This document shows positions 1 to 64,000 of a DNA stretch of 64,000 bases, piece after piece (positions within the stretch are counted from its first letter, which is position 1; each line of letters begins with the position of its first letter). Below the pieces are notes generated by a model. That model saw only the letters and a list, made by a program, of their open reading frames with translations. It did no database searches and was not told where the DNA came from. Position numbers and translations under genes: made by a program. The stretch comes from Anolis carolinensis. Its lineage: Eukaryota. The stretch spans positions 106,689,190 to 106,753,189 of the forward strand of contig NC_085846.1 of assembly GCF_035594765.1 (NCBI RefSeq), given 5' to 3'.

Positions 1-22
1 CCATGTTACCTATATTGTATAG

Positions 23-220
<198 letters not shown>

Positions 221-716
221 TAATTGGCAAAAGTAATCAGCGCCAGCATTTAAGCTCTCTTTAGTTTGACATACCAGTAATCTTAAATGAGTTTCATACT
301 GTCTGCCCTTCCTGAGTAAAGCAACTCTATTGCTCCCCTTCCCCTGAGAAAAATATGAGAGGGGGCAACATTTGTTATAATTTGTCTCCTGGTCTATTTC
401 CTGGTAGCTTCACATTGTACCGAATGCAATCCCTTAGAGCAGTGCTTCTTAAACTACTGAATTTTGGGAACTGCCATTTTCCCCCAGTGTGCCAGCAACC
501 TCTACCATATTAATGCCCATTGCCTACATATAGTTTGTCCATTCTTTTATGGAAACACTGCAGAGACCAAGCGCTGATAGTTTATGGACTGGCATTTTGC
601 ATGTTATTAAATATATTTGTATTTTGATGTTCTGGAAATCATTTCTATGAAATAGCAGTTGGCATCTTGTACTATCTGTATATTGATAGCTTTACTAACA
701 CAAACATTCATTGTAG

Positions 717-1034
<318 letters not shown>

Positions 1035-1600
1035 CAGCTAGTAGAACATGATGGTCTAAAATAATAGAATAACTTTTAATACTGATCAGTGAAATATTTG
1101 AAACACTAAAAGTTGATTGGGTTGAAATAGGAAGGATGAAGGGAATTTTTCTGTTTATATGTGCTAAGGTAAAGGTCTCCAGCCTTTCACATCTTCAGCA
1201 TATCAGCCAGATTACTGAGTTGCTGTTTGTTGATATACTTACTAGAGGATGAAGCTTGAATATTCACTAGGTCACCAACTATGTCAAAGAGTTGACATGG
1301 CCAGAATCTCTAAGAAGGAGGATTGTTTGTATGACAAGGGATTAGCTGTTCAGAGTGAAGTACAACAAGAGTGTTTAGTTATTCTACCCTAGGTGTCTTT
1401 TTTTCATGAAGCTTTTAACAGTTTATAATATTTTGGATATGGGACAGTCTAAGATACGCAAGTTGATAGGTAAAAATTTTCTAATAGCTTTTTCTTGAAG
1501 TAACTTAACTAGTAATCTTGATGTATGAAGGAAATTTATTTATCATTAAGAAAAAAGGTGCTACTTCAAAACTAGAAATTGTGTCTTACAAACTGTACTT

Positions 1601-1641
1601 ATTAAAAGTGACATAATGCTAATTTAGAGGAGAAAAATAAA
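1601..1641 (+). terminator. Candidate IDI1 polyadenylation signals
   Basis: ATTAAA at 1601-1606 and AATAAA at 1636-1641, about 600 nt after the stop codon. Confidence 0.45.
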
Positions 1642-1874
1642 GTGCTCCTAAATGGAATGAAAAATTGCAGCTATTCATAGGAATTCCACTCTTATTTAGA
1701 GGTGCCTTGAACCCCAAAAACACCCTCTGTGTGCATGAGGCTGGGAAAACTGAATGAAAAGACAAGGTCCCGTTTAGCTCTGCAGCTAGTTTCAATGTCT
1801 ACATTGAGTAAAAATTCCCCAGAGTATGAAACCTTTTTTCTGCTCATACCTTTGTAATTGGAGTATGAATTTTT

Positions 1875-2327
1875 AAATTTATTTTATTTACAGTATTTAT
1901 AGTCCGCCCTTCTCACCCCAAAGGGGACTCAGGGAGGATCACAGTGTACATATACATGGCAAACATTCAATGCCATTAGACATGACATACAGACACAGAG
2001 GCAATTTAACATTTTCCAGCTTCCGATTTCATGAGGGTATGCTCAATTCCGGCCACAGGGAGAGCTGCTGCTTCATCATCCACTGTGACATCAAGTCCTT
2101 GATGCAGTACTTCCTCATTTTTCCACATGCTGTTGGACGTTTTTATGGTGTTGTAAATTAGTTAAATTAGCCTCCCCGCATAAAGAGGTACGTAAATTTT
2201 CTACTTGACAGATGCAACTGTCTTTTGAGTTGCTTAGGTCAACAATGAGCTAGGCTATTAATGGTTGGGCACTCAATCTGACCCGGGCTGGCTTTGAACT
2301 CATGACCTCTTGGTCATGACCACAGCC
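1875..2327 (-). mobile_element. tRNA-derived SINE with L2-type 3' tail (Anolis SINE2-like)
   Basis: Reversed L2 tail (ccgcccttctcaccccaaaggggactcagggaggatcaca) at the left, reversed B-box-like tttgaactcatgacctc at the right; partial second copy at about 19325-19485. Confidence 0.7.
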
Positions 2328-2704
2328 AATTCAGTTAGTAAGCCATGAGACTACTCAAGAGTTCAAGAAGTATATTTAGAAGTGCTAATTTCAAAATAAG
2401 AACATGCCTTGTCAACAATTGAGGGCCTTCTGGGATTTAGAAACTGTTCTGCCTTAGGCTTCCCTAGACATGGCAGTGACCTGTAGTGAGAATGTGTGCT
2501 TATTGCTTTCTCCATAAGCTTAAGAATATTTTAAATTAAACCAGTACAGTTATGAAATGTTCAAAACAAAATACAGACTTATAATAGAGCTGATGTTAAC
2601 CAAATTGAACAGCAAATGCAGTCAGAACCCTTGTAAAGCAGACTTGTCAAACCAATCACTCAATAGGGAAGACAAAAATATCCTTGAAGTTTGAAATATA
2701 TTTT

Positions 2705-2710
2705 TTTATT
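2705..2710 (-). terminator. Candidate GTPBP4 polyadenylation signal
   Basis: AATAAA on the minus strand about 50 nt after the GTPBP4 stop. Confidence 0.6.
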
Positions 2711-2759
2711 TTGAATTAGTAAAAAGCAGTGCCATTTCCTTATTATACCCAGGAGCAAT

Positions 2760-2912
2760 TTATCTTCGTTGTGTTGTGCCAGATTTCCTCTTGCCAGAAA
2801 ATAGATGTTTGGGCTTAAGGTCAAAGACATGTCTGTCTGCTTCACCTTTCTTACCCAACCGATTCATTTTCCTTTGAGCTTTCTTCATCATGGTTTTAGT
2901 TTTCTTCACCAT
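2760..2912 (-). CDS. GTPBP4: GTPBP4 exon 17
   Basis: acatag|ATG acceptor; [50 protein letters not shown]. Confidence 0.96.
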
Positions 2913-5900
2913 CTATGTAAAAGTAAAATATTGTTCAACTTCCATGCTTATAAAAAACAAAAAATACTGCATCGTTATCTACTAACATTCGCAGACTAAA
3001 TAGAAGGAAGACGAATATTTAAAGTCACAAATGAGAACAGATATATACAAAGTATCCTAGTTATTCACTCTTCTCTAAAGCTGGGCTTGAAGCAGCTAAA
3101 AATTGAATGAGGCAACTCAATTACAAAATATAAAGCGATTGCGTCCTCTGAAATAACAGGCATGTCTTTGCAACATCTGAACATGTATGCACATGCTAAG
3201 CTCTGAAGTCAAAGATCTTACTGCTTATTTCACACCTTGTATATGAATCAAAGCCAATTATACCTCATTTCTTAATCTTTTCTGCCTGTGATCTGACGGT
3301 AATGCTTCCTACAGGTGAACAGGAATATGTGTCCCATTACACCCATAAAAGAGAGGCTGGGATACACTTAGGACCCAGTCTATACCTAGTAACAACAACT
3401 GCTGGTGCTTGATCAGCTAAAGATTACATTTCAGCCACTAAATGCAATCTTGTACATATTTAGTCACAAAAAATCTGTTATATTCAATGGGACTTAGTTT
3501 ATTGTGCAAAAGTGAAAAATGTGTAACCTTCAAGTTCAGCTTAACAACTCCCAGAACTCTTCACCAGTGCCTATGCTGCCTAGGGCTACTGGGAGTTATA
3601 GTATAGCATCAAGACAACCATAATTCCCATCCCTGCTGCAGATTTTATCGCCTCAGGTTGTCAGTCACTGCCATAAGGCTTTACCATTATGTTCCTTAGA
3701 GCAGGACAATACTCTGCCTAAACTCTGCTATTAGTCCCCAACTCAAGTAGAGCAACTGAGTAATTGATTTAGTTGGTTCAATGTAGTTGGGACTAGCCAA
3801 CAAAATCCCAATCATTATGAATAGCAGAGAATCAAATAGAATTTTTCTTCTCTCAAGAAATCAGGAAACATCCTGAAGATGTAATACAAAAATCACAGAA
3901 ATTTTCAAAACTCAAATTCCATTTTCTCTAGTGAATGTTTTAGTACAATTATTCAAATTAAAGCCACAGTTTAGCATAGGAATAAGCAATCTATGGCCTC
4001 CCAACAAACAATGTTTCTCCCTTTGTACCGTGACATGAACACGAATTTTTTACAGATTGCTATTTCCCAAATATTACTAGCAGTGATTGAGAGGTCTGAA
4101 GAGATGGTTACTTTCACTTAGTTCAGAAAAAACTGGGGCATGCATGTGCTCACATTTGTATGTCCATGTACCCCAAAGCTAGTATAAACATGTAGATTTT
4201 CAGGGTTAGAAAGATCGTTCAGTCCTACATTAGAACAGCAGTTAACACATTTTTTGAAAATAATTCTCACACTGCAATAACACATCCCAGCTTCTGCTTA
4301 ATTACAATAGCACAAGATGCCTATTTGTAATTCCAAATGAAATCTTACTAGTGTAAATAAACTGAAACAAACCTTTGCATCTCGAAGACCAGATACATCT
4401 CGAGGCGTACGGGATGAGCTGCGACTTCGTGTTAAAGATGTTGGTGTCACAGATTCTTCTCGTTTGCGCTTACGGGTAACACTCCGAGATCTGCTTGACT
4501 CGGTGACATAATGTGCCTAAATATCGAGACAGCCCAATGAGATGTCTGCATCTTCTAAATTATATGCTCAGCAGATCAGACACAATTGCCAAGGCAGTTA
4601 TTCTGACTTTTGATAGAAAAAGCAAGACATTATAATGACAAACTCTACTGTCCCTTAAACAACCAGGATTTCATTTAAATGTAAGATGAGCCATGCTAGA
4701 TGAGAAAGGCAGATATCACCTAGCTTCTTGTTTCACAGTTGTCATTCTGAGATGAAAAGCAATAGCTCTAGGCTCTGGCCTCTGTAGTTTGTATTCAGCG
4801 GCATGGCAGTTCTAATCCAGGGATTAGTGTACAGAAATTATCAACTGGTAGACTTATCCTCCCATTAATTGATATGGTTTACCTCTGTAAAGCTATTTGA
4901 CAATTTCACAATTTACCTTTTGGCTGCCCACTGTTTGGAACGACTCCACACTTTAGTGTTGTGGGAAGCAGGAAAACATCTCCCTAATCTCTATGTCATA
5001 AATAATGCTCCACATCTTTATTATAGCTACCCTTAGTGATTTTTTCCTAACTAAATAGCTTCCTTCTTATCCAAGTATTAATCTATTCCCTTGACATGGC
5101 TCTATTTCCAACTGCAGAAAATGGAAGCAGGACAATAAAAATGAGAAATAGTAAAAGCACTGCTTATAGAAATCAAAACCTGAAAAGTAGTAAGAAAAAG
5201 AATTGGAACTTACATCATTTTTGCCAGTCATGTCTAGCCCAAGATCAGTCATCTCTTTCTCCAATGCCTTGCGTTGAACCTGAAGCCACAAAGAATTCGT
5301 TATATTTCTAATAATGAACTAGATTTTAAAAATAAATAAATAAATGGCAACTGGAAAAAGTTGGGAAGTAGCCCAGTAAGAAAATCCTACATCGACAATT
5401 ATATCTCTCCACCCCTGACCATTGCCCTATTCCATCCTGTGATTTTGCATAGGCCAAACTGCAGGTAACCTTATATTGAGTGGGAATCATGTCCTTCCAG
5501 ATGTTTTTATGCCATTCCCAGCATTCCTCACCATTATGTTGAATGGGGATGTTGGGAATTACAGTCATACAGACATGACAAGGCCATAATTCCCATGCTG
5601 ACTGATATGTTTGAAAACATTTAAAAATCTTCCTAGGAGGCACCTATTCTTTTCATTTTATTTATGTATTTATACCCCGCCCTTCCCACCCCAGAGGGGG
5701 ACTCAGAGGAGTTTACAAGTTCATTCTGACTCATTAGCAGGCCTATCATTGCCTCTGGACATAATTTTTTTCCTCTTTGGTTTATCTGGCATTCCTCACC
5801 ATGGCAACATAAATAACTGAATATGTAAACCTGAGCAGTACTTAATCCCTCAACCAGAATCATGTCTCAACAGAGTAAGTTAAACTTGCCTTTCTAGCTG

Positions 5901-8900
5901 TTCTAGGCATCTTGGGCCCTTGTGTATCTTTCTCTTTGGACTCCAGGATCTTCAGTTTCTTTTTCTCTCGAATCTGTTGGGCCAGCTCTCTAATTTCTTT
6001 CATTTCCTCATCTTCACTTTCTGAATCGTTGTCGTATTCTCCAGCTGCTTGCCTTAGCTCCTCTTCCTTCTCCAGCTCTTCCAGTTTCTTTGAAGAGTTA
6101 AAACATAATGCATTAGAATCTTTTAAGACAATGTGCATTCTTAACCGTTTCTTCACCATATATACTTTCACTATGGCCTTTGAGCAAGTTCATACTCATC
6201 AGACTGATTCCCCTATTATAGTTCTCACATCTCGAGCCAAATAGAGGCATAAGCAGAATCCTTGATAATGAAGAAAGGAACAGCAAGATTTTCAACCGAC
6301 TGGCTTTTTGCTATCCTTGGTAATAAATGGCGTGGTAAGTACTCATGCCCTCAACAGAGAACAAGTAAGAAATGCACAGATTGAAAACTTACAAATGATA
6401 AACCTAATGACATGCAGCAAAGCATAAAAGCATACAGTAGCGCTTACCTTCATGATATCTGGATCAATATAGTCAGCAATGTTATGACCTTGCCATACTT
6501 CAGGTATTACATCATATTTTTCAGATGGATTCATTAGATCCCAATATTCTAGAACAAAAAAGCACCAAAAGGCAAATATACTATTACTCTGTGCTGATCT
6601 AAAGATCTTCCAGTTTACAAATGAGCAACCAGAACATGGGAGAAACTATTTACACCCTATAATAAAATACAGCAAATTGATGACACTGGCAAGTGGTCAT
6701 CAATTTGCTGTATCTGATATAGGTTGGTAGCCATCCCTGAACCACAGGATGCATTGAAATACTACAAAAGAAAGGAGTGGGGATTGTTTTATTATGACCC
6801 AATACTCCCCATTTAAAAAGACTAAGGCCCCTTCTACACTGCAATATAATCCAGATTATTAAAGCAGGTACTCCACATTATCTGCTTTGAACTGGAATAT
6901 ATGAGTCTACACTGCCATATAATCCAGTTCAAAGCAGATAATATGGATTTTGTGTGGCAATGCCTAAGGAAACAGATTTTATGCACACTAACAGAGTTCT
7001 CTATTGAACTTGTAAACCTAAGAATTCCGATCTTAGGATGCTTTTCATGTTTCAACACAGATGCCTACCTGCAATTAGGAAACCATTCTCAATTAACATT
7101 TAGAAGGGAATATTAACATAGCTCAACAGAAGAACATCAAAGATTACAGATACAATCTGAAGTTTTCAATGAGTTGCAGATTTCTGCTGCTGCTGCCAGA
7201 AAAAGAAAGCAAACAGTGCAATCCTATATATGTCTACTTAGATATAGTTCAATAAGACTTCTTCCCAGGCCAGTATGCATATGATTTGCAGCCTAACTCC
7301 AGTTAAGCTTCTAAATGTTAAGATTACTGTTGCCACTTACTCTTAAGATCCAAAATATAGTCCTCGCCCATTTCCATTTCAATATCTTTCTCCTGCAAAC
7401 AAACACACATAATTAATAAAGGCCTTCCTTATATATTGTTCACAAGAACTTTGCTATTATTCCCCTAAGAGATATACTTACCAATTTCTTTTTAGGCACA
7501 TCAACTTCCATACGTTTTTTGCGCATCAAGGCACCCTCTGGTATACAAGGAGGTCTTTCCTAAGATTTAAGAATGAGAACAGATTATGCTCAAGAAACCA
7601 CATTCTGCTTTTTGTCCTAACACAGAACAAGCAATGGCCAGGCAGCATAGCATTTATCATAATGTGAAAAGAGAATGAATTCATTACATTGCATACACAA
7701 TAAAGAGATTATAATGGGCAGCAAATCATAAACCAACCTTGCTGTCTCTTTTGGTTGGAACAGCTAAATGAAGCCTGTTCAGTATATCGTTCACCTTGTT
7801 TCCTTTCATTTTGGTATCAACACGATGGGCCAACAATCTGTCGCAAGCCTGGAAAAGACACAAAATCTTTAATTTAAAACATGCTGATAAAACACATGAA
7901 TAAAGGCCCTGCACATTTTTTTTATGGGAGGAAAAACTCAGTCAAGGAAGCCACAGCTCTGAGTTACATTCATATTTCAGGGAAAGAAGTGGAAATATAA
8001 AGTGTGGGGTAAGATTCCTTTCCCGAGGAGTGATTGGGCTTTGTATACATTTCAGGGAAACAAAAGGGGGAGTTTAAAAGGAAGGTGTGGAAATATGGAC
8101 TGTCCTCCAAAAGTGACTAATACTGGATTATTGTGCAAACAGGGCAATAGTTAAAATCCTTAATAGCAACGACCCCTGAAGGACACATCAAAAGAGGTGC
8201 CTTGCAGCTTGCTGCACCATAGGTTTGGAAGCTTATATTAATTTGTCATCATCTCCTCATGTGGGCTGATTAACAGCCACATGACTCTAGCAAGTTAAAA
8301 CCTGCCTCAAATGAGCAGGTAGGGAAGAACAGAATATGAGACAAACAATGGGACAATTGTCAGAGACTGGCTAGTAAAAACAAAACAAAACATGTAGGTC
8401 AGGAACTTGTATTACTTTTTCCTAATGCCTAGCAGCAGAGGTTTATTAGAATTACAGTATAGGGAACTATCAGCAGAGTCCACAGTTATGTATTCAACTT
8501 GTACCTCGCTTTCCTGCCAAAACATGGTACTTGAACTTACATTATGTTATCTTTGTAGAGATTAGATATAACACTTATCAAATAAGCATGGGAAACAGTC
8601 TTCATGTATCTAAATGAAGGACTGGTTAGGTATTATACAATTGTCCGAGACTGAGCGTTGCATATCATGTCCAAAAACCCTCTCTCCTCATTAAGTTCAA
8701 ACAAAATGAACACTTACTTCTGTTTTGACTTGAATAACCCCTTCTTCTGTGAGGGTGCTTGTCTCTATTACAGGGAATCCATCTGCTTCTAAATCAGCAA
8801 ACATTTTCTAAAACGTGACAGACAAACAAAAACAAATTCAACCCATAAATACAATTCCTACAAAAAAATTTAAATTATTTTCATAGAATGGAAATGACGA

Positions 8901-11900
8901 ATATTCCATTAGAATGGTTGGGAGCCAATATGAAATAAACAATAACATACAGACCATGACAAAAGCTCCTTATATGCTCTGTTGTGTATTAGTATTTGCA
9001 AATTTATTAAAAAATGTTGTAGTATTATGTGAAAAAGTTGAAATGTAGTGTATTCAGCCCAAAATAGACTGCTTACTATTCTACAATTTGCTCAAAACAT
9101 GAAACATGCATGCCATAGACTGATACTGTAACTGCTTAAAGAAGCAGATTTTCTGCAGGACCAAATATGAGAAATGAGAGAAGTCACAAATAAAGATAAA
9201 ACTTCAAGTTAGTGTGTGGAAGCTGACCGGAGCCCATGCTCAGATTGTAGCTGGGAATGAATCTATTCTGCAATCAGACAGTATTACATGCAAAATAGAA
9301 ATAGTTTATCTCTTGTTTTAATATGTTCTACTATGCCTCAAACTGCAGGAAGAGGCAGGTGACATGATGATTATTACTATTATTATTATTATTATGTTCC
9401 TGTGCAAACGTCCTACCTGCTTTTCCTCAGAAAGCTCGGAAATCCTCTTCACATCACATTTATTTGCCACAATTATTAGAGGCTAAAGATGGAGAGAAAG
9501 AAAACAAATACGGAACTAAGCATCTAGATCAGAATTTAAATCAAATTAAAATTATTCAGCTGAAATAGTAAAATCCTCACTCACTTTATTGGCAAAGAGT
9601 GGCTTAATGTTCCCAAAGAGTTCAAGTTGCTCTTCCAAACTGTGCCCACACTGTTCAGATATGTCCATGACAAACAGCACAGCAGAACGAAGATGGGCAA
9701 GGGCTGTTATTGCCTGCATCTCAATGGTGTTTCTTTCTTCCAGGGGATGATCCAAAATACCAGGGGTATCTACTACCTGCAATGAAGACAGGAGGAATTA
9801 AAGTCTTCTGAACTCACATACATTGCTAAATCATGAATTATATATGGGCATGGCCCGGGAAAATATATAGTGCTACCTGCAAGGACATTTACACTGAAGC
9901 TTTTAACCCATACTTAGTAACAGGACTGCTAAAATAAATGTATACAGTATTAATCATGTCCAAAATACAACAAAAGGTTGGTTTCTTGCTCCTACAACAA
10001 GATACAATAGTATTGATTGTTCCTATTCTGAATTTAATGGAACTTACTTCCTAATAACTGTGCAAAGCATAAGACTGCCAATATCCAGCATATATGTTCA
10101 GTTAGAGTAATTGAAGCAAGTAAACCGATCTCTATAACTCTTCATAATATAACAAATGACTCTAAGGCACTGGGCTCACAAAGCAGGAAGGCACTATTGT
10201 TTCAGTGAAAGATTTAATGCATCTTTAAAGCCAATGGTACAAAAAGGATGCATGAAACTAGAGGATAAGGCTATGAAGCTGTAGTAACGGTACAGCTATC
10301 TAAACTGATTTCTTGGAGTATTAACTCCTAGCCCAAAAGCTTCAAATAGTCAAATGTTTCCTATACTATTGTACAACGTTTAATTGTTTCTCCACATCCC
10401 TCAAGCCTGGAAACCTTATAACTACTCATATGTCTAGACTCCTCTTGCTGCTGCTATTTGTACAGTTAATTTAGAGGAATAATGGATAACTCAAGTAGCA
10501 GGCAACTGAGAATAGTGGTCGGTTGATTCTGAGAGATATCAATTAATTAGATTTTCCATCGAAACAGTGGTAGGTCTGACCAGCCAAAATGGAAAAGTCA
10601 TGCCTGTATGAAAGCCCCATTGCAGTAGGAGTCCCAACTGGCCACTGGGCTTTGGCAACTACAACCTGGGAAATTACCTTTTAGGATAGCGATCCCATGA
10701 TCTCCATTGGTTGAGAGGTGCTAGCCATGCTAACTGGGGAAATAATGGCAGTAGCAGCCCAAGGAAGTAAATTTTCCAAGATTTGATTGAAAATGGGAGT
10801 GCGGTCAAAATTATAACTGAATTTCTAATCTTTGCATAAGTGAGGCACAGTGTCTCCAGAGCTAACTGCATTACCCAGCATACAGTATATAGATTTCCAA
10901 TGTGCAGTGAACTAGTCCAGATTATAAAATGCAATCCCATGTACTGTTGTGAAAAAATAAGATTATTCTGAATAAATTGCTTGAGTGAAAGACCTTACCT
11001 GCCAACGCAGATATTTGTAATCCATGTGTCCCACAAAAAGAGATTTTGTGGTGAAGGCATATGGTTGCACTTCTACATCTGCTCTTGTCACCTTAAAAAC
11101 AAAAACCTCTTGGTTACAATGTCTCTATTTTGAAAATCGCTTTTTCAAAAGACATATTACAACTTAAATGACAAGTGTTTCAGAACCGGTGTGATTTAAA
11201 CATACTTATTTTATGGGACAATGGGCAGAAAAAAAGGCAAGAAAAATGCTTTCTTTTTGCTTTGCTTTTTTTACAAAGACAAAAATATAAAAGAGAAACT
11301 AAATATATATCTTAGCATCTCTTTAGCAGCCGAAATATTTAAAATATCTATTCTCACATTAAAATTTCAAACTAGTCTCAATTCAACTGAGACTGTTATC
11401 ATAAACATATTTAGGAGGACATAACTGCCACTAAAGTCAGTAGGATTTACCTACTTTATACATGTTTAGGGTTTGCACTGTAATTTAAACAAATCCACAC
11501 ACCTTATTTATAAAGCTGGATTTTCCAACATTTGGGTATCCGCACAAGAGAAGAGTCCTTGTATTAGGGTCAATGGTTGGCAATCGGGATAGATGTTGAC
11601 GCACTGGAAGAAAACATTTTTTAAGAGAACATTTAGAAAAGGAAACAAACAGAGCTGCAGTAAACCTTTTGTGCAGTACTGGTCATTTAGCAATTATGTA
11701 AATAATAACAACAACGATGCAGCTAATTTTGTAACACTGATCCATAGCAATCCTTAGTCAAAAGTCTACTCTTTTTCATTGGTTGTCTGATTTATGTATC
11801 AACATTTTCTCATTTAAAATAACTGTATGCATTCTGATTACAATGTTCCAACATTTTACACTGTAATTTACTGCTGATTTTTTCAGGGAGTGGAAGTATT

Positions 11901-14900
11901 CTACATGGGATTAAGTATTTTGACACTCCTTACTTCCGTCCTTTTAAAATCTAGCTTCCAACTTTCTTTATTTAAGAACAAACTCTGGAGAAAATTTGAG
12001 ATGTTGTGGATCTCTCACAGTGTTGCAATTCCCTTCATTGTGAATGAGCAGTGAGTTTGCTGAAGAGATGACTGAAAAGTTGAAAGAGAAAAGGACTACA
12101 ACAGAGTTTTGTGTGGCCTACAAACAAATGTTCCTATTACAATGCTTCTGATATAAGTGACTCTACCATTAGAATACACACCACATTTCTTCTAGAGTTA
12201 ATTTTCTAATGTCAGGGTGATGCAGTTGTTGGTATCAAAGGGATAAACTTTCTCTCAGCCAAACCAACCATACTGTTGTGAAAATGAAATGGAGAAAGGC
12301 CTCATATATCAGTCCAAATTTTTTGAAAGGCAGAATAATAGTAACAACAGTAACTCTTCTGCTGCTACATCTGATGTACTCCACCTTGTTCTAAGTATTC
12401 CAGGCTCTGTTTCTGTCTTTTGATTATCGTACACATCCGTCCCAATGCTGCGCGCTTCAGCTGTTTGCATCGATAAAGCGAATCGCCATATTTCATAAGC
12501 CGCACATAATCTTTGGCAACACTGCATTACAGAAACAGAGATCAAATTTATTATCAGTACTAAAAAAAACATGAAGCTTGTTACTCTTTCCCATCCACAA
12601 ATATATGAGCTCAGAGATGAGGTTTTGGCAGGGGAAGAGAAAGGGATACGTTCTGAAGAAAATGCAGATCTTCTATGAATCAATTCCTTAATACCTCCCA
12701 GCAGAAGATCTTATAAAATTTTCAGCACAATGTACATGAATACTAGTCTAGTTGTGATGGCCCAAGAATACAGTAGTACAAATGGGCACCATGGGTTTGA
12801 CGCCTGGTGTTATGTAATGGTAAGATACTCCTCACCAACCAAACCAATTAAAAAGTGGTGGATGTGCTTATGGGCTGAATGATCACACTCAGACACCACC
12901 ACCACCATCCCTGAAAAAAACACAACCCCTTGTATGATTTTTAAATTAGCGCCATGCCTCAACAGGATTACAAACAAGGATGCTATCTATAAATGGATGA
13001 AGCATTTGAACAAAAATTGCAGTCTTACTTGTCAATCAGATTTTTAGCAATATTAATTTGTCCCAAAGCCAGCTTATAATGATCTTTGTCATAAAGAACG
13101 TTCATCAAATCAGCATAAAATGGATGGATGTCCTGGGGGGAAAACAAATATATATTTAGTGTTTTATCCAGATAAATAAAATATAAAATGTTTGTAAAAT
13201 AATCTTGGGTATAAATCCTCCCCAGCAAAAGTCTCAGGTGTTTGACCATTACTGGGTAATACGGTCAGGACTGAAAGAGTTGTAAAACTAGTTCTGTGAG
13301 TCTCAGGGGGAACCAGAGTTGTTTTTTTCCAATTGGATCCCAACTGTTCTATAGTAGGGGGAAATTCAAAAAGCACATTGTAATATGGCATGAGCATTAG
13401 CTCTTCAGTGAATTAGAGTTAAATATATTCACTAGGTTAACATAAGGCTCCTGTTAGACCTAAAGCAGCTGTCTTATTCCCAGCTATGCTTATGGCAACT
13501 GTTTCATAGCACCCAGCAAAACTGGTAAATACTTTCCATATTAATGAAGTAAAACAAAGAAACACTTCTCTCTAACTTTTAAGTCTTTTATCTCAATGTA
13601 ATACTGTTTTGGAGCAAAAGCCACGATCAGAAAGAAGAATGGTTAAGATCCATGGTCTGTATTCCTCTCTCCCTAAGCAGACTTTTCTCCTGCTGTCCTT
13701 GCACCTGTTGACCAGGGCATACTGTTATCCTGTGCCATTTTATTAATAGGAACTTGATCATCTGCTTTTTTGGAATCTGTGCAGGGTCCTGGAACCAAAC
13801 TTCCACAGATACCAAGGGCTCACTGTATATTTCAGGACTAAAAAGCCCCAAGTTATTCAGAGTATACAAGCCTGCACTTAAATAACACTTTGTGGTACAC
13901 TGACAACCATAAAACAAACTTACATCTAGCTTTGGGAAATCCATTATGATCTGGGTGAGTCTGTCATGGTAATTTTGTTGGGTGTATTTTACTTTCCTCA
14001 TGTAGAAATGACGAATGCGGTGAATTTGGTAATGTTTATGGATAACCGTAGGCGTTTTTCGCTGTGTCTTGGACAACGTAAGGTCTATGAAGTCCTGCAA
14101 TTGAAAAACAAACAGCAATCAACAATTAAGAATAAACAATATTTTCAGATAAGGGATGCTCAACTTATAATGAGTTGCCCAGTCCCTCTAAGTTAGTGGT
14201 TCTCGACCTGTGGGTCCCCAGGTGTTTTGGGATGAAGAAAAGTACTCATTATTGATGATGATGATGAGGTTATCGTTGTCTTAAAATCCTTTGGAGTGCC
14301 TTCCACTGCCACTGTGCAGTTACTGAACCATGCGCAGATGCAGTAGGTTAGGACACTCTCAATAGCACAGTGGTAGAAAGTCACCAGTAGTTTTTCATTC
14401 AGTTGTTGGTTCCTTAGGAGTCTCATATAGTACAGTCTCTGTTGGGCCCTCTTAACCAATACTGCCGTGTGGGTGCCCCAAGTCAGATCCTCCTTAACAA
14501 CCAGGAAACTAAAACTGTGCACCCGCTTCACTTGGTCTCTATTTATAACCAAGGGCTGGATTTCTGGTCTGTTCTTTCTTTAGTCCACTATAAGCTCGAT
14601 TTTATTGATATTAAGAACCAGATTATTGTCCCTGAATCCACCTCATCCTGATAGACAGGCTCAACCCTTCAGAGATAAGCTCCACCAAAGTTGTATCATC
14701 TGAGAATTAGGTGATGATATTGCTATGGTGGACAAGGGTACAATCATGTATGTACAAACTGTAAAGCAAAAGACTCAACACACGACATACCTGTGACATC
14801 CCAGTGTTGAGAGTGAGAGCTGATGTGGTATGGTGAACTAATCTAACCCTCTGGGAATTCCAGACAAAAAGTCCATAATCCAGAAACAGATTGACAATGA

Positions 14901-17592
14901 CAGTCCAAGATCTATAAATTTAGACGCCAGTCTATGTGGGAGGTTGAAATTTGCTTCTGGAACCATACATCCCAGGCGTATGGTCATGTTTCAGAAGCAA
15001 ATTACTTCATCCCTGAAAAATGAACATGATTATATCTTGACAGTTAAACATGCCTTTTCTGAAGATGACTGGCTTTGGGTTGCTGTGCATTTTCCAGGCT
15101 GTATGGCCATAATCCAGAAGCATTCTCTCCTGACGTTTCGCCCACATTTATGGAAGGCATCCTCAGAGGTTGTCAGGCCAAAACTGTAGACAGTGCACCT
15201 ACCCTGTCCACTTTCAGCAAAGACTTAAAAACGTGGATGTTCCCGTGCGCTTTTCAGTAAGTAGTCCCACCAGATACTCAGCCCATTTACAATTTTTATC
15301 AGATGCCACACTTTTTCACTGTTCCTCACCTTTAGGCTTAATGTTTTATTGAAATTGCTCCCCGCTCCTATTCCGATCGTCCTTATGCCTCTCAGGAGCC
15401 CTATTCAGAGTTCTACACAATTTTACCCTCTGAATGTTCAGTTATTATTACTGCTCCAGTTTTAAATTGTTGTTGACGTTGTTTTATGTTCTTTTATGTA
15501 TTTATACTGTTTTAATTTTATGATGTGTTTTAACTGATGTTGTTTAGGCTTGTTTCCATGTGAGCCGCCCCGAGTCCCTTCCAGGAGATGGAGGTGGAAT
15601 ACAAAAATAAAGTTATTAACATTACTAGAAGTATTTTTTTTCCTAATTTTTATTTTTAAAACACAAAAAATACCATACACATACAAAACATTTACAATTC
15701 CCACCACCAACACGAGGATTGTTTTCATTTACATATTCATTTCTTGAGACAAACTTTATATCTTTATCTTTATACATTTCCATTCTATATACTATATAAC
15801 ATTTGTATCTTATTTCTTATGGCTTGATTGATTCATGATATAGTTCTTTACCCTTGTCCATCTTCCTTCCATTTCTCTCGTTCTATTTTCATTAGTTTTT
15901 ACAACATTTAATTTCACATTCATAATTTCAAATTCCATTTGTTCCACCATATATTGGTACCATTTGTTTACTGTCCATTTTGATTTATCTTTCCACCCTA
16001 ATACTATTACTGCTTGTGCACATTCAATTATTGCTTCTTTTATTTCCCTTTTATTTCCCGTTTCCTCTTTTCCCTAATACCGCTATTTCCTTTGTTGTCA
16101 CCCACTCACTTCCTAGTATTTGATTTGACTCATTTTGTATAGTCTGCCAAAAATGTTGTACATATTCACATTCCCACATCATATGATTTTATCATGATGT
16201 ATTGTATGTGTTTTTATAACTTGTTTTATTGTTGTTTGATTTGTTTTACTGCTTGTTTTTATATTGTCATGACCGGGCTTGGCCCCATGTAAGCCGCCCC
16301 AAGTCCCTTTGGGGAGATGGGGCGGGGTATAAGAATAAAATTATTATTATTATTATTATTATTACAGTAGAGTCTCACTTATCCAACACTCGCTTATCCA
16401 ACGTTCTGGATTATCCAACGCATTTTTGTAGTCAATGTTTTCAATATATCGTGATATTTTGGTGCTAAATTCATAAATACAGTAATTACTACATAGCATT
16501 ACTGTGTATTGAACTACTTTTTCTGCCAAATTTGTTGTCTAACACGATGTTCTGGTGCTTCATTTGTAAAATCATAACCTAATTTGATATTTAATAGGCT
16601 TTTCCTTAATGCCTCCTTATTATCCAACATATTCGCTTATCCAACATTCTGCCGGCTCATTTATGTTGGATAAGTGAGACTCTACTGTATTATTATTATT
16701 ATATGCATAAACCGCCCAATAATATTATTAGAGGTAAACTGAAGTTTTGGGAGAAATAAAAATGAACGGAACCTATTGTTAGTACAGTAGTCTCTCACTT
16801 ATCCAACACTAGCTTATCCAACGTTCTGGATTATCCAACGCATTTTTGTAGTCAATATTTTCAATACATCGTGATATTTGGTGCTAAATTTGTAAATACA
16901 GTAATTACTACATAGCATTACTGCGTATTGAACTACTTTTTCTGTCAAATTTGTTGTCTAACATGATGTTTTGGTGCTTAATTTGTAAAATCATAACCTA
17001 ATTTGATGTGTGATAGGCTTTTCCTTAATGCCTCCTTATTATCCAACATATTCGCTTATCCAACGTTCAGACGGCCCGTTTATGTTGGAGAAGTGAGACT
17101 CTACTGTACTTCTGAAAAGGGGGTTAAGGCGACGCTGCCTATGCAATGCACAACCTCTGAGGATGCCTGCCACAGATGTGGGCGAAATGTCAGGAGAATG
17201 CTTCTGGAACATAGCCCCACAGCCCGGAAAATGCACAGCAAAGTTATATTTTATTTTATGTATTAATATTATTATAAAACATCTGGGCACCCACAAGTTG
17301 AGAACCACAGTATTAGACATTCCTTCCCAAATGCAAAAGCACGGGCAGGTCTGTTGTAAGGAAGAAGCACCACCTATTGGACTTCTGCCTGAGAGTTAAA
17401 AGGCGCCTCGAGGTGAAAGGCCTGCTCACAGAGGGACACGTGGTTTCTGCCCACGTCGCGCACCAGCCAGCCCGGTTGCCACGGAGGCGGCGCAGGCGCA
17501 CTCTTAGGAACCGGGCCCAAGCGGGGAGCTGCCTCTCTGCTTACCTTGGCGGACGGGACCACCATGATCTTCTTGAAGTTGTAGAGCGCCAT
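2760..17592 (-). CDS. GTPBP4: GTP-binding protein 4 (NOG1, nucleolar 60S-biogenesis GTPase), complete 17-exon gene, 634 aa
   Basis: join of 17592-17545, 14094-13924, 13132-13029, 12521-12385, 11603-11503, 11091-10999, 9776-9585, 9482-9417, 8807-8718, 7848-7738, 7559-7482, 7392-7341, 6548-6448, 6087-5890, 5279-5214, 4516-4373, 2912-2760 = 1905 nt, one open frame. G1 GYPNVGKS, G2 YAFTT, G3 DTPG, G4 NKCD; NOG1 N-terminus [13 protein letters not shown] and C-terminal [11 protein letters not shown]. Confidence 0.98.
4373..4516 (-). CDS. GTPBP4: GTPBP4 exon 16
   Basis: ttag|GCA...AAG|gtttgt; [22 protein letters not shown]...[11 protein letters not shown]. Confidence 0.95.
5214..5279 (-). CDS. GTPBP4: GTPBP4 exon 15
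   Basis: cttcag|GTT...GAT|gtaagt; [22 protein letters not shown]. Confidence 0.95.
5890..6087 (-). CDS. GTPBP4: GTPBP4 exon 14 (GC donor)
   Basis: tcaaag|AAA...AAG|gcaagt; [19 protein letters not shown]...[10 protein letters not shown]. Confidence 0.93.
6448..6548 (-). CDS. GTPBP4: GTPBP4 exon 13
   Basis: ttctag|AA...AAG|gtaagc; [33 protein letters not shown]. Confidence 0.96.
6826..6964. mobile_element. PIF/Harbinger-type MITE (family A)
   Basis: Left end ggccccttctacac, TAA on both flanks, internally palindromic. Related copies at about 22555-22820, 27491-27641, 51312-51397 (also TAA-flanked), 61382-62129, 62470-62560, 62750-62957 and 63000-63180. Confidence 0.7.
7341..7392 (-). CDS. GTPBP4: GTPBP4 exon 12
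   Basis: gcag|GAG...A|gtaagt; [17 protein letters not shown]. Confidence 0.95.
7482..7559 (-). CDS. GTPBP4: GTPBP4 exon 11
   Basis: cttag|GAA...TTG|gtaagt; [26 protein letters not shown]. Confidence 0.95.
7738..7848 (-). CDS. GTPBP4: GTPBP4 exon 10
   Basis: ttccag|GCT...AAG|gttggt; [37 protein letters not shown]. Confidence 0.96.
8718..8807 (-). CDS. GTPBP4: GTPBP4 exon 9
   Basis: ttag|AAA...GAA|gtaagt; [30 protein letters not shown]. Confidence 0.96.
9417..9482 (-). CDS. GTPBP4: GTPBP4 exon 8
   Basis: tttag|CCT...CAG|gtagga; [22 protein letters not shown] (G4 motif). Confidence 0.96.
9585..9776 (-). CDS. GTPBP4: GTPBP4 exon 7
   Basis: gcag|GTA...AAA|gtgagt; [29 protein letters not shown]... 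(G3 motif). Confidence 0.97.
10999..11091 (-). CDS. GTPBP4: GTPBP4 exon 6
   Basis: ttaag|GTG...CAG|gtaagg; [31 protein letters not shown] (G2). Confidence 0.97.
11503..11603 (-). CDS. GTPBP4: GTPBP4 exon 5
   Basis: ttccag|TG...AAG|gtgtgt; [33 protein letters not shown] (P-loop). Confidence 0.97.
12385..12521 (-). CDS. GTPBP4: GTPBP4 exon 4
   Basis: atgcag|T...G|gtggag; [45 protein letters not shown]. Confidence 0.96.
13029..13132 (-). CDS. GTPBP4: GTPBP4 exon 3
   Basis: ccccag|GAC...AA|gtaaga; [34 protein letters not shown]. Confidence 0.97.
13924..14094 (-). CDS. GTPBP4: GTPBP4 exon 2
   Basis: ttgcag|GAC...GAT|gtaagt; [57 protein letters not shown]. Confidence 0.97.
14300..14950 (-). mobile_element. 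Degraded Rex1/Babar-type LINE reverse transcriptase fragment
   Basis: Minus-strand peptide [24 protein letters not shown]...[26 protein letters not shown], with degraded RT-core remnants upstream. Confidence 0.8.
15077..15173 (-). mobile_element. Penelope-like element terminal fragment with hammerhead motif
   Basis: Same sequence as the terminus of the GIY-YIG-encoding copy at 56464-57290. Confidence 0.85.
15129..15169 (-). ncRNA. Minimal type I hammerhead ribozyme motif (Penelope-derived), core intact
   Basis: Minus strand reads CCU-CUGAGGA-U-GCCUUC-cauaaau-GUGGGC-GAAA-C-GUC-AGG (stem I CCU/AGG, imperfect stem II). Confidence 0.75.
15174..15620 (+). mobile_element. L2 LINE 3' fragment
   Basis: ORF2 end [21 protein letters not shown], then L2 tail tgagccgccccgagtccctt...aataaagttatt. 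Confidence 0.75.
15635..16185 (-). mobile_element. L1/Tx1 LINE 3' fragment
   Basis: Minus strand [17 protein letters not shown] (L1 ORF2 C-terminal cysteine-region motif) and an A-rich tail. Confidence 0.65.
16190..16362 (+). mobile_element. L2 3' tail ending in (TTA)n
   Basis: gtaagccgccccaagtccctttggggagatggggcggggtataagaataaaattattatt. Confidence 0.75.
16365..16687. mobile_element. Tc1/mariner (pogo/Tigger-like) MITE, about 323 bp
   Basis: Terminal inverted repeats CAGTAGAGTCTCACTTATCCAAC; TA target duplication. Confidence 0.92.
16785..17106. mobile_element. Tc1/mariner MITE, same family
   Basis: Near-identical TIRs and body; TA target duplication. Confidence 0.92.
17149..17242 (+). mobile_element. 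Penelope terminal fragment (hammerhead motif at 17154-17194)
   Basis: cct-CTGAGGA-t-gcctgc...gtgggc-GAAA-tgtc-agg; inverted relative to the 15077 copy. Confidence 0.85.
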
Positions 17593-17720
17593 GGCTGCGG
17601 CCTCCTCGCCTCACTGCCTGCCCGGCACGAAAAGACAGAGCGGCGCCTGGAGGAGGGACTTCCGGGTTCCCCCACCTCTCGCGAGAAACAACCAGACCGC
17701 GAGAAAAGGAATGTTCACCG
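17400..17720 (-). promoter_or_regulatory. GTPBP4 CpG-island promoter and 5' UTR
   Basis: CpG-rich; ETS motif CCGGAAGT (17658-17665, minus); perfect palindrome TCTCGCGAGA (17677-17686, BANP/ZBTB33-type motif). Confidence 0.85.
17545..17592 (-). CDS. GTPBP4: GTPBP4 exon 1, coding part
   Basis: gcagccATGG strong Kozak context; [16 protein letters not shown] then AAG|gtaagc. Confidence 0.97.
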
Positions 17721-17888
17721 GCTTCTCCCTGTCAACATAGACTTACGATTCTAATAGAGTCACATCCTCTTTCAACACAACTTCCTTCCGAGTTGCAATC
17801 ACATACTTCTCTGTTTGCTTCCCCCAAATGGAGGAAAGATTCCCTTTCAGGCAAAAAAGAAAAAAAAAAGAGCAGCATTGTCTATCTC

Positions 17889-17907
17889 ACAGCGCCACCT
17901 GCTGTCC
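17889..17907 (-). promoter_or_regulatory. CTCF-like motif
   Basis: Minus strand GGACAGCAGGTGGCGCTGT closely matches the CTCF core CCASYAGRKGGCRS. Confidence 0.55.
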
Positions 17908-17949
17908 AGGAGGATGAAAGCGCACATTCCTTTCCCAGCTCCCATGGTA

Positions 17950-18892
17950 CAGCGGAGTCTAACTTATCCAAGAATCGCTTATCCAAGGTTCTGGATTATC
18001 CAATTATTATTAGCGACGTTTATATCCCGCCCTTCTCACCCCGAAGGGGACTCAGGGCGGTTTATAAGTACAGTAGAGTCTCACTTATCCAACATTCGCT
18101 TATCCAACGTTCTGGATTATCCAACGCATTTTTGTAGTCAATGTTTTCAATACATTGTGATATTTTGGTGCTAAATTCGTAAATACAGTATTTACTACAT
18201 AACATTACCGCATATTGAACTAGTTTTTCTGTCAAATTTGTTGTATAACATGATGTTTTGGTGCTTAATTTGTAAAATCATAACCTATTTTGAGGTTTAA
18301 TAGGCTTTTCCTTAATCCCTCCTTATTATCCACTATATTCGCTTATCCAACGTTCTGCTGGCCCATTTACGTTGGATAAGCGAGACTCTACTGTATATAT
18401 ACATACAATATATTATATTATACGACTATATTGCAATATTATTAGTAATATTGCATGTAATATAAATATGCAATTATAATAGTGAATTATTATTATTACA
18501 TTGTATTACATCATAATATTGTTATTAATATTACATGTATATACAATATATTATAATATTAGTATAGTATAATATTATTATATATTATTATATCATTAAA
18601 TTGATACAGGAGATATGGTGGAAAGATGCATTTTTGTAGTCAATGTTTTCAAAATATCGTGATTTTTGGTGTTAAATTCGTAAATACAGTAATTACAACA
18701 TAACATTACTGTGTATCGAACTACTTTTTCTGTCAAATTGTTGTATAACATGATGTTTTGTGCTTAATTTGTAAAATCATAACCTAATTTGATGTTTAAT
18801 AGGCTTTTCCTTAATCTCTCCTTATTATCCAAGATATTCGCTTATCCAAGGTTCTGCCGGCCCGTTTAGCTTGGATAAGTGAGACTCTATTG
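17950..18892. mobile_element. Tc1/mariner MITE ('CCAAG' variant) split by an L2 tail that holds a second MITE (18071-18393)
   Basis: Left piece 17950-18003 and right piece 18628-18892 are consecutive in the family consensus and share diagnostic tatccaag variants; the inner copy has its own TIRs and TA duplication. Confidence 0.85.
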
Positions 18893-19262
18893 GGTTTCTG
18901 TGAGTTTTCCGGGCTGTCTGGCCATGTTCCAGAAGCATTCTTTCCTGACGTTTCACCCACATCTATGGCAGGCATCCTCAGAGGTTGTGAGATATATTGG
19001 AAACTAGGCGATGGAGGTTTATATATCTGTGGAAGGTCCAGGGTGGGAGAAAGAACTCTATACTGCTTAAAGCAAGTGTATGTTGCAATTGACCACCTTG
19101 ATTAGCATTGAGAGGCCTTGCATCTTCAAAGCCTGGCTGATTCCTGCCTGGGGGAACCCTTTGTTGGGAGGTGTTAGCTGACCATGATTGTTTCATGTCT
19201 GGAACTCTCCTGTTGTCAGAGTGTTGTTCTTCCTTTACTTTAGTTTTTTTTAATACTGGTAA
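18892..19262 (-). mobile_element. Penelope-like element fragment (hammerhead core intact at 18944-18984)
   Basis: Collinear with the copies at 45001 and 56464. Confidence 0.85.
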
Positions 19263-20774
19263 CTATGAACATGAACAAAATCACAGATGGTAGCAATCTC
19301 CACGAGGGAAGCTTGAAGTGGCATGTTTATTTGTTTGTTTATTTACTTATTTATTTGCAGTATTTATATCCCGCCCTTCTCACCTCAAAGAGGACTCAGG
19401 GCAGATCACAGTGTACATATACATGGCAAACATTCAATGCCATTAGACATATGGCATAGAGACAAAGACACAGAGGCTATTTAAACGTGGGCCGTGACAA
19501 CTCATTGAGGCCCTTGGCAACTCGTTGAGGCCCTCCGCCCCTAGGAAACCACAGCTCCTGCGGATACTGAGTCTCCATTTTATATGGGGAGGGATTATTG
19601 ATGTTTGACAACAGTATCCCCTTTGGAATGACTGGTGACTCACCAAACTACAACTCCCAATTTTGAGTGATTTCAGCAACAACTAAAACTATGGATCCAG
19701 TTCGGAAAGCTATATATGATTCGGAATAATTTGTATTTTGGGGTTGGGGTTGTGGGTATGATTTTTTTTTTGAGAATACCAAGATTCCATCACATTGAGT
19801 CATGACAGTAGAAGTGGTGTCAAACTGCAAATGTAGATGCACCCATAGTTTAATACGCAAACCACTACACCAAATGTAATGGATTCAAAACTTTAACTCA
19901 ATTTATGTTTCAGAAATTTTGCATGCTGTTAAATCAGAGTCATTTTAAAAACAGTTGTCTCTTTCAAACCTAGGAGGAAAACTAAGGAGAGAACCTTCAC
20001 ACTGAATTCCTGTGCAAAACTTCCTCAACCCATAATTCTGAATATCGAAACTAAAGTCTGTTATGCTACCAAATGTTGTCTCATTCTGCAGAAAGCAATT
20101 GGAAGTTCACTGAGCCTTTCACTGTAAACTTGCAGACATATAGAGGAGCACCCATCAAGACCGGACATTCCTAAGCCTGCAGCTCTTTCTCACTCTTAGT
20201 ACCAGACATATACCATGTCCAAACCTACAATCTAAGGTGGCCAGATCTCAGAGCTGAGTTTCCTGTTTTTGTGGCTTATCCCCAGGAGGGAGATGAGAGA
20301 GTGAAATCTGAAGTTTTGTGGGACTCATCCCCAGGTTTGGCAATAGGACTATGTGCAAATATCCAGTTGACCTAGTATAGGAGTGATTTGAAATTTGCAA
20401 GACTTAATGGATTTGTTTTGGCAGTTTACAAAGACTCTCTGGGGTGATGATGTCTACATATTTATTTCATCTACATGGGCAGGTGACTAGGACATTTCTG
20501 CCCTGGATCCAGCACATACTTGCTGAATACAAGGCCAATGTCCAAATGGGTCCAGCCTTTCCCTATGCTGGCCCTTCCCCATGTTGCCCCCTACTTCTTA
20601 CTGGCCATTGCTTGTTGCATCTGCTATTGTCAGAATAGGACACCTGCATGATCCGCAAGGAGGGGCGAAATGACACCACCCCTTTTGCTGGTCATGCAGG
20701 AACCCCATTCAGATATTAGAAGGAACAATCCCCCACATCTCACCATGATCTGGGAACAATCTTATTAACTAGCA

Positions 20775-21305
20775 GTTAAGGCATAAATAGTGCAGCATCT
20801 GTATTGAGGGAAGTCATAGTACAACTCTATTCTGCTCATGTGTCCAATTCTGGGCACTACAATCCAAGAAGGAACATGTCCAGAGCAAGGCCTCAAAAAT
20901 AGTCAAAGATCTGGAAGCCAAGCCCTATGATGAGCATCTTAGGGAGCTGGGGATGTTTAGCTTGGAGAAGAGAAGATTGAGAGGGGACATGAGAACCATG
21001 TTTAAATATTTGATAGGATCTCACATCAAGGAGGGGGTAAGCTTGTTTTCTGCTGCGGCAGAGACTATGATACAGAACAACAGATTCAAACTACAGGAAA
21101 AAGAGTTTCCACCTAAAGATTAGGAAGACCCTCCTGACAGTAAGAGACATCCGACAGTGGAATATACTGCCTGGGAGTATGATGGAGTGCCCTTCTCTGG
21201 AGGCTTACAAACAGACTGGTTATCTGTTGGGAGTGCTTTGACAGAATGTTCCTGCATGGCAGAATGGCACTTGTGATCTCTCAACTATAAGGTTCTCTGA
21301 CTCTA
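20775..21305 (+). mobile_element. CR1 LINE 3' fragment
   Basis: Typical CR1 ORF2 end (tgtgtccaattctggg..., agggagctggggatgtttagcttggagaagagaagattgagaggggacatg) and a degenerate tail; smaller CR1 pieces at about 29060-29130 and 56365-56462. Confidence 0.85.
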
Positions 21306-24300
21306 ACTAAGACTTCTATCTTAACTTTGAAACAGGAAATATGTTCTTTCTCTCTCTGAATGACAAGCTATGGGCAACTGGCATTTAAAGCATAAAGCTT
21401 AATGGCATCACTAGGAGCTATCCCTAGGTTTCAGGGCTTTGGATGATTCTGAACTAGCTACCCTACTACTGTACTAACAGTGCCAAGACCAAGGAGACAG
21501 AGTGGCACCTGCCCCTGGGCTGGCCCTCTTCTGATGAGCCAACATGCCATTTGGTCCCAGAGGATAGACAGTGATGTCAAAACTGCTTCAAAAATGTGGA
21601 CAAAAGTAGAGTGAACACTATGCTATCCAAAATGAAAGTGGCTTCTGAGGAACTTGAAGTTATGTCACCAGCCATAATGCATTGTATAATAGTGGACAGA
21701 GATTAGAAAAGTTAGTTTTTTGAGTACAGCTGCCAGAAACCCCCAGTCAGCATAACTACTGGATTTTGGGATTTGTAGTCCCTCAAGAAGTAATGTTTCA
21801 AAACTTTGGTAGTCAGCAAGAGCTTCCAACCAAAGGCATCCTAAGTGCCTCTTCTGTTGTACTCCAAACAAAGAGTTATTATATAAAATTCAGCATATTC
21901 TCCGAGCTGTTCCAAAGAGATTATAATATATTGGCAACTGTCAAAGAGTATTTGAACAACATTTATATCCCAATCAGCCAAGCGATCAACTAATCCTTTT
22001 CAGCATTTACTTTCAGTAATGAATAAATGAACCACACTTATCACAAACATGCTGATAAAGCTACAAGAGTTATGGTTCTTGAGGGTTTGTTTACAGCGGC
22101 TTTATCATCTTGGAGAGCGGATGACTTTACAAACATTTTCATTCACTCCAATCCTTCACCCCACTTTTATTAAAATAGGGTGAAGACTTCATTATTCATT
22201 GAGAGAAGGAAAAGGAATTGTGTCTGAATGAAGAGGTTGAGTTGTATGTATAGCAATAATTTGGTTTTTTATTATGGTCACAGAGGCAGTACTTGCAAAG
22301 TTATTTGTAAGAAGAATTAATAAGATGTGGTATGGAAATCAGATGAAAATTAACACTGAGAGGGAGAAACTGTGTATCCATGATCATCATATCCTCCATC
22401 ACTTTCAGGTCAGGGAATGGGAAAGACAATTGGTGCACGAAGTAGCTTCCCATTGTTTCCCATTACTGAAGCTTTGCAATATACTCTTCAGCATATTGTT
22501 AAACAAACGGTGTGCAACAGACAAAGAATCCCAGCATTCCCCAGCATTGACTATGGACCCATCTACGCTGTCATTAATCCAGTTTCAGAATGCAGATTAA
22601 CAGCATTGAACTGGATTATACGGCAGTGTAGACTCATATAATATAGTTCAATGCAGTTCAATCTGCATTATACAAGGGCCTATCTATACTGCCATATAAT
22701 CCAGTTTCAGAATAAGAATGCAGATTAACTGCATTGTACTGGATTATATGACAGTTTAGACTCATATAACCTGGTTTAATGCAATTCAAATGGCATTATA
22801 TGAAAGTGTAGATGGGGCCTATGTGGCTCAACACTGCAGTAATTCTAATCCAATAACATCTGGAGCTCCTTTTTTTCATAAATCACCTTTTGATTCACTG
22901 AGAGAGAGAAAAAGAATAAAAAATGTGGCAAATATGTAAATTCCCTGATTTTTACTCATTCAGGGAACCTGCCCCTATGTCTTGAAGGAATGGTAAAAAA
23001 ATATAGTGAGCTTCTTCAAACCCACAAAAGTAGCAGCTATGGAAAGGCACCTTCTGGCTGACCAGCCTTGCAGCCTGTTCGTAATCTGTCATCTTTTTCA
23101 AAATGCTTTAATGATTTTTCCTCCACAGTCCTGTTATCAGAACAGGCTCAGCTAAAAGATAAAGAGCTGGATGTGATGGGGTAAGCAGGATTGCAATCAG
23201 TTGTACTTCCATATGTTATTGACAGAAGTGAGCCTGCCTAGGATGTCACTGCAGGCTTAATTCAGCCTCAAGAGCCACCATTTGTGATGGATTGTTATAC
23301 GTGACATCAGTCGTTCCAAGCCCACATATTCCTGTCTTACCCATTACTTCATTGCCAGAGAAAGTGACAGAAATTACTCATCAGCATGAGAAACCAGTGT
23401 GATCTAACTGATAGATAGCTATCCGCATTCAAATCCATATATCAACCAGACTAAGGGTGCATCTACAATGTGGAATCAATGCAATAGGAGACCACTTTGA
23501 CTGCCATGACTGCTATGGAACCATGGGGATTGTAGTTTTACAAAGACTCTTTAGTTTTTCCCCCCCCTGCCAAATAGTGCTGGTGCATCAACAAAGCACA
23601 GTTCCAGGGATTCAATTAACCTCTCTCAATCGTAGAGGAAATCAAGGACAAACCCCTTCTGAAGAAATATTGTCCAGAAAACTCTGTAACAACTGTACCT
23701 TGCTTTAGAATCACCATAAATTAGAAATTACTTGAAGGCAGACAACAATAACAAATGATTATTGAAAACTGTTATATCAATACTTAAAATAAATACAAGT
23801 ATAAGTCTGTTAACAAAATAACATTTTTGTAAGCAATGTCCTTCTTGTATAATGTGAACATAATATGTTATGTTCACTAAAGTATACATGTTTGTGTGTA
23901 TTCCTCACCCCATAGTGAACCCATTGCCATACTTCTCTTTAATCAGAGGGATGTATTGCAAAATTCAATACAAATTCTGCAGGACAATTATGTTTATTAC
24001 TTTCCCACACTACAAGCCATGCTGGCTAGGATGCCGGGAGTTGGTAGCCCCAAAACTACACTTAGCCTTCAGCAATTAAGTAGATTAAATATTTTCTCCC
24101 ACTTTGGATTACCAAGACAAGACAAGCTTTGCCTGTTTTAATTTTGATGCTGCCAGAGCTATTTGTCCTTCCTTCTTTAGGAACGACCAGCCACACTTCT
24201 TCCTACAAGTTTTCAGTAGGAAATCCAATTCTCTCCTTAAACTTTCATATTGATTGAGGTCAACTAGGGCTCCAGCAGCTACAAGTGACCCCAATTAATT

Positions 24301-24819
24301 CCCTTTTAACTCAGACTATTGCTTTTCACACACACACACACACTCACACACTGGGAAGCCACCTCTCCCCTTCTGTTCTAATTCTCTCACATACTTTTTA
24401 ACTCCTAACAGGGTTTTCTCCATGGCCCAATTTTTTTTTTTAAAAAAAACAAAACCCTTCCCCCAAATATTTCTCATTATTGAAATATATTTCTGACAAT
24501 CCAAATTTCAGCTGCCATAGTCAAAATATTAGACATAGGGGTCACCCTGATACTAACCGTAGAGCAAAATGTTGTGGAAAATACAGGTTGTATTTTCATA
24601 TCTTTAGATAAATAAATGATATGTATAACTAAGATCAGAATTTGTCCTATTGTGTTTTAGTTTTGCCTTTTCATTGGGAGCTGTTGTCTTTCACATTACT
24701 TGTGTCGAATCCACTCTGGAATTTAATTTGAACTTTAACCGAACTTCTTTCATGTAGACCTAGGTATTGGCATTATTGTGCGTCTTTCAAATCGTTTCTG
24801 ATTTATAGTAATCCTAAGG

Positions 24820-25272
24820 CAGTTGTTCCCAACCTGTAGTCCATGGACCACTAGTGGTCTGCAAGAATGAAATATGGTCTGCGGCCTCACTATTACTACA
24901 CTGTTGCCTCGAAACCACACGGCAACTAGAGCGACTGGTCTCACAAAACCCTCTTATATTGCTGGGGCAACGTGGATGTCAGGAAGGGAGAGACTGACTA
25001 CCCACAAAAGATTACTACTATCACATCAGATCTAGATTATTAAATATGGTTTTCTTTGGGCAAGCGGATGGTGACTACTAGATAGCATATGTACTGTATC
25101 ACAAATTAGAGCTGATGGGGTCTATCAAATGCAATTTTCTGAATCAGAAACCCAAATAACCAAGCCCAATTTAAAGTTGACCAAAAGCTGATTTGTAACT
25201 CTTTTGGTACTAATGTTGGAGAATGGTCCCTTTTCAAATGGTCCCTGCTCAAAAAAATGTTGGGAACCATTG
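24820..25272. mobile_element. Non-autonomous hAT element
   Basis: TIRs cagttgttcccaac / gttgggaaccattg; degenerate 8-bp TSD tcctaagg / acctaaga. Confidence 0.75.
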
Positions 25273-27104
25273 ACCTAAGACAACACTATCACGTGGTTTT
25301 CTGAGGCTGAGAGAATGTGATTCACCTAAGGACACAGTGAGTTTCCAGGACCAAGGGGGGAATTGACTACTCCATTGCTCAAACTACTGCACCACTGTAG
25401 AGTTAATGCAGTTTCACATCACTTTAACTACTATGGCTCAATGTTATGGAATCATGAGAGTTGTAGTTTTTTACAAGGTCTTTTGCCTCCTCTGCCAAAG
25501 AGTGTGGATGTCTCACCAAACCACAACATCTGTAATCCCATAGTATTGAGACATGGTGATGTCAAAATGCATTCCTTCTGCAGTGCAGGTGTACTCCATG
25601 CTGGCTCTCAGATAAAAAAATGTGACATATAAACTGGAATTAAATTTAATTTCATTAACTGCAGTTTTTGAGATTGTGACATTTGACTTGGGCAATCTAG
25701 CCAGACATTTCCACTGAAAATTACCAAGAAATTTGTACTTAGAAATATTCTCCAATGGGAACATGATTTAAAGTAATAAGTTATGAAACTAGGAAAGCAA
25801 GAAAAAAACTATAGGCGTTAAAGAGGTCACACTCTTTGGCTGTGACTGTTTAATATATGCTTCTAATTCTGTTTTTTTTTTTTTACTTTATTGCCTGTGT
25901 GTTGAATTGATATCTGCCATTTCTTTGCTCAGCATTTTAGGAAAAGTTGGTTTGATCTTCAACTGCCTGTTTTAAACTCATAACTACTTTGTGTTTCTGA
26001 TAAATCTGGAAGCCAAAAAATGTAAGAAAATCATTCTATCATAAACAGGAATCAGGAGAAACTATAAATGTAAATAGATACATTTGTATATGTGTCAGTT
26101 ACTTCCCCCCCCCCCCCCCACACGAACAACATTTTTATTTCCAGGATTTGCAACTCTTGTATTCCATTACATTCCAAAGAAAGCAGCCGGGGAAATCCTT
26201 GTGGGGTTGGCTGGGACTGATGGGATATGCAATTTAACCATGTCTTGGTGGCTCACTCCTGACTGCCAGTATTTCAGCTAATGTGGCTGTAAAGAACATC
26301 AGTTGGGCAAGTAAATGGAAGTTGATCTATATTTAGGAAGAACTAGAAAGTGTTTTATGGAACTTACAACACAGTTTGGACAAGTTACTTTCTGAATTGC
26401 AACTCTAGAACCCTGCAGTAAAGTGGCTATTCTGGGAATTATAGTGTAAAAAAGTTACTTCCCCAAGCTCTGGTCTCAACATTAGACTTCAGTTGATGCA
26501 GGATCTATTTAATTCACATAAATATGGAAAAATTTAATTCACATAAATATGTTTGGGCTTAACTGAAAGCTCACTATCTGTATTGTGGCAAAGAAGGCTA
26601 TATGCAGAATGCATGAGTACATTTTTGCACATAATATAAAATGAGCTTTCCTGCATGTAAATATTGCTCTTTGAATGCTGGATTGGATCTCTCCAGGTTT
26701 TAATTTTGAAACAGTGGCAACTGCCTGCCTGCATCAGTATGTATCGCACAGGTTTCCAAGTTATTAAAAGTCACATTCGCCCATTTGCAATTATTGCAAA
26801 AGGCATCTATCTAATGAGCCAAAGAGCTTTATGAGCATAATGAGTGGATTATAATGCACTATCAATTCACTTATGGAAGCCTACGTGTTCCACTTTCAGT
26901 AATGCAAGTATAATGTACATCACTGTGGGATTCTGGTGCAGTTACTTTGCTTTCAGCTTTGGAAAAGGCATCCTACTTTGGAACAGGCTTTATCCCAAGG
27001 CAACCAAAGGGCTGGTTGTTTTTGCTGCTGTTTCCCTTTTTTAAAAAAAATTCAGATTTTAGAAACAAACCAATCTTAGTTAGTTATGGAGAAAAAGGGA
27101 AAAG

Positions 27105-27296
27105 GGGTGCATCTACACAAGAATTAATGTAGTTTGACACCACTTTAACTGCCATGACTTAATGCTATGGAATTGTGAGAGCTGTAGTTTTACAAGGACT
27201 TTAACCTTCCCTTTCAATAGGTGTTAGTGTCTCACCACTCCCATGATTCCATAGCATTGAGTCAAACCACATTATATCTACTGTTTAGATGCACCC
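27105..27296. mobile_element. MITE family B (TIR GGGTGCATCTACAC, probably PIF/Harbinger)
   Basis: Terminal inverted repeats gggtgcatcta / tagatgcaccc; other copies at about 19640-19845, 23455-23610, 25385-25590, 28123-28600, 30083-30628 and 53956-54050. Confidence 0.7.
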
Positions 27297-28267
27297 TCTG
27301 TCTTACTTGTCCTGGCCCTGAATGTAGAAGGAGGCAACAACCAGGTAGACAATATAGAGAGAAATCAACTGTGACAAGACTTCAAAGTAAGCAGGATCAA
27401 GCCTCATTAATAGTTTCTTATGATCCCATTTTGGGTTTTATTCCATGCTTAAATCTATACAATCTATCCCCAAAGTATGTTAAGTATCTTAGGTCCCACC
27501 TACACTACAATATAATGCAGTTTCAGTATCCAGATTAACGGCAGTGAACTACGTTATGTGGCAGTGTGGACTCATATAATCCAGTTCAAGGCAGTTAATC
27601 TGGATTTTGAAACTGCATTATACAACAGCGTAGGTGGGGCCATATATAGTTTCTTTGAATTTTGGAATGCATCCCAAAGCAGATTTGGTACACTTCTGAC
27701 ATGGAAAACATTGGTAGTGTTTTGAGTGTTGGACTAGGACACTGGGAGATCAAGATTCAAATGCCGTCTCTGTGTCATGGAAACTCACTGCCAGTCATTC
27801 TCTCTCAGCCTCAGAGAATGGCAATGGCAACCCACCTCTGAGTGAAAAGCTTTTAATATAAGATCACTGTGAGCTGAAGCTGATTTGAAAGCTCATAACA
27901 AAACAGTTTCATTATAATGCCTCACAGAAAATGTGAGATCTGTTTCATTTATGATATGACTTTACAATGGACACTGAATCTCATGAAAGAAAAATGCATA
28001 TCTGATAGCACTTTCATTTGGGAAAAGCGTCCTTTTCTAAACTGACAATAAAACATTGGAAGCTGGAGTATTCGTATATCAGAATGCTATTTATAAGGCA
28101 GAAGTAAAATATTATTAATGGAGGGTAGATCTACACTGTAGAATAAATGCAGTTTGACACTGCTTTAATTGCCATGATTCAATGTTTTGAAATCCAGGGA
28201 GTTGTGGTTTTATAAGACTTTTCCCTGGATTCCATAGCATGAATGCAGTTTGGCACCATGAGCTATA

Positions 28268-28542
28268 GGAGCCGCGGTGGCGCAATGGGTTGAACCCTTG
28301 TGCCGGCTAGACTGCTGACCTGAAGGTTGGGTTGCTGACCTGAAGGTTGCTGGTTCAAATCTGCGAGATGGGGTGAGCTCCCGTCTGTCAGCTTTAGCTT
28401 GTGGGGATGTGAGAAAAGCCTCCCAGCAGGATAGTAACACATCTAGGTGTCCCCTGGGCAATGTCTCTGTAGATGGCCGGTTCTCTCACACCAGAAGTGA
28501 CTTGCAGTATGTTCTCAAGTTGCTTCTGACACAATAAAAAAA
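28268..28542 (+). mobile_element. tRNA-derived SINE with Vingi-like tail, inserted in a family B MITE
   Basis: A box ggtggcgcaatggg, B box ggttcaaatc, tail caagttgcttctgacacaataaaaaaa; other copies at 46609-46865 and (3' part only) 31091-31177. Confidence 0.8.
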
Positions 28543-30265
28543 CCATGACCCTTGACAAAGTGGTGTTAAACTGCATTCATTCTACAGTGCAAATGCATCC
28601 GAAGAATGGTGGTTAAACATCAACAAACAAAAGCCTGGGAGATTTTAGGTGTATCTGTCATTTTTCTAAGTTTTACACATAAACTTGTACAATTACAAAC
28701 GTACCATAGCAATTAGTATGTGTAGTTACTGGTGTTTGTTATGTTGCCAGGAATCAGCAGGTGGTGCTTTTGAGCCATGGGTGGTTTCCTGTTATTAAAG
28801 ATGGCTCCTGAATCCGACATTAAAGCACGATAAAATACATTTTATGCAATGCACTTTTAGCAGTGGCCAAAGTTCCATTGTGAAAGGCCAGTTCATACAT
28901 GCCCTCCCAAACTATTATACTGAACAGTTACTGTTCAGGTTCTGCATTCAATTGAATGAAAATGTTGATTTTGAATTAATGTTTTTTAGGAATGAGGAAA
29001 AAACACTGCATGTAGGCTGAATCTACTTCTCTCCTTCTTTGCCAGGCCCCTTTCTCTTCTGTCCATAGTTCTGGTCCCCACAATTCAAGAAGGATATTGA
29101 CAAACTAGAACATGTCCAGAAAAGGGCAACTCTAAACTGGCTCTAGCGTTCCCGTGTCAGCTTCAAACATCATGCAATGGAAACTCAGTACAGTTCAAAG
29201 AAAGGGCATCCTGAAAGTCCTCTATAAAGCTAGTATTAAATGAAAACTGATAGGCAAGGAGCTGCTTCATTGGCTGTAGGCTTATCCCTCATAAGTCAAT
29301 GCATGGATTCAGCTGCCAAGACCTTGACAGTTTGACTAGCCGGGAGCATAAAACCTAGAAAGCTAGGAAAGGATAAATTAGATGGATGAAGTGTAAATGT
29401 ATCCCAAAAGTGTTATCTGCTGCAATTAAATATTAAATAACAGGCACCAGTCCTCAGAATAGATACTTGATTTAAAAACAAAAACAGGACCCACTAGGAA
29501 AATGCAAAAAAGAAATATTGCATGGCCATAGTGTGTCCGTATTGATGAATGTTAACTGTGTTCAAGGCAGGAACTTAGATTGTATTACATAAGCCTGTGC
29601 AGTGGGTAATTTGCCCATTGCCTTATAGCTTTCTGCGACTCTTTCCACGTACATGGAAAAAAAATTGGTCAAGGTCTGATGTGGCATAAAATCCTCCATC
29701 ACATTATTATCGTCCAAATATAGATGTTGAAACATCAGCTGAGCAGAGCAGCTGAATGACGTGGGATGGAGAGGGAGAAAGGAAAGAAGGAAGGAAGTGA
29801 TGGCTGTGCTGACTTTTCAACCAAACATCTACCTATGGGCACTTTCACTCAGGTGAACCATGCTATTGCTATCGGATCAGGTGTTGAACTTTACATAATG
29901 GGTCCAGTGATGGATGGTGGATCATCTATATCAGTGGAGTCCTGAATGTCCTAAACTTTAAAGGAATGATCCAAAGTACTATTTTGTGGATATTGTTCAG
30001 TCTCTTAGAAGCTGGAAAAAAATTCCTGAACTAGATTTAGTTTTGTTGCTTCCCTGATGATAAAGTTGTAGCATAAGCTTTTGGGTGCATCCGTCCTGTA
30101 GAATTAATGCAGTTTGACACCACTGTAACTGCCACAGTTCAGTGCTGTGCAATCATGGGAGTTGTAATTTTACAAGACCTTCGCCTTCTATCCTTATAAG
30201 TGTTCGTGTTTCACCAAACTACAAATCCCAGGATTCCATAACATTGAGCCCTGGAAATTAAAGTA

Positions 30266-30588
30266 CAGGAGAGTCTCACTTATCCAACATAAACGGGCCG
30301 GCAGAATGTTGGAGAAGCAAATATGTTGGATAATAAGGAGGCATTCAGGAAAAGCCTATTAAACATCAAATTAGGTTATGATTTTACAAATTAAGCACCA
30401 AAACATCATGTTATACAACAAATTTGACAGAAAAAGTAGTTCAATATGCAGTAATGCTATGTAGTAATTACTGCATTTACGAATTTAGCACCAAAATATC
30501 ATGATGTATTGAAAACATTGACTACAAACATGTGTTGGATAATCCAGAACGTTGGGTAAGCGGGTGTTGGATAAGTGAGACTCTACTG
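30266..30588. mobile_element. Tc1/mariner MITE inserted in a family B MITE
   Basis: TIRs and TA duplication; host halves join across the insertion. Confidence 0.92.
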
Positions 30589-33584
30589 TAGTGTCAAACT
30601 ACATTAATTCTACAGTGTAGATGCAGCCTAAATGTCCTTGAGCAAGTCACAGTGTCTCAGTCTAAAAAGAAGACAGGCCTCATTTGAATACATATTGCCA
30701 AGAAAACTGTTTGCACAACATGAAAGGAGGTTGAGGAAGGCAGTGTGATCCACAGGAAACACAGTTTTAGGGTATGTCTCAGACTGGCATTCTTCTCATA
30801 TTTTATTATTTACCTCACTAGATGAGAACAAATGTTTGCATGCTTTCTGTTTTTACACACACCCTCCTTCTGGCACAATGAAGCCAAGGCTCACTTTTTA
30901 AAACCCAGTCTGGATTAAACCATGAATTTATATAATTGCACCAAAGTGGCTGATTGAGTAGATTAGATGAATAGGATTATAGATGCAACAATCCAGTTTC
31001 ACCAGGAAAATCAGTAAAAAATGTTGCAGTAATGAAAGAAGCAAGTAAGGAAAGCAGCCAGAAAACTGTAGAGTATCACACTTCTCTACTCAAACATCTT
31101 TGTAGATGGCCAGTTCTCTCACACCAGAAGTGACTTGCAGTATGTTCTCAAGTTGCTTCTGACACAATAAAAAAAACAACCTGTATGCATACAAGTAAGG
31201 CCCACAATTGTATGCAAGTGTTACCAATGTCAAATTCTGGGATGAAACACAAGCAACATGTTGACAATAACAAAGACTCCAAAGTGAATTTTGTGTACAC
31301 CACATAACCTATATTTTAAGTCTTTCAATAACATGCCAAGCAGTTCTGTATGAATGAAAAAATAATTGGAGTACTCACCAAGATTGTCCGAAAGTGGATT
31401 TTGCCGCATACATACCTATATTTTAGACAGACGTGTCATCAACATTCTAAACATAGCTTCCAAATCCAGTGAAACCCCAATTAAGAAATAATTTAGTGCA
31501 CTTCCAAGTGAATTTTGTGTATACCAGTTAACAAAGTCTCTAACAAAGAAGTTTGGGCAGCAAAATGGAAATCATGAGAAAAAAGGAACCTGGTAAAATA
31601 AAGCCACCTCTAGAAGAAGCTTTCAAGTGGGTTTTTAAAAAGATCAACATGTTTCTTTTTTACTTATGTAAGGCTTATTTGAACTGGTCATTTCATTTCA
31701 CATGAGCATATAATCAGTTCTGGACAAAAAATGCTGAAAATTCTTTAAGTGCTCTTCACTGTTGTAGTGTTGAAATTTATCACTATTATTTCCATTATTC
31801 TGGCTCTGGTACCAATTTTTTGTTAAAGCAGAAATGCCTAAAACACATCTATATGATTAACTGAGGTATATCTGTAGTTTAAGTCTTTGCAAAACATGAC
31901 GTCCAAATTAAGTGAACATTTATCCTCCTATTGTGGAATGATGCAGTTACAAAATAGAAACTTTATCGTGTGTGTTAGTGTCATGAGGTTTTATACAAAT
32001 GGAAAACACCCACTTATTCTTCAAAATTAACACACTTGCAGGAAGAACATTTCTATAAGCAAGGACTTCTTTTGTCACAGTCAGTCTAGGATTCATCCAA
32101 CACTTTATAGGAACAGCTTCCCTTCCTCTGAGTAGATTCTCAGATGCTACTAATCCAAAGGGCATAACTTTATCCATACATCAGCCTGGGAGTGGACCAA
32201 TTCCGGCAGTTCATAAGGACTGTCAGTTCCAAAGCAAGCAATGACACTTACTCATGGGTATGAATATTTAAGATAGCACTATAAATACATGGACCTCACA
32301 ACTCCACTGAGTTTGCATCAGTCCGTAATTAAGATGGGTGTGCTTCGGTGCTTTGGCTGTCACATCTGCAAATGCTTCAGCGCTTTGGAATGTCACCTTG
32401 CACACACGCCTTGCAGTTTTCCTTTCGTTTGAGAGGATGAGATAACAGCATAGACGGGAGCTATCAATGCCGATCGTTGAAGGAGGAGCAAAGAAATGAT
32501 CAAAGCCAGTTTGTTGCAGTCCCCTGAGAATTACAAGTGATGAGAAGGGCCATTACCAGATTCCTGGTAGTGATCAATTCAATGCAAACTGCATAATATA
32601 ACAGACAAGATAATTCTGCATCCCATTCTTCCTCCTCTAAGGACCTCCGTTTCTTTCTCATGCTGTCAGATGACTGTAAACTAAGTCCAAGCACAGGCAT
32701 TCTGTGTAGTCCCTGAAAAAGAGAACCAAATATTCTTGACTTGATTTTTCTTGAGTCCAAATCATGGGTCCCAATCTCTTGGTTTATTCTTCCTCTAAGT
32801 TCAGTACAGAGAAAAACAATTAAATTTTGGACTTCCTCGCCTTACTTGGTGTGATGACAAGAAGCTAAGAAAGACATTTCTGGGAACGAAGCCAATAATA
32901 GTGGAGTCCAAGGAGGGAAATCAACATTCAACCATGAAATAAACACTCTTCCCATATATCAATATTTGCCTCCGTGTCCAGCTAGCTGTGTTGCGAAAAC
33001 ACACAGTTTGTTTTCTAAGATACCAGCAAGATGGAAATGGGACTTTGCTATGTGTTGAAAGGAAACTCATTGCACATAGAAATGAGTCATCATGATAGAA
33101 CAGGATGTGCTAAAAGATGGGGAGAAAAATAGGTTTTTATTTGGACTGCAAATAGGATCAAACATAGGATTTGGCCTATGGGTCCCAGAATATGACAGGC
33201 AAGTGTGTAGTATGGTAGGTTGAAACCTAGAGTCCACAGATGCTAGATGACATATCCCACAATTCCAAAAGACAGTGGCAACTGAAGTCCAACATCTGTG
33301 GACCAGTGATTGCAAGGAAAGTTACATAAAAGGCACAGGATAAACAAAAATTAAAGACGAAATGGAGCCAAAGACTAAATCGAGGAAGGATACTCTGTGG
33401 CCATTGAGATATTGCTGGATTGCAAGTCCTGAAAGCCCCTGACAACAGAGCCAATAGTTTACTTGGTAAGTTGCAGTTCAACAACGTCTATAAAGCCACA
33501 TAATTCTCACTCTTGCTCTCACAACTATGACAGTCCAAACACTCACACCCATCTTCTTACTACAAAATCAGGATTTGTCTAGCA

Positions 33585-33830
33585 TGTTGTTGTTATTAAT
33601 GTTGTTGTTATTTGCCTTCAAGTCATTTTTTACTTCTGACATCCCCAAGGAGTATTTGTCACAGGATTTTCTTGGCAAGATTTCTTCAGAGAGGGGTTGC
33701 CTTTGGCTTTCTCTGAGGTGTCGAGAGTGTGACTTGCCAGAGGCTACCCAGAAGATTTCCGTAGCTGAGTGGAGATTCAAATCCTGGTGAGTCCTGTTCC
33801 AGCACCCAAAACACTACCCTCTGCTGACTC
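33585..33830 (-). mobile_element. Old CORE-type SINE with RTE-like (CAA)n tail
   Basis: Reversed tRNA head and CORE-like gagtgtgacttgcc...; related degraded copies at about 23620-23752, 27710-27900, 38930-39135, 39535-39700, 46895-47050 and 52222-52370. Confidence 0.65.
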
Positions 33831-33906
33831 TTGTCTAGCATTCCAGCAACAAGCTCCCCACCCCTGACCAGGAGTTGAATTAGTGATACCTAAAGATAAA
33901 CCCCTT

Positions 33907-34212
33907 GAGCCCCCAGTGCTGCTGAACCTGCTGACCAAAAGATCAGCGGTTTGAATCCAAGGGAGCAGGGAGAGCTCCCACTGTTATCCCCAGCTTCTGC
34001 CAACCTAGCAGTTTGAAAACATGCAAATGTGAGTAGATCAATAGGTACCATTCCGGCGGGAAGGTAACAGCGCTCTATGCAGTCATGCCAGCCACATGAC
34101 CTTGGAGGTGTCTACGGACACGCCGGCTCTTCAGCTTAGAAATGGAAATGAGCACCAACCCCCAGAGTCGGACACGACTAGACTTAATGTCAGGGGAAAA
34201 CCTTTACCTTTA
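33907..34212 (+). mobile_element. Sauria SINE
   Basis: Body gccaacctagcagtttgaaaacatgcaaatgtgagtagatcaataggtacc, (ACCTTT)n tail, 14-bp TSD with two mismatches (33890-33903 / 34213-34226). Confidence 0.92.
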
Positions 34213-35048
34213 CTAAATATAGACCCAGATTCTGTGGGGAAATTGGGTGCTGAGTGCTTTAAAATTCTACCAAGACAAGAACTTGCAGATGGATTTAGGG
34301 AAACCTCCTTTCATACCATAATATTCCAGCTAAGCAACTTAAAATGTGCTCTGCGTTTAGCTGCTGAGATTTGGCAACTGCTGTCAACATACCAAAAGGC
34401 ACCCAGAGCATACCGAGTGCTAGAAAATCCTCACATACGTTTAAAAATAACTTGGACTTCAATCACTAGATCAATCAGAATAATTTAAAACCAGAAGTTT
34501 TCAGCACAAAAACAGATTTTATGGAAACGAGGTTGTCACACTGAGCAACCAACTCAATATTCTTATGACAGATTGAAGATGACCTTTTACATGCTACTGT
34601 ATTATGGAAATCAGTATCTTCATTAAAACTGTAATAATAACAACCCGTTTATGAGCTGTGAACGTCACTTGGCTCACAAAGAACATCTAACTATCAGATT
34701 TGCACTACAGTCTCTTCCCAAAGTGTCTACTTTTCCCCTTCCCCAAGATCAGACTTAAATCTCATATAGACTTGTACATCAGGTTGGGGATTCAGTGATT
34801 CTGTAACATGAGTGTTTAGACTACTGCTTTGATTTGGGCTCAGGACTTTTCCAGATCTTCACAAGAGATTCATATAATATCAAGAATGGTACAAGTAACC
34901 AATCCAAGAAAAGACTTCATCAGGAAGCAATGGATGCAGCATCTGTTGCCTGGAGCAGAATAGTTTGCACATCCTTCATCCAGCAAGGAGCTGAAATCCC
35001 CTTGCAGCCAATGGCATAGCAGATCCGTGGGCACAATTTTTATTTATA

Positions 35049-35371
35049 CAGTAGAGTCTCACTTATCCAACATAAACGGGCCGGCAGAATGTTGGATAAG
35101 CGAATATGTTGGATAATAAGGAGGCATTAAGGAAAAGCCTATTAAACATCAAATTAGGTTATGATTTTACAAATTAAGCACCAAAACATCATGTTAGACA
35201 ACAAATTTGGCAGAAAAAGTAGTTCAATACGCAGTAATTCTATGTAGTAATTACTGTATTTATGAATTTAGCACCAAAATATCACAACGTATTGAAAACA
35301 TTGACTACAAAAATGTGTTGGATAATCCAGAACGTTGGATAAGCGAGTGTTGGATAAGTGAGACTCTACTG
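35049..35371. mobile_element. Tc1/mariner MITE
   Basis: Perfect TIRs and TA duplication. Confidence 0.93.
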
Positions 35372-37012
35372 TATTGATATATAAATATTACAGTTATATT
35401 TATATTAATTATAGTGGTCTAACACCATATCAGCAGGTCAGTTACATAGTTCTTCTTAAGTGCACTCCTCAAAACAAGATCAGGCAAGAACTTAAGACTT
35501 TATCACACCAGCCAGTTTCTCATCACAACCATATTCTTTTAGCCAATGGGAATATACCATTATTGGAAGAATCACTTTTTCATCTTGCTACAATTGCAGA
35601 ATGCTGGCACTTTGCAGAAGCACATTCCCATGGTCAGTCTTCCCCACAGCCTTGCTTCCTACCTGTTTGTCCTGACCAGCAAATGCATTGTTTTTTCTAT
35701 CATTTCATCCTTTGAAAAAGGAATTAAAAACTTTGTTCTTCCAGTGCACTTTTGAATAACCTACTGTAGTCCCATGATACAAATTCTACCCAAATGAATG
35801 CATCATACTTCGCACTTTATTCCACCCTCTCTCAGATCCAACTGGACGTCCTACCTCACTCCAATGTTGAGAATGTTTGCACTTTGTTCTCTTCGCCCCA
35901 AAGACACTAAATAATATCTTAATGCACTTTTGTACTAATTGTCTTCCCATATTACTCTATTCTCCAAATTGGTGGTTATCTCATTACTTCATGTTTTAAA
36001 ATTGGTTTTATTATTATTGTATTGCATATGGTTTTATGTCTGGTTGTATTGTATTTCACTTATTTGAATGCTGTTTTTATGTGTTATTTTGCTCTATTGT
36101 TCTTGGGCTTTGCCCTGTGTTAGCCGCCCCGAGTCCCTTCAGGAAGATGGTGGCAGGATAGAAAAATAAACTTATTATTATTATCATCATCATCTTTTCC
36201 CCTATATTTTGCCACAACTGTGCACCTTCTTCTACTTCATAGTATGAGGACTGAAGTAAAAAAAAAAACGTTATCACACAAGGAAGAGTGACGGAAGAAC
36301 AATGTTGGATTCATTGATGGGTTTTCATGTCAATGAAAATAGATGATTCAAGAACAATGTGACTATAGGAGAGACATGATCTCAAGTGGTAAGCTCCATC
36401 CAAAGGGGCTTTTATTCTGCCGCAATTGCGTTTTATCCATCTTGTGTGATAATGTCCTTATATAGCAAAAGTCTAAACTACAGGAATTACTACTGTGCAG
36501 CAGCAAAGCTTCTCTACACATTCTTGATTTGAGAACAGAAATCCAGTGAAAATAATTCCCCTACACACCTTTCAAAGCTAGACCATAATTCCTCTACACC
36601 TTTCAAAACTAGCTGTAGGTATATATGCTCTGTTATTCTTACATAAAGATACGTGATCTAGTGTTCTTAGCTAGTGAAATGTCAGACTGAGATGAATAGT
36701 ACAGGAAAGTCTGTTGCCTATAGATGGCAAAATATTCACCCAGTCTATGTCTGTTTTAAATGTGTCATATGATCTGTACACTCATGACAGGTTTTCCTGA
36801 TAGCCAGGGTACTGGTTATATTTGCACCACTGTCGACTCATTTTACTTTCTTTTGTTTTTGATTGGTTCCCTGTGATCTCCCAGTTATACTTTATGTATC
36901 TGTCATGATTAAGCTGAAAGCAGCAGGCAAAGTAATCTAGGAATTGGGGGATCAAAGATGAAGAATACACCAAAGCCAGACATTCTAAGCATTCTCCATG
37001 GATAGAACTAGC

Positions 37013-37102
37013 TCTTCCTTCCTTCCTTCCTTCCTTCCTTCCTTCCTTCCTTCCTTCCTTCCTTCCTTCCTTCCTTCCTTTCTTTCTTTCTTTCTTTCTT
37101 TC
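37013..37102. repeat. (CTTC)n-(TTTC)n compound microsatellite
   Basis: Directly visible. Confidence 0.97.
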
Positions 37103-40100
37103 TGGTTTAACTCAATGTGTTACATTTTCCTTTTTATCTTGTTTCCTACCCTGAGTTCATTGATGCCAGAAAGAGAGAACATGTGGCCCTACAGATGTTG
37201 AACCATGCTCTCTATCAATCCTCAACACTTGTTTCTGGGCTGGAGCTGTTGCAAGTTGCAGTGAACTCTGATGAGCACAACATTTTTGCACCACCAATTT
37301 CCTTGCAAGCACTTTATGGATTCAGGGCCTCCAAGTGGCAAAATGGCCATCCAAAGATACTGGAGTGTATGCTCCATGTAAGGCAGGACACTTCCAAACA
37401 GGGCTTAAACCATCTCCAAACACTGTGAGTTTGTCACAAAATGGAGCCACTGATTTAAGCCATTTGCTTCTTGAAATTTCTGTTCACAAACAAATGTCAT
37501 TCAGAGACAATGTCATTGAGTTGAATTTTAGATCAAGTCTTGAGATGACTTGCTTCATTTAATAGTACTCATGTTTCTCCACTCACCTGCTATCAGTTGC
37601 CACATACCTGCGTACTAGTACAGCTGAGCCACATTCGAGTTTTGTTCAGTGTCCCACTCATTCTTCTCTCAACTGATGTAGGTCATTTGTCTGGCAGAAG
37701 GCTTTACACATGGCCACTTTCTGTGACTAAATGGTCAAACGGCAGGGAGAGCAAATATCTGGTCTCTTAGAAGATCCATTCCTTAATCAATGAAGCAGTC
37801 TTTCATATTGTGCGCTATCATAATCTGAAATGTGGCTTAGAAGCTCCATCTCTAAATTGTTTGAAGTTTAAATTAACAGTGAAAACTCGTTAAACATTTA
37901 GAATGAGATGAGGAAGAGAAATGACATTTTTGGAAGTCTTTCTGACAGCTAGCCAATATATTGAATTGATGTGTCTGGTAGCAAAGGGCACTCTGGAATT
38001 TAAAGCAAATATACTGAACAGATGTGAGAAGCTTCAAACTATATATTTCAGAAGTACAAAACAGAAGATTCTAGACTACTGGCATTTATTTGATGATAGG
38101 CAGTTGTTATCATTCAAAATTATTTTTACTCTCAAGATTACAGATACACAAAAGAGACACATTTCCATATCTATTACTCGTATCATAAATATTTCTATGC
38201 CCTCCTTATAATTGACTCACATTTCGTTAACTGAACATTTTATATTTAAAAAGTCCTTGAATAACTTGTGGTTGTAAAAGGGTGCATCATTTTGAACCAC
38301 CTAACTCCTTCAATAAGGGATTGTTTCTTCTATTCAATTTGCTTACAAGTATATGTGTAAACTAGTAATATTTAGATACAAATATGGCATCAAAAGAAAT
38401 CTGGACCCGATCATGGATTTTGATATAACATAAATGTAGTATTTCCTGCCTCTGTTAAGTATGAATGGTAAATCTACCACAGAAATATATCTTGTTGTGT
38501 ACAAGGTTAACTATTGGAGTCAGAAACAAAACAATTTTAAACTGTAAATTACACTGTAAAACATTTTTGCATTAAAAACAGTTTGTCTTGATATATACCC
38601 TCACCTATGCCGAGGAGGATTCAAACGGATTAGTGTTACTCAAAGCAGCAATCCATGTTATGCCCATGGGTCAGTACTGCCAGTCCTGTGAAAAATCCCT
38701 GAAAAGTTAGAAACAACTGAGGCCAATGGGCACAAATATGATGCAAGTTCCTGGGGGAAATGCTACCCCCCCCCCCCAATCAAATAGCATGAGAAACACT
38801 GAGATAGATGACAGGTTACCCTACTTGGCGCTTCCAGCTCTGAATATTACCCTCCCATTGATATCTAGATCAGAGGATTCCTCTGCTGCCACTTCTTCTG
38901 TTCCTCAGCCAAATACAAGCAGAAACAAGTTCATTATTATGTGCCTTGAAGTCGTTTTTTACTTAAGGTTAAAGTACAGCTATTGTGGTGTTCTCATGGC
39001 AAAATGTATTCAGAGAGGGGTTTGCCCTCCTGATTTTGTGAAAGTATGACTTTCTGAGATAAGTTTCCATAACTGAGGAAGAATTTGATCCCTTATCCCC
39101 TGTAGTCCATTCAAATCACTGTATCACACTAACTCTAATACGGCGCTTTTAAATATTACCACCAGTATCCAGCACACATAGAGCCATTGCCAAGCTCTGC
39201 CAGCATTTTAAGGTCTCAGTGGTCTACAGATATTCTTTTCCTATCCAGGTTAACAGGGCACATTGGGAACTCTCCTTGGTTCTGGTTGGTCACTTGAACC
39301 CCTTCAAGCCCAAACTAGCATTATGCTTCAACCCAGTAGTTCTCAACCTATGATCCCCAGATGTTTTGGCCTTCAACTCCCAGAAATCCTAACAGCTGGT
39401 AAACGGGCTGGGATATCTGGGAGTTGTAGGCCAGAATACCTGGGGATCCACAGATTGAGAACCATTGTCTTAACCTGTCTTCCCTACAAGGACCACACTG
39501 ACTACTAATACTGTACTTTCTTCTCCTTCTTCATAGGTTGTCTTTGATTTATGTAACCCCTTTATGGGGTATTCTTGACACAATTTATTTAGAGGTTTGC
39601 CAGTGCCTTCTTAGGCTGAGAAAGTATGATTTACCCCATAGCTGGATGGAGATTTGAATCCTGCTCTCCCAGAGCGCTACTTCAGCACTGAAACCACTGG
39701 TTCTTCTCCGTCACAGACTTTGAACTACTGTCACCAAATCTACTTGACTGGACCTGATTGACAGTGTCAGCCAGTGTTGAGTGACTTCAACTACACATCT
39801 TTTTTAACACAACTTTCTTCCCTTGTGAGCTCCAGACCTTAGTAATCAGGACACTAGAGATCTGTCAGTCAATGCAAGTTGTTTGCACCTATTCCTTTCA
39901 CTTTGTAAGACACCACCTTTGATTTTTTTCTATTCTCTTAGTGAATCCCGAAAAATGTAGAAATGTCTTTGTCCTTTCTTTTTCAGATGGTTGTTACTCC
40001 GAAGCCTCTTTTCTTTCCAGGTTCCTTTCTCTCACTGGAGAAGCAATTTGGGATATTCTTTCAAAGAGATATCAAGTCTTCTTTATCACATCCCACCTTT

Positions 40101-40502
40101 ATTCCTGTAGTTCAGTAGAACTGGATATGTCTGCTGCTTCTCACGCAAGATAAAAGAAATCAGCTAAAGATCAAAAGGGCAACAACAATTCTTTAGCATA
40201 CAGAAGTTGCTGGAGAGACCAGTAGGCATGCCTGATCCAAAAGACTTTACAGCAAGCCAGGGAGGACCATAAGATCTGATGTGCTCTTTCATGGCTATAT
40301 TAATTCCTTTCAGGTTTGAGTATAAACCTCTAAAGTATAGAACTGACCTGCAGTTCTATACTTTAGCAAGAGCCTGTTGAAAAGGGGGCTGTATCAGAAA
40401 TTGCTGTAGCTCCAAGTATCCTCCATCTCTAGACCAGAGGCAGAAGATGTCTACTGGTGGCATACCCTTTGGCCTTGCACCAGCTCAACACTTGGATTAG
40501 AG

Positions 40503-40636
40503 CAGTGGTTCTCAACCTGTGGGTCCCAGATGTTTTGACCTCCAACTCCCAGAAATCCTAACAGCTGGTAAACTGGCTGAGATTTCTGGGAGTTGTAGGC
40601 CAAAACACCTGGGGACCCACAGGTTGAGAACCACTG
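40503..40636. mobile_element. Palindromic 134-bp hAT MITE
   Basis: TIR CAGTGGTTCTCAACCTGTGGGTCCC; perfect 8-bp TSD GATTAGAG. Another copy at about 39334-39468; fragments at 14193-14235 and 17280-17310. Confidence 0.93.
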
Positions 40637-43600
40637 GATTAGAGGTTGTGTTGTATGGAGCGTTAGGCCCATAGGCTCACATGACAACGTTCTGGTGAAA
40701 AAATTGAGAGGCAGGTTGAATGCCATCTCACTCCAATCTCTTTGCCCATATATCCACAAAATATGGCTCTCTAGACATTGCTGGATTACAGATCCCATAA
40801 TATCTAGTTAGCATAGCCACTGAGGAGGAAGGCTGAAAGCTGCAGAGATTGCTAGCAGATTATATTTTGCCCACTGGTAATTGCGATGGAAGATTCAAGC
40901 CATGTTTGGTTTACAGAATAAGGATACCATTTTGTCATTTTCCTTGAGCATCAAGATGCCTTCAAAAATCCCAAGCAGCTATAATTGAATGCCACTTCAG
41001 TATGGGAGTCTCTATATGTTGTCACTATAACATTTAATCCTCTTTCCAGCTCTGTCATTCCCATCCAGCTCATGTAATTTGGGGCCAATTCTTTGCTGAG
41101 CTAATGGATGAACTATCCCCCTTATCTGGAGTTGAAAAGTGAGAGATTTAAAGGTCAAAGTGACATTAAGAACAGACATGGAAACATGGTCAGGAGACAA
41201 CACAAAACCCTAAAGAGATGTATTATTTATTTTGCTCAACTGATTTGTTTTTATTCTGAATCCTTAATTCTTTAGGCATTAACTTACAAATGTAGCAATG
41301 GGAGAAAAAGAAAGCTGTGCTTATTGGGAGATTCTGGGAGTTGAAGACCCTCAACTTTCCAAGCTCTGAAAACATAGCTTCAAAGGGGGACATTTAAAAT
41401 AGATTTGTGAAGGGAACATACATAGTAAGCAAAACCTGCAAATCAAAATGAGCCAAGTAATTAATCTAGTAAGAAAAAAGGTGGATTTACATATTTAAGG
41501 TTGCCACTTCCATGCCTTCATGCCTGTCACTTCAGTTGAACTGATCCATCATGCCATCAAATAATGAAAACGATGTGGCTCTCACCATAGCTATTCTTTT
41601 CTAAAAAAGAAGTCACAGGACAGCCACTATTTATGCTGCTGAATGGTCCTCTATTGTACTGTGCTTTTTGCTCTAATGAAGCAGAACAAGCCTTTCTTTT
41701 TCTTTGTAGGAAATGGAAAAAGAAAGGGGGGAAACATACTGGTACTGGCTTTCCAATAAGAAAACTGTTAACCCAGCTCCTGCTCATTTCAAGCACGTTG
41801 AGATAAACAGAAGGTGACCAGAAACTGATTAAATGGAATTAAATGCCCTCTGAGTTTATTATATACATATTCAAATAAATTGTCAAGATAGAAGTAACAG
41901 TTGCCTTTTTCAAGCTTCGCTGAGGAAACCTAAGGGCTGGAAACTCACTGAAAGTCAGATACATTTCTGACTAAAACGAAAAGCAATCCCCCAAAGAAGC
42001 AAAGTATTTCTTGGGTCATATTTAGCTTTCTAGTAGCTAGTTGCTCTTGATAGCAAGCAAGATGATTATCTTGGATTTTCAAGTCAGCTCTCTGTATCCA
42101 TGGATTCAACTATCCACACCTTTAAAATATTTTTTCAAAACATTTTTTTCCAAAAAGCAAACCTTGATTTTACCATTTTTTTACCATTTTATAGAAGACA
42201 TACCATTTTACTACATGATTGTATATAATAGTACTTTGTTATTTATGGAGGGTCTGGAAGCAGGATGTATAGGCTGCTGATCTCATCGATTAAAACAAGA
42301 GGGACAGAAATGGTCCAGCACTATTCTGGGGCAAAGATATCAATTCATGGGGACTGGCTGTGAAACAATGAGAGGCAGAATGTTACTGGATAAAGACCTA
42401 AGGGCTAACATTTATTTATTTATTTGTGGTATTTATATACCGCCCTTCTCAACAGTGTTGGCAACAATTCAGTGCCCTCAATAAAAAAACAGCATAAAAC
42501 ATTAAAGTTGATTCTCCTCTAATAAAACATTGCAAAAGGTCCCTCACTCCATTGGTTCCTTGCACCTAGAAACATACACGCTGGTCCTGCATTGCATAAG
42601 GCCATTTCCATAAGAAAACTATTGGCCTACTTTGAGCATACATATCTTGGCTTAATAAACTGAGAGTCAAATGTATGTCCTTGTGCTGCCCTTTCCTTCC
42701 TCCTATCTCAGCATGTAGCAGTTTATTTTAGCAATCTTCAATTAACTGACATTAGGGAACCCGTGTAGTCTCACAAACAGCATTATCTTGGATTTACAAC
42801 AGGTTCAGGCTGTTCCATGGATTCTGGATCCACATATACAACTATCTACAGCTTTCAATTTATTTATTTTTTTAAAAAAACATTTTTTCACAAAATCAAA
42901 GCTTGATTTTACCATTTCATAGAAGTCATGCCATTCTACTACATTTGTTTGTGAGATTCAAGAAGATCCAAGTCACCACAAAATGCATTGGGGGACCTTG
43001 GATTAAGAAGGGAAGGGGAGCCATATAAACTGAGAAGTATAAATATGGAAATATTTTTTGGATTTTTTTTAAATAAAAAGAGTAGTTATTCAATGTTATC
43101 ATTTTTCTAACCAATCTACAGCGTGCAGAGAAAAACCCTTTATGCCTATTGAAGACCTGGGAGCAATGCATATGACTGCTCTCCTCCCTTATTGTTTCTC
43201 TCCCCAATTGTGGTGACTCCTATTGCTTGTATGTAATGCATCATCTGATTGATTCATCTTGACTAGACACCCCTGTTTTGTTCAGTACTCCAGACCTTTC
43301 ACATTCAGTTGAGTCATGTGAAACCACCTTTGTGGCTCCTGCTCATAGGAAATGATTGCAATAACCAATCCATAGTCATGGAATTGTACAATAGGAAGCC
43401 CTTGTGTATGTTTTATCCTGTGCTCAAAGCTGTTCAGGTAAACTTCTGGATTTGCTTTGCCTAATTAAGTTGGAGGATGTTTTGCCCTCATTTGAAAAAC
43501 AGATGAATGCCTTTTTTTTTTCAAAAATGCAAAAATGACATAGGTGTGTGTGTGTGTGTGTGGTCTACCTGCTATTTAACAAAATAAATAAATAAAAATA

Positions 43601-45000
43601 AAGGTGTTGTCCAGACAGAGCAACAATGTCCAGACAGACACTGCATCATATTATATCAAAGAATTTGGTCTTTGCAAATGGTATGTGGGAAGAAACCAAA
43701 TACTGGCTGTCTGTCTAGTAGGCACTGAAGAAAAGCTGCTTAGCTTTGCCAGGTGATCCATCATGATTCATGACGAACAGCCCCAGGAAGACCTGTAGCT
43801 TAGGATGGAGATAAAATTGGTGCTTTCTAATCATTAGTCTTTCCACCTGGAATCCAGGTTTCTTTTTCAGCTGACTGGAAAAGCTCCTTACCCACTCTCA
43901 TCTCTTTGTGAAGAGAGTAAGAATTTGTGCCAGATTTCTCGATTTGAGGAACACTATGCTCCACAGTCTTCTCTGAACGGCACAGTGTTCTGTACAGTCA
44001 CTGTGTGTATTATAACACATAACACAACCAATGTGTAGAAGAGGAGTGGTGAATTTTTGTGAATTTCAGCTACTAGACACCTCAACTAGCAAGGGATTAT
44101 GGATATTGCAATCCAAAACTGAAAAGTCAAAGGTTCCTTAACCCCGGCACTGGATCTTCTTTAATACACTGTTATACTACTGATTATGCCTCAAATTATC
44201 AACACACTACATCTTGTATGTAATGTATTAAATAGGTATGTTTATGACCCTTTTATCAGTTTGACTATGGTTCTCAAGCGTGACTGATGGGCAAATGCCA
44301 TATCATAATTCTGCATTTAACAAACTATATCCTTTTTCTTTTTTACTGCACCTTATTCTAGATATTGTAAATGTGAATACAGCTGGTCGCACAGCACACA
44401 TGATCTCTATTCTTGAATGGATATTCTTTCCTTGTGTCATTTGCCCTCATAAATGGGGCAAGGCTACATGATTCACTGAAGAATTTTGATATAGAGCTAT
44501 AAAAGGAAATGGCATATTCCAGTTAATCTAAGGAGGCTCGAGATAGTGGTGATTTTGCATTCAGTATGAATACAAGTATGTCTCAGTTAACAAAGCCTCT
44601 GAGAAAGAAGCTGCTTTTTACAAATGCTTTTTTTTTGGAGAGCTGGAAAAACAGACTTTTGATGTTGACTTGCAACAGTGTGCCTGTAGTAAACAATATA
44701 ATAAACAAAGCTTGAGCTGAAAAACGGCAGGCTATGCTCTAGTCAATCTTTCCATAGCTCTCTCTGTGTGTACATACAACAGAAAAGGCAAATAATAGCT
44801 GCTGCCAAAATCCTTTACTAAACAGAAACATGGAGAGAGCAAACAATCACGCCAGATCAATTCCCTGCAATAGATAAAAAAGCAGAAATACATAAGCTTG
44901 ACCAAGAAAATGGAAATCATAAGTGGAGGAAGGAAAAAGTCGACTCTGGATACATTTTGGAAGAAGCCCTCAGGAAGTCTATACAAGGTTTTTGATTGTT

Positions 45001-45260
45001 GGGTTGCTGTGAGCTTTCCGGGCTGTATGGCCATGTTTCAGAAGCATTCTCTCCTGGCATTTCGCCCACATTTATGGCAGGCATCCTCAGAGATTGTGAG
45101 GTGTGTTAGAAACTAGGCACATGGAGTTTATATATCTGTGGAATGTCCAGGGTGGGAGAAATAACCCTTGTCTGTTTGAGGCAAGTATGGATGTTGCAAT
45201 TGGCCACCTTGATTAGTATTGAATGGCTTTGCAGCTTCAAAGCCTATCTGCTTCCTGCCT
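45001..45260 (-). mobile_element. Penelope-like element fragment (hammerhead motif mutated)
   Basis: Collinear with the other Penelope copies; core reads GAAAUGCC instead of GAAACGUC. Confidence 0.85.
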
Positions 45261-47061
45261 TTTTGATTGTTTTCTAATGGAACTTATTTCATATCACATA
45301 TGCATATAGTTTCAATATCAATAAAAAAAGTTTGCTGGAACATGTTGAACTGTTTTTCTTTTTGGTGGTATAGGAATCTATCCCTATTATTAAAGTGTGG
45401 TGGAAACACACTCCATAAATACAATGCATTTAGAGATATTCCAGAACAAAAAAAGATCTTTGACCCAAAATGCCTTGGCTGCTTGCAACTCATGATCCAC
45501 GTTTTGTCTACATTTACACCTCATTCATTCATTCATATGTGTAAGGTTTACAGGGCCAATCATTACCCCTCATGATCACCTGGACTTTTCCCTATTCTAC
45601 AAACTGAAGAATAGGGAAAAACCAGAAAAAAAAATTGAGTTCGTTTTCTGAATGAAAACAAGATGCATGATTGTATTAAAACAAACTACACACTTTGCTT
45701 TAATACAAAAGTGTAGGAACAGCAACTAACTGGTTTTGGGGTGGGGATCACTGGGGAAACATTAGGAGAGGCTAACCTAGGTGAGAATATGAGCTATAGT
45801 TTGTAAATCTCCATGGTATAGTGGAACAATGCTCTGAGGGACACTCTTCAGGAAGGGCAAAACTTGTCTCCATTGACAAAAATCATACAGGAATGGGCCA
45901 TGTACGTCTGTAGGCACATGTCTTTACCCTGTTCTTGGTTCACATTAAGTTCTGAATTTTTTTTTTTGGAAGAAAAATCAAGAGGGCATGTCAAATTTTT
46001 GTACGCATCTGAAATGTACACATTTCCTACATGGATTAATCGCATTTTCAAAAACTATATGTGAAATATATTTAATTCCTTTGAAATGCACTACCAGCCA
46101 TAGAAATGTGTGGCTCTAGAAAAGCAAAACACAGTTTGTTTGTCAGCAAGTGTTATGAGATGCAGAATGAATCCTGTCATTGAGAAGAAATGAAATTATT
46201 TTTCATCTGTACTCATCATTACAATTGACCTGTCACAATCACAAGGCAGTTTACTAATCACATACAAAAAGCCACTCTGAACTTCCTGTTATGCTTGCAG
46301 TTGCATTCAATGGGTTTTTCATTTTAGACCTTTTCTTCCTTTCAACAAAAGACCCAAATGGATTTTAAAACATTCTTTCATTGTGGTTGTGATTTGCTAC
46401 AGGGAACAGGAGACTGCAGTTAATGGAATATGATTGCATAGCTCTGTTATTAAGCAGAATCTGTGACACTGTTTTTTGAACCTCAGCCAAAAACAAGTGT
46501 GGAAACAGTTGTTAAGCATATACAGGACAATCTGGAAGTCTTCAGATCATGCCATGAAATGGCTTGGTCATCCCCATTTCTCCTCCCCAAGATTTTCACC
46601 TGTATTATGAGCTGCGGTGGTGCAATGGGTTAAACTCTTGTGCCAGCTGAACCGCTGACCTGAAGGTCGGTGGTTCGAATCCGTGAGAGGGGATGAGTTC
46701 CCATCTGTCAGCCTCAGCTTCCCATGCAGGGACATGAGAGAAGTCTCCCACAGGATGGTAACACATCCGGGCGACCCCTAGGCAACATCTTTGTAGATGG
46801 CTGATTCTCGAACAGCAGAAGCAATTTGCAGTATGTTCTCAATTCGCTTCTGACATGATAAAAAGAACTTGTATTATAGAAGAAGTATGGAAATACACTT
46901 ATAAGGTTGTTGCATGGGGTTTTCTTGGTAAGATGTATTCGAAGAGACTTGCCTTTTCCTTATTCTAAGGCTGAAAGAGTGTGGCTTGGCCAAGGTCAGC
47001 CAGTGGGTTTTCATGATCAAGTGGGAATTTACATCCTGGTCTCCAGAGTCATCACCATTAT

Positions 47062-47939
47062 TGTCAGACCCCTGGCAGCAGAGCACCAAGAACCATACAC
47101 GGAGGCCAATCTCTATCTAATATCTTTATTAAGGAAATATATAAAAGCAATAAAAACAAGTGAAGAATATAGTTCAGAAGCAGACCTTTCAAATGAGGTC
47201 AAATATAGTCCAAAAATGTATTGTCCAATAAATGATATTAGAGTTCAAAGTTCTTTATCCAATACCGAAACACACACTATTGCCAAGCAATAGTGTGGGG
47301 AAATGTCAGTCTTAAGAGTCCAAGGTAGCTTGACAACAAGGCTGGAACAAGGCTGGATATAACTTGGTTCTTTAACAAGGTCCGTGACTAGGTACAAGGC
47401 AACCAGTGATTCCTGGAACAAGGTCCGTGGTTAAAAGCAAAGCGAGGCAAAATCTTGAATGCTTGATCCGGGAGGCAAGGAACTGGGGTTACGAAGTCCA
47501 CACACGATCTTACTCCTGAAGCTGCTCTGTTGACTCCGCAAAGATTCTCCCGCGTCAAGCACCTGTATTGGGGTCTCATTTTCCCGCCAACAATCTCTTT
47601 CCCTAGAGAACGAGAAGCGAAACCCAACTCTATCCAGATGCAAGACTCCTTAGAATTTCCCAAGGGAAGCAGGCCTAATCAGCCTGTTGTTTGGAAGCAA
47701 TCCGTAAACTCCTGCGATTTTGTTCTCTGACTCCTCTGTCTCTAGAGTAAGATTCCCTTCTGGGGAACGGAGGCGAGGAATGCCCAAGGTCTGTTTTACT
47801 GAATTCTTGGGGACAAACATCAACATCCGGCAGGTGAAAGGACTCCGGCTCTTGTTGAACCGGCGAAAACCCCATGTTTTCGTCTTCATCTGCCACGATG
47901 GCACTAGGAGCAGGACTACAAGGCCCATGAGGCATCACA
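47062..47939 (-). mobile_element. Solo LTR (878 bp), probably Gypsy
   Basis: TGT...ACA termini, perfect 5-bp TSD ATTAT (47057-47061 / 47940-47944), minus-strand AATAAA at 47125-47130. Confidence 0.85.
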
Positions 47940-47944
47940 ATTAT

Positions 47945-48290
47945 AGGCAATCAGTCGTGGCTGAGTACAATTGCTTTCCTGGGGTAGCGTCTTGGCAGTA
48001 GATCCATAAATGACTGTGAAGACCGATTCTGGATTCATATGGTCTTTCACACAGATTGTGAAAGAGAACACATGAGAACATAGCTTTCTAGGTGGAAGGC
48101 AATCACGAAAAGGATTTGTTTGACACATCTTCCTGTGGCACATTTCTCCCTTTCACCCTGTATTTGTGCCTCTCCAAAATCCACAGCACCGCTGATAACA
48201 GATGACCTCCAGTTCCAATGCTCGAGAGCCAAGGTGTTTATGCCACTTTTAAAAGGTTATCTTGAAGCCCATCTTTACATTCCCAAAATA
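47945..48290 (-). mobile_element. RTE LINE 3' fragment
   Basis: Minus strand ALEHWNWRSSVISGAVDFGE... followed by a zinc-knuckle remnant SRIGLHSHL. Confidence 0.7.
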
Positions 48291-48854
48291 ACAGTCCAGT
48301 GCTGAAATCACTATACCATGATGTCTCTTTTCTATAGGTTAGGACTATAGAATCTAAAGAGCTTCAACACCTAATGGTAAGACATTCATACATTTCTTAA
48401 ACTCCTTTATTCACCCTGTTAAGACTTCTTATAAAGCTTTGACAAGAACACTCAGCTTTTTTTCGGTAGAATAAACTGTAACTCAGTCTAAATTTCCTCC
48501 ACTCCAAATCAACTTGAATGGTGGTTGACCACATCCTATTTCCTCCAGTCACATTGCTTCAGTGTCAAAGCAGAAAAAGAAAAGAGGTTTAGACTTCTAG
48601 TTATTAGCAATTGCGTATTGACCTTTGCATGTAAAGATGTCTCAGGAGCAAAGAAACGAAACTATCTTAAATGCTACGTCATCAAGCCACACTTACGAAC
48701 TGGAATACAGCTCATTTCCTGCTATGGTTAACTTTCAAGAGAACTGGCAAAATAACCTTTAAACATAACGCACTTCTCTCTCTGATAACATAAAGTTCCA
48801 TGTTACAAAATGCCTAGTGAAATAACTTATGGACTAGTAATAGTTTTAATAGTA

Positions 48855-49500
48855 CTCATTCAGCGGAAGACATACAAGTCACTTTACACACCTTTGTAGA
48901 AGCATATGAAAAGCTTGGCCTCTCACTGAACATCGAGAAAACCAAAGTGCTCTGCCAGCAGGCACCAATCAATCCCTCTGCAATGCCAGAAATAAAATTT
49001 AATGGTGTCATGTTAGAAAATGTTGACCATTTTTGTTACCTAGGCAGCCACCTCTCCACAAAAGTCAACACTGACCGAAATACAACACCGTCTGAGCTCT
49101 GCAAGTGAAGCATTTTCTCAAATGAAGCAGAGAGTGTTTGAAGATTGGGACATCCATAGGGAGACCAAGATGGTTGCTTATACAGCTATTACCCTCCTAA
49201 CGCCTGCCAAACATGGACCAACTACAAATGTCACTTTTGACTTCTAGAAAGATTCCATCAGTGTTGCCTTTGAAAAATCCTGCAAATTTCTTAGGAAGAT
49301 AGACGGACAAATGTCAGCGTTTTGGAAGAAGTGAAGACCACCAGCATTGAAGTGCTGATCCTCCACCATCAACTTCACTGGACTTAATGCCACATTGTGC
49401 AAATGCCTGACCACCATCTCACAAAGCAATTACTTTACTCTCAGCAAAAGAACAGAAAACAGAATGTCAGTGGAAAGCAAAAGAGATTTAAAGATAGGCT
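48855..49500 (+). mobile_element. RTE LINE fragment (RT C-terminal part)
   Basis: AYEKLGLSLNIEKTKVL...LENVDHFCYLGSHLS..., frameshifted. Confidence 0.85.
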
Positions 49501-49737
49501 TCCTCTTGGCATGTTCCTCCCTTAAGCCCTCCATTTGTGCCTCTTCGAACTCCGCAGCACTGCTGTTCACAGCTGACCTCCAGTTAGAGCACTCAAGGGC
49601 CAGCTTCCCAGTTCTCAGTGTCTATGCCACAGTTTTTAAGGTTGGCTTTAAGCCCATCTTTAAATCTCTTTTCTTGTCCACCAACATTCCGCTTTCCATT
49701 CTTGAGTTGGGAGTAGAGTAGCTGCTTTGGGCGACGG
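49501..49737 (-). mobile_element. RTE LINE fragment in opposite orientation
   Basis: Minus strand PKQLLYSQLKNGKRNVGG...RFKDGLKANLKNCGIDTENW...SNWRSAVNSSAAEFEEA. Confidence 0.85.
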
Positions 49738-52700
49738 AATCATCTGCATATCCACATCATCACTTCCCCCCGTTTTGCACCCTCCTCTGCAACATACTGG
49801 ATCTTTAAATTGATCTACCATCAGCAGTTCTTCCCACCACAGAGATCTCCCCCTTCTGTCAGTGATGTAGGAGAAATATCTGACCGATCTCTGAATGGAT
49901 CCTAGTTGGTATGGTTTCTCAGCCAATCAGGGGAAGGTGCAGGAAGTCTGAATAGCTGTCAGAACTACATTAAATGTCTTGTGTTTTTCTGTGAATTTAT
50001 GCTTGTACATTTTGAAGCGCTTTGCTAATACTTGCATCCCTTTTGGCCAAAAGGATTAAGCCTCTATAACTTTGCCTTCAATCAGGAGAGCTTGCTCTCT
50101 GCCCTGGCTGGTCTGGTTTAGTGAAAACTCACTGAATACGGACCTCCTTATCTGTCCTATCTGAAATCACTACAATAAGAACTAGAAACTTTGAGTATCA
50201 AGTATCAGTGGAGTAATAAGAATAAACTATCATACTTATGAAATTAAGTTTCACGAATTTTGAAGGAAATTCTATCAATTAAAAACACAGGATTCTGATT
50301 TTAAGTACAGTAGTTCTGCTGCAAGTAAATTTCTTTGAAGACTTTAAGCAATTGTGCCATCTCATTTTCTGTAACATATCATTAAATTCAACTGAAATCA
50401 ATGGGATTTTGTGTAGAGTTTTTATGTTGCACGTTGTTCCTTTTCAACAAAACGGAAAATCCTGATACTGTAGTATTTAGGGTATTTTTATTGCGATATG
50501 AACATCTGAATAGAGTAGTTATATGTAGTGGCCACCAGGCGTTGAATATTATTATTAGGCTGCAGGTATAAATGCTTCCAATATCCTGTTGTTTTATAAG
50601 AAACATTTTATGCACCTCTACTCATGCTTCCAGGCATTAGAACAGAGAGAGCTGATTAAAGACATGAATAAATGGTTTCATTGCTATATATCTTGGTACA
50701 AGTCCCTTCCCCCTTCGAAAACAATTCACAAGCACGCCCTTCTTCAGCATTCTAAATGTTTCTGGTTTTCTTCTTTCCATGACTGTGATAAAAATAGAAC
50801 AACAACGTAACATATACTACAATCCCATCTATGTTTATTAAAAAATGCTCCCAAGTCAACCACAATGCTCTGCTTCTTTCCCAAGAATTGGGAGGGACTG
50901 TAACACTTTAAAAAAGTAACTATTTATTTTCCTGTTTCACAAAAATAAGCTTTTAAAAGATCTGTGAATGCAACAAATTGCTTCCTGTGGTATAAACAAA
51001 CTCCTCTTGTTGTCATCAAAACTTCACAAATCATAAGCAAGCTCTTGAGCCACATAACATCCTTCCTTCATCGATTAGTGAAGTCATGTTCCTAAAACTA
51101 TTGGAATAACTTTAAAAGTTACTACTACATGCCAAAAGCAAAAAAGTACTGTATCCCTCGTGTTTTACCACTATAATCTAGCTTAGTTACATTTTCATTT
51201 TCAGGAAGAGGAATTAATTACAGCTAACTAATTTTATCAATGCTTCAAAGTCATTTGTAATTGATTATTTCAAAGCTCAAAACCTGGTTATACACATACA
51301 GACATTAGTAAGGTCCCACATACGATGTCATATAATACAGTTTCATAATGCAGTTTAACTGCATTGAACTGTATTTTATGGCAATGTAGATGGGGCCTAA
51401 ATCAATAAAGCTTCTCACAAAAACACTCCTTTTTACAAAGTCTTTATGTCTGCTCAGCCTCCTCTTTGCCTCATCCCGTTTATCTGGTAGGTCTTTTGGC
51501 AGCATCAGCACTGGGCATGGAGAGGAAGAATGAGAGAAACATATTTTCAGTGTCAGGTTTCAGTAGCATGTCTGTAGTAGTAAACAATGCAATGAAGCTT
51601 AAGATGGGGAAAACTGGGAATTTATTCTAGCCAGTGCTAGTGCAGCTTTGTGTGCCTGCGTACAACAGGGAAGCTAAACATTAGCTCACTACAAATAGTG
51701 TAGCAAAGCTGGAGTTACTTTTAATAAGATACTTTACTGGTGAAGATAGATGTCCTTCAGAGTACTTTCAACAAGGATGTTTATTAGGTAAGCAGTATCA
51801 ATGATAAGCTCAGAACAATAATTTTAGCTTAAAAGAATAATACTTTTTTATTCTTCTTGACTTAACAACCACATCCTCACAGGCCTTTACTAATCCAAAT
51901 ACCCAAGAAATGATCCAATCCTAAGGAATGTACTCACACACTTGTGATATATTTTTAATAAATCCTGTCCTACTCCACAAACAAGTTCTGAGATTCAATG
52001 TCAATAAAAGGCCTTATTACTGCCACCTACTGGCTATAACATTATCACTCCTCAGGCATACAGACGTACACAAGCCTTTTCCGAGACATTTCTGCCCAGT
52101 ATTCTCAATTCCATTCCAGAACCTATCAAGGAAAAGGTCCATATAATATTATTATATTAAAACCTCTGTTAGTTTAAGAATAAGATCAAAGAATCATAGA
52201 GATGGAAGAGACCACAAAGGAATGAATTTGAGGAAGTCAGTCTCTCTCAGCTTCAGAGGAAGGCAATGGCAAACCGCCTCTGAACAGATCTTGCAAAAAA
52301 AACAACAACCCACATTAGGTTCACTTTATAGTAGCCACACATTAGATATAATTTGGAGGCACACAACAATGACAGCGTATTTTAAGGTTAGAGTGCATAT
52401 ATTTTGTTTGTTAAAAACCCAATTCAACACAACAGGACTTTCAGGCAATCAAGCTTAATCTACCTTTTAAGTTTTCTCTGTCAGCTTTGAACAGTTTGTG
52501 TTCTAGCTGATCAATGGTGTTAGCTCCAAATTTTAATGTTCGTAGGATTGCAAATAGGATTAAGTGTACATACTCTTATCAAACCATAAATGATTATAGA
52601 GCTTTTAGGACAGTGGTCTACATTAATTCCAAAGCACTGCATTTAATCTATACTCTGGTTTCCCTTCAGATCATATAAATCTTTCGCTTTCTACTGAAGG

Positions 52701-52992
52701 TTTCTGCATTTAATCTTCAAACGGGAAAGTAATATAAATTCAGAAGTCTGAAAAAATCCTATTACTTTTCTTTTCTGAAGAATTTGATAGGCAGTAGATG
52801 ATGCAAATGTTGAAAAATATGGCTGACAAAGCTCTTGTCTGCCAGTAGGTTCAGCATCCATAACTGGAACTGGATTACCTTTGTTCATACAAGCCCTATC
52901 TGGAATTCCAAAATACTCCAAAATCCCAAATCGTCCACATGGATGGCTGAGACAGTGGCATCTTTGCTTTCTGGTCGTTCAATGTACAGTAC

Positions 52993-52993
<1 letters not shown>

Positions 52994-53066
<73 letters not shown>
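52994..53066. repeat. (TAA)n microsatellite
   Basis: Directly visible, about 24 units. Confidence 0.98.
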
Positions 53067-53068
<2 letters not shown>

Positions 53069-53633
53069 TTCCGTAGCCCACTTGTCGATGGATGTCCAGA
53101 ATCAGCAGCATCCACCGGGGTCCTTTTTATCCTGGGCGACGACCGAGCCAGTATAGACTTCGTTTTGGTTTGATTCTCCATAATGCTAATGGTTAGGTGC
53201 TCTTAGTTCTGCTCCTCAGCTGAGGCCTCTCTGGCTTGGTTGGACCTGCCGGTAGTTACACTACCGCCAGCACAGCCCCCAGTCATCATTGGAGCAGTTA
53301 AGCCCCCCCACCACGTCAAGCCGCTATCAGGACCTCAAGATTGAACTTCAAAGACTCTGGCAGAAACCAGTGCAGGTGGTCTCGGTGGTGATGGGCACAC
53401 TGGGTGCCGTGCCAAAAGATCTCAGCCGGCATTTGGAAACAATAGACATTGACAAAATCACGACCTGCCAACTGCAAAAGGCCACCCTACTGGGATCTGC
53501 GCGCATCATCCGAAAATACATCACACAGTCCTATACACTTGGGAAGTGTTCAACTTGTGATTTTGTGAAACAAAATCCAGCATATTTATCTTGTTTGCTG
53601 TGTCATACAACGTCGTTGTGTCAATAATAATAA
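53067..53633 (+). mobile_element. Dong/R4 non-LTR retrotransposon, internally deleted, with inverted 5' segment
   Basis: 53321-53633 (+) encodes RYQDLKIELQRLWQKPVQVVSVVMGTLGAVPK...QLQKATLLGSARIIRKYI (end of an R4-clade restriction-like endonuclease), then a 3' UTR ending in (TAA)n. 53067-53320 (-) holds a structured 5'UTR-like segment and an ATG at 53181. Confidence 0.8.
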
Positions 53634-54129
53634 TGATGATGATGATGATGACAACTCGGGCAGCTCACAACGGAATCAAATTACAATGCATACATAAGCT
53701 TGGTTTCATGTGCAAAAGTATTTAATATATTGTATGGAATTATCTTCTTCAGGCTCTGTGTATAAGGTATACATGAAACACAAACTAAAGCACAAACCTT
53801 TGCTCCAAAACATTTTGATATGGGATACTCAACATGTAAAGTAATCCAAAAGGTTGTCTGCTTCCGTTAGAGGCAGGCATGGGCAAACATGTGTCCTCCA
53901 GGTGTTTTGGACTTCAGCTCCCACCATTCCCAACAGCCTACCGAAATCCCACAAAGGGTGCATCTACACTGGAGAATTAATGCTGTTTAATGCCACTTTC
54001 AACTGCCATGTCCCAAAGCAATAAAATCTTGGGATTTGTAGTGTAGTGAGGCAATTTTAGTGGGTTTTAGTTCTGTTTTTACTATACTTTGTCTATTCAA
54101 TTGTTTTTTATCTTTTTTATTGCTCTTTT

Positions 54130-54525
54130 AATAATATAATAATAACAATAATAAAACTTTATTTATACCCTGCCACCATCTCCCCAGCGGGGACTCGGGG
54201 CGGCTAACATGGGGCCATGCCCAAAGCAATACAATATAATAAAATATAAAACAGCATATCATAACATAATTAAAAGTAATACAATAGATAATAATAGACA
54301 TCGCATCAAGAAATCAAGAAACAGTAAAACAAGAGCAGGCCGCATGAACACAAAGATAAAACCCGGAGTGAGAGGGACAGAGGGGTACTCCAATGTGGAC
54401 AGGGACATATGAGAGTGGGGTAGTTTAGAGGATAGATGTTCGGGGGGGAGTAACACAGAAATATATAACAGAAGTTACTCACCGAAAGCACAGCGGAAGA
54501 GCCATGTTTTCAGGTCTTTCCTAAA
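54130..54525 (-). mobile_element. L2 LINE 3' fragment
   Basis: Reversed L2 tail and minus-strand FRKDLKTWLFRCAFGE*. Confidence 0.85.
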
Positions 54526-54733
54526 ACTTGTCTGAGGTTAGCCCAGCCTACCGGCTGTTAGGAATTGTGTGAGTTGAAGTCCAAAACACCTGGAGGGCCC
54601 AGTTGGCCAATGCCTGCTGTATACTCTCACCTTCTGGCTATGTTATATAGATACTTTTAAAAAATGAGTTGCTGGTAGGCACTGTGAGTTCTAGCCATCT
54701 TGAATTCCCATAGGGATAAAAATAATACAAGCT

Positions 54734-56355
54734 TTGTTGTTGTTTATTCGTTCAGTCGCTTCTGAATCTTTGTGACCTCATGGAACAGCCCACGCTAGAG
54801 CTCCCTGTCGGCCGTCACCACCCCCAGCTCCTTCAAGGTCAAGCCAGTCACTTCAAGGATACCATCCATCCATCTTGCTCTTGGTCGGCCCCTCATCCTT
54901 TTTCCTTCCATTTTTCCCAGCATCATGATCTTTTCCAAGCTTTCCTGTCTTCTCATGATGTGGCCATCTTGGTCTCCTATATCCTTCCCTCCAGTGAGCA
55001 GTAGGGCATTATTTCCTGGAGTATGGACTAGTTGGATCTTCTTGTGGTCCAAGGCACTCTCAGAATTTTCCTCCAACACCACAGTTCAAAAGCATACATC
55101 TTCCTTCGCTCAGCCTTCCTTATGGTCCAACTCTCAGATCCATAGTTACTACAGGGAATACCATTGCTTTAACTATGCAGACCTTCGTTGTCAATGTGAT
55201 GTCTGTACTCTTCACTATTTTCTCAAGATTGGTCATTGCTCTCCTCCCAAGAAGTAAACGTATTCTGCTTTCCTGGCTGCAGTCTGTGTCTGCAGTCAAC
55301 TTTGTGCCTAGAAATACGAAGATTGTCATTGCTTCCACGTTTTCTCCCTCTATTTGCCAGTTGCCATAATCTTGTTTTTTTTATGTTTAACTGCAGCCCA
55401 GCTTTTGCACTTTCTTCTTTCACCTTGGTTATAAGGCTCCTCCTCGCTTTCAGCCATCAAAGTGGTATCATCTTCATATCTAAGGTTGTTAATGTCTCTT
55501 CCAGCCATTTTAACTCCAGCCTTGGATTCATCAAGCCCCGCATGTCGCATGATGTGTTCTGCGTACAAGTTGAATAGGTAGGGTGAAAGTATGCAGCCCT
55601 GCCGTACTCCTTTCCCAATCTTGAACCAGTCTGTTGTTCAGTGATCTGTTCTGACTGTTGCTACTTGGTCGTTATACAGATTTCTCAGGAGACAGACAAT
55701 GTGACTTGGTATCCCCATACCACCAAGAACTTGCCACAATTTATTGTGATCCACACAGTCAAAGGCTTTAGAATAGTCAATAAAGCAGAAGTAGATGTTT
55801 TTCTGAAACTCCCTGGCTTCCTCCATTATCCAGCGGATATTGGCAATTTGGTCTCTCGTTCCTCTGCCTTTTCTAAACCCAGCTTGTACATCTGGCAACT
55901 CTCACTCCATGTATTAATGGAGTCTACCTTGTAGGATTTTGAGCATTAGCTTACTGGCATGGGAAATAAGTGCCACTGTACAAAAGTTTGAGCATTGTTT
56001 AGCGTTTCCCTTTTTTGGTATGGGGATACAAATTGATTTTTTCCCAATCTGATGGACATTCTTATGTTTTCCATATTTGCTGGCATATGGCATGCATCAA
56101 CTTGACTGCATCATCTTTCAAGATTTTAAACAGATCAGCTGGAATCCCATCATCTCCTGCTGCCTTGTTATTAGCAATGCTTCTTAAGGCCCATTCAACC
56201 TCACTTCTCAGGATGTCTGGTTCTACTTCACTCACCACAGCATCAAAGTTGTCCTCAATATTATCTTTCCTATACAGATCTTCTGTACAGTCTTTTGACC
56301 TCTTCAGCTTCTGTTAGGTCCTTGCCATCTGTTTTTGAGCATGCCTATTTTTGCC
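54734..56355 (-). mobile_element. BovB-type RTE LINE, 5'-truncated and degenerate
   Basis: PDVQAGFRKGRGTRDQIANIRWIME...FIDYSKAFDCVDHNKLW, NNLRYEDDTTL, SLEKIMMLGKMEGKR..GRPRARWMDGI; (CAA)n tail. Confidence 0.93.
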
Positions 56356-56463
56356 AATACGAAAAGCACCCCTGTCGGGGGTGCTTTGAATGAGACTTTC
56401 CTGCATCTTGCAGGGGGTTGGTCTGGATGGCCAGTGAGGTCTCTTCCAACTCTACGATTCTAA

Positions 56464-57290
56464 GGGTTGTTGTATGTTTTCCGGGCTGTATGGCCATGTT
56501 CTAGAAGTATTCTCTCCTGGCATTTCACCCACATCCATGGCAGGCATCCTCAGAGGTTGTGAGGTATGGAGAAACTAAGCAAGGAATGTTTATACATATC
56601 CGTGGAAAGTCCAGGGTGAGAAAAGAACTCTTTGTCAGTTGGAAGCCAGTGTGAACGTTGTAGTTAATCACCTTAATTAGCATTGAATAGCTTCATCTCC
56701 TGGCTTCCTGCCTGGGGACATCCTTTATTCAGAGTCATTAGCTGCCCTTGGTTCCCATGTCTGGTTTTCAGAGTCTTGCTTCTTATTTGCTGCTGCTCAG
56801 TTGTTTAGTCGTCTCCGACTCTTCGTGACCTCATGGACCAGTCCACGCCAGAGCTCCCTGTCGGCTGTCACCACCCCCAGTTCCTTCAAGGTCAAGCCAG
56901 TCACTTCAAGGATACCGTCCATCCATCTTGCCCTTGGTCGGCCTCTCTTCCTTTTTCCTTTCATTTTCCCCAGCATCGTGATCTTTTCCAAGCTTTCCTA
57001 TCTCCTCATGATGTGGCCAAAATACTTCAGCTTTGCCTCTAATATCCTTCTTATTTACTGTTCTGATTTTTCAATTTTTTAATACTGGTAGCTAGATTTT
57101 GTTCATTTTCATGGTTTCCTCCTTTCTCTTGAAGTTGTCCACATGCTTGTGAATTTCAATGGCTTTTCTGTGTAGTCTGACATGATAGTTGTTGGAGTGA
57201 GTGGTCAAGCATTTCTGTGTTCTCAAATAATATCCTGTGTCCAGGTTGGTTCATCAGGTGCTCTGCTCTGGCTGATTTTTCTGGTTGAGT
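56464..57290 (-). mobile_element. Penelope-like element 3' part (GIY-YIG end plus terminal repeat), interrupted by a BovB fragment
   Basis: Minus strand QPEKSARAEHLMNQPGHRILFENTEMLDHS...RKAIEIHKHVDNFKRKEE; mutated hammerhead at 56516-56556. Confidence 0.87.
56793..57046 (-). mobile_element. BovB-type RTE 3' fragment inside Penelope
   Basis: LEKITMLGKMKGKRKRGRPRARWMDGI...HEVTKSRRRLNN; 14-bp TSD cttcttattt(g/a)ctg at 56779-56792 and 57047-57060. Confidence 0.92.
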
Positions 57291-57299
57291 AAGTAAGTA

Positions 57300-58452
57300 C
57301 AGTAGAGTCTCACTTATCCAACACTCGCTTACCCAACGTTCTGGATTATCCAACACATTTTTGTAGTCAATGTTTTCAATATATCGTGATATTTTGTTGC
57401 TAAATTCGTAAATACAGTAATTACTACATAGCATTACTGCATATTGAACTACTTTTTCTGTCAAATTTGTTGTATAACATGATGTTTTGGTGCTCAATTT
57501 GTAAAATCATAACCTAATTTGATGTTTAATAGGCTTTTCCGTAATCTCTCCTTATTATCCCAACATATTAACTTATCCGGAGCCCCGGTGGCGAAGTGCG
57601 TTAAAGCACTGAGCTGGAGACCGAAAGGTCCCAGGTTCAAACGCCGGTGCGGCTTGAGCGGCCGCTGTTAGCTCCAGCTCCTGCCAACCTAGCAGTTCGA
57701 AAACATGCCAATGTAAGTAGATCAACTTACCTATCCGAACGTATCTCCTCCTATGAGCCCATGAGAACTTTAAGATCGTCTGGGGAGGCCCTGCTCTCGG
57801 TCCCACCTGCCTCACAAGTGCGGCTGGTGGGAACGAGAGATAGGGCCTTCTCGGTGGTGGCTCCTCAGCTGTAGAACTCCCTCCCCAGTGACATCCGGCA
57901 GGCTCCATCCCTTCTGAGTTTTAGAAAAAAGGTGAAGACCTGGCTTCGCGAACAAGCGTTTAATGAATGAATTATGATGGCTTTAACTCGGTCCGGATTA
58001 AGGTTTATGTGCAAGGTTTATGTGGACGAATGGATTAAGTATTTTTATTGTACTGTTTTAAATGTATTTATTGGATTATTTTAAATTGATTGTTTTAATT
58101 GTTATGTTTTATTTTTGTACTGTATACCGGCACTGAATTTGCCAGATTGTGAGCCGCCCTGAGTCCCTTCGGGTGAGAAGGGCGGCATAGAAATGATGGA
58201 AATAAATAAATAAATAAATAGGTACCGCTCTGGCGGGAAGGTAACGACGTTCCATGCAGTCATGCCGGCCACATGACCTTGGAGGTGTCTACGGACAACG
58301 CCGGCTCTTCGACTTAGACATGGAGGCGAGCACCAACCCCCAGAGTCAGACATGACTGGACTTAACGTCAGGGGAAAACCTTTACCCTTTTACCTATTAA
58401 CTTATCCAACGTTCTGCTGGCCCGTTTATGTTGGATAAGTGTGACTCTGCTG
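57300..58452. mobile_element. Tc1/mariner MITE hosting a Sauria SINE (57579-58394) that hosts an L2 fragment (57726-58218)
   Basis: MITE TIRs with TA; perfect 13-bp SINE TSD TATTAACTTATCC (57566-57578 / 58395-58407); SINE halves rejoin as gtagatcaa|taggtacc. Confidence 0.93.
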
Positions 58453-58473
58453 TATTAAGGGGTCGCGGCATTA

Positions 58474-58875
58474 CCGTGTTTCCTCGAAAATAAGACAGTG
58501 TCTTATATTAATTTTTGCTCCCAAAAATGCGCTAGGTCTTATTTTCAGGGGATGTCTTATTTTTCCATGAAGAAGAATTCACATTTATTGTTGAACAAAA
58601 AAATGAACATATACTGTACAGTAGTTGTCATCACAAACTAGCATAACCAGACAAACTGTGAATCCTATCAAGAATTTCTTGTTACTACCAATGTACAACA
58701 CTATGGTACGTACATTTACTGATCCTGCATGCTCTGGTGTTCTGTTCAATGGGCATGCTTCCAAACAAAAACTTCGCTAGGTCTTACTTTCGGGGGAGGC
58801 CTTATATTTAGCAATTCAGCAAAACCTCTACTAGGTCTTATTTTCTGGCGATGTCTTATTTTTGGTGAAACAGGG
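58474..58875. mobile_element. Tc2-like (Tc1/mariner superfamily) MITE inserted in a SPIN-like terminus
   Basis: TIR CCGTGTTTCCTCGAAAATAAGACA with TA duplication; flanks rejoin as ttaaggggtcgcggcatTAggaagtttgagaagccctg. Confidence 0.85.
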
Positions 58876-58899
58876 TAGGAAGTTTGAGAAGCCCTGCCC

Positions 58900-59870
58900 G
58901 CCTAGATAAAAATATTCCACAGTGGCTCTTTAAGAGGTACCAAAGGCCCGCTTGAAAACCCGCCCTACGGAAAGCGAGAGGAGGACAATCTTCCGCCTCC
59001 GCAAATTGGAACGCGCCGCTAGTAACCGGCAAGCCGCGCCTCCTGCGAGTCCCCTTCCCTGGCTCGCGCGTGAGGAGGAGTGACGTCACCCTCCGCGCGC
59101 GCCTCCCGACGCCGCCCAATCACGCGCGGGGGGGAGGGGGGAGGGGACCAAGAAAGGGAAGGAGGAAAAGGAGGCGGGGCGGGGCCCTCTAGGGCGCCAT
59201 CCAATCCCTTCCGCGGACGGGGGCGGGACTTCCGCCCGGAGCCGGAAGCGGGGCTCGTGGGTCTCTTTCCCTCTCACTCCCTCATATGCGAGCGAATTGT
59301 TTCTACTCCTCCTCTTCCTCCTTCTCGTCCTCGTCTTCTGCTTCCTCCGCTTCTTCCTCTTCCTCCTCCTTCCCTTCCCTCTCGCCTCCTCCTTCTTCCT
59401 CCGTCGCTGCCGCCTCTCCTCACTCTCTCTCGCCCCTTTCCTGGGATTCGGAGGCGGCGGCGGCGGAGGAGGAGAGACAGAGAAGGAGAAGGCGTGTGTG
59501 CGAGACAGAGAGGGGCTCAAAGGGCGACGACGGAGCCGAGCACAGACGAGGGACTCCGCCTGGCCTTCCGAGGGAGACTCCGGGGCCTCGCTCGGCTGCG
59601 GGCTGACAGGTGAGCCACCTAGGCCTCGCTCGGCCGGCATCCAGGCCTGCTTCTTCGCCTCCGCTTCCGCCGACGCCATTTTCTCACCCGAGGCCTGGCA
59701 GGGTGGGGGGTTGGGGTGGGGGCGGGGCCGGCCTCTGCCGCGAATCGGTCCCGCTTTGGGCCTGCACTGCGTCGACCTCGAATTGAGACAGAGCGCGCGA
59801 AGGAGGAGGAGGCAGGAAATTCGGCAGATAATCGTAGCACTCAAACTACTACCAAACTCAGGCCCCTTCC
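58900..59870 (+). promoter_or_regulatory. CpG-island promoter, divergent from GTPBP4 (probably LARP4B)
   Basis: Very CpG-rich; full CRE TGACGTCA 59081-59088, CCAAT 59116-59120 and 59201-59205, GC box 59176-59185, ETS motifs 59228-59249, YY1 motif CGCCATTTT 59674-59682. Confidence 0.9.
59265..59609 (+). other. LARP4B: Non-coding first exon, probably LARP4B (start approximate)
   Basis: Strong donor CAG|gtgagc at 59609/59610 inside the CpG island. Identity rests only on the known vertebrate order IDI1-GTPBP4-LARP4B with GTPBP4 and LARP4B head to head; no LARP4B coding sequence is in the window. Confidence 0.62.
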
Positions 59871-59949
59871 TCACAGCTGAATTAAATAAAATCTCACATT
59901 TGGGTTCCTATCCATAGCTGTCTTCACTCAGGACCTCATCAGGCTAGAG

Positions 59950-60083
59950 CAGGCATGGGCAAACTTGGGCCCTCCGGGTGTTTTGGACTTCAACTCCCAC
60001 AATTCCTAACAGCCGGTAGGCTGTTAGGAATTGTGGGAGTTGAAGTCCAAAACACCCGGAGGGTCCAAGTTTGCCCATGCCTG
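59950..60083. mobile_element. Near-perfect palindromic hAT MITE
   Basis: TIR CAGGCATGGGCAAACTTGG; the whole element folds back on itself; TSD ggctagag / ctctagag. Half copies at 53874-53943, 54544-54616 and 60251-60320. Confidence 0.9.
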
Positions 60084-60565
60084 CTCTAGAGCTTGGATCC
60101 ACTTTAAATCCACTTTAGGAGGGGGTCTTTAAACAGCTCAGCCAGACAGGTCCTGGGCCTCACCAAACTACAAACCCCAGAATTCTGCAGGAGTCAGAAA
60201 CCGATTTTAAAGTGGATTAATGCTCTAGTGCCGGCTGAGCATTAATCCACCTACCGGCTGTTAGGAATTGTGGGAGTTGGAGTCCAAAACACCTGGAGGG
60301 CCCAAGTTTGCCCATGCCTGCTCTAGTGTGATGAGGCACTTGGTGTCAACTTTACTAGGGGTTTGGCAAATTTGAAAATATTTTTCTTTTTCCCTCTTGT
60401 GGTCCCAATGTACAGTCCTGTTTTATGGGCTTTGGCTGTGCTTTCCTGAAACTTGTTTAGTGCCTTCCAAGCTGACCCTGACTTATGGCGACGCTACAGT
60501 ATGGTTTTTTTGTTCAGATTTATTCACAGGAGTTCCATCATTGCCTTTCCCTACAGCTGCTAGAG

Positions 60566-61298
60566 CAGTGGTTCTCAACCTTTCTAATGCTGTGACCCTT
60601 TAAATACAGTTCCTCATGTACTTCATAACTGTCATTTTACTACTATTATTAATCATAATGTAAATATCTGATATGCTGGAGGTATTTTCATTCACTGGAC
60701 CAAATTTGACACAAATACCTGATACATCCAAATTTGAATACTGGTGGAGTTGAGGAATGATTTTGTCATTTGGGAGTTATAGGTGCTGGGATTTATAGTT
60801 AACCTACAATCAAAGAGGATTCTGAACTCCACCAATGATGGAATTGAACCAAACTTGGCACACAGAATCCCATGACCAACACAAAATACTGGAAGGGTTT
60901 GGAGTGCATTGGCCTTGAGTTTGGGAGTTGTAGTTCACCTCCATCTAGAGAGCACTGTGGATTCCAATCATTGGTTGATCTGGACCAAACTTGGCATGAA
61001 TACTCAATATGCCCAAATGTGAACACTGATGGGGTTTGGGGAAAATTGACATTTGGGAGTTGTAGTTGCTGGGATTTATAGTTCACCTACAATCAAAGAG
61101 CATTTTGAACTTCACCAACGGTGGAATTGAACCAATATTTGCGCACAGAACCCCCTTGACCAACAGAAAATACTGGAGGGATTTGGTTCCTAAGATGATC
61201 AGAAATATGTGTTTTCTGATGGTCTATGGCGACCCCTCTGTAAACCTCATCACACCCCCCCCCCCCCCGGATCCCGACCCCCAGGTTGAGAAATGCTG
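60566..61298 (-). mobile_element. SPIN (Space Invader)-derived non-autonomous hAT element
   Basis: Termini resemble the remembered SPIN MITE/URR1 consensus (cagtggttctcaacctt.ctaatgctg.gacccttt.aatacagttcctcatg ... gatggtct..ggcgacccct ... caggttgagaa); TSD tgctagag / tgctagaa. Confidence 0.8.
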
Positions 61299-61499
61299 TG
61301 CTAGAATGTTTGATTTGTCCAAAGTCATCCAGCAAGTTTCCAGGGCTGACTGGATTTGAACTCTCGTGTTCCAGGTTCCTAGGGTCCTTCCACATAGCCA
61401 TCTAACCCAGAATATCAAGGCAGAAAATCCCACAACATCTGCTTTGAACTGGGTTATCTGAGTCAACACTGCCATATATTCCAGTTCAAAGCAGAAAAT

Positions 61500-62087
61500 T
61501 AGTTATTTATTTACCATACTTGTATCCCGCCGTTCTCAACCCTGAAGGGGACTCTAGGCAGCCTTACAAAGCCAACAATTCGGTTGTCAGAAGCGAACCG
61601 AGGGTACAGTTGTAATGTATTTGAAAAGACAAACAAAGTTAAAAACTTGGCATACTAAATTCGGTGCCGCACATATACATAAATCATTAAAACTGACCAA
61701 TTAAAACATAACATTAAAACAAGAATTAAAATCACATATTCCAGGGCCAGTCTGGGTCATCATTAAATTAACTTATAGTCTGTTATTGCATTGCTCCCAT
61801 TATTGACGAAAAGACTGATCCCAAAGCCATTTTTTTTCCCTGAAGGCCAGGAAGGGGTGGGGGGGCTGATCTACTTTCACCGGGAAGGGAGTTCCATAGA
61901 TGAGGGGCCACCACTGAGAAGGCCCTGTCTTTTGTTCCCCCAGTCGTGCTTGCAAGGGGGGGGTGGAACTACGAGCAGGGCCTCCCCTGATGATCTTAGC
62001 CTCTGAGGTGGATCATAGAGGGAGGTAATTTCAGACAGGTAAGCTGGACCGGAACCGTTTAGGGCTTTATAGGCTAAAGCCAGCACT
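61500..62087 (-). mobile_element. L2 LINE 3' fragment inside a Harbinger-type MITE
   Basis: LALAYKALNGSGPAYLSEITSLYDPPQRLRSSGEALLVVPP; reversed L2 tail at the left. Confidence 0.88.
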
Positions 62088-64000
62088 TATTTGAATGTGG
62101 GATTTTATTCAGCTGTGTGGAAGGGGCCCCAGTCTAATTTTATTCATTCATTTATTTATTCATTTATTTATTTATTAGACTTGTATACCGCTACTCCCAA
62201 TTTGGCTCGGAGCGGTTTACAGAAATAGATCAAAACAATACAATTAGCTTTAAAATAACAATAAGAACAGACATAGCCCCGAGTTTTGACCAAAAGCATC
62301 ATGTTAATATAGTGATGCTACAATATCCATAGCATCTGTATAGGGTTATACGTACTATACACATATTCATAAGACTGGTCAGCATGCTCTGATTTAAACT
62401 GAATGAACAAATTACTCTGCAGCAAAATAATTGGAAATTTTACTTTTTTGGGTTACAGTTACCAGAATCCTGGACTCAGATAGCCCAGTTCAAAGCAGAT
62501 ATTTTGGGTTATCTGCCTTGATATTCTGGATATTCTGGATTATATGGCAGTGTGGGCCATAAATCTAAAACAGATACTAAGCTTGCACCTATGTACATTG
62601 ATATTAAAGACAATGGCAAAATAGATTTCATAATACATAACCTAAAACTACAATATATAATAGCATAATATGTAACCTTTAAACTACAATATAATAACAT
62701 AATTATGTTGCCTTAGAAATACAGTATCTCGCCAGAGTAGACTCAGTAAGGCCCCTTCCACACAGCTGTATAAAATCCACATTGAACTGGGTTATATGGC
62801 CCCAAAATAGGGTCCTTCAACACAGCCCTGTATCCCAGATTATCAAGGCAGAAAATCTCACATTATCTGCTTTGATCTGGAATATATAGTAGTGTGGACT
62901 CAGATAACCCAGTTCAAAGCAGATATTCTGTGATATAGGGCTGTGTGGAAGGGCCCCTAGTTCTTAGCAACATTAATAAGAAAGACAATTCAAAGTAAAC
63001 ATATTTCCACAGTCATATAACCCAGAATATCAAGGCAGAATAACCCACAATATCTGCTTTGAACTGGGTTATCTGAGGGCTCTTCCAGACAAGCCCTGTA
63101 TCCCAGGACCTGATCCCAGGTTTTCTGCATTAAACTGGATTATATGAGTCCCCACTGCCAGATAATCTGGGCTAAACAGAAAGACAACACAAAATAAACA
63201 GATTTCTGTCATATATAACACCCAAACGACCATCTCTTTCAAAACTAAGTAAAACAGACACACTAAGTTAGCACCTACCTACGTTAATACCAGAGACAGG
63301 AGAAAAAAAGCAGATTTTCATGATACAGCACTGAAACTACTAAGTCTAAAGCAGATGCACTAAACTAGCACCTACATACATTAAAACACACCTAACTAAA
63401 CAAACAACTGCTGAAACTAATCTACGAACCTCACATTCTTTGTCTGTTGATTTTGACCCCTTATTATTTTATTTCTTTAGGTAATACTGTGTAACCATAC
63501 TTTGAAAAACATACCTCACATCCATAAATCTAAAGTTGAAATTTGCCCCCATCGTTGCTGTGAAAAGGAGATAAACAAGTCCCAATCTTCCTTGAAATTG
63601 GTCAAAGATCTCTCCTGGATCAGCGTTGTCAGTTTGTCCATCTCAGCATTTGGGTGCTTTTTTTCCCTTCTTTGGTGTCCACCTTCCCCGGACCTCAGGA
63701 GAGGAAGAACAATAATTGTTTATCCTTCAATCCTGAGCAAAAGTGATGAATTACACTCAATTCTGTGGTTGTTCCTCTGCAGATGCTTCGTTCTCTTTTC
63801 TGAGTACCATCCCTGCTTCCCAATTCTTTGACAACACACCCTTATTTAAAAACAGTTTAAGGGTTGGATGTAAACAATCATTCTGCTGTATTTCTACTCA
63901 TCCTGACTGAAGTGTGGCAAAATGTTAGCTCTTCTTCACCTTTTCAGTGACTCCTTAACAAAGTTCAAGCTGATGGTTGTTGTTTGAACAACGCTCATGT

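Follow-up and report, generated by a model that had tools for sequence, protein, structure and literature searches.

What RNA lies upstream of the start codon on the minus strand near position 53,200 of the window, the 64,000-nt stretch of Anolis carolinensis DNA analysed here? A sequence-only reading had described it as a pseudoknotted RNA at the 5' end of a minus-strand Dong/R4 element and had proposed a distinct, larger, and undescribed ribozyme or translation-initiation element. We found that the stretch is very probably the relic of an HDV-like ribozyme that makes up the 5'-terminal ~144 nt of the green anole Dong/R4 element. The surviving part is the 3' seven-eighths of that ribozyme, comprising L3, P3', P1', the P4 arm, J4/2, and P2'. 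The features of the leader and of the surrounding insertion are listed in Table 1.

Table 1. Positions in the window of the parts of the Dong/R4 insertion and of its putative ribozyme leader (strand: +, plus; -, minus;., not stranded)
Feature	Position	Strand	Remarks
(ATA)n = (TAA)n microsatellite, upstream insertion target	52993..53066	.	TRF: 24.7 perfect copies
Inverted 5' segment of the element: leader without its first ~17-20 nt, plus first 38 codons	53067..53320	-	
ATG and first 38 ORF codons, abutting the microsatellite	53067..53181	-	ATG, 53181-53179
P2' strand GCACCUA	53194..53200	-	Partner UAGGUGC absent here, taken from consensus; 7 Watson-Crick pairs
J4/2, AACUAAGA	53201..53208	-	Between P4 and P2'; presumed catalytic C at 53206
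P4 arm, 89 nt	53209..53297	-	MFE structure = centroid; z = -2.42
Helix C	53297-53291 with 53215-53209	-	
CUGA, box D-like kink-turn strand	53216..53219	-	Next to helix C; read directly
Helix D	53282-53277 with 53225-53220	-	
Helix E, CUGGC/GCCAG, 5 bp, plus mini-hairpin in the arm	53270-53266 with 53235-53231	-	
Hairpin GGUAG-UGUAA-CUACC	53265-53251	-	
AAUGAUGA, box C-like kink-turn strand	53283..53290	-	3-nt bulge AAU, then GA; read directly
J1/4, CUUAA	53298..53302	-	Read from the fold
P1' strand GGGGGG	53303..53308	-	Partner CCCCCC absent here, taken from contig-end consensus; 6 bp
P3' strand GGUG	53309..53312	-	Pairs with CACC (4 bp), of which only the last C, 53320, survives
L3 loop, UUGACGU (7 nt)	53313..53319	-	
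Inversion junction, dinucleotide AG (+ strand) common to both pieces	53319..53320	.	2-nt microhomology
Last ~70 codons of the Dong/R4 ORF	53321..53534	+	91-94% identity to the C termini of three Anolis carolinensis proteins
3' UTR of the element	53535..53622	+	Deep contig coverage stops at ~53624
(TAA)4(TGA)6, tail or downstream target	53623..53650	+	Sequence read

The element was identified by its coding sequence and its target. The three Anolis carolinensis proteins that match the C-terminal piece carry CCHC and PD..D..E/K motifs of the REL-endonuclease type, and more distant full-length relatives carry RVT_1 followed by the same C-terminal motifs. The ORF start on the minus strand is 70% identical in DNA sequence, over 88 nt, to the ORF start of a metagenomic R4-like locus (L001). 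The insertion lies between (ATA)24.7 on its upstream side and (TAA)4 on its downstream side; in many metagenomic relatives, the element begins immediately behind (TAA)n, and Bombyx Dong targets (TAA)n (PMC3774820). By sequence, the element is Dong/R4-like, in agreement with the assignment made in the sequence-only reading. The window also holds, at 55437-56072 on the minus strand, a reverse transcriptase fragment of another, unrelated non-LTR element, with 24 to 32% identity to the R4-like reverse transcriptase region.

The leader had been placed at the 5' end of a minus-strand element. We found instead that the locus is a plus-strand, (TAA)n-targeted Dong/R4 insertion with an inverted 5' fragment inside it. 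We mapped Logan contigs of four runs onto the region, which gave divergence points, depth, and the variants of other copies. Both pieces are highly repeated in these contigs. Because copies of the 3' part diverge before 53319 and copies of the 5' part diverge behind 53320, we assigned the AG at 53319-53320 to both pieces; the Anolis proteins align from 53319 onward. Beyond 53320, the upstream sequence on the minus strand is the antisense of the ORF in the 3' piece. The word depth of the 5' part was roughly 10 to 20 times below that of the 3' part, a figure that, according to the tool's own warning, is not a copy number. In direct orientation, the plus-strand insertion retains no more than the final ~300 nt of the element. 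The family stop codon at 53532-53534 is TAT in the window copy, and 53534 is G or A in most copies (TAG/TAA). As a side effect of the TAT, the window ORF stays open across the 3' UTR and ends at the first TAA in the tail, giving an ORF of 112 codons. A self-BLAST of the 64-kb window with the leader as the query found no further copies, a word search with the 38-residue N terminus gave no candidates, and no RNA runs containing the stretch were found.

The segment at 53067-53320 is inverted, that at 53321-53622 is direct, the two share the AG, and both lie between (TAA)n flanks, as is typical of twin priming. A fragment without its own 3' end cannot insert alone, and a twin-priming-like event therefore is the simplest account and best explains the rearrangement. 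In such an event, a second cDNA would have been primed about 270 nt into the element RNA, extended almost to the RNA 5' end, and then joined to the short first cDNA through the 2-nt microhomology. Twin priming of L1 (Ostertag and Kazazian 2001, cited in PMC5389967) likewise combines an inverted 5' segment and a direct 3' segment at one target with microhomology at the junction. The anole event differs from the L1 case in that the element uses a REL-endonuclease, in that ~3.4 kb of the element has been lost between its two segments, and in that the inverted cDNA ends within the ribozyme core, 17 to 20 nt before reaching the RNA 5' end.

The ~17 to 20 nt that the window copy lacks comprise the entire 5' strand of both P1 and P2 and all but one of the four nucleotides of the P3 5' strand. 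The sequence-only reading had correctly noted the loss of a few 5' nucleotides. In run X8, 29 contigs of other copies extend past 53320 and give the sense-strand consensus CUCCCCCC-GUAGGUGC-CAC (~19 nt), directly before CUUGACG; this consensus is drawn from 30-nt contig ends of one run (median loose-end length, 13 nt; agreement, 0.62) and is not a read-out of a full-length copy. It turns A/T-rich 2 to 3 nt before the C run. The consensus supplies exact partners for GGGGGG, GCACCUA, and GGUG. The likeness to HDV had been noted earlier, with C-UUGACGU-GGU taken as P3/L3/P3' and CUAA...GCACC as J4/2 plus P2', and the missing strands complete this same parse.

We found that the composite of the window and the consensus has the order P1-P2-P3-L3-P3'-P1'-J1/4-P4-J4/2-P2', with the ATG 12 nt after GCACCUA. 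It contains 17 Watson-Crick pairs; P2 abuts P3, and P3' abuts P1', without intervening nucleotides. J4/2 has a cytosine, C53206, between helix C and GCACCUA, and analogy with the HDV family points to it as the putative catalytic residue. P1.1 consists of at most one G-C pair, C53302 with G53317 of L3, in reversed polarity relative to HDV, and L005 and L026, two looser relatives, do not keep the pair. P1 starts with C (or with a U.G pair), not with the usual G. With P1 and P2 lacking their 5' strands and P3 most of its own, the window copy can neither form the double pseudoknot nor cut, and it is dead.

We then compared the composite with background. With a descriptor that allowed Watson-Crick pairs only, the score of 17 pairs was reached 5 times in 128 kb of the window, or ~0.008 expected per 200 nt. 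A G-U-tolerant HDV descriptor matched about once per 1.3 kb; topology alone is thus weak evidence, and we discarded this descriptor as too permissive. Pattern scans of genome and viral contigs gave only chance matches in bacterial and phage DNA, and ARAGORN made no calls on the region. The sequence-only reading had also proposed an Rfam search. At the gathering score and at E values up to 10, Rfam gave no HDV-type match in the window, in 20 related loci, or in L026. At E values up to 10, there were nine matches in the window and one in L026, all to unrelated families and far below the gathering scores. Covariance models ignore pseudoknots, and the window copy is clipped at its 5' end. To our knowledge, Rfam has no family based on R2, R4, or Dong ribozymes. 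The Rfam result counts against formal membership in an Rfam family, not against the fold.

Among 80 metagenomic R4/Dong-like loci, one (L029, on metagenome contig OFES01007445.1) has a stretch that is 70% identical to the anole leader and a complete 5' end. Its P1 pairs CCUCGC with GUGAGG (6 pairs, with two double changes relative to the anole sequence), its P3 is CACC/GGUG, unchanged, and its L3 is UUGUAGU. Helix E is CCGGC/GCCGG, with one double change, and the hairpin is GGGAC/GUCCC, with two. Over P1, helix E, and the hairpin, we thus counted five compensatory double changes and zero broken pairs, in a comparison of two sequences only that were aligned by eye at the helices (MAFFT mis-registers them) and that ends where L029 ends, inside P4. 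These changes support the fold and are not proof of it. In looser relatives, L3 is UUGAUGU or UUGGCGU and lies in a 4-bp hairpin, with a G run after it. When the anole leader was aligned by MAFFT with those of L005 and L026, the sequences proved too divergent except at the P3/L3/P1' motif.

These data bear on whether there is a functional RNA here at all. The leader could be simply G+C-rich, with fortuitous helices and an HDV parse that is mere pattern matching. We found that the 139 nt taken together have no exceptional stability (z = -1.74, equalled by 11 of 200 shuffles), and this reading also draws on the high false-positive rate of the loose descriptor and on the lack of an Rfam match. 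It does not account for five compensatory double changes without a broken pair in sequences that are only 70% identical, for the rarity of the Watson-Crick-only match in background, or for the cleavage shown in Dong of Bombyx, an element of the same clade (PMC3774820). We consider it very improbable that the leader has no functional RNA, and an HDV-like ribozyme remains our reading.

The sequence-only reading was accurate in its coordinates. All seven elements that it listed are present on the minus strand where it put them, CUUG (53320-53317) and CAAG (53238-53235) among them, and CUAA-GAGCACC is present at 53206-53196. The spacer from GAGCACC, which ends at 53196, to the ATG at 53181-53179 is 14 nt, 1 nt longer than it gave. 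Helices C and D and the hairpin form an arm that folds exactly as it had drawn them, with helix E in addition, and this arm alone has a z of -2.42, with 3 of 200 shuffles folding as well. Variants in other copies at 53210, 53211, and 53225 give G.U wobbles, and position 53279 is in an A-U pair in most copies and in a G.U pair in the window copy. A variant at 53277 could pair with the variant at 53225. Four of the five variants in helices C and D thus keep pairing by themselves and the fifth could be compensated, which by a hand calculation is not significant (p ~0.19).

The pairing that the sequence-only reading had drawn between CUUG and CAAG, helix A, did not hold up. It is the only thing that makes the structure drawn in that reading a pseudoknot. 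CAAG occurs in 23% of shuffles of the 51-nt interior, and in 53% of shuffles the first 8 nt find a Watson-Crick partner for some 4-mer, so that helix A is at chance level. One of its bases, G53235, is also used by helix E. In L029, the partner is CAUG, which leaves a U.U mismatch with no compensating change. These results weigh on the proposal of a distinct, larger pseudoknotted RNA, either a new ribozyme class or a translation-initiation element common to the R4 and RTE clades. The other helices exist, the arm is stable, and the structure ends 12 to 14 nt before the ATG, all of which such an RNA would share. Against it, helix A is at chance level and in competition with helix E, and the 5' strand of helix A is L3 of an HDV fold that the missing strands complete. 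Moreover, all of the extra length is in P4, which is highly variable in this ribozyme family (PMC3774820). We regard a distinct RNA of this kind as extremely improbable and place the arm within an HDV-like ribozyme as its P4.

Between helices C and D, we found a loop that is, as read from its sequence, a perfect kink-turn motif of box C (AUGAUGA) and box D (CUGA). The predicted order is helix C, the AAU bulge, G53287.A53216, A53286.G53217, a U.U pair, G53284-C53219, and helix D. No variant at a frequency of at least 10% falls on these positions among the variants listed for other copies. In L029, the 5' strand is AAUGACC and keeps only AAUGA, that is, the bulge and the first GA. We found no paper in the literature searched on a natural kink-turn in an HDV-like P4, and the motif is possibly the sole new feature of this RNA.

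The same motif raises the possibility that the arm (53297-53209) is a box C/D kink-turn module in its own right. As a snoRNA-like RNP handle, it would have a function independent of a ribozyme, for example, nucleolar targeting or small-RNA release. AUGAUGA and CUGA are placed exactly as box C and box D are relative to a terminal stem, and the box positions carry no common variant among the genomic-copy variants listed. Rfam, however, gave no match to a snoRNA family on the minus strand, and the ~60 nt between the boxes are fully paired, which leaves no guide region. L029 keeps only part of the box C-like strand, and the arm is nested exactly at the position of P4. We consider an independent snoRNA-like module quite unlikely. 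If the arm is P4 of an HDV-like ribozyme, its kink-turn could recruit an L7Ae-family protein (SNU13/15.5K) to the uncapped, processed 5' end, as a composite of ribozyme and RNP that substitutes for a cap. From the motif, we put this forward as a speculative and rather unlikely extension; if it is true, the cap substitute would stabilize the RNA or steer it to the nucleolus or to translation.

We next considered how an intact copy would work, by analogy with the assayed ribozymes of Bombyx Dong, R4, R2, and L1Tc. Transcription would run through the upstream (TAA)n into the element, and the RNA would fold into the double pseudoknot and cleave itself immediately before P1, with the cytosine of J4/2 (53206) as the catalytic residue. 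Cleavage would leave an uncapped element RNA that begins at its own first base, with a compact 5' fold beside the start codon. We infer the cleavage, and any role in protection or translation, from these relatives. Reportedly, Ruminski et al. linked retrotransposon HDV-like ribozymes to translation initiation in 2011.

The closest known systems are the ribozymes of Bombyx mori Dong and Ascaris R4, which belong to the same clade and to elements with a REL-endonuclease and a single ORF. The sequence-only reading had stated that HDV-like ribozymes occur at the 5' ends of R2, R4, and RTE elements, and the literature bears this out; R4, Dong, RTE, L1Tc, and Baggins are listed as cut at the 5' end by such ribozymes (PMC3774820). 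Bombyx Dong RNA self-cleaves in vitro at the 5' junction, after seven TAA repeats (PMC3774820). Like the anole element, Bombyx Dong has a (TAA)n target and a pyrimidine-rich first strand (GCUCCCU in Bombyx and CUCCCCCC in the anole). Its ribozyme, like the putative one of the anole, occupies the extreme 5' end, and the Bombyx RNA is cut where the element begins (PMC3774820). In contrast to Bombyx Dong, the anole P4 is much longer (89 nt) and has the kink-turn motif, and P1 begins with C or U rather than G. Cleavage was shown for the Bombyx RNA, whereas the anole ribozyme is a prediction from sequence.

R2 ribozymes, known from Drosophila and many other animals, share with the anole composite the double-pseudoknot order, a P1 of 6 to 7 bp, and a P2 of at least 5 bp. 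Their P4 is variable, their J4/2 holds one catalytic C, to which C53206 would correspond, and the titles of published papers link them to processing and translation initiation. They differ in that they are cut from a 28S rRNA cotranscript, with a P1 that often uses upstream 28S sequence. Upstream of the anole element, in contrast, is the microsatellite, and both strands of P1 seem to belong to the element itself. The L1Tc/Pr77 ribozyme of Trypanosoma cruzi likewise begins a non-LTR element, at its nucleotide +1. Its P1.1 is a single pair, against at most one in the anole composite, and its authors discuss a 5' end that bears no cap and is protected by the fold (PMC3185411). It is different in its length of 77 nt, its short P4, its second function as an internal promoter, and its clade, which has an APE endonuclease; this comparison is one of features.

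The device type, the clade, and the proposed link to translation are already published. With the anole leader, a known kind of self-cutting RNA, one that sets where a retrotransposon transcript begins, is extended to a vertebrate Dong/R4 family. This family is still polymorphic in anole populations (PMC5389967), and we found no description of the ribozyme in Anolis in the literature searched. The locus itself should be annotated as a dead, inverted, 5'-clipped fragment and not as a candidate for a new RNA class. Two features may merit examination across the genome, namely, the P4 kink-turn motif and the inverted 5' ends that occur repeatedly in the clade.

We also looked at the leaders of other R4-like elements. 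In L001 (positions 10-95) and L010 (positions 107-195), the leader that follows (TAA)n or (TGA/TAA)n looks tRNA-like by eye, with D-loop-like AGUUGGUCUAGUGG and T-loop-like GGUUCAAUUCC or GUUCGAACCC. These leaders occupy the place of the ribozyme-like hairpin in other relatives, and neither ARAGORN nor Rfam called a tRNA in them. The leaders of six further loci (L003, L004, L006, L008, L009, and L011; for example, L006:120-330) start with GCGCCAGU, and the first 7 nt are complementary to the loop of a hairpin, UCGG-CUUGGUGC-CCGA. The stem of this hairpin is CCGG/CCGG in L027, a compensatory change, and before the ATG there are two to four tandem-like modules of CUAAGGGAG-N4-ACCCUNACAGAAAA. We tried an HDV parse on leaders of this type (L003, L004, L006, L008, L011, and L027) and rejected it, as none was consistent with the first base of the element.

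The architecture of the anole locus is seen again in L029 (positions 1-145), an element from another organism. There, the leader is inverted (nt ~124 down to 1) and directly abuts a plus-strand ORF, whose homology to relatives begins at about nt 145. This suggests that 5' inversions that reach the RNA 5' end recur in the Dong/R4 clade.
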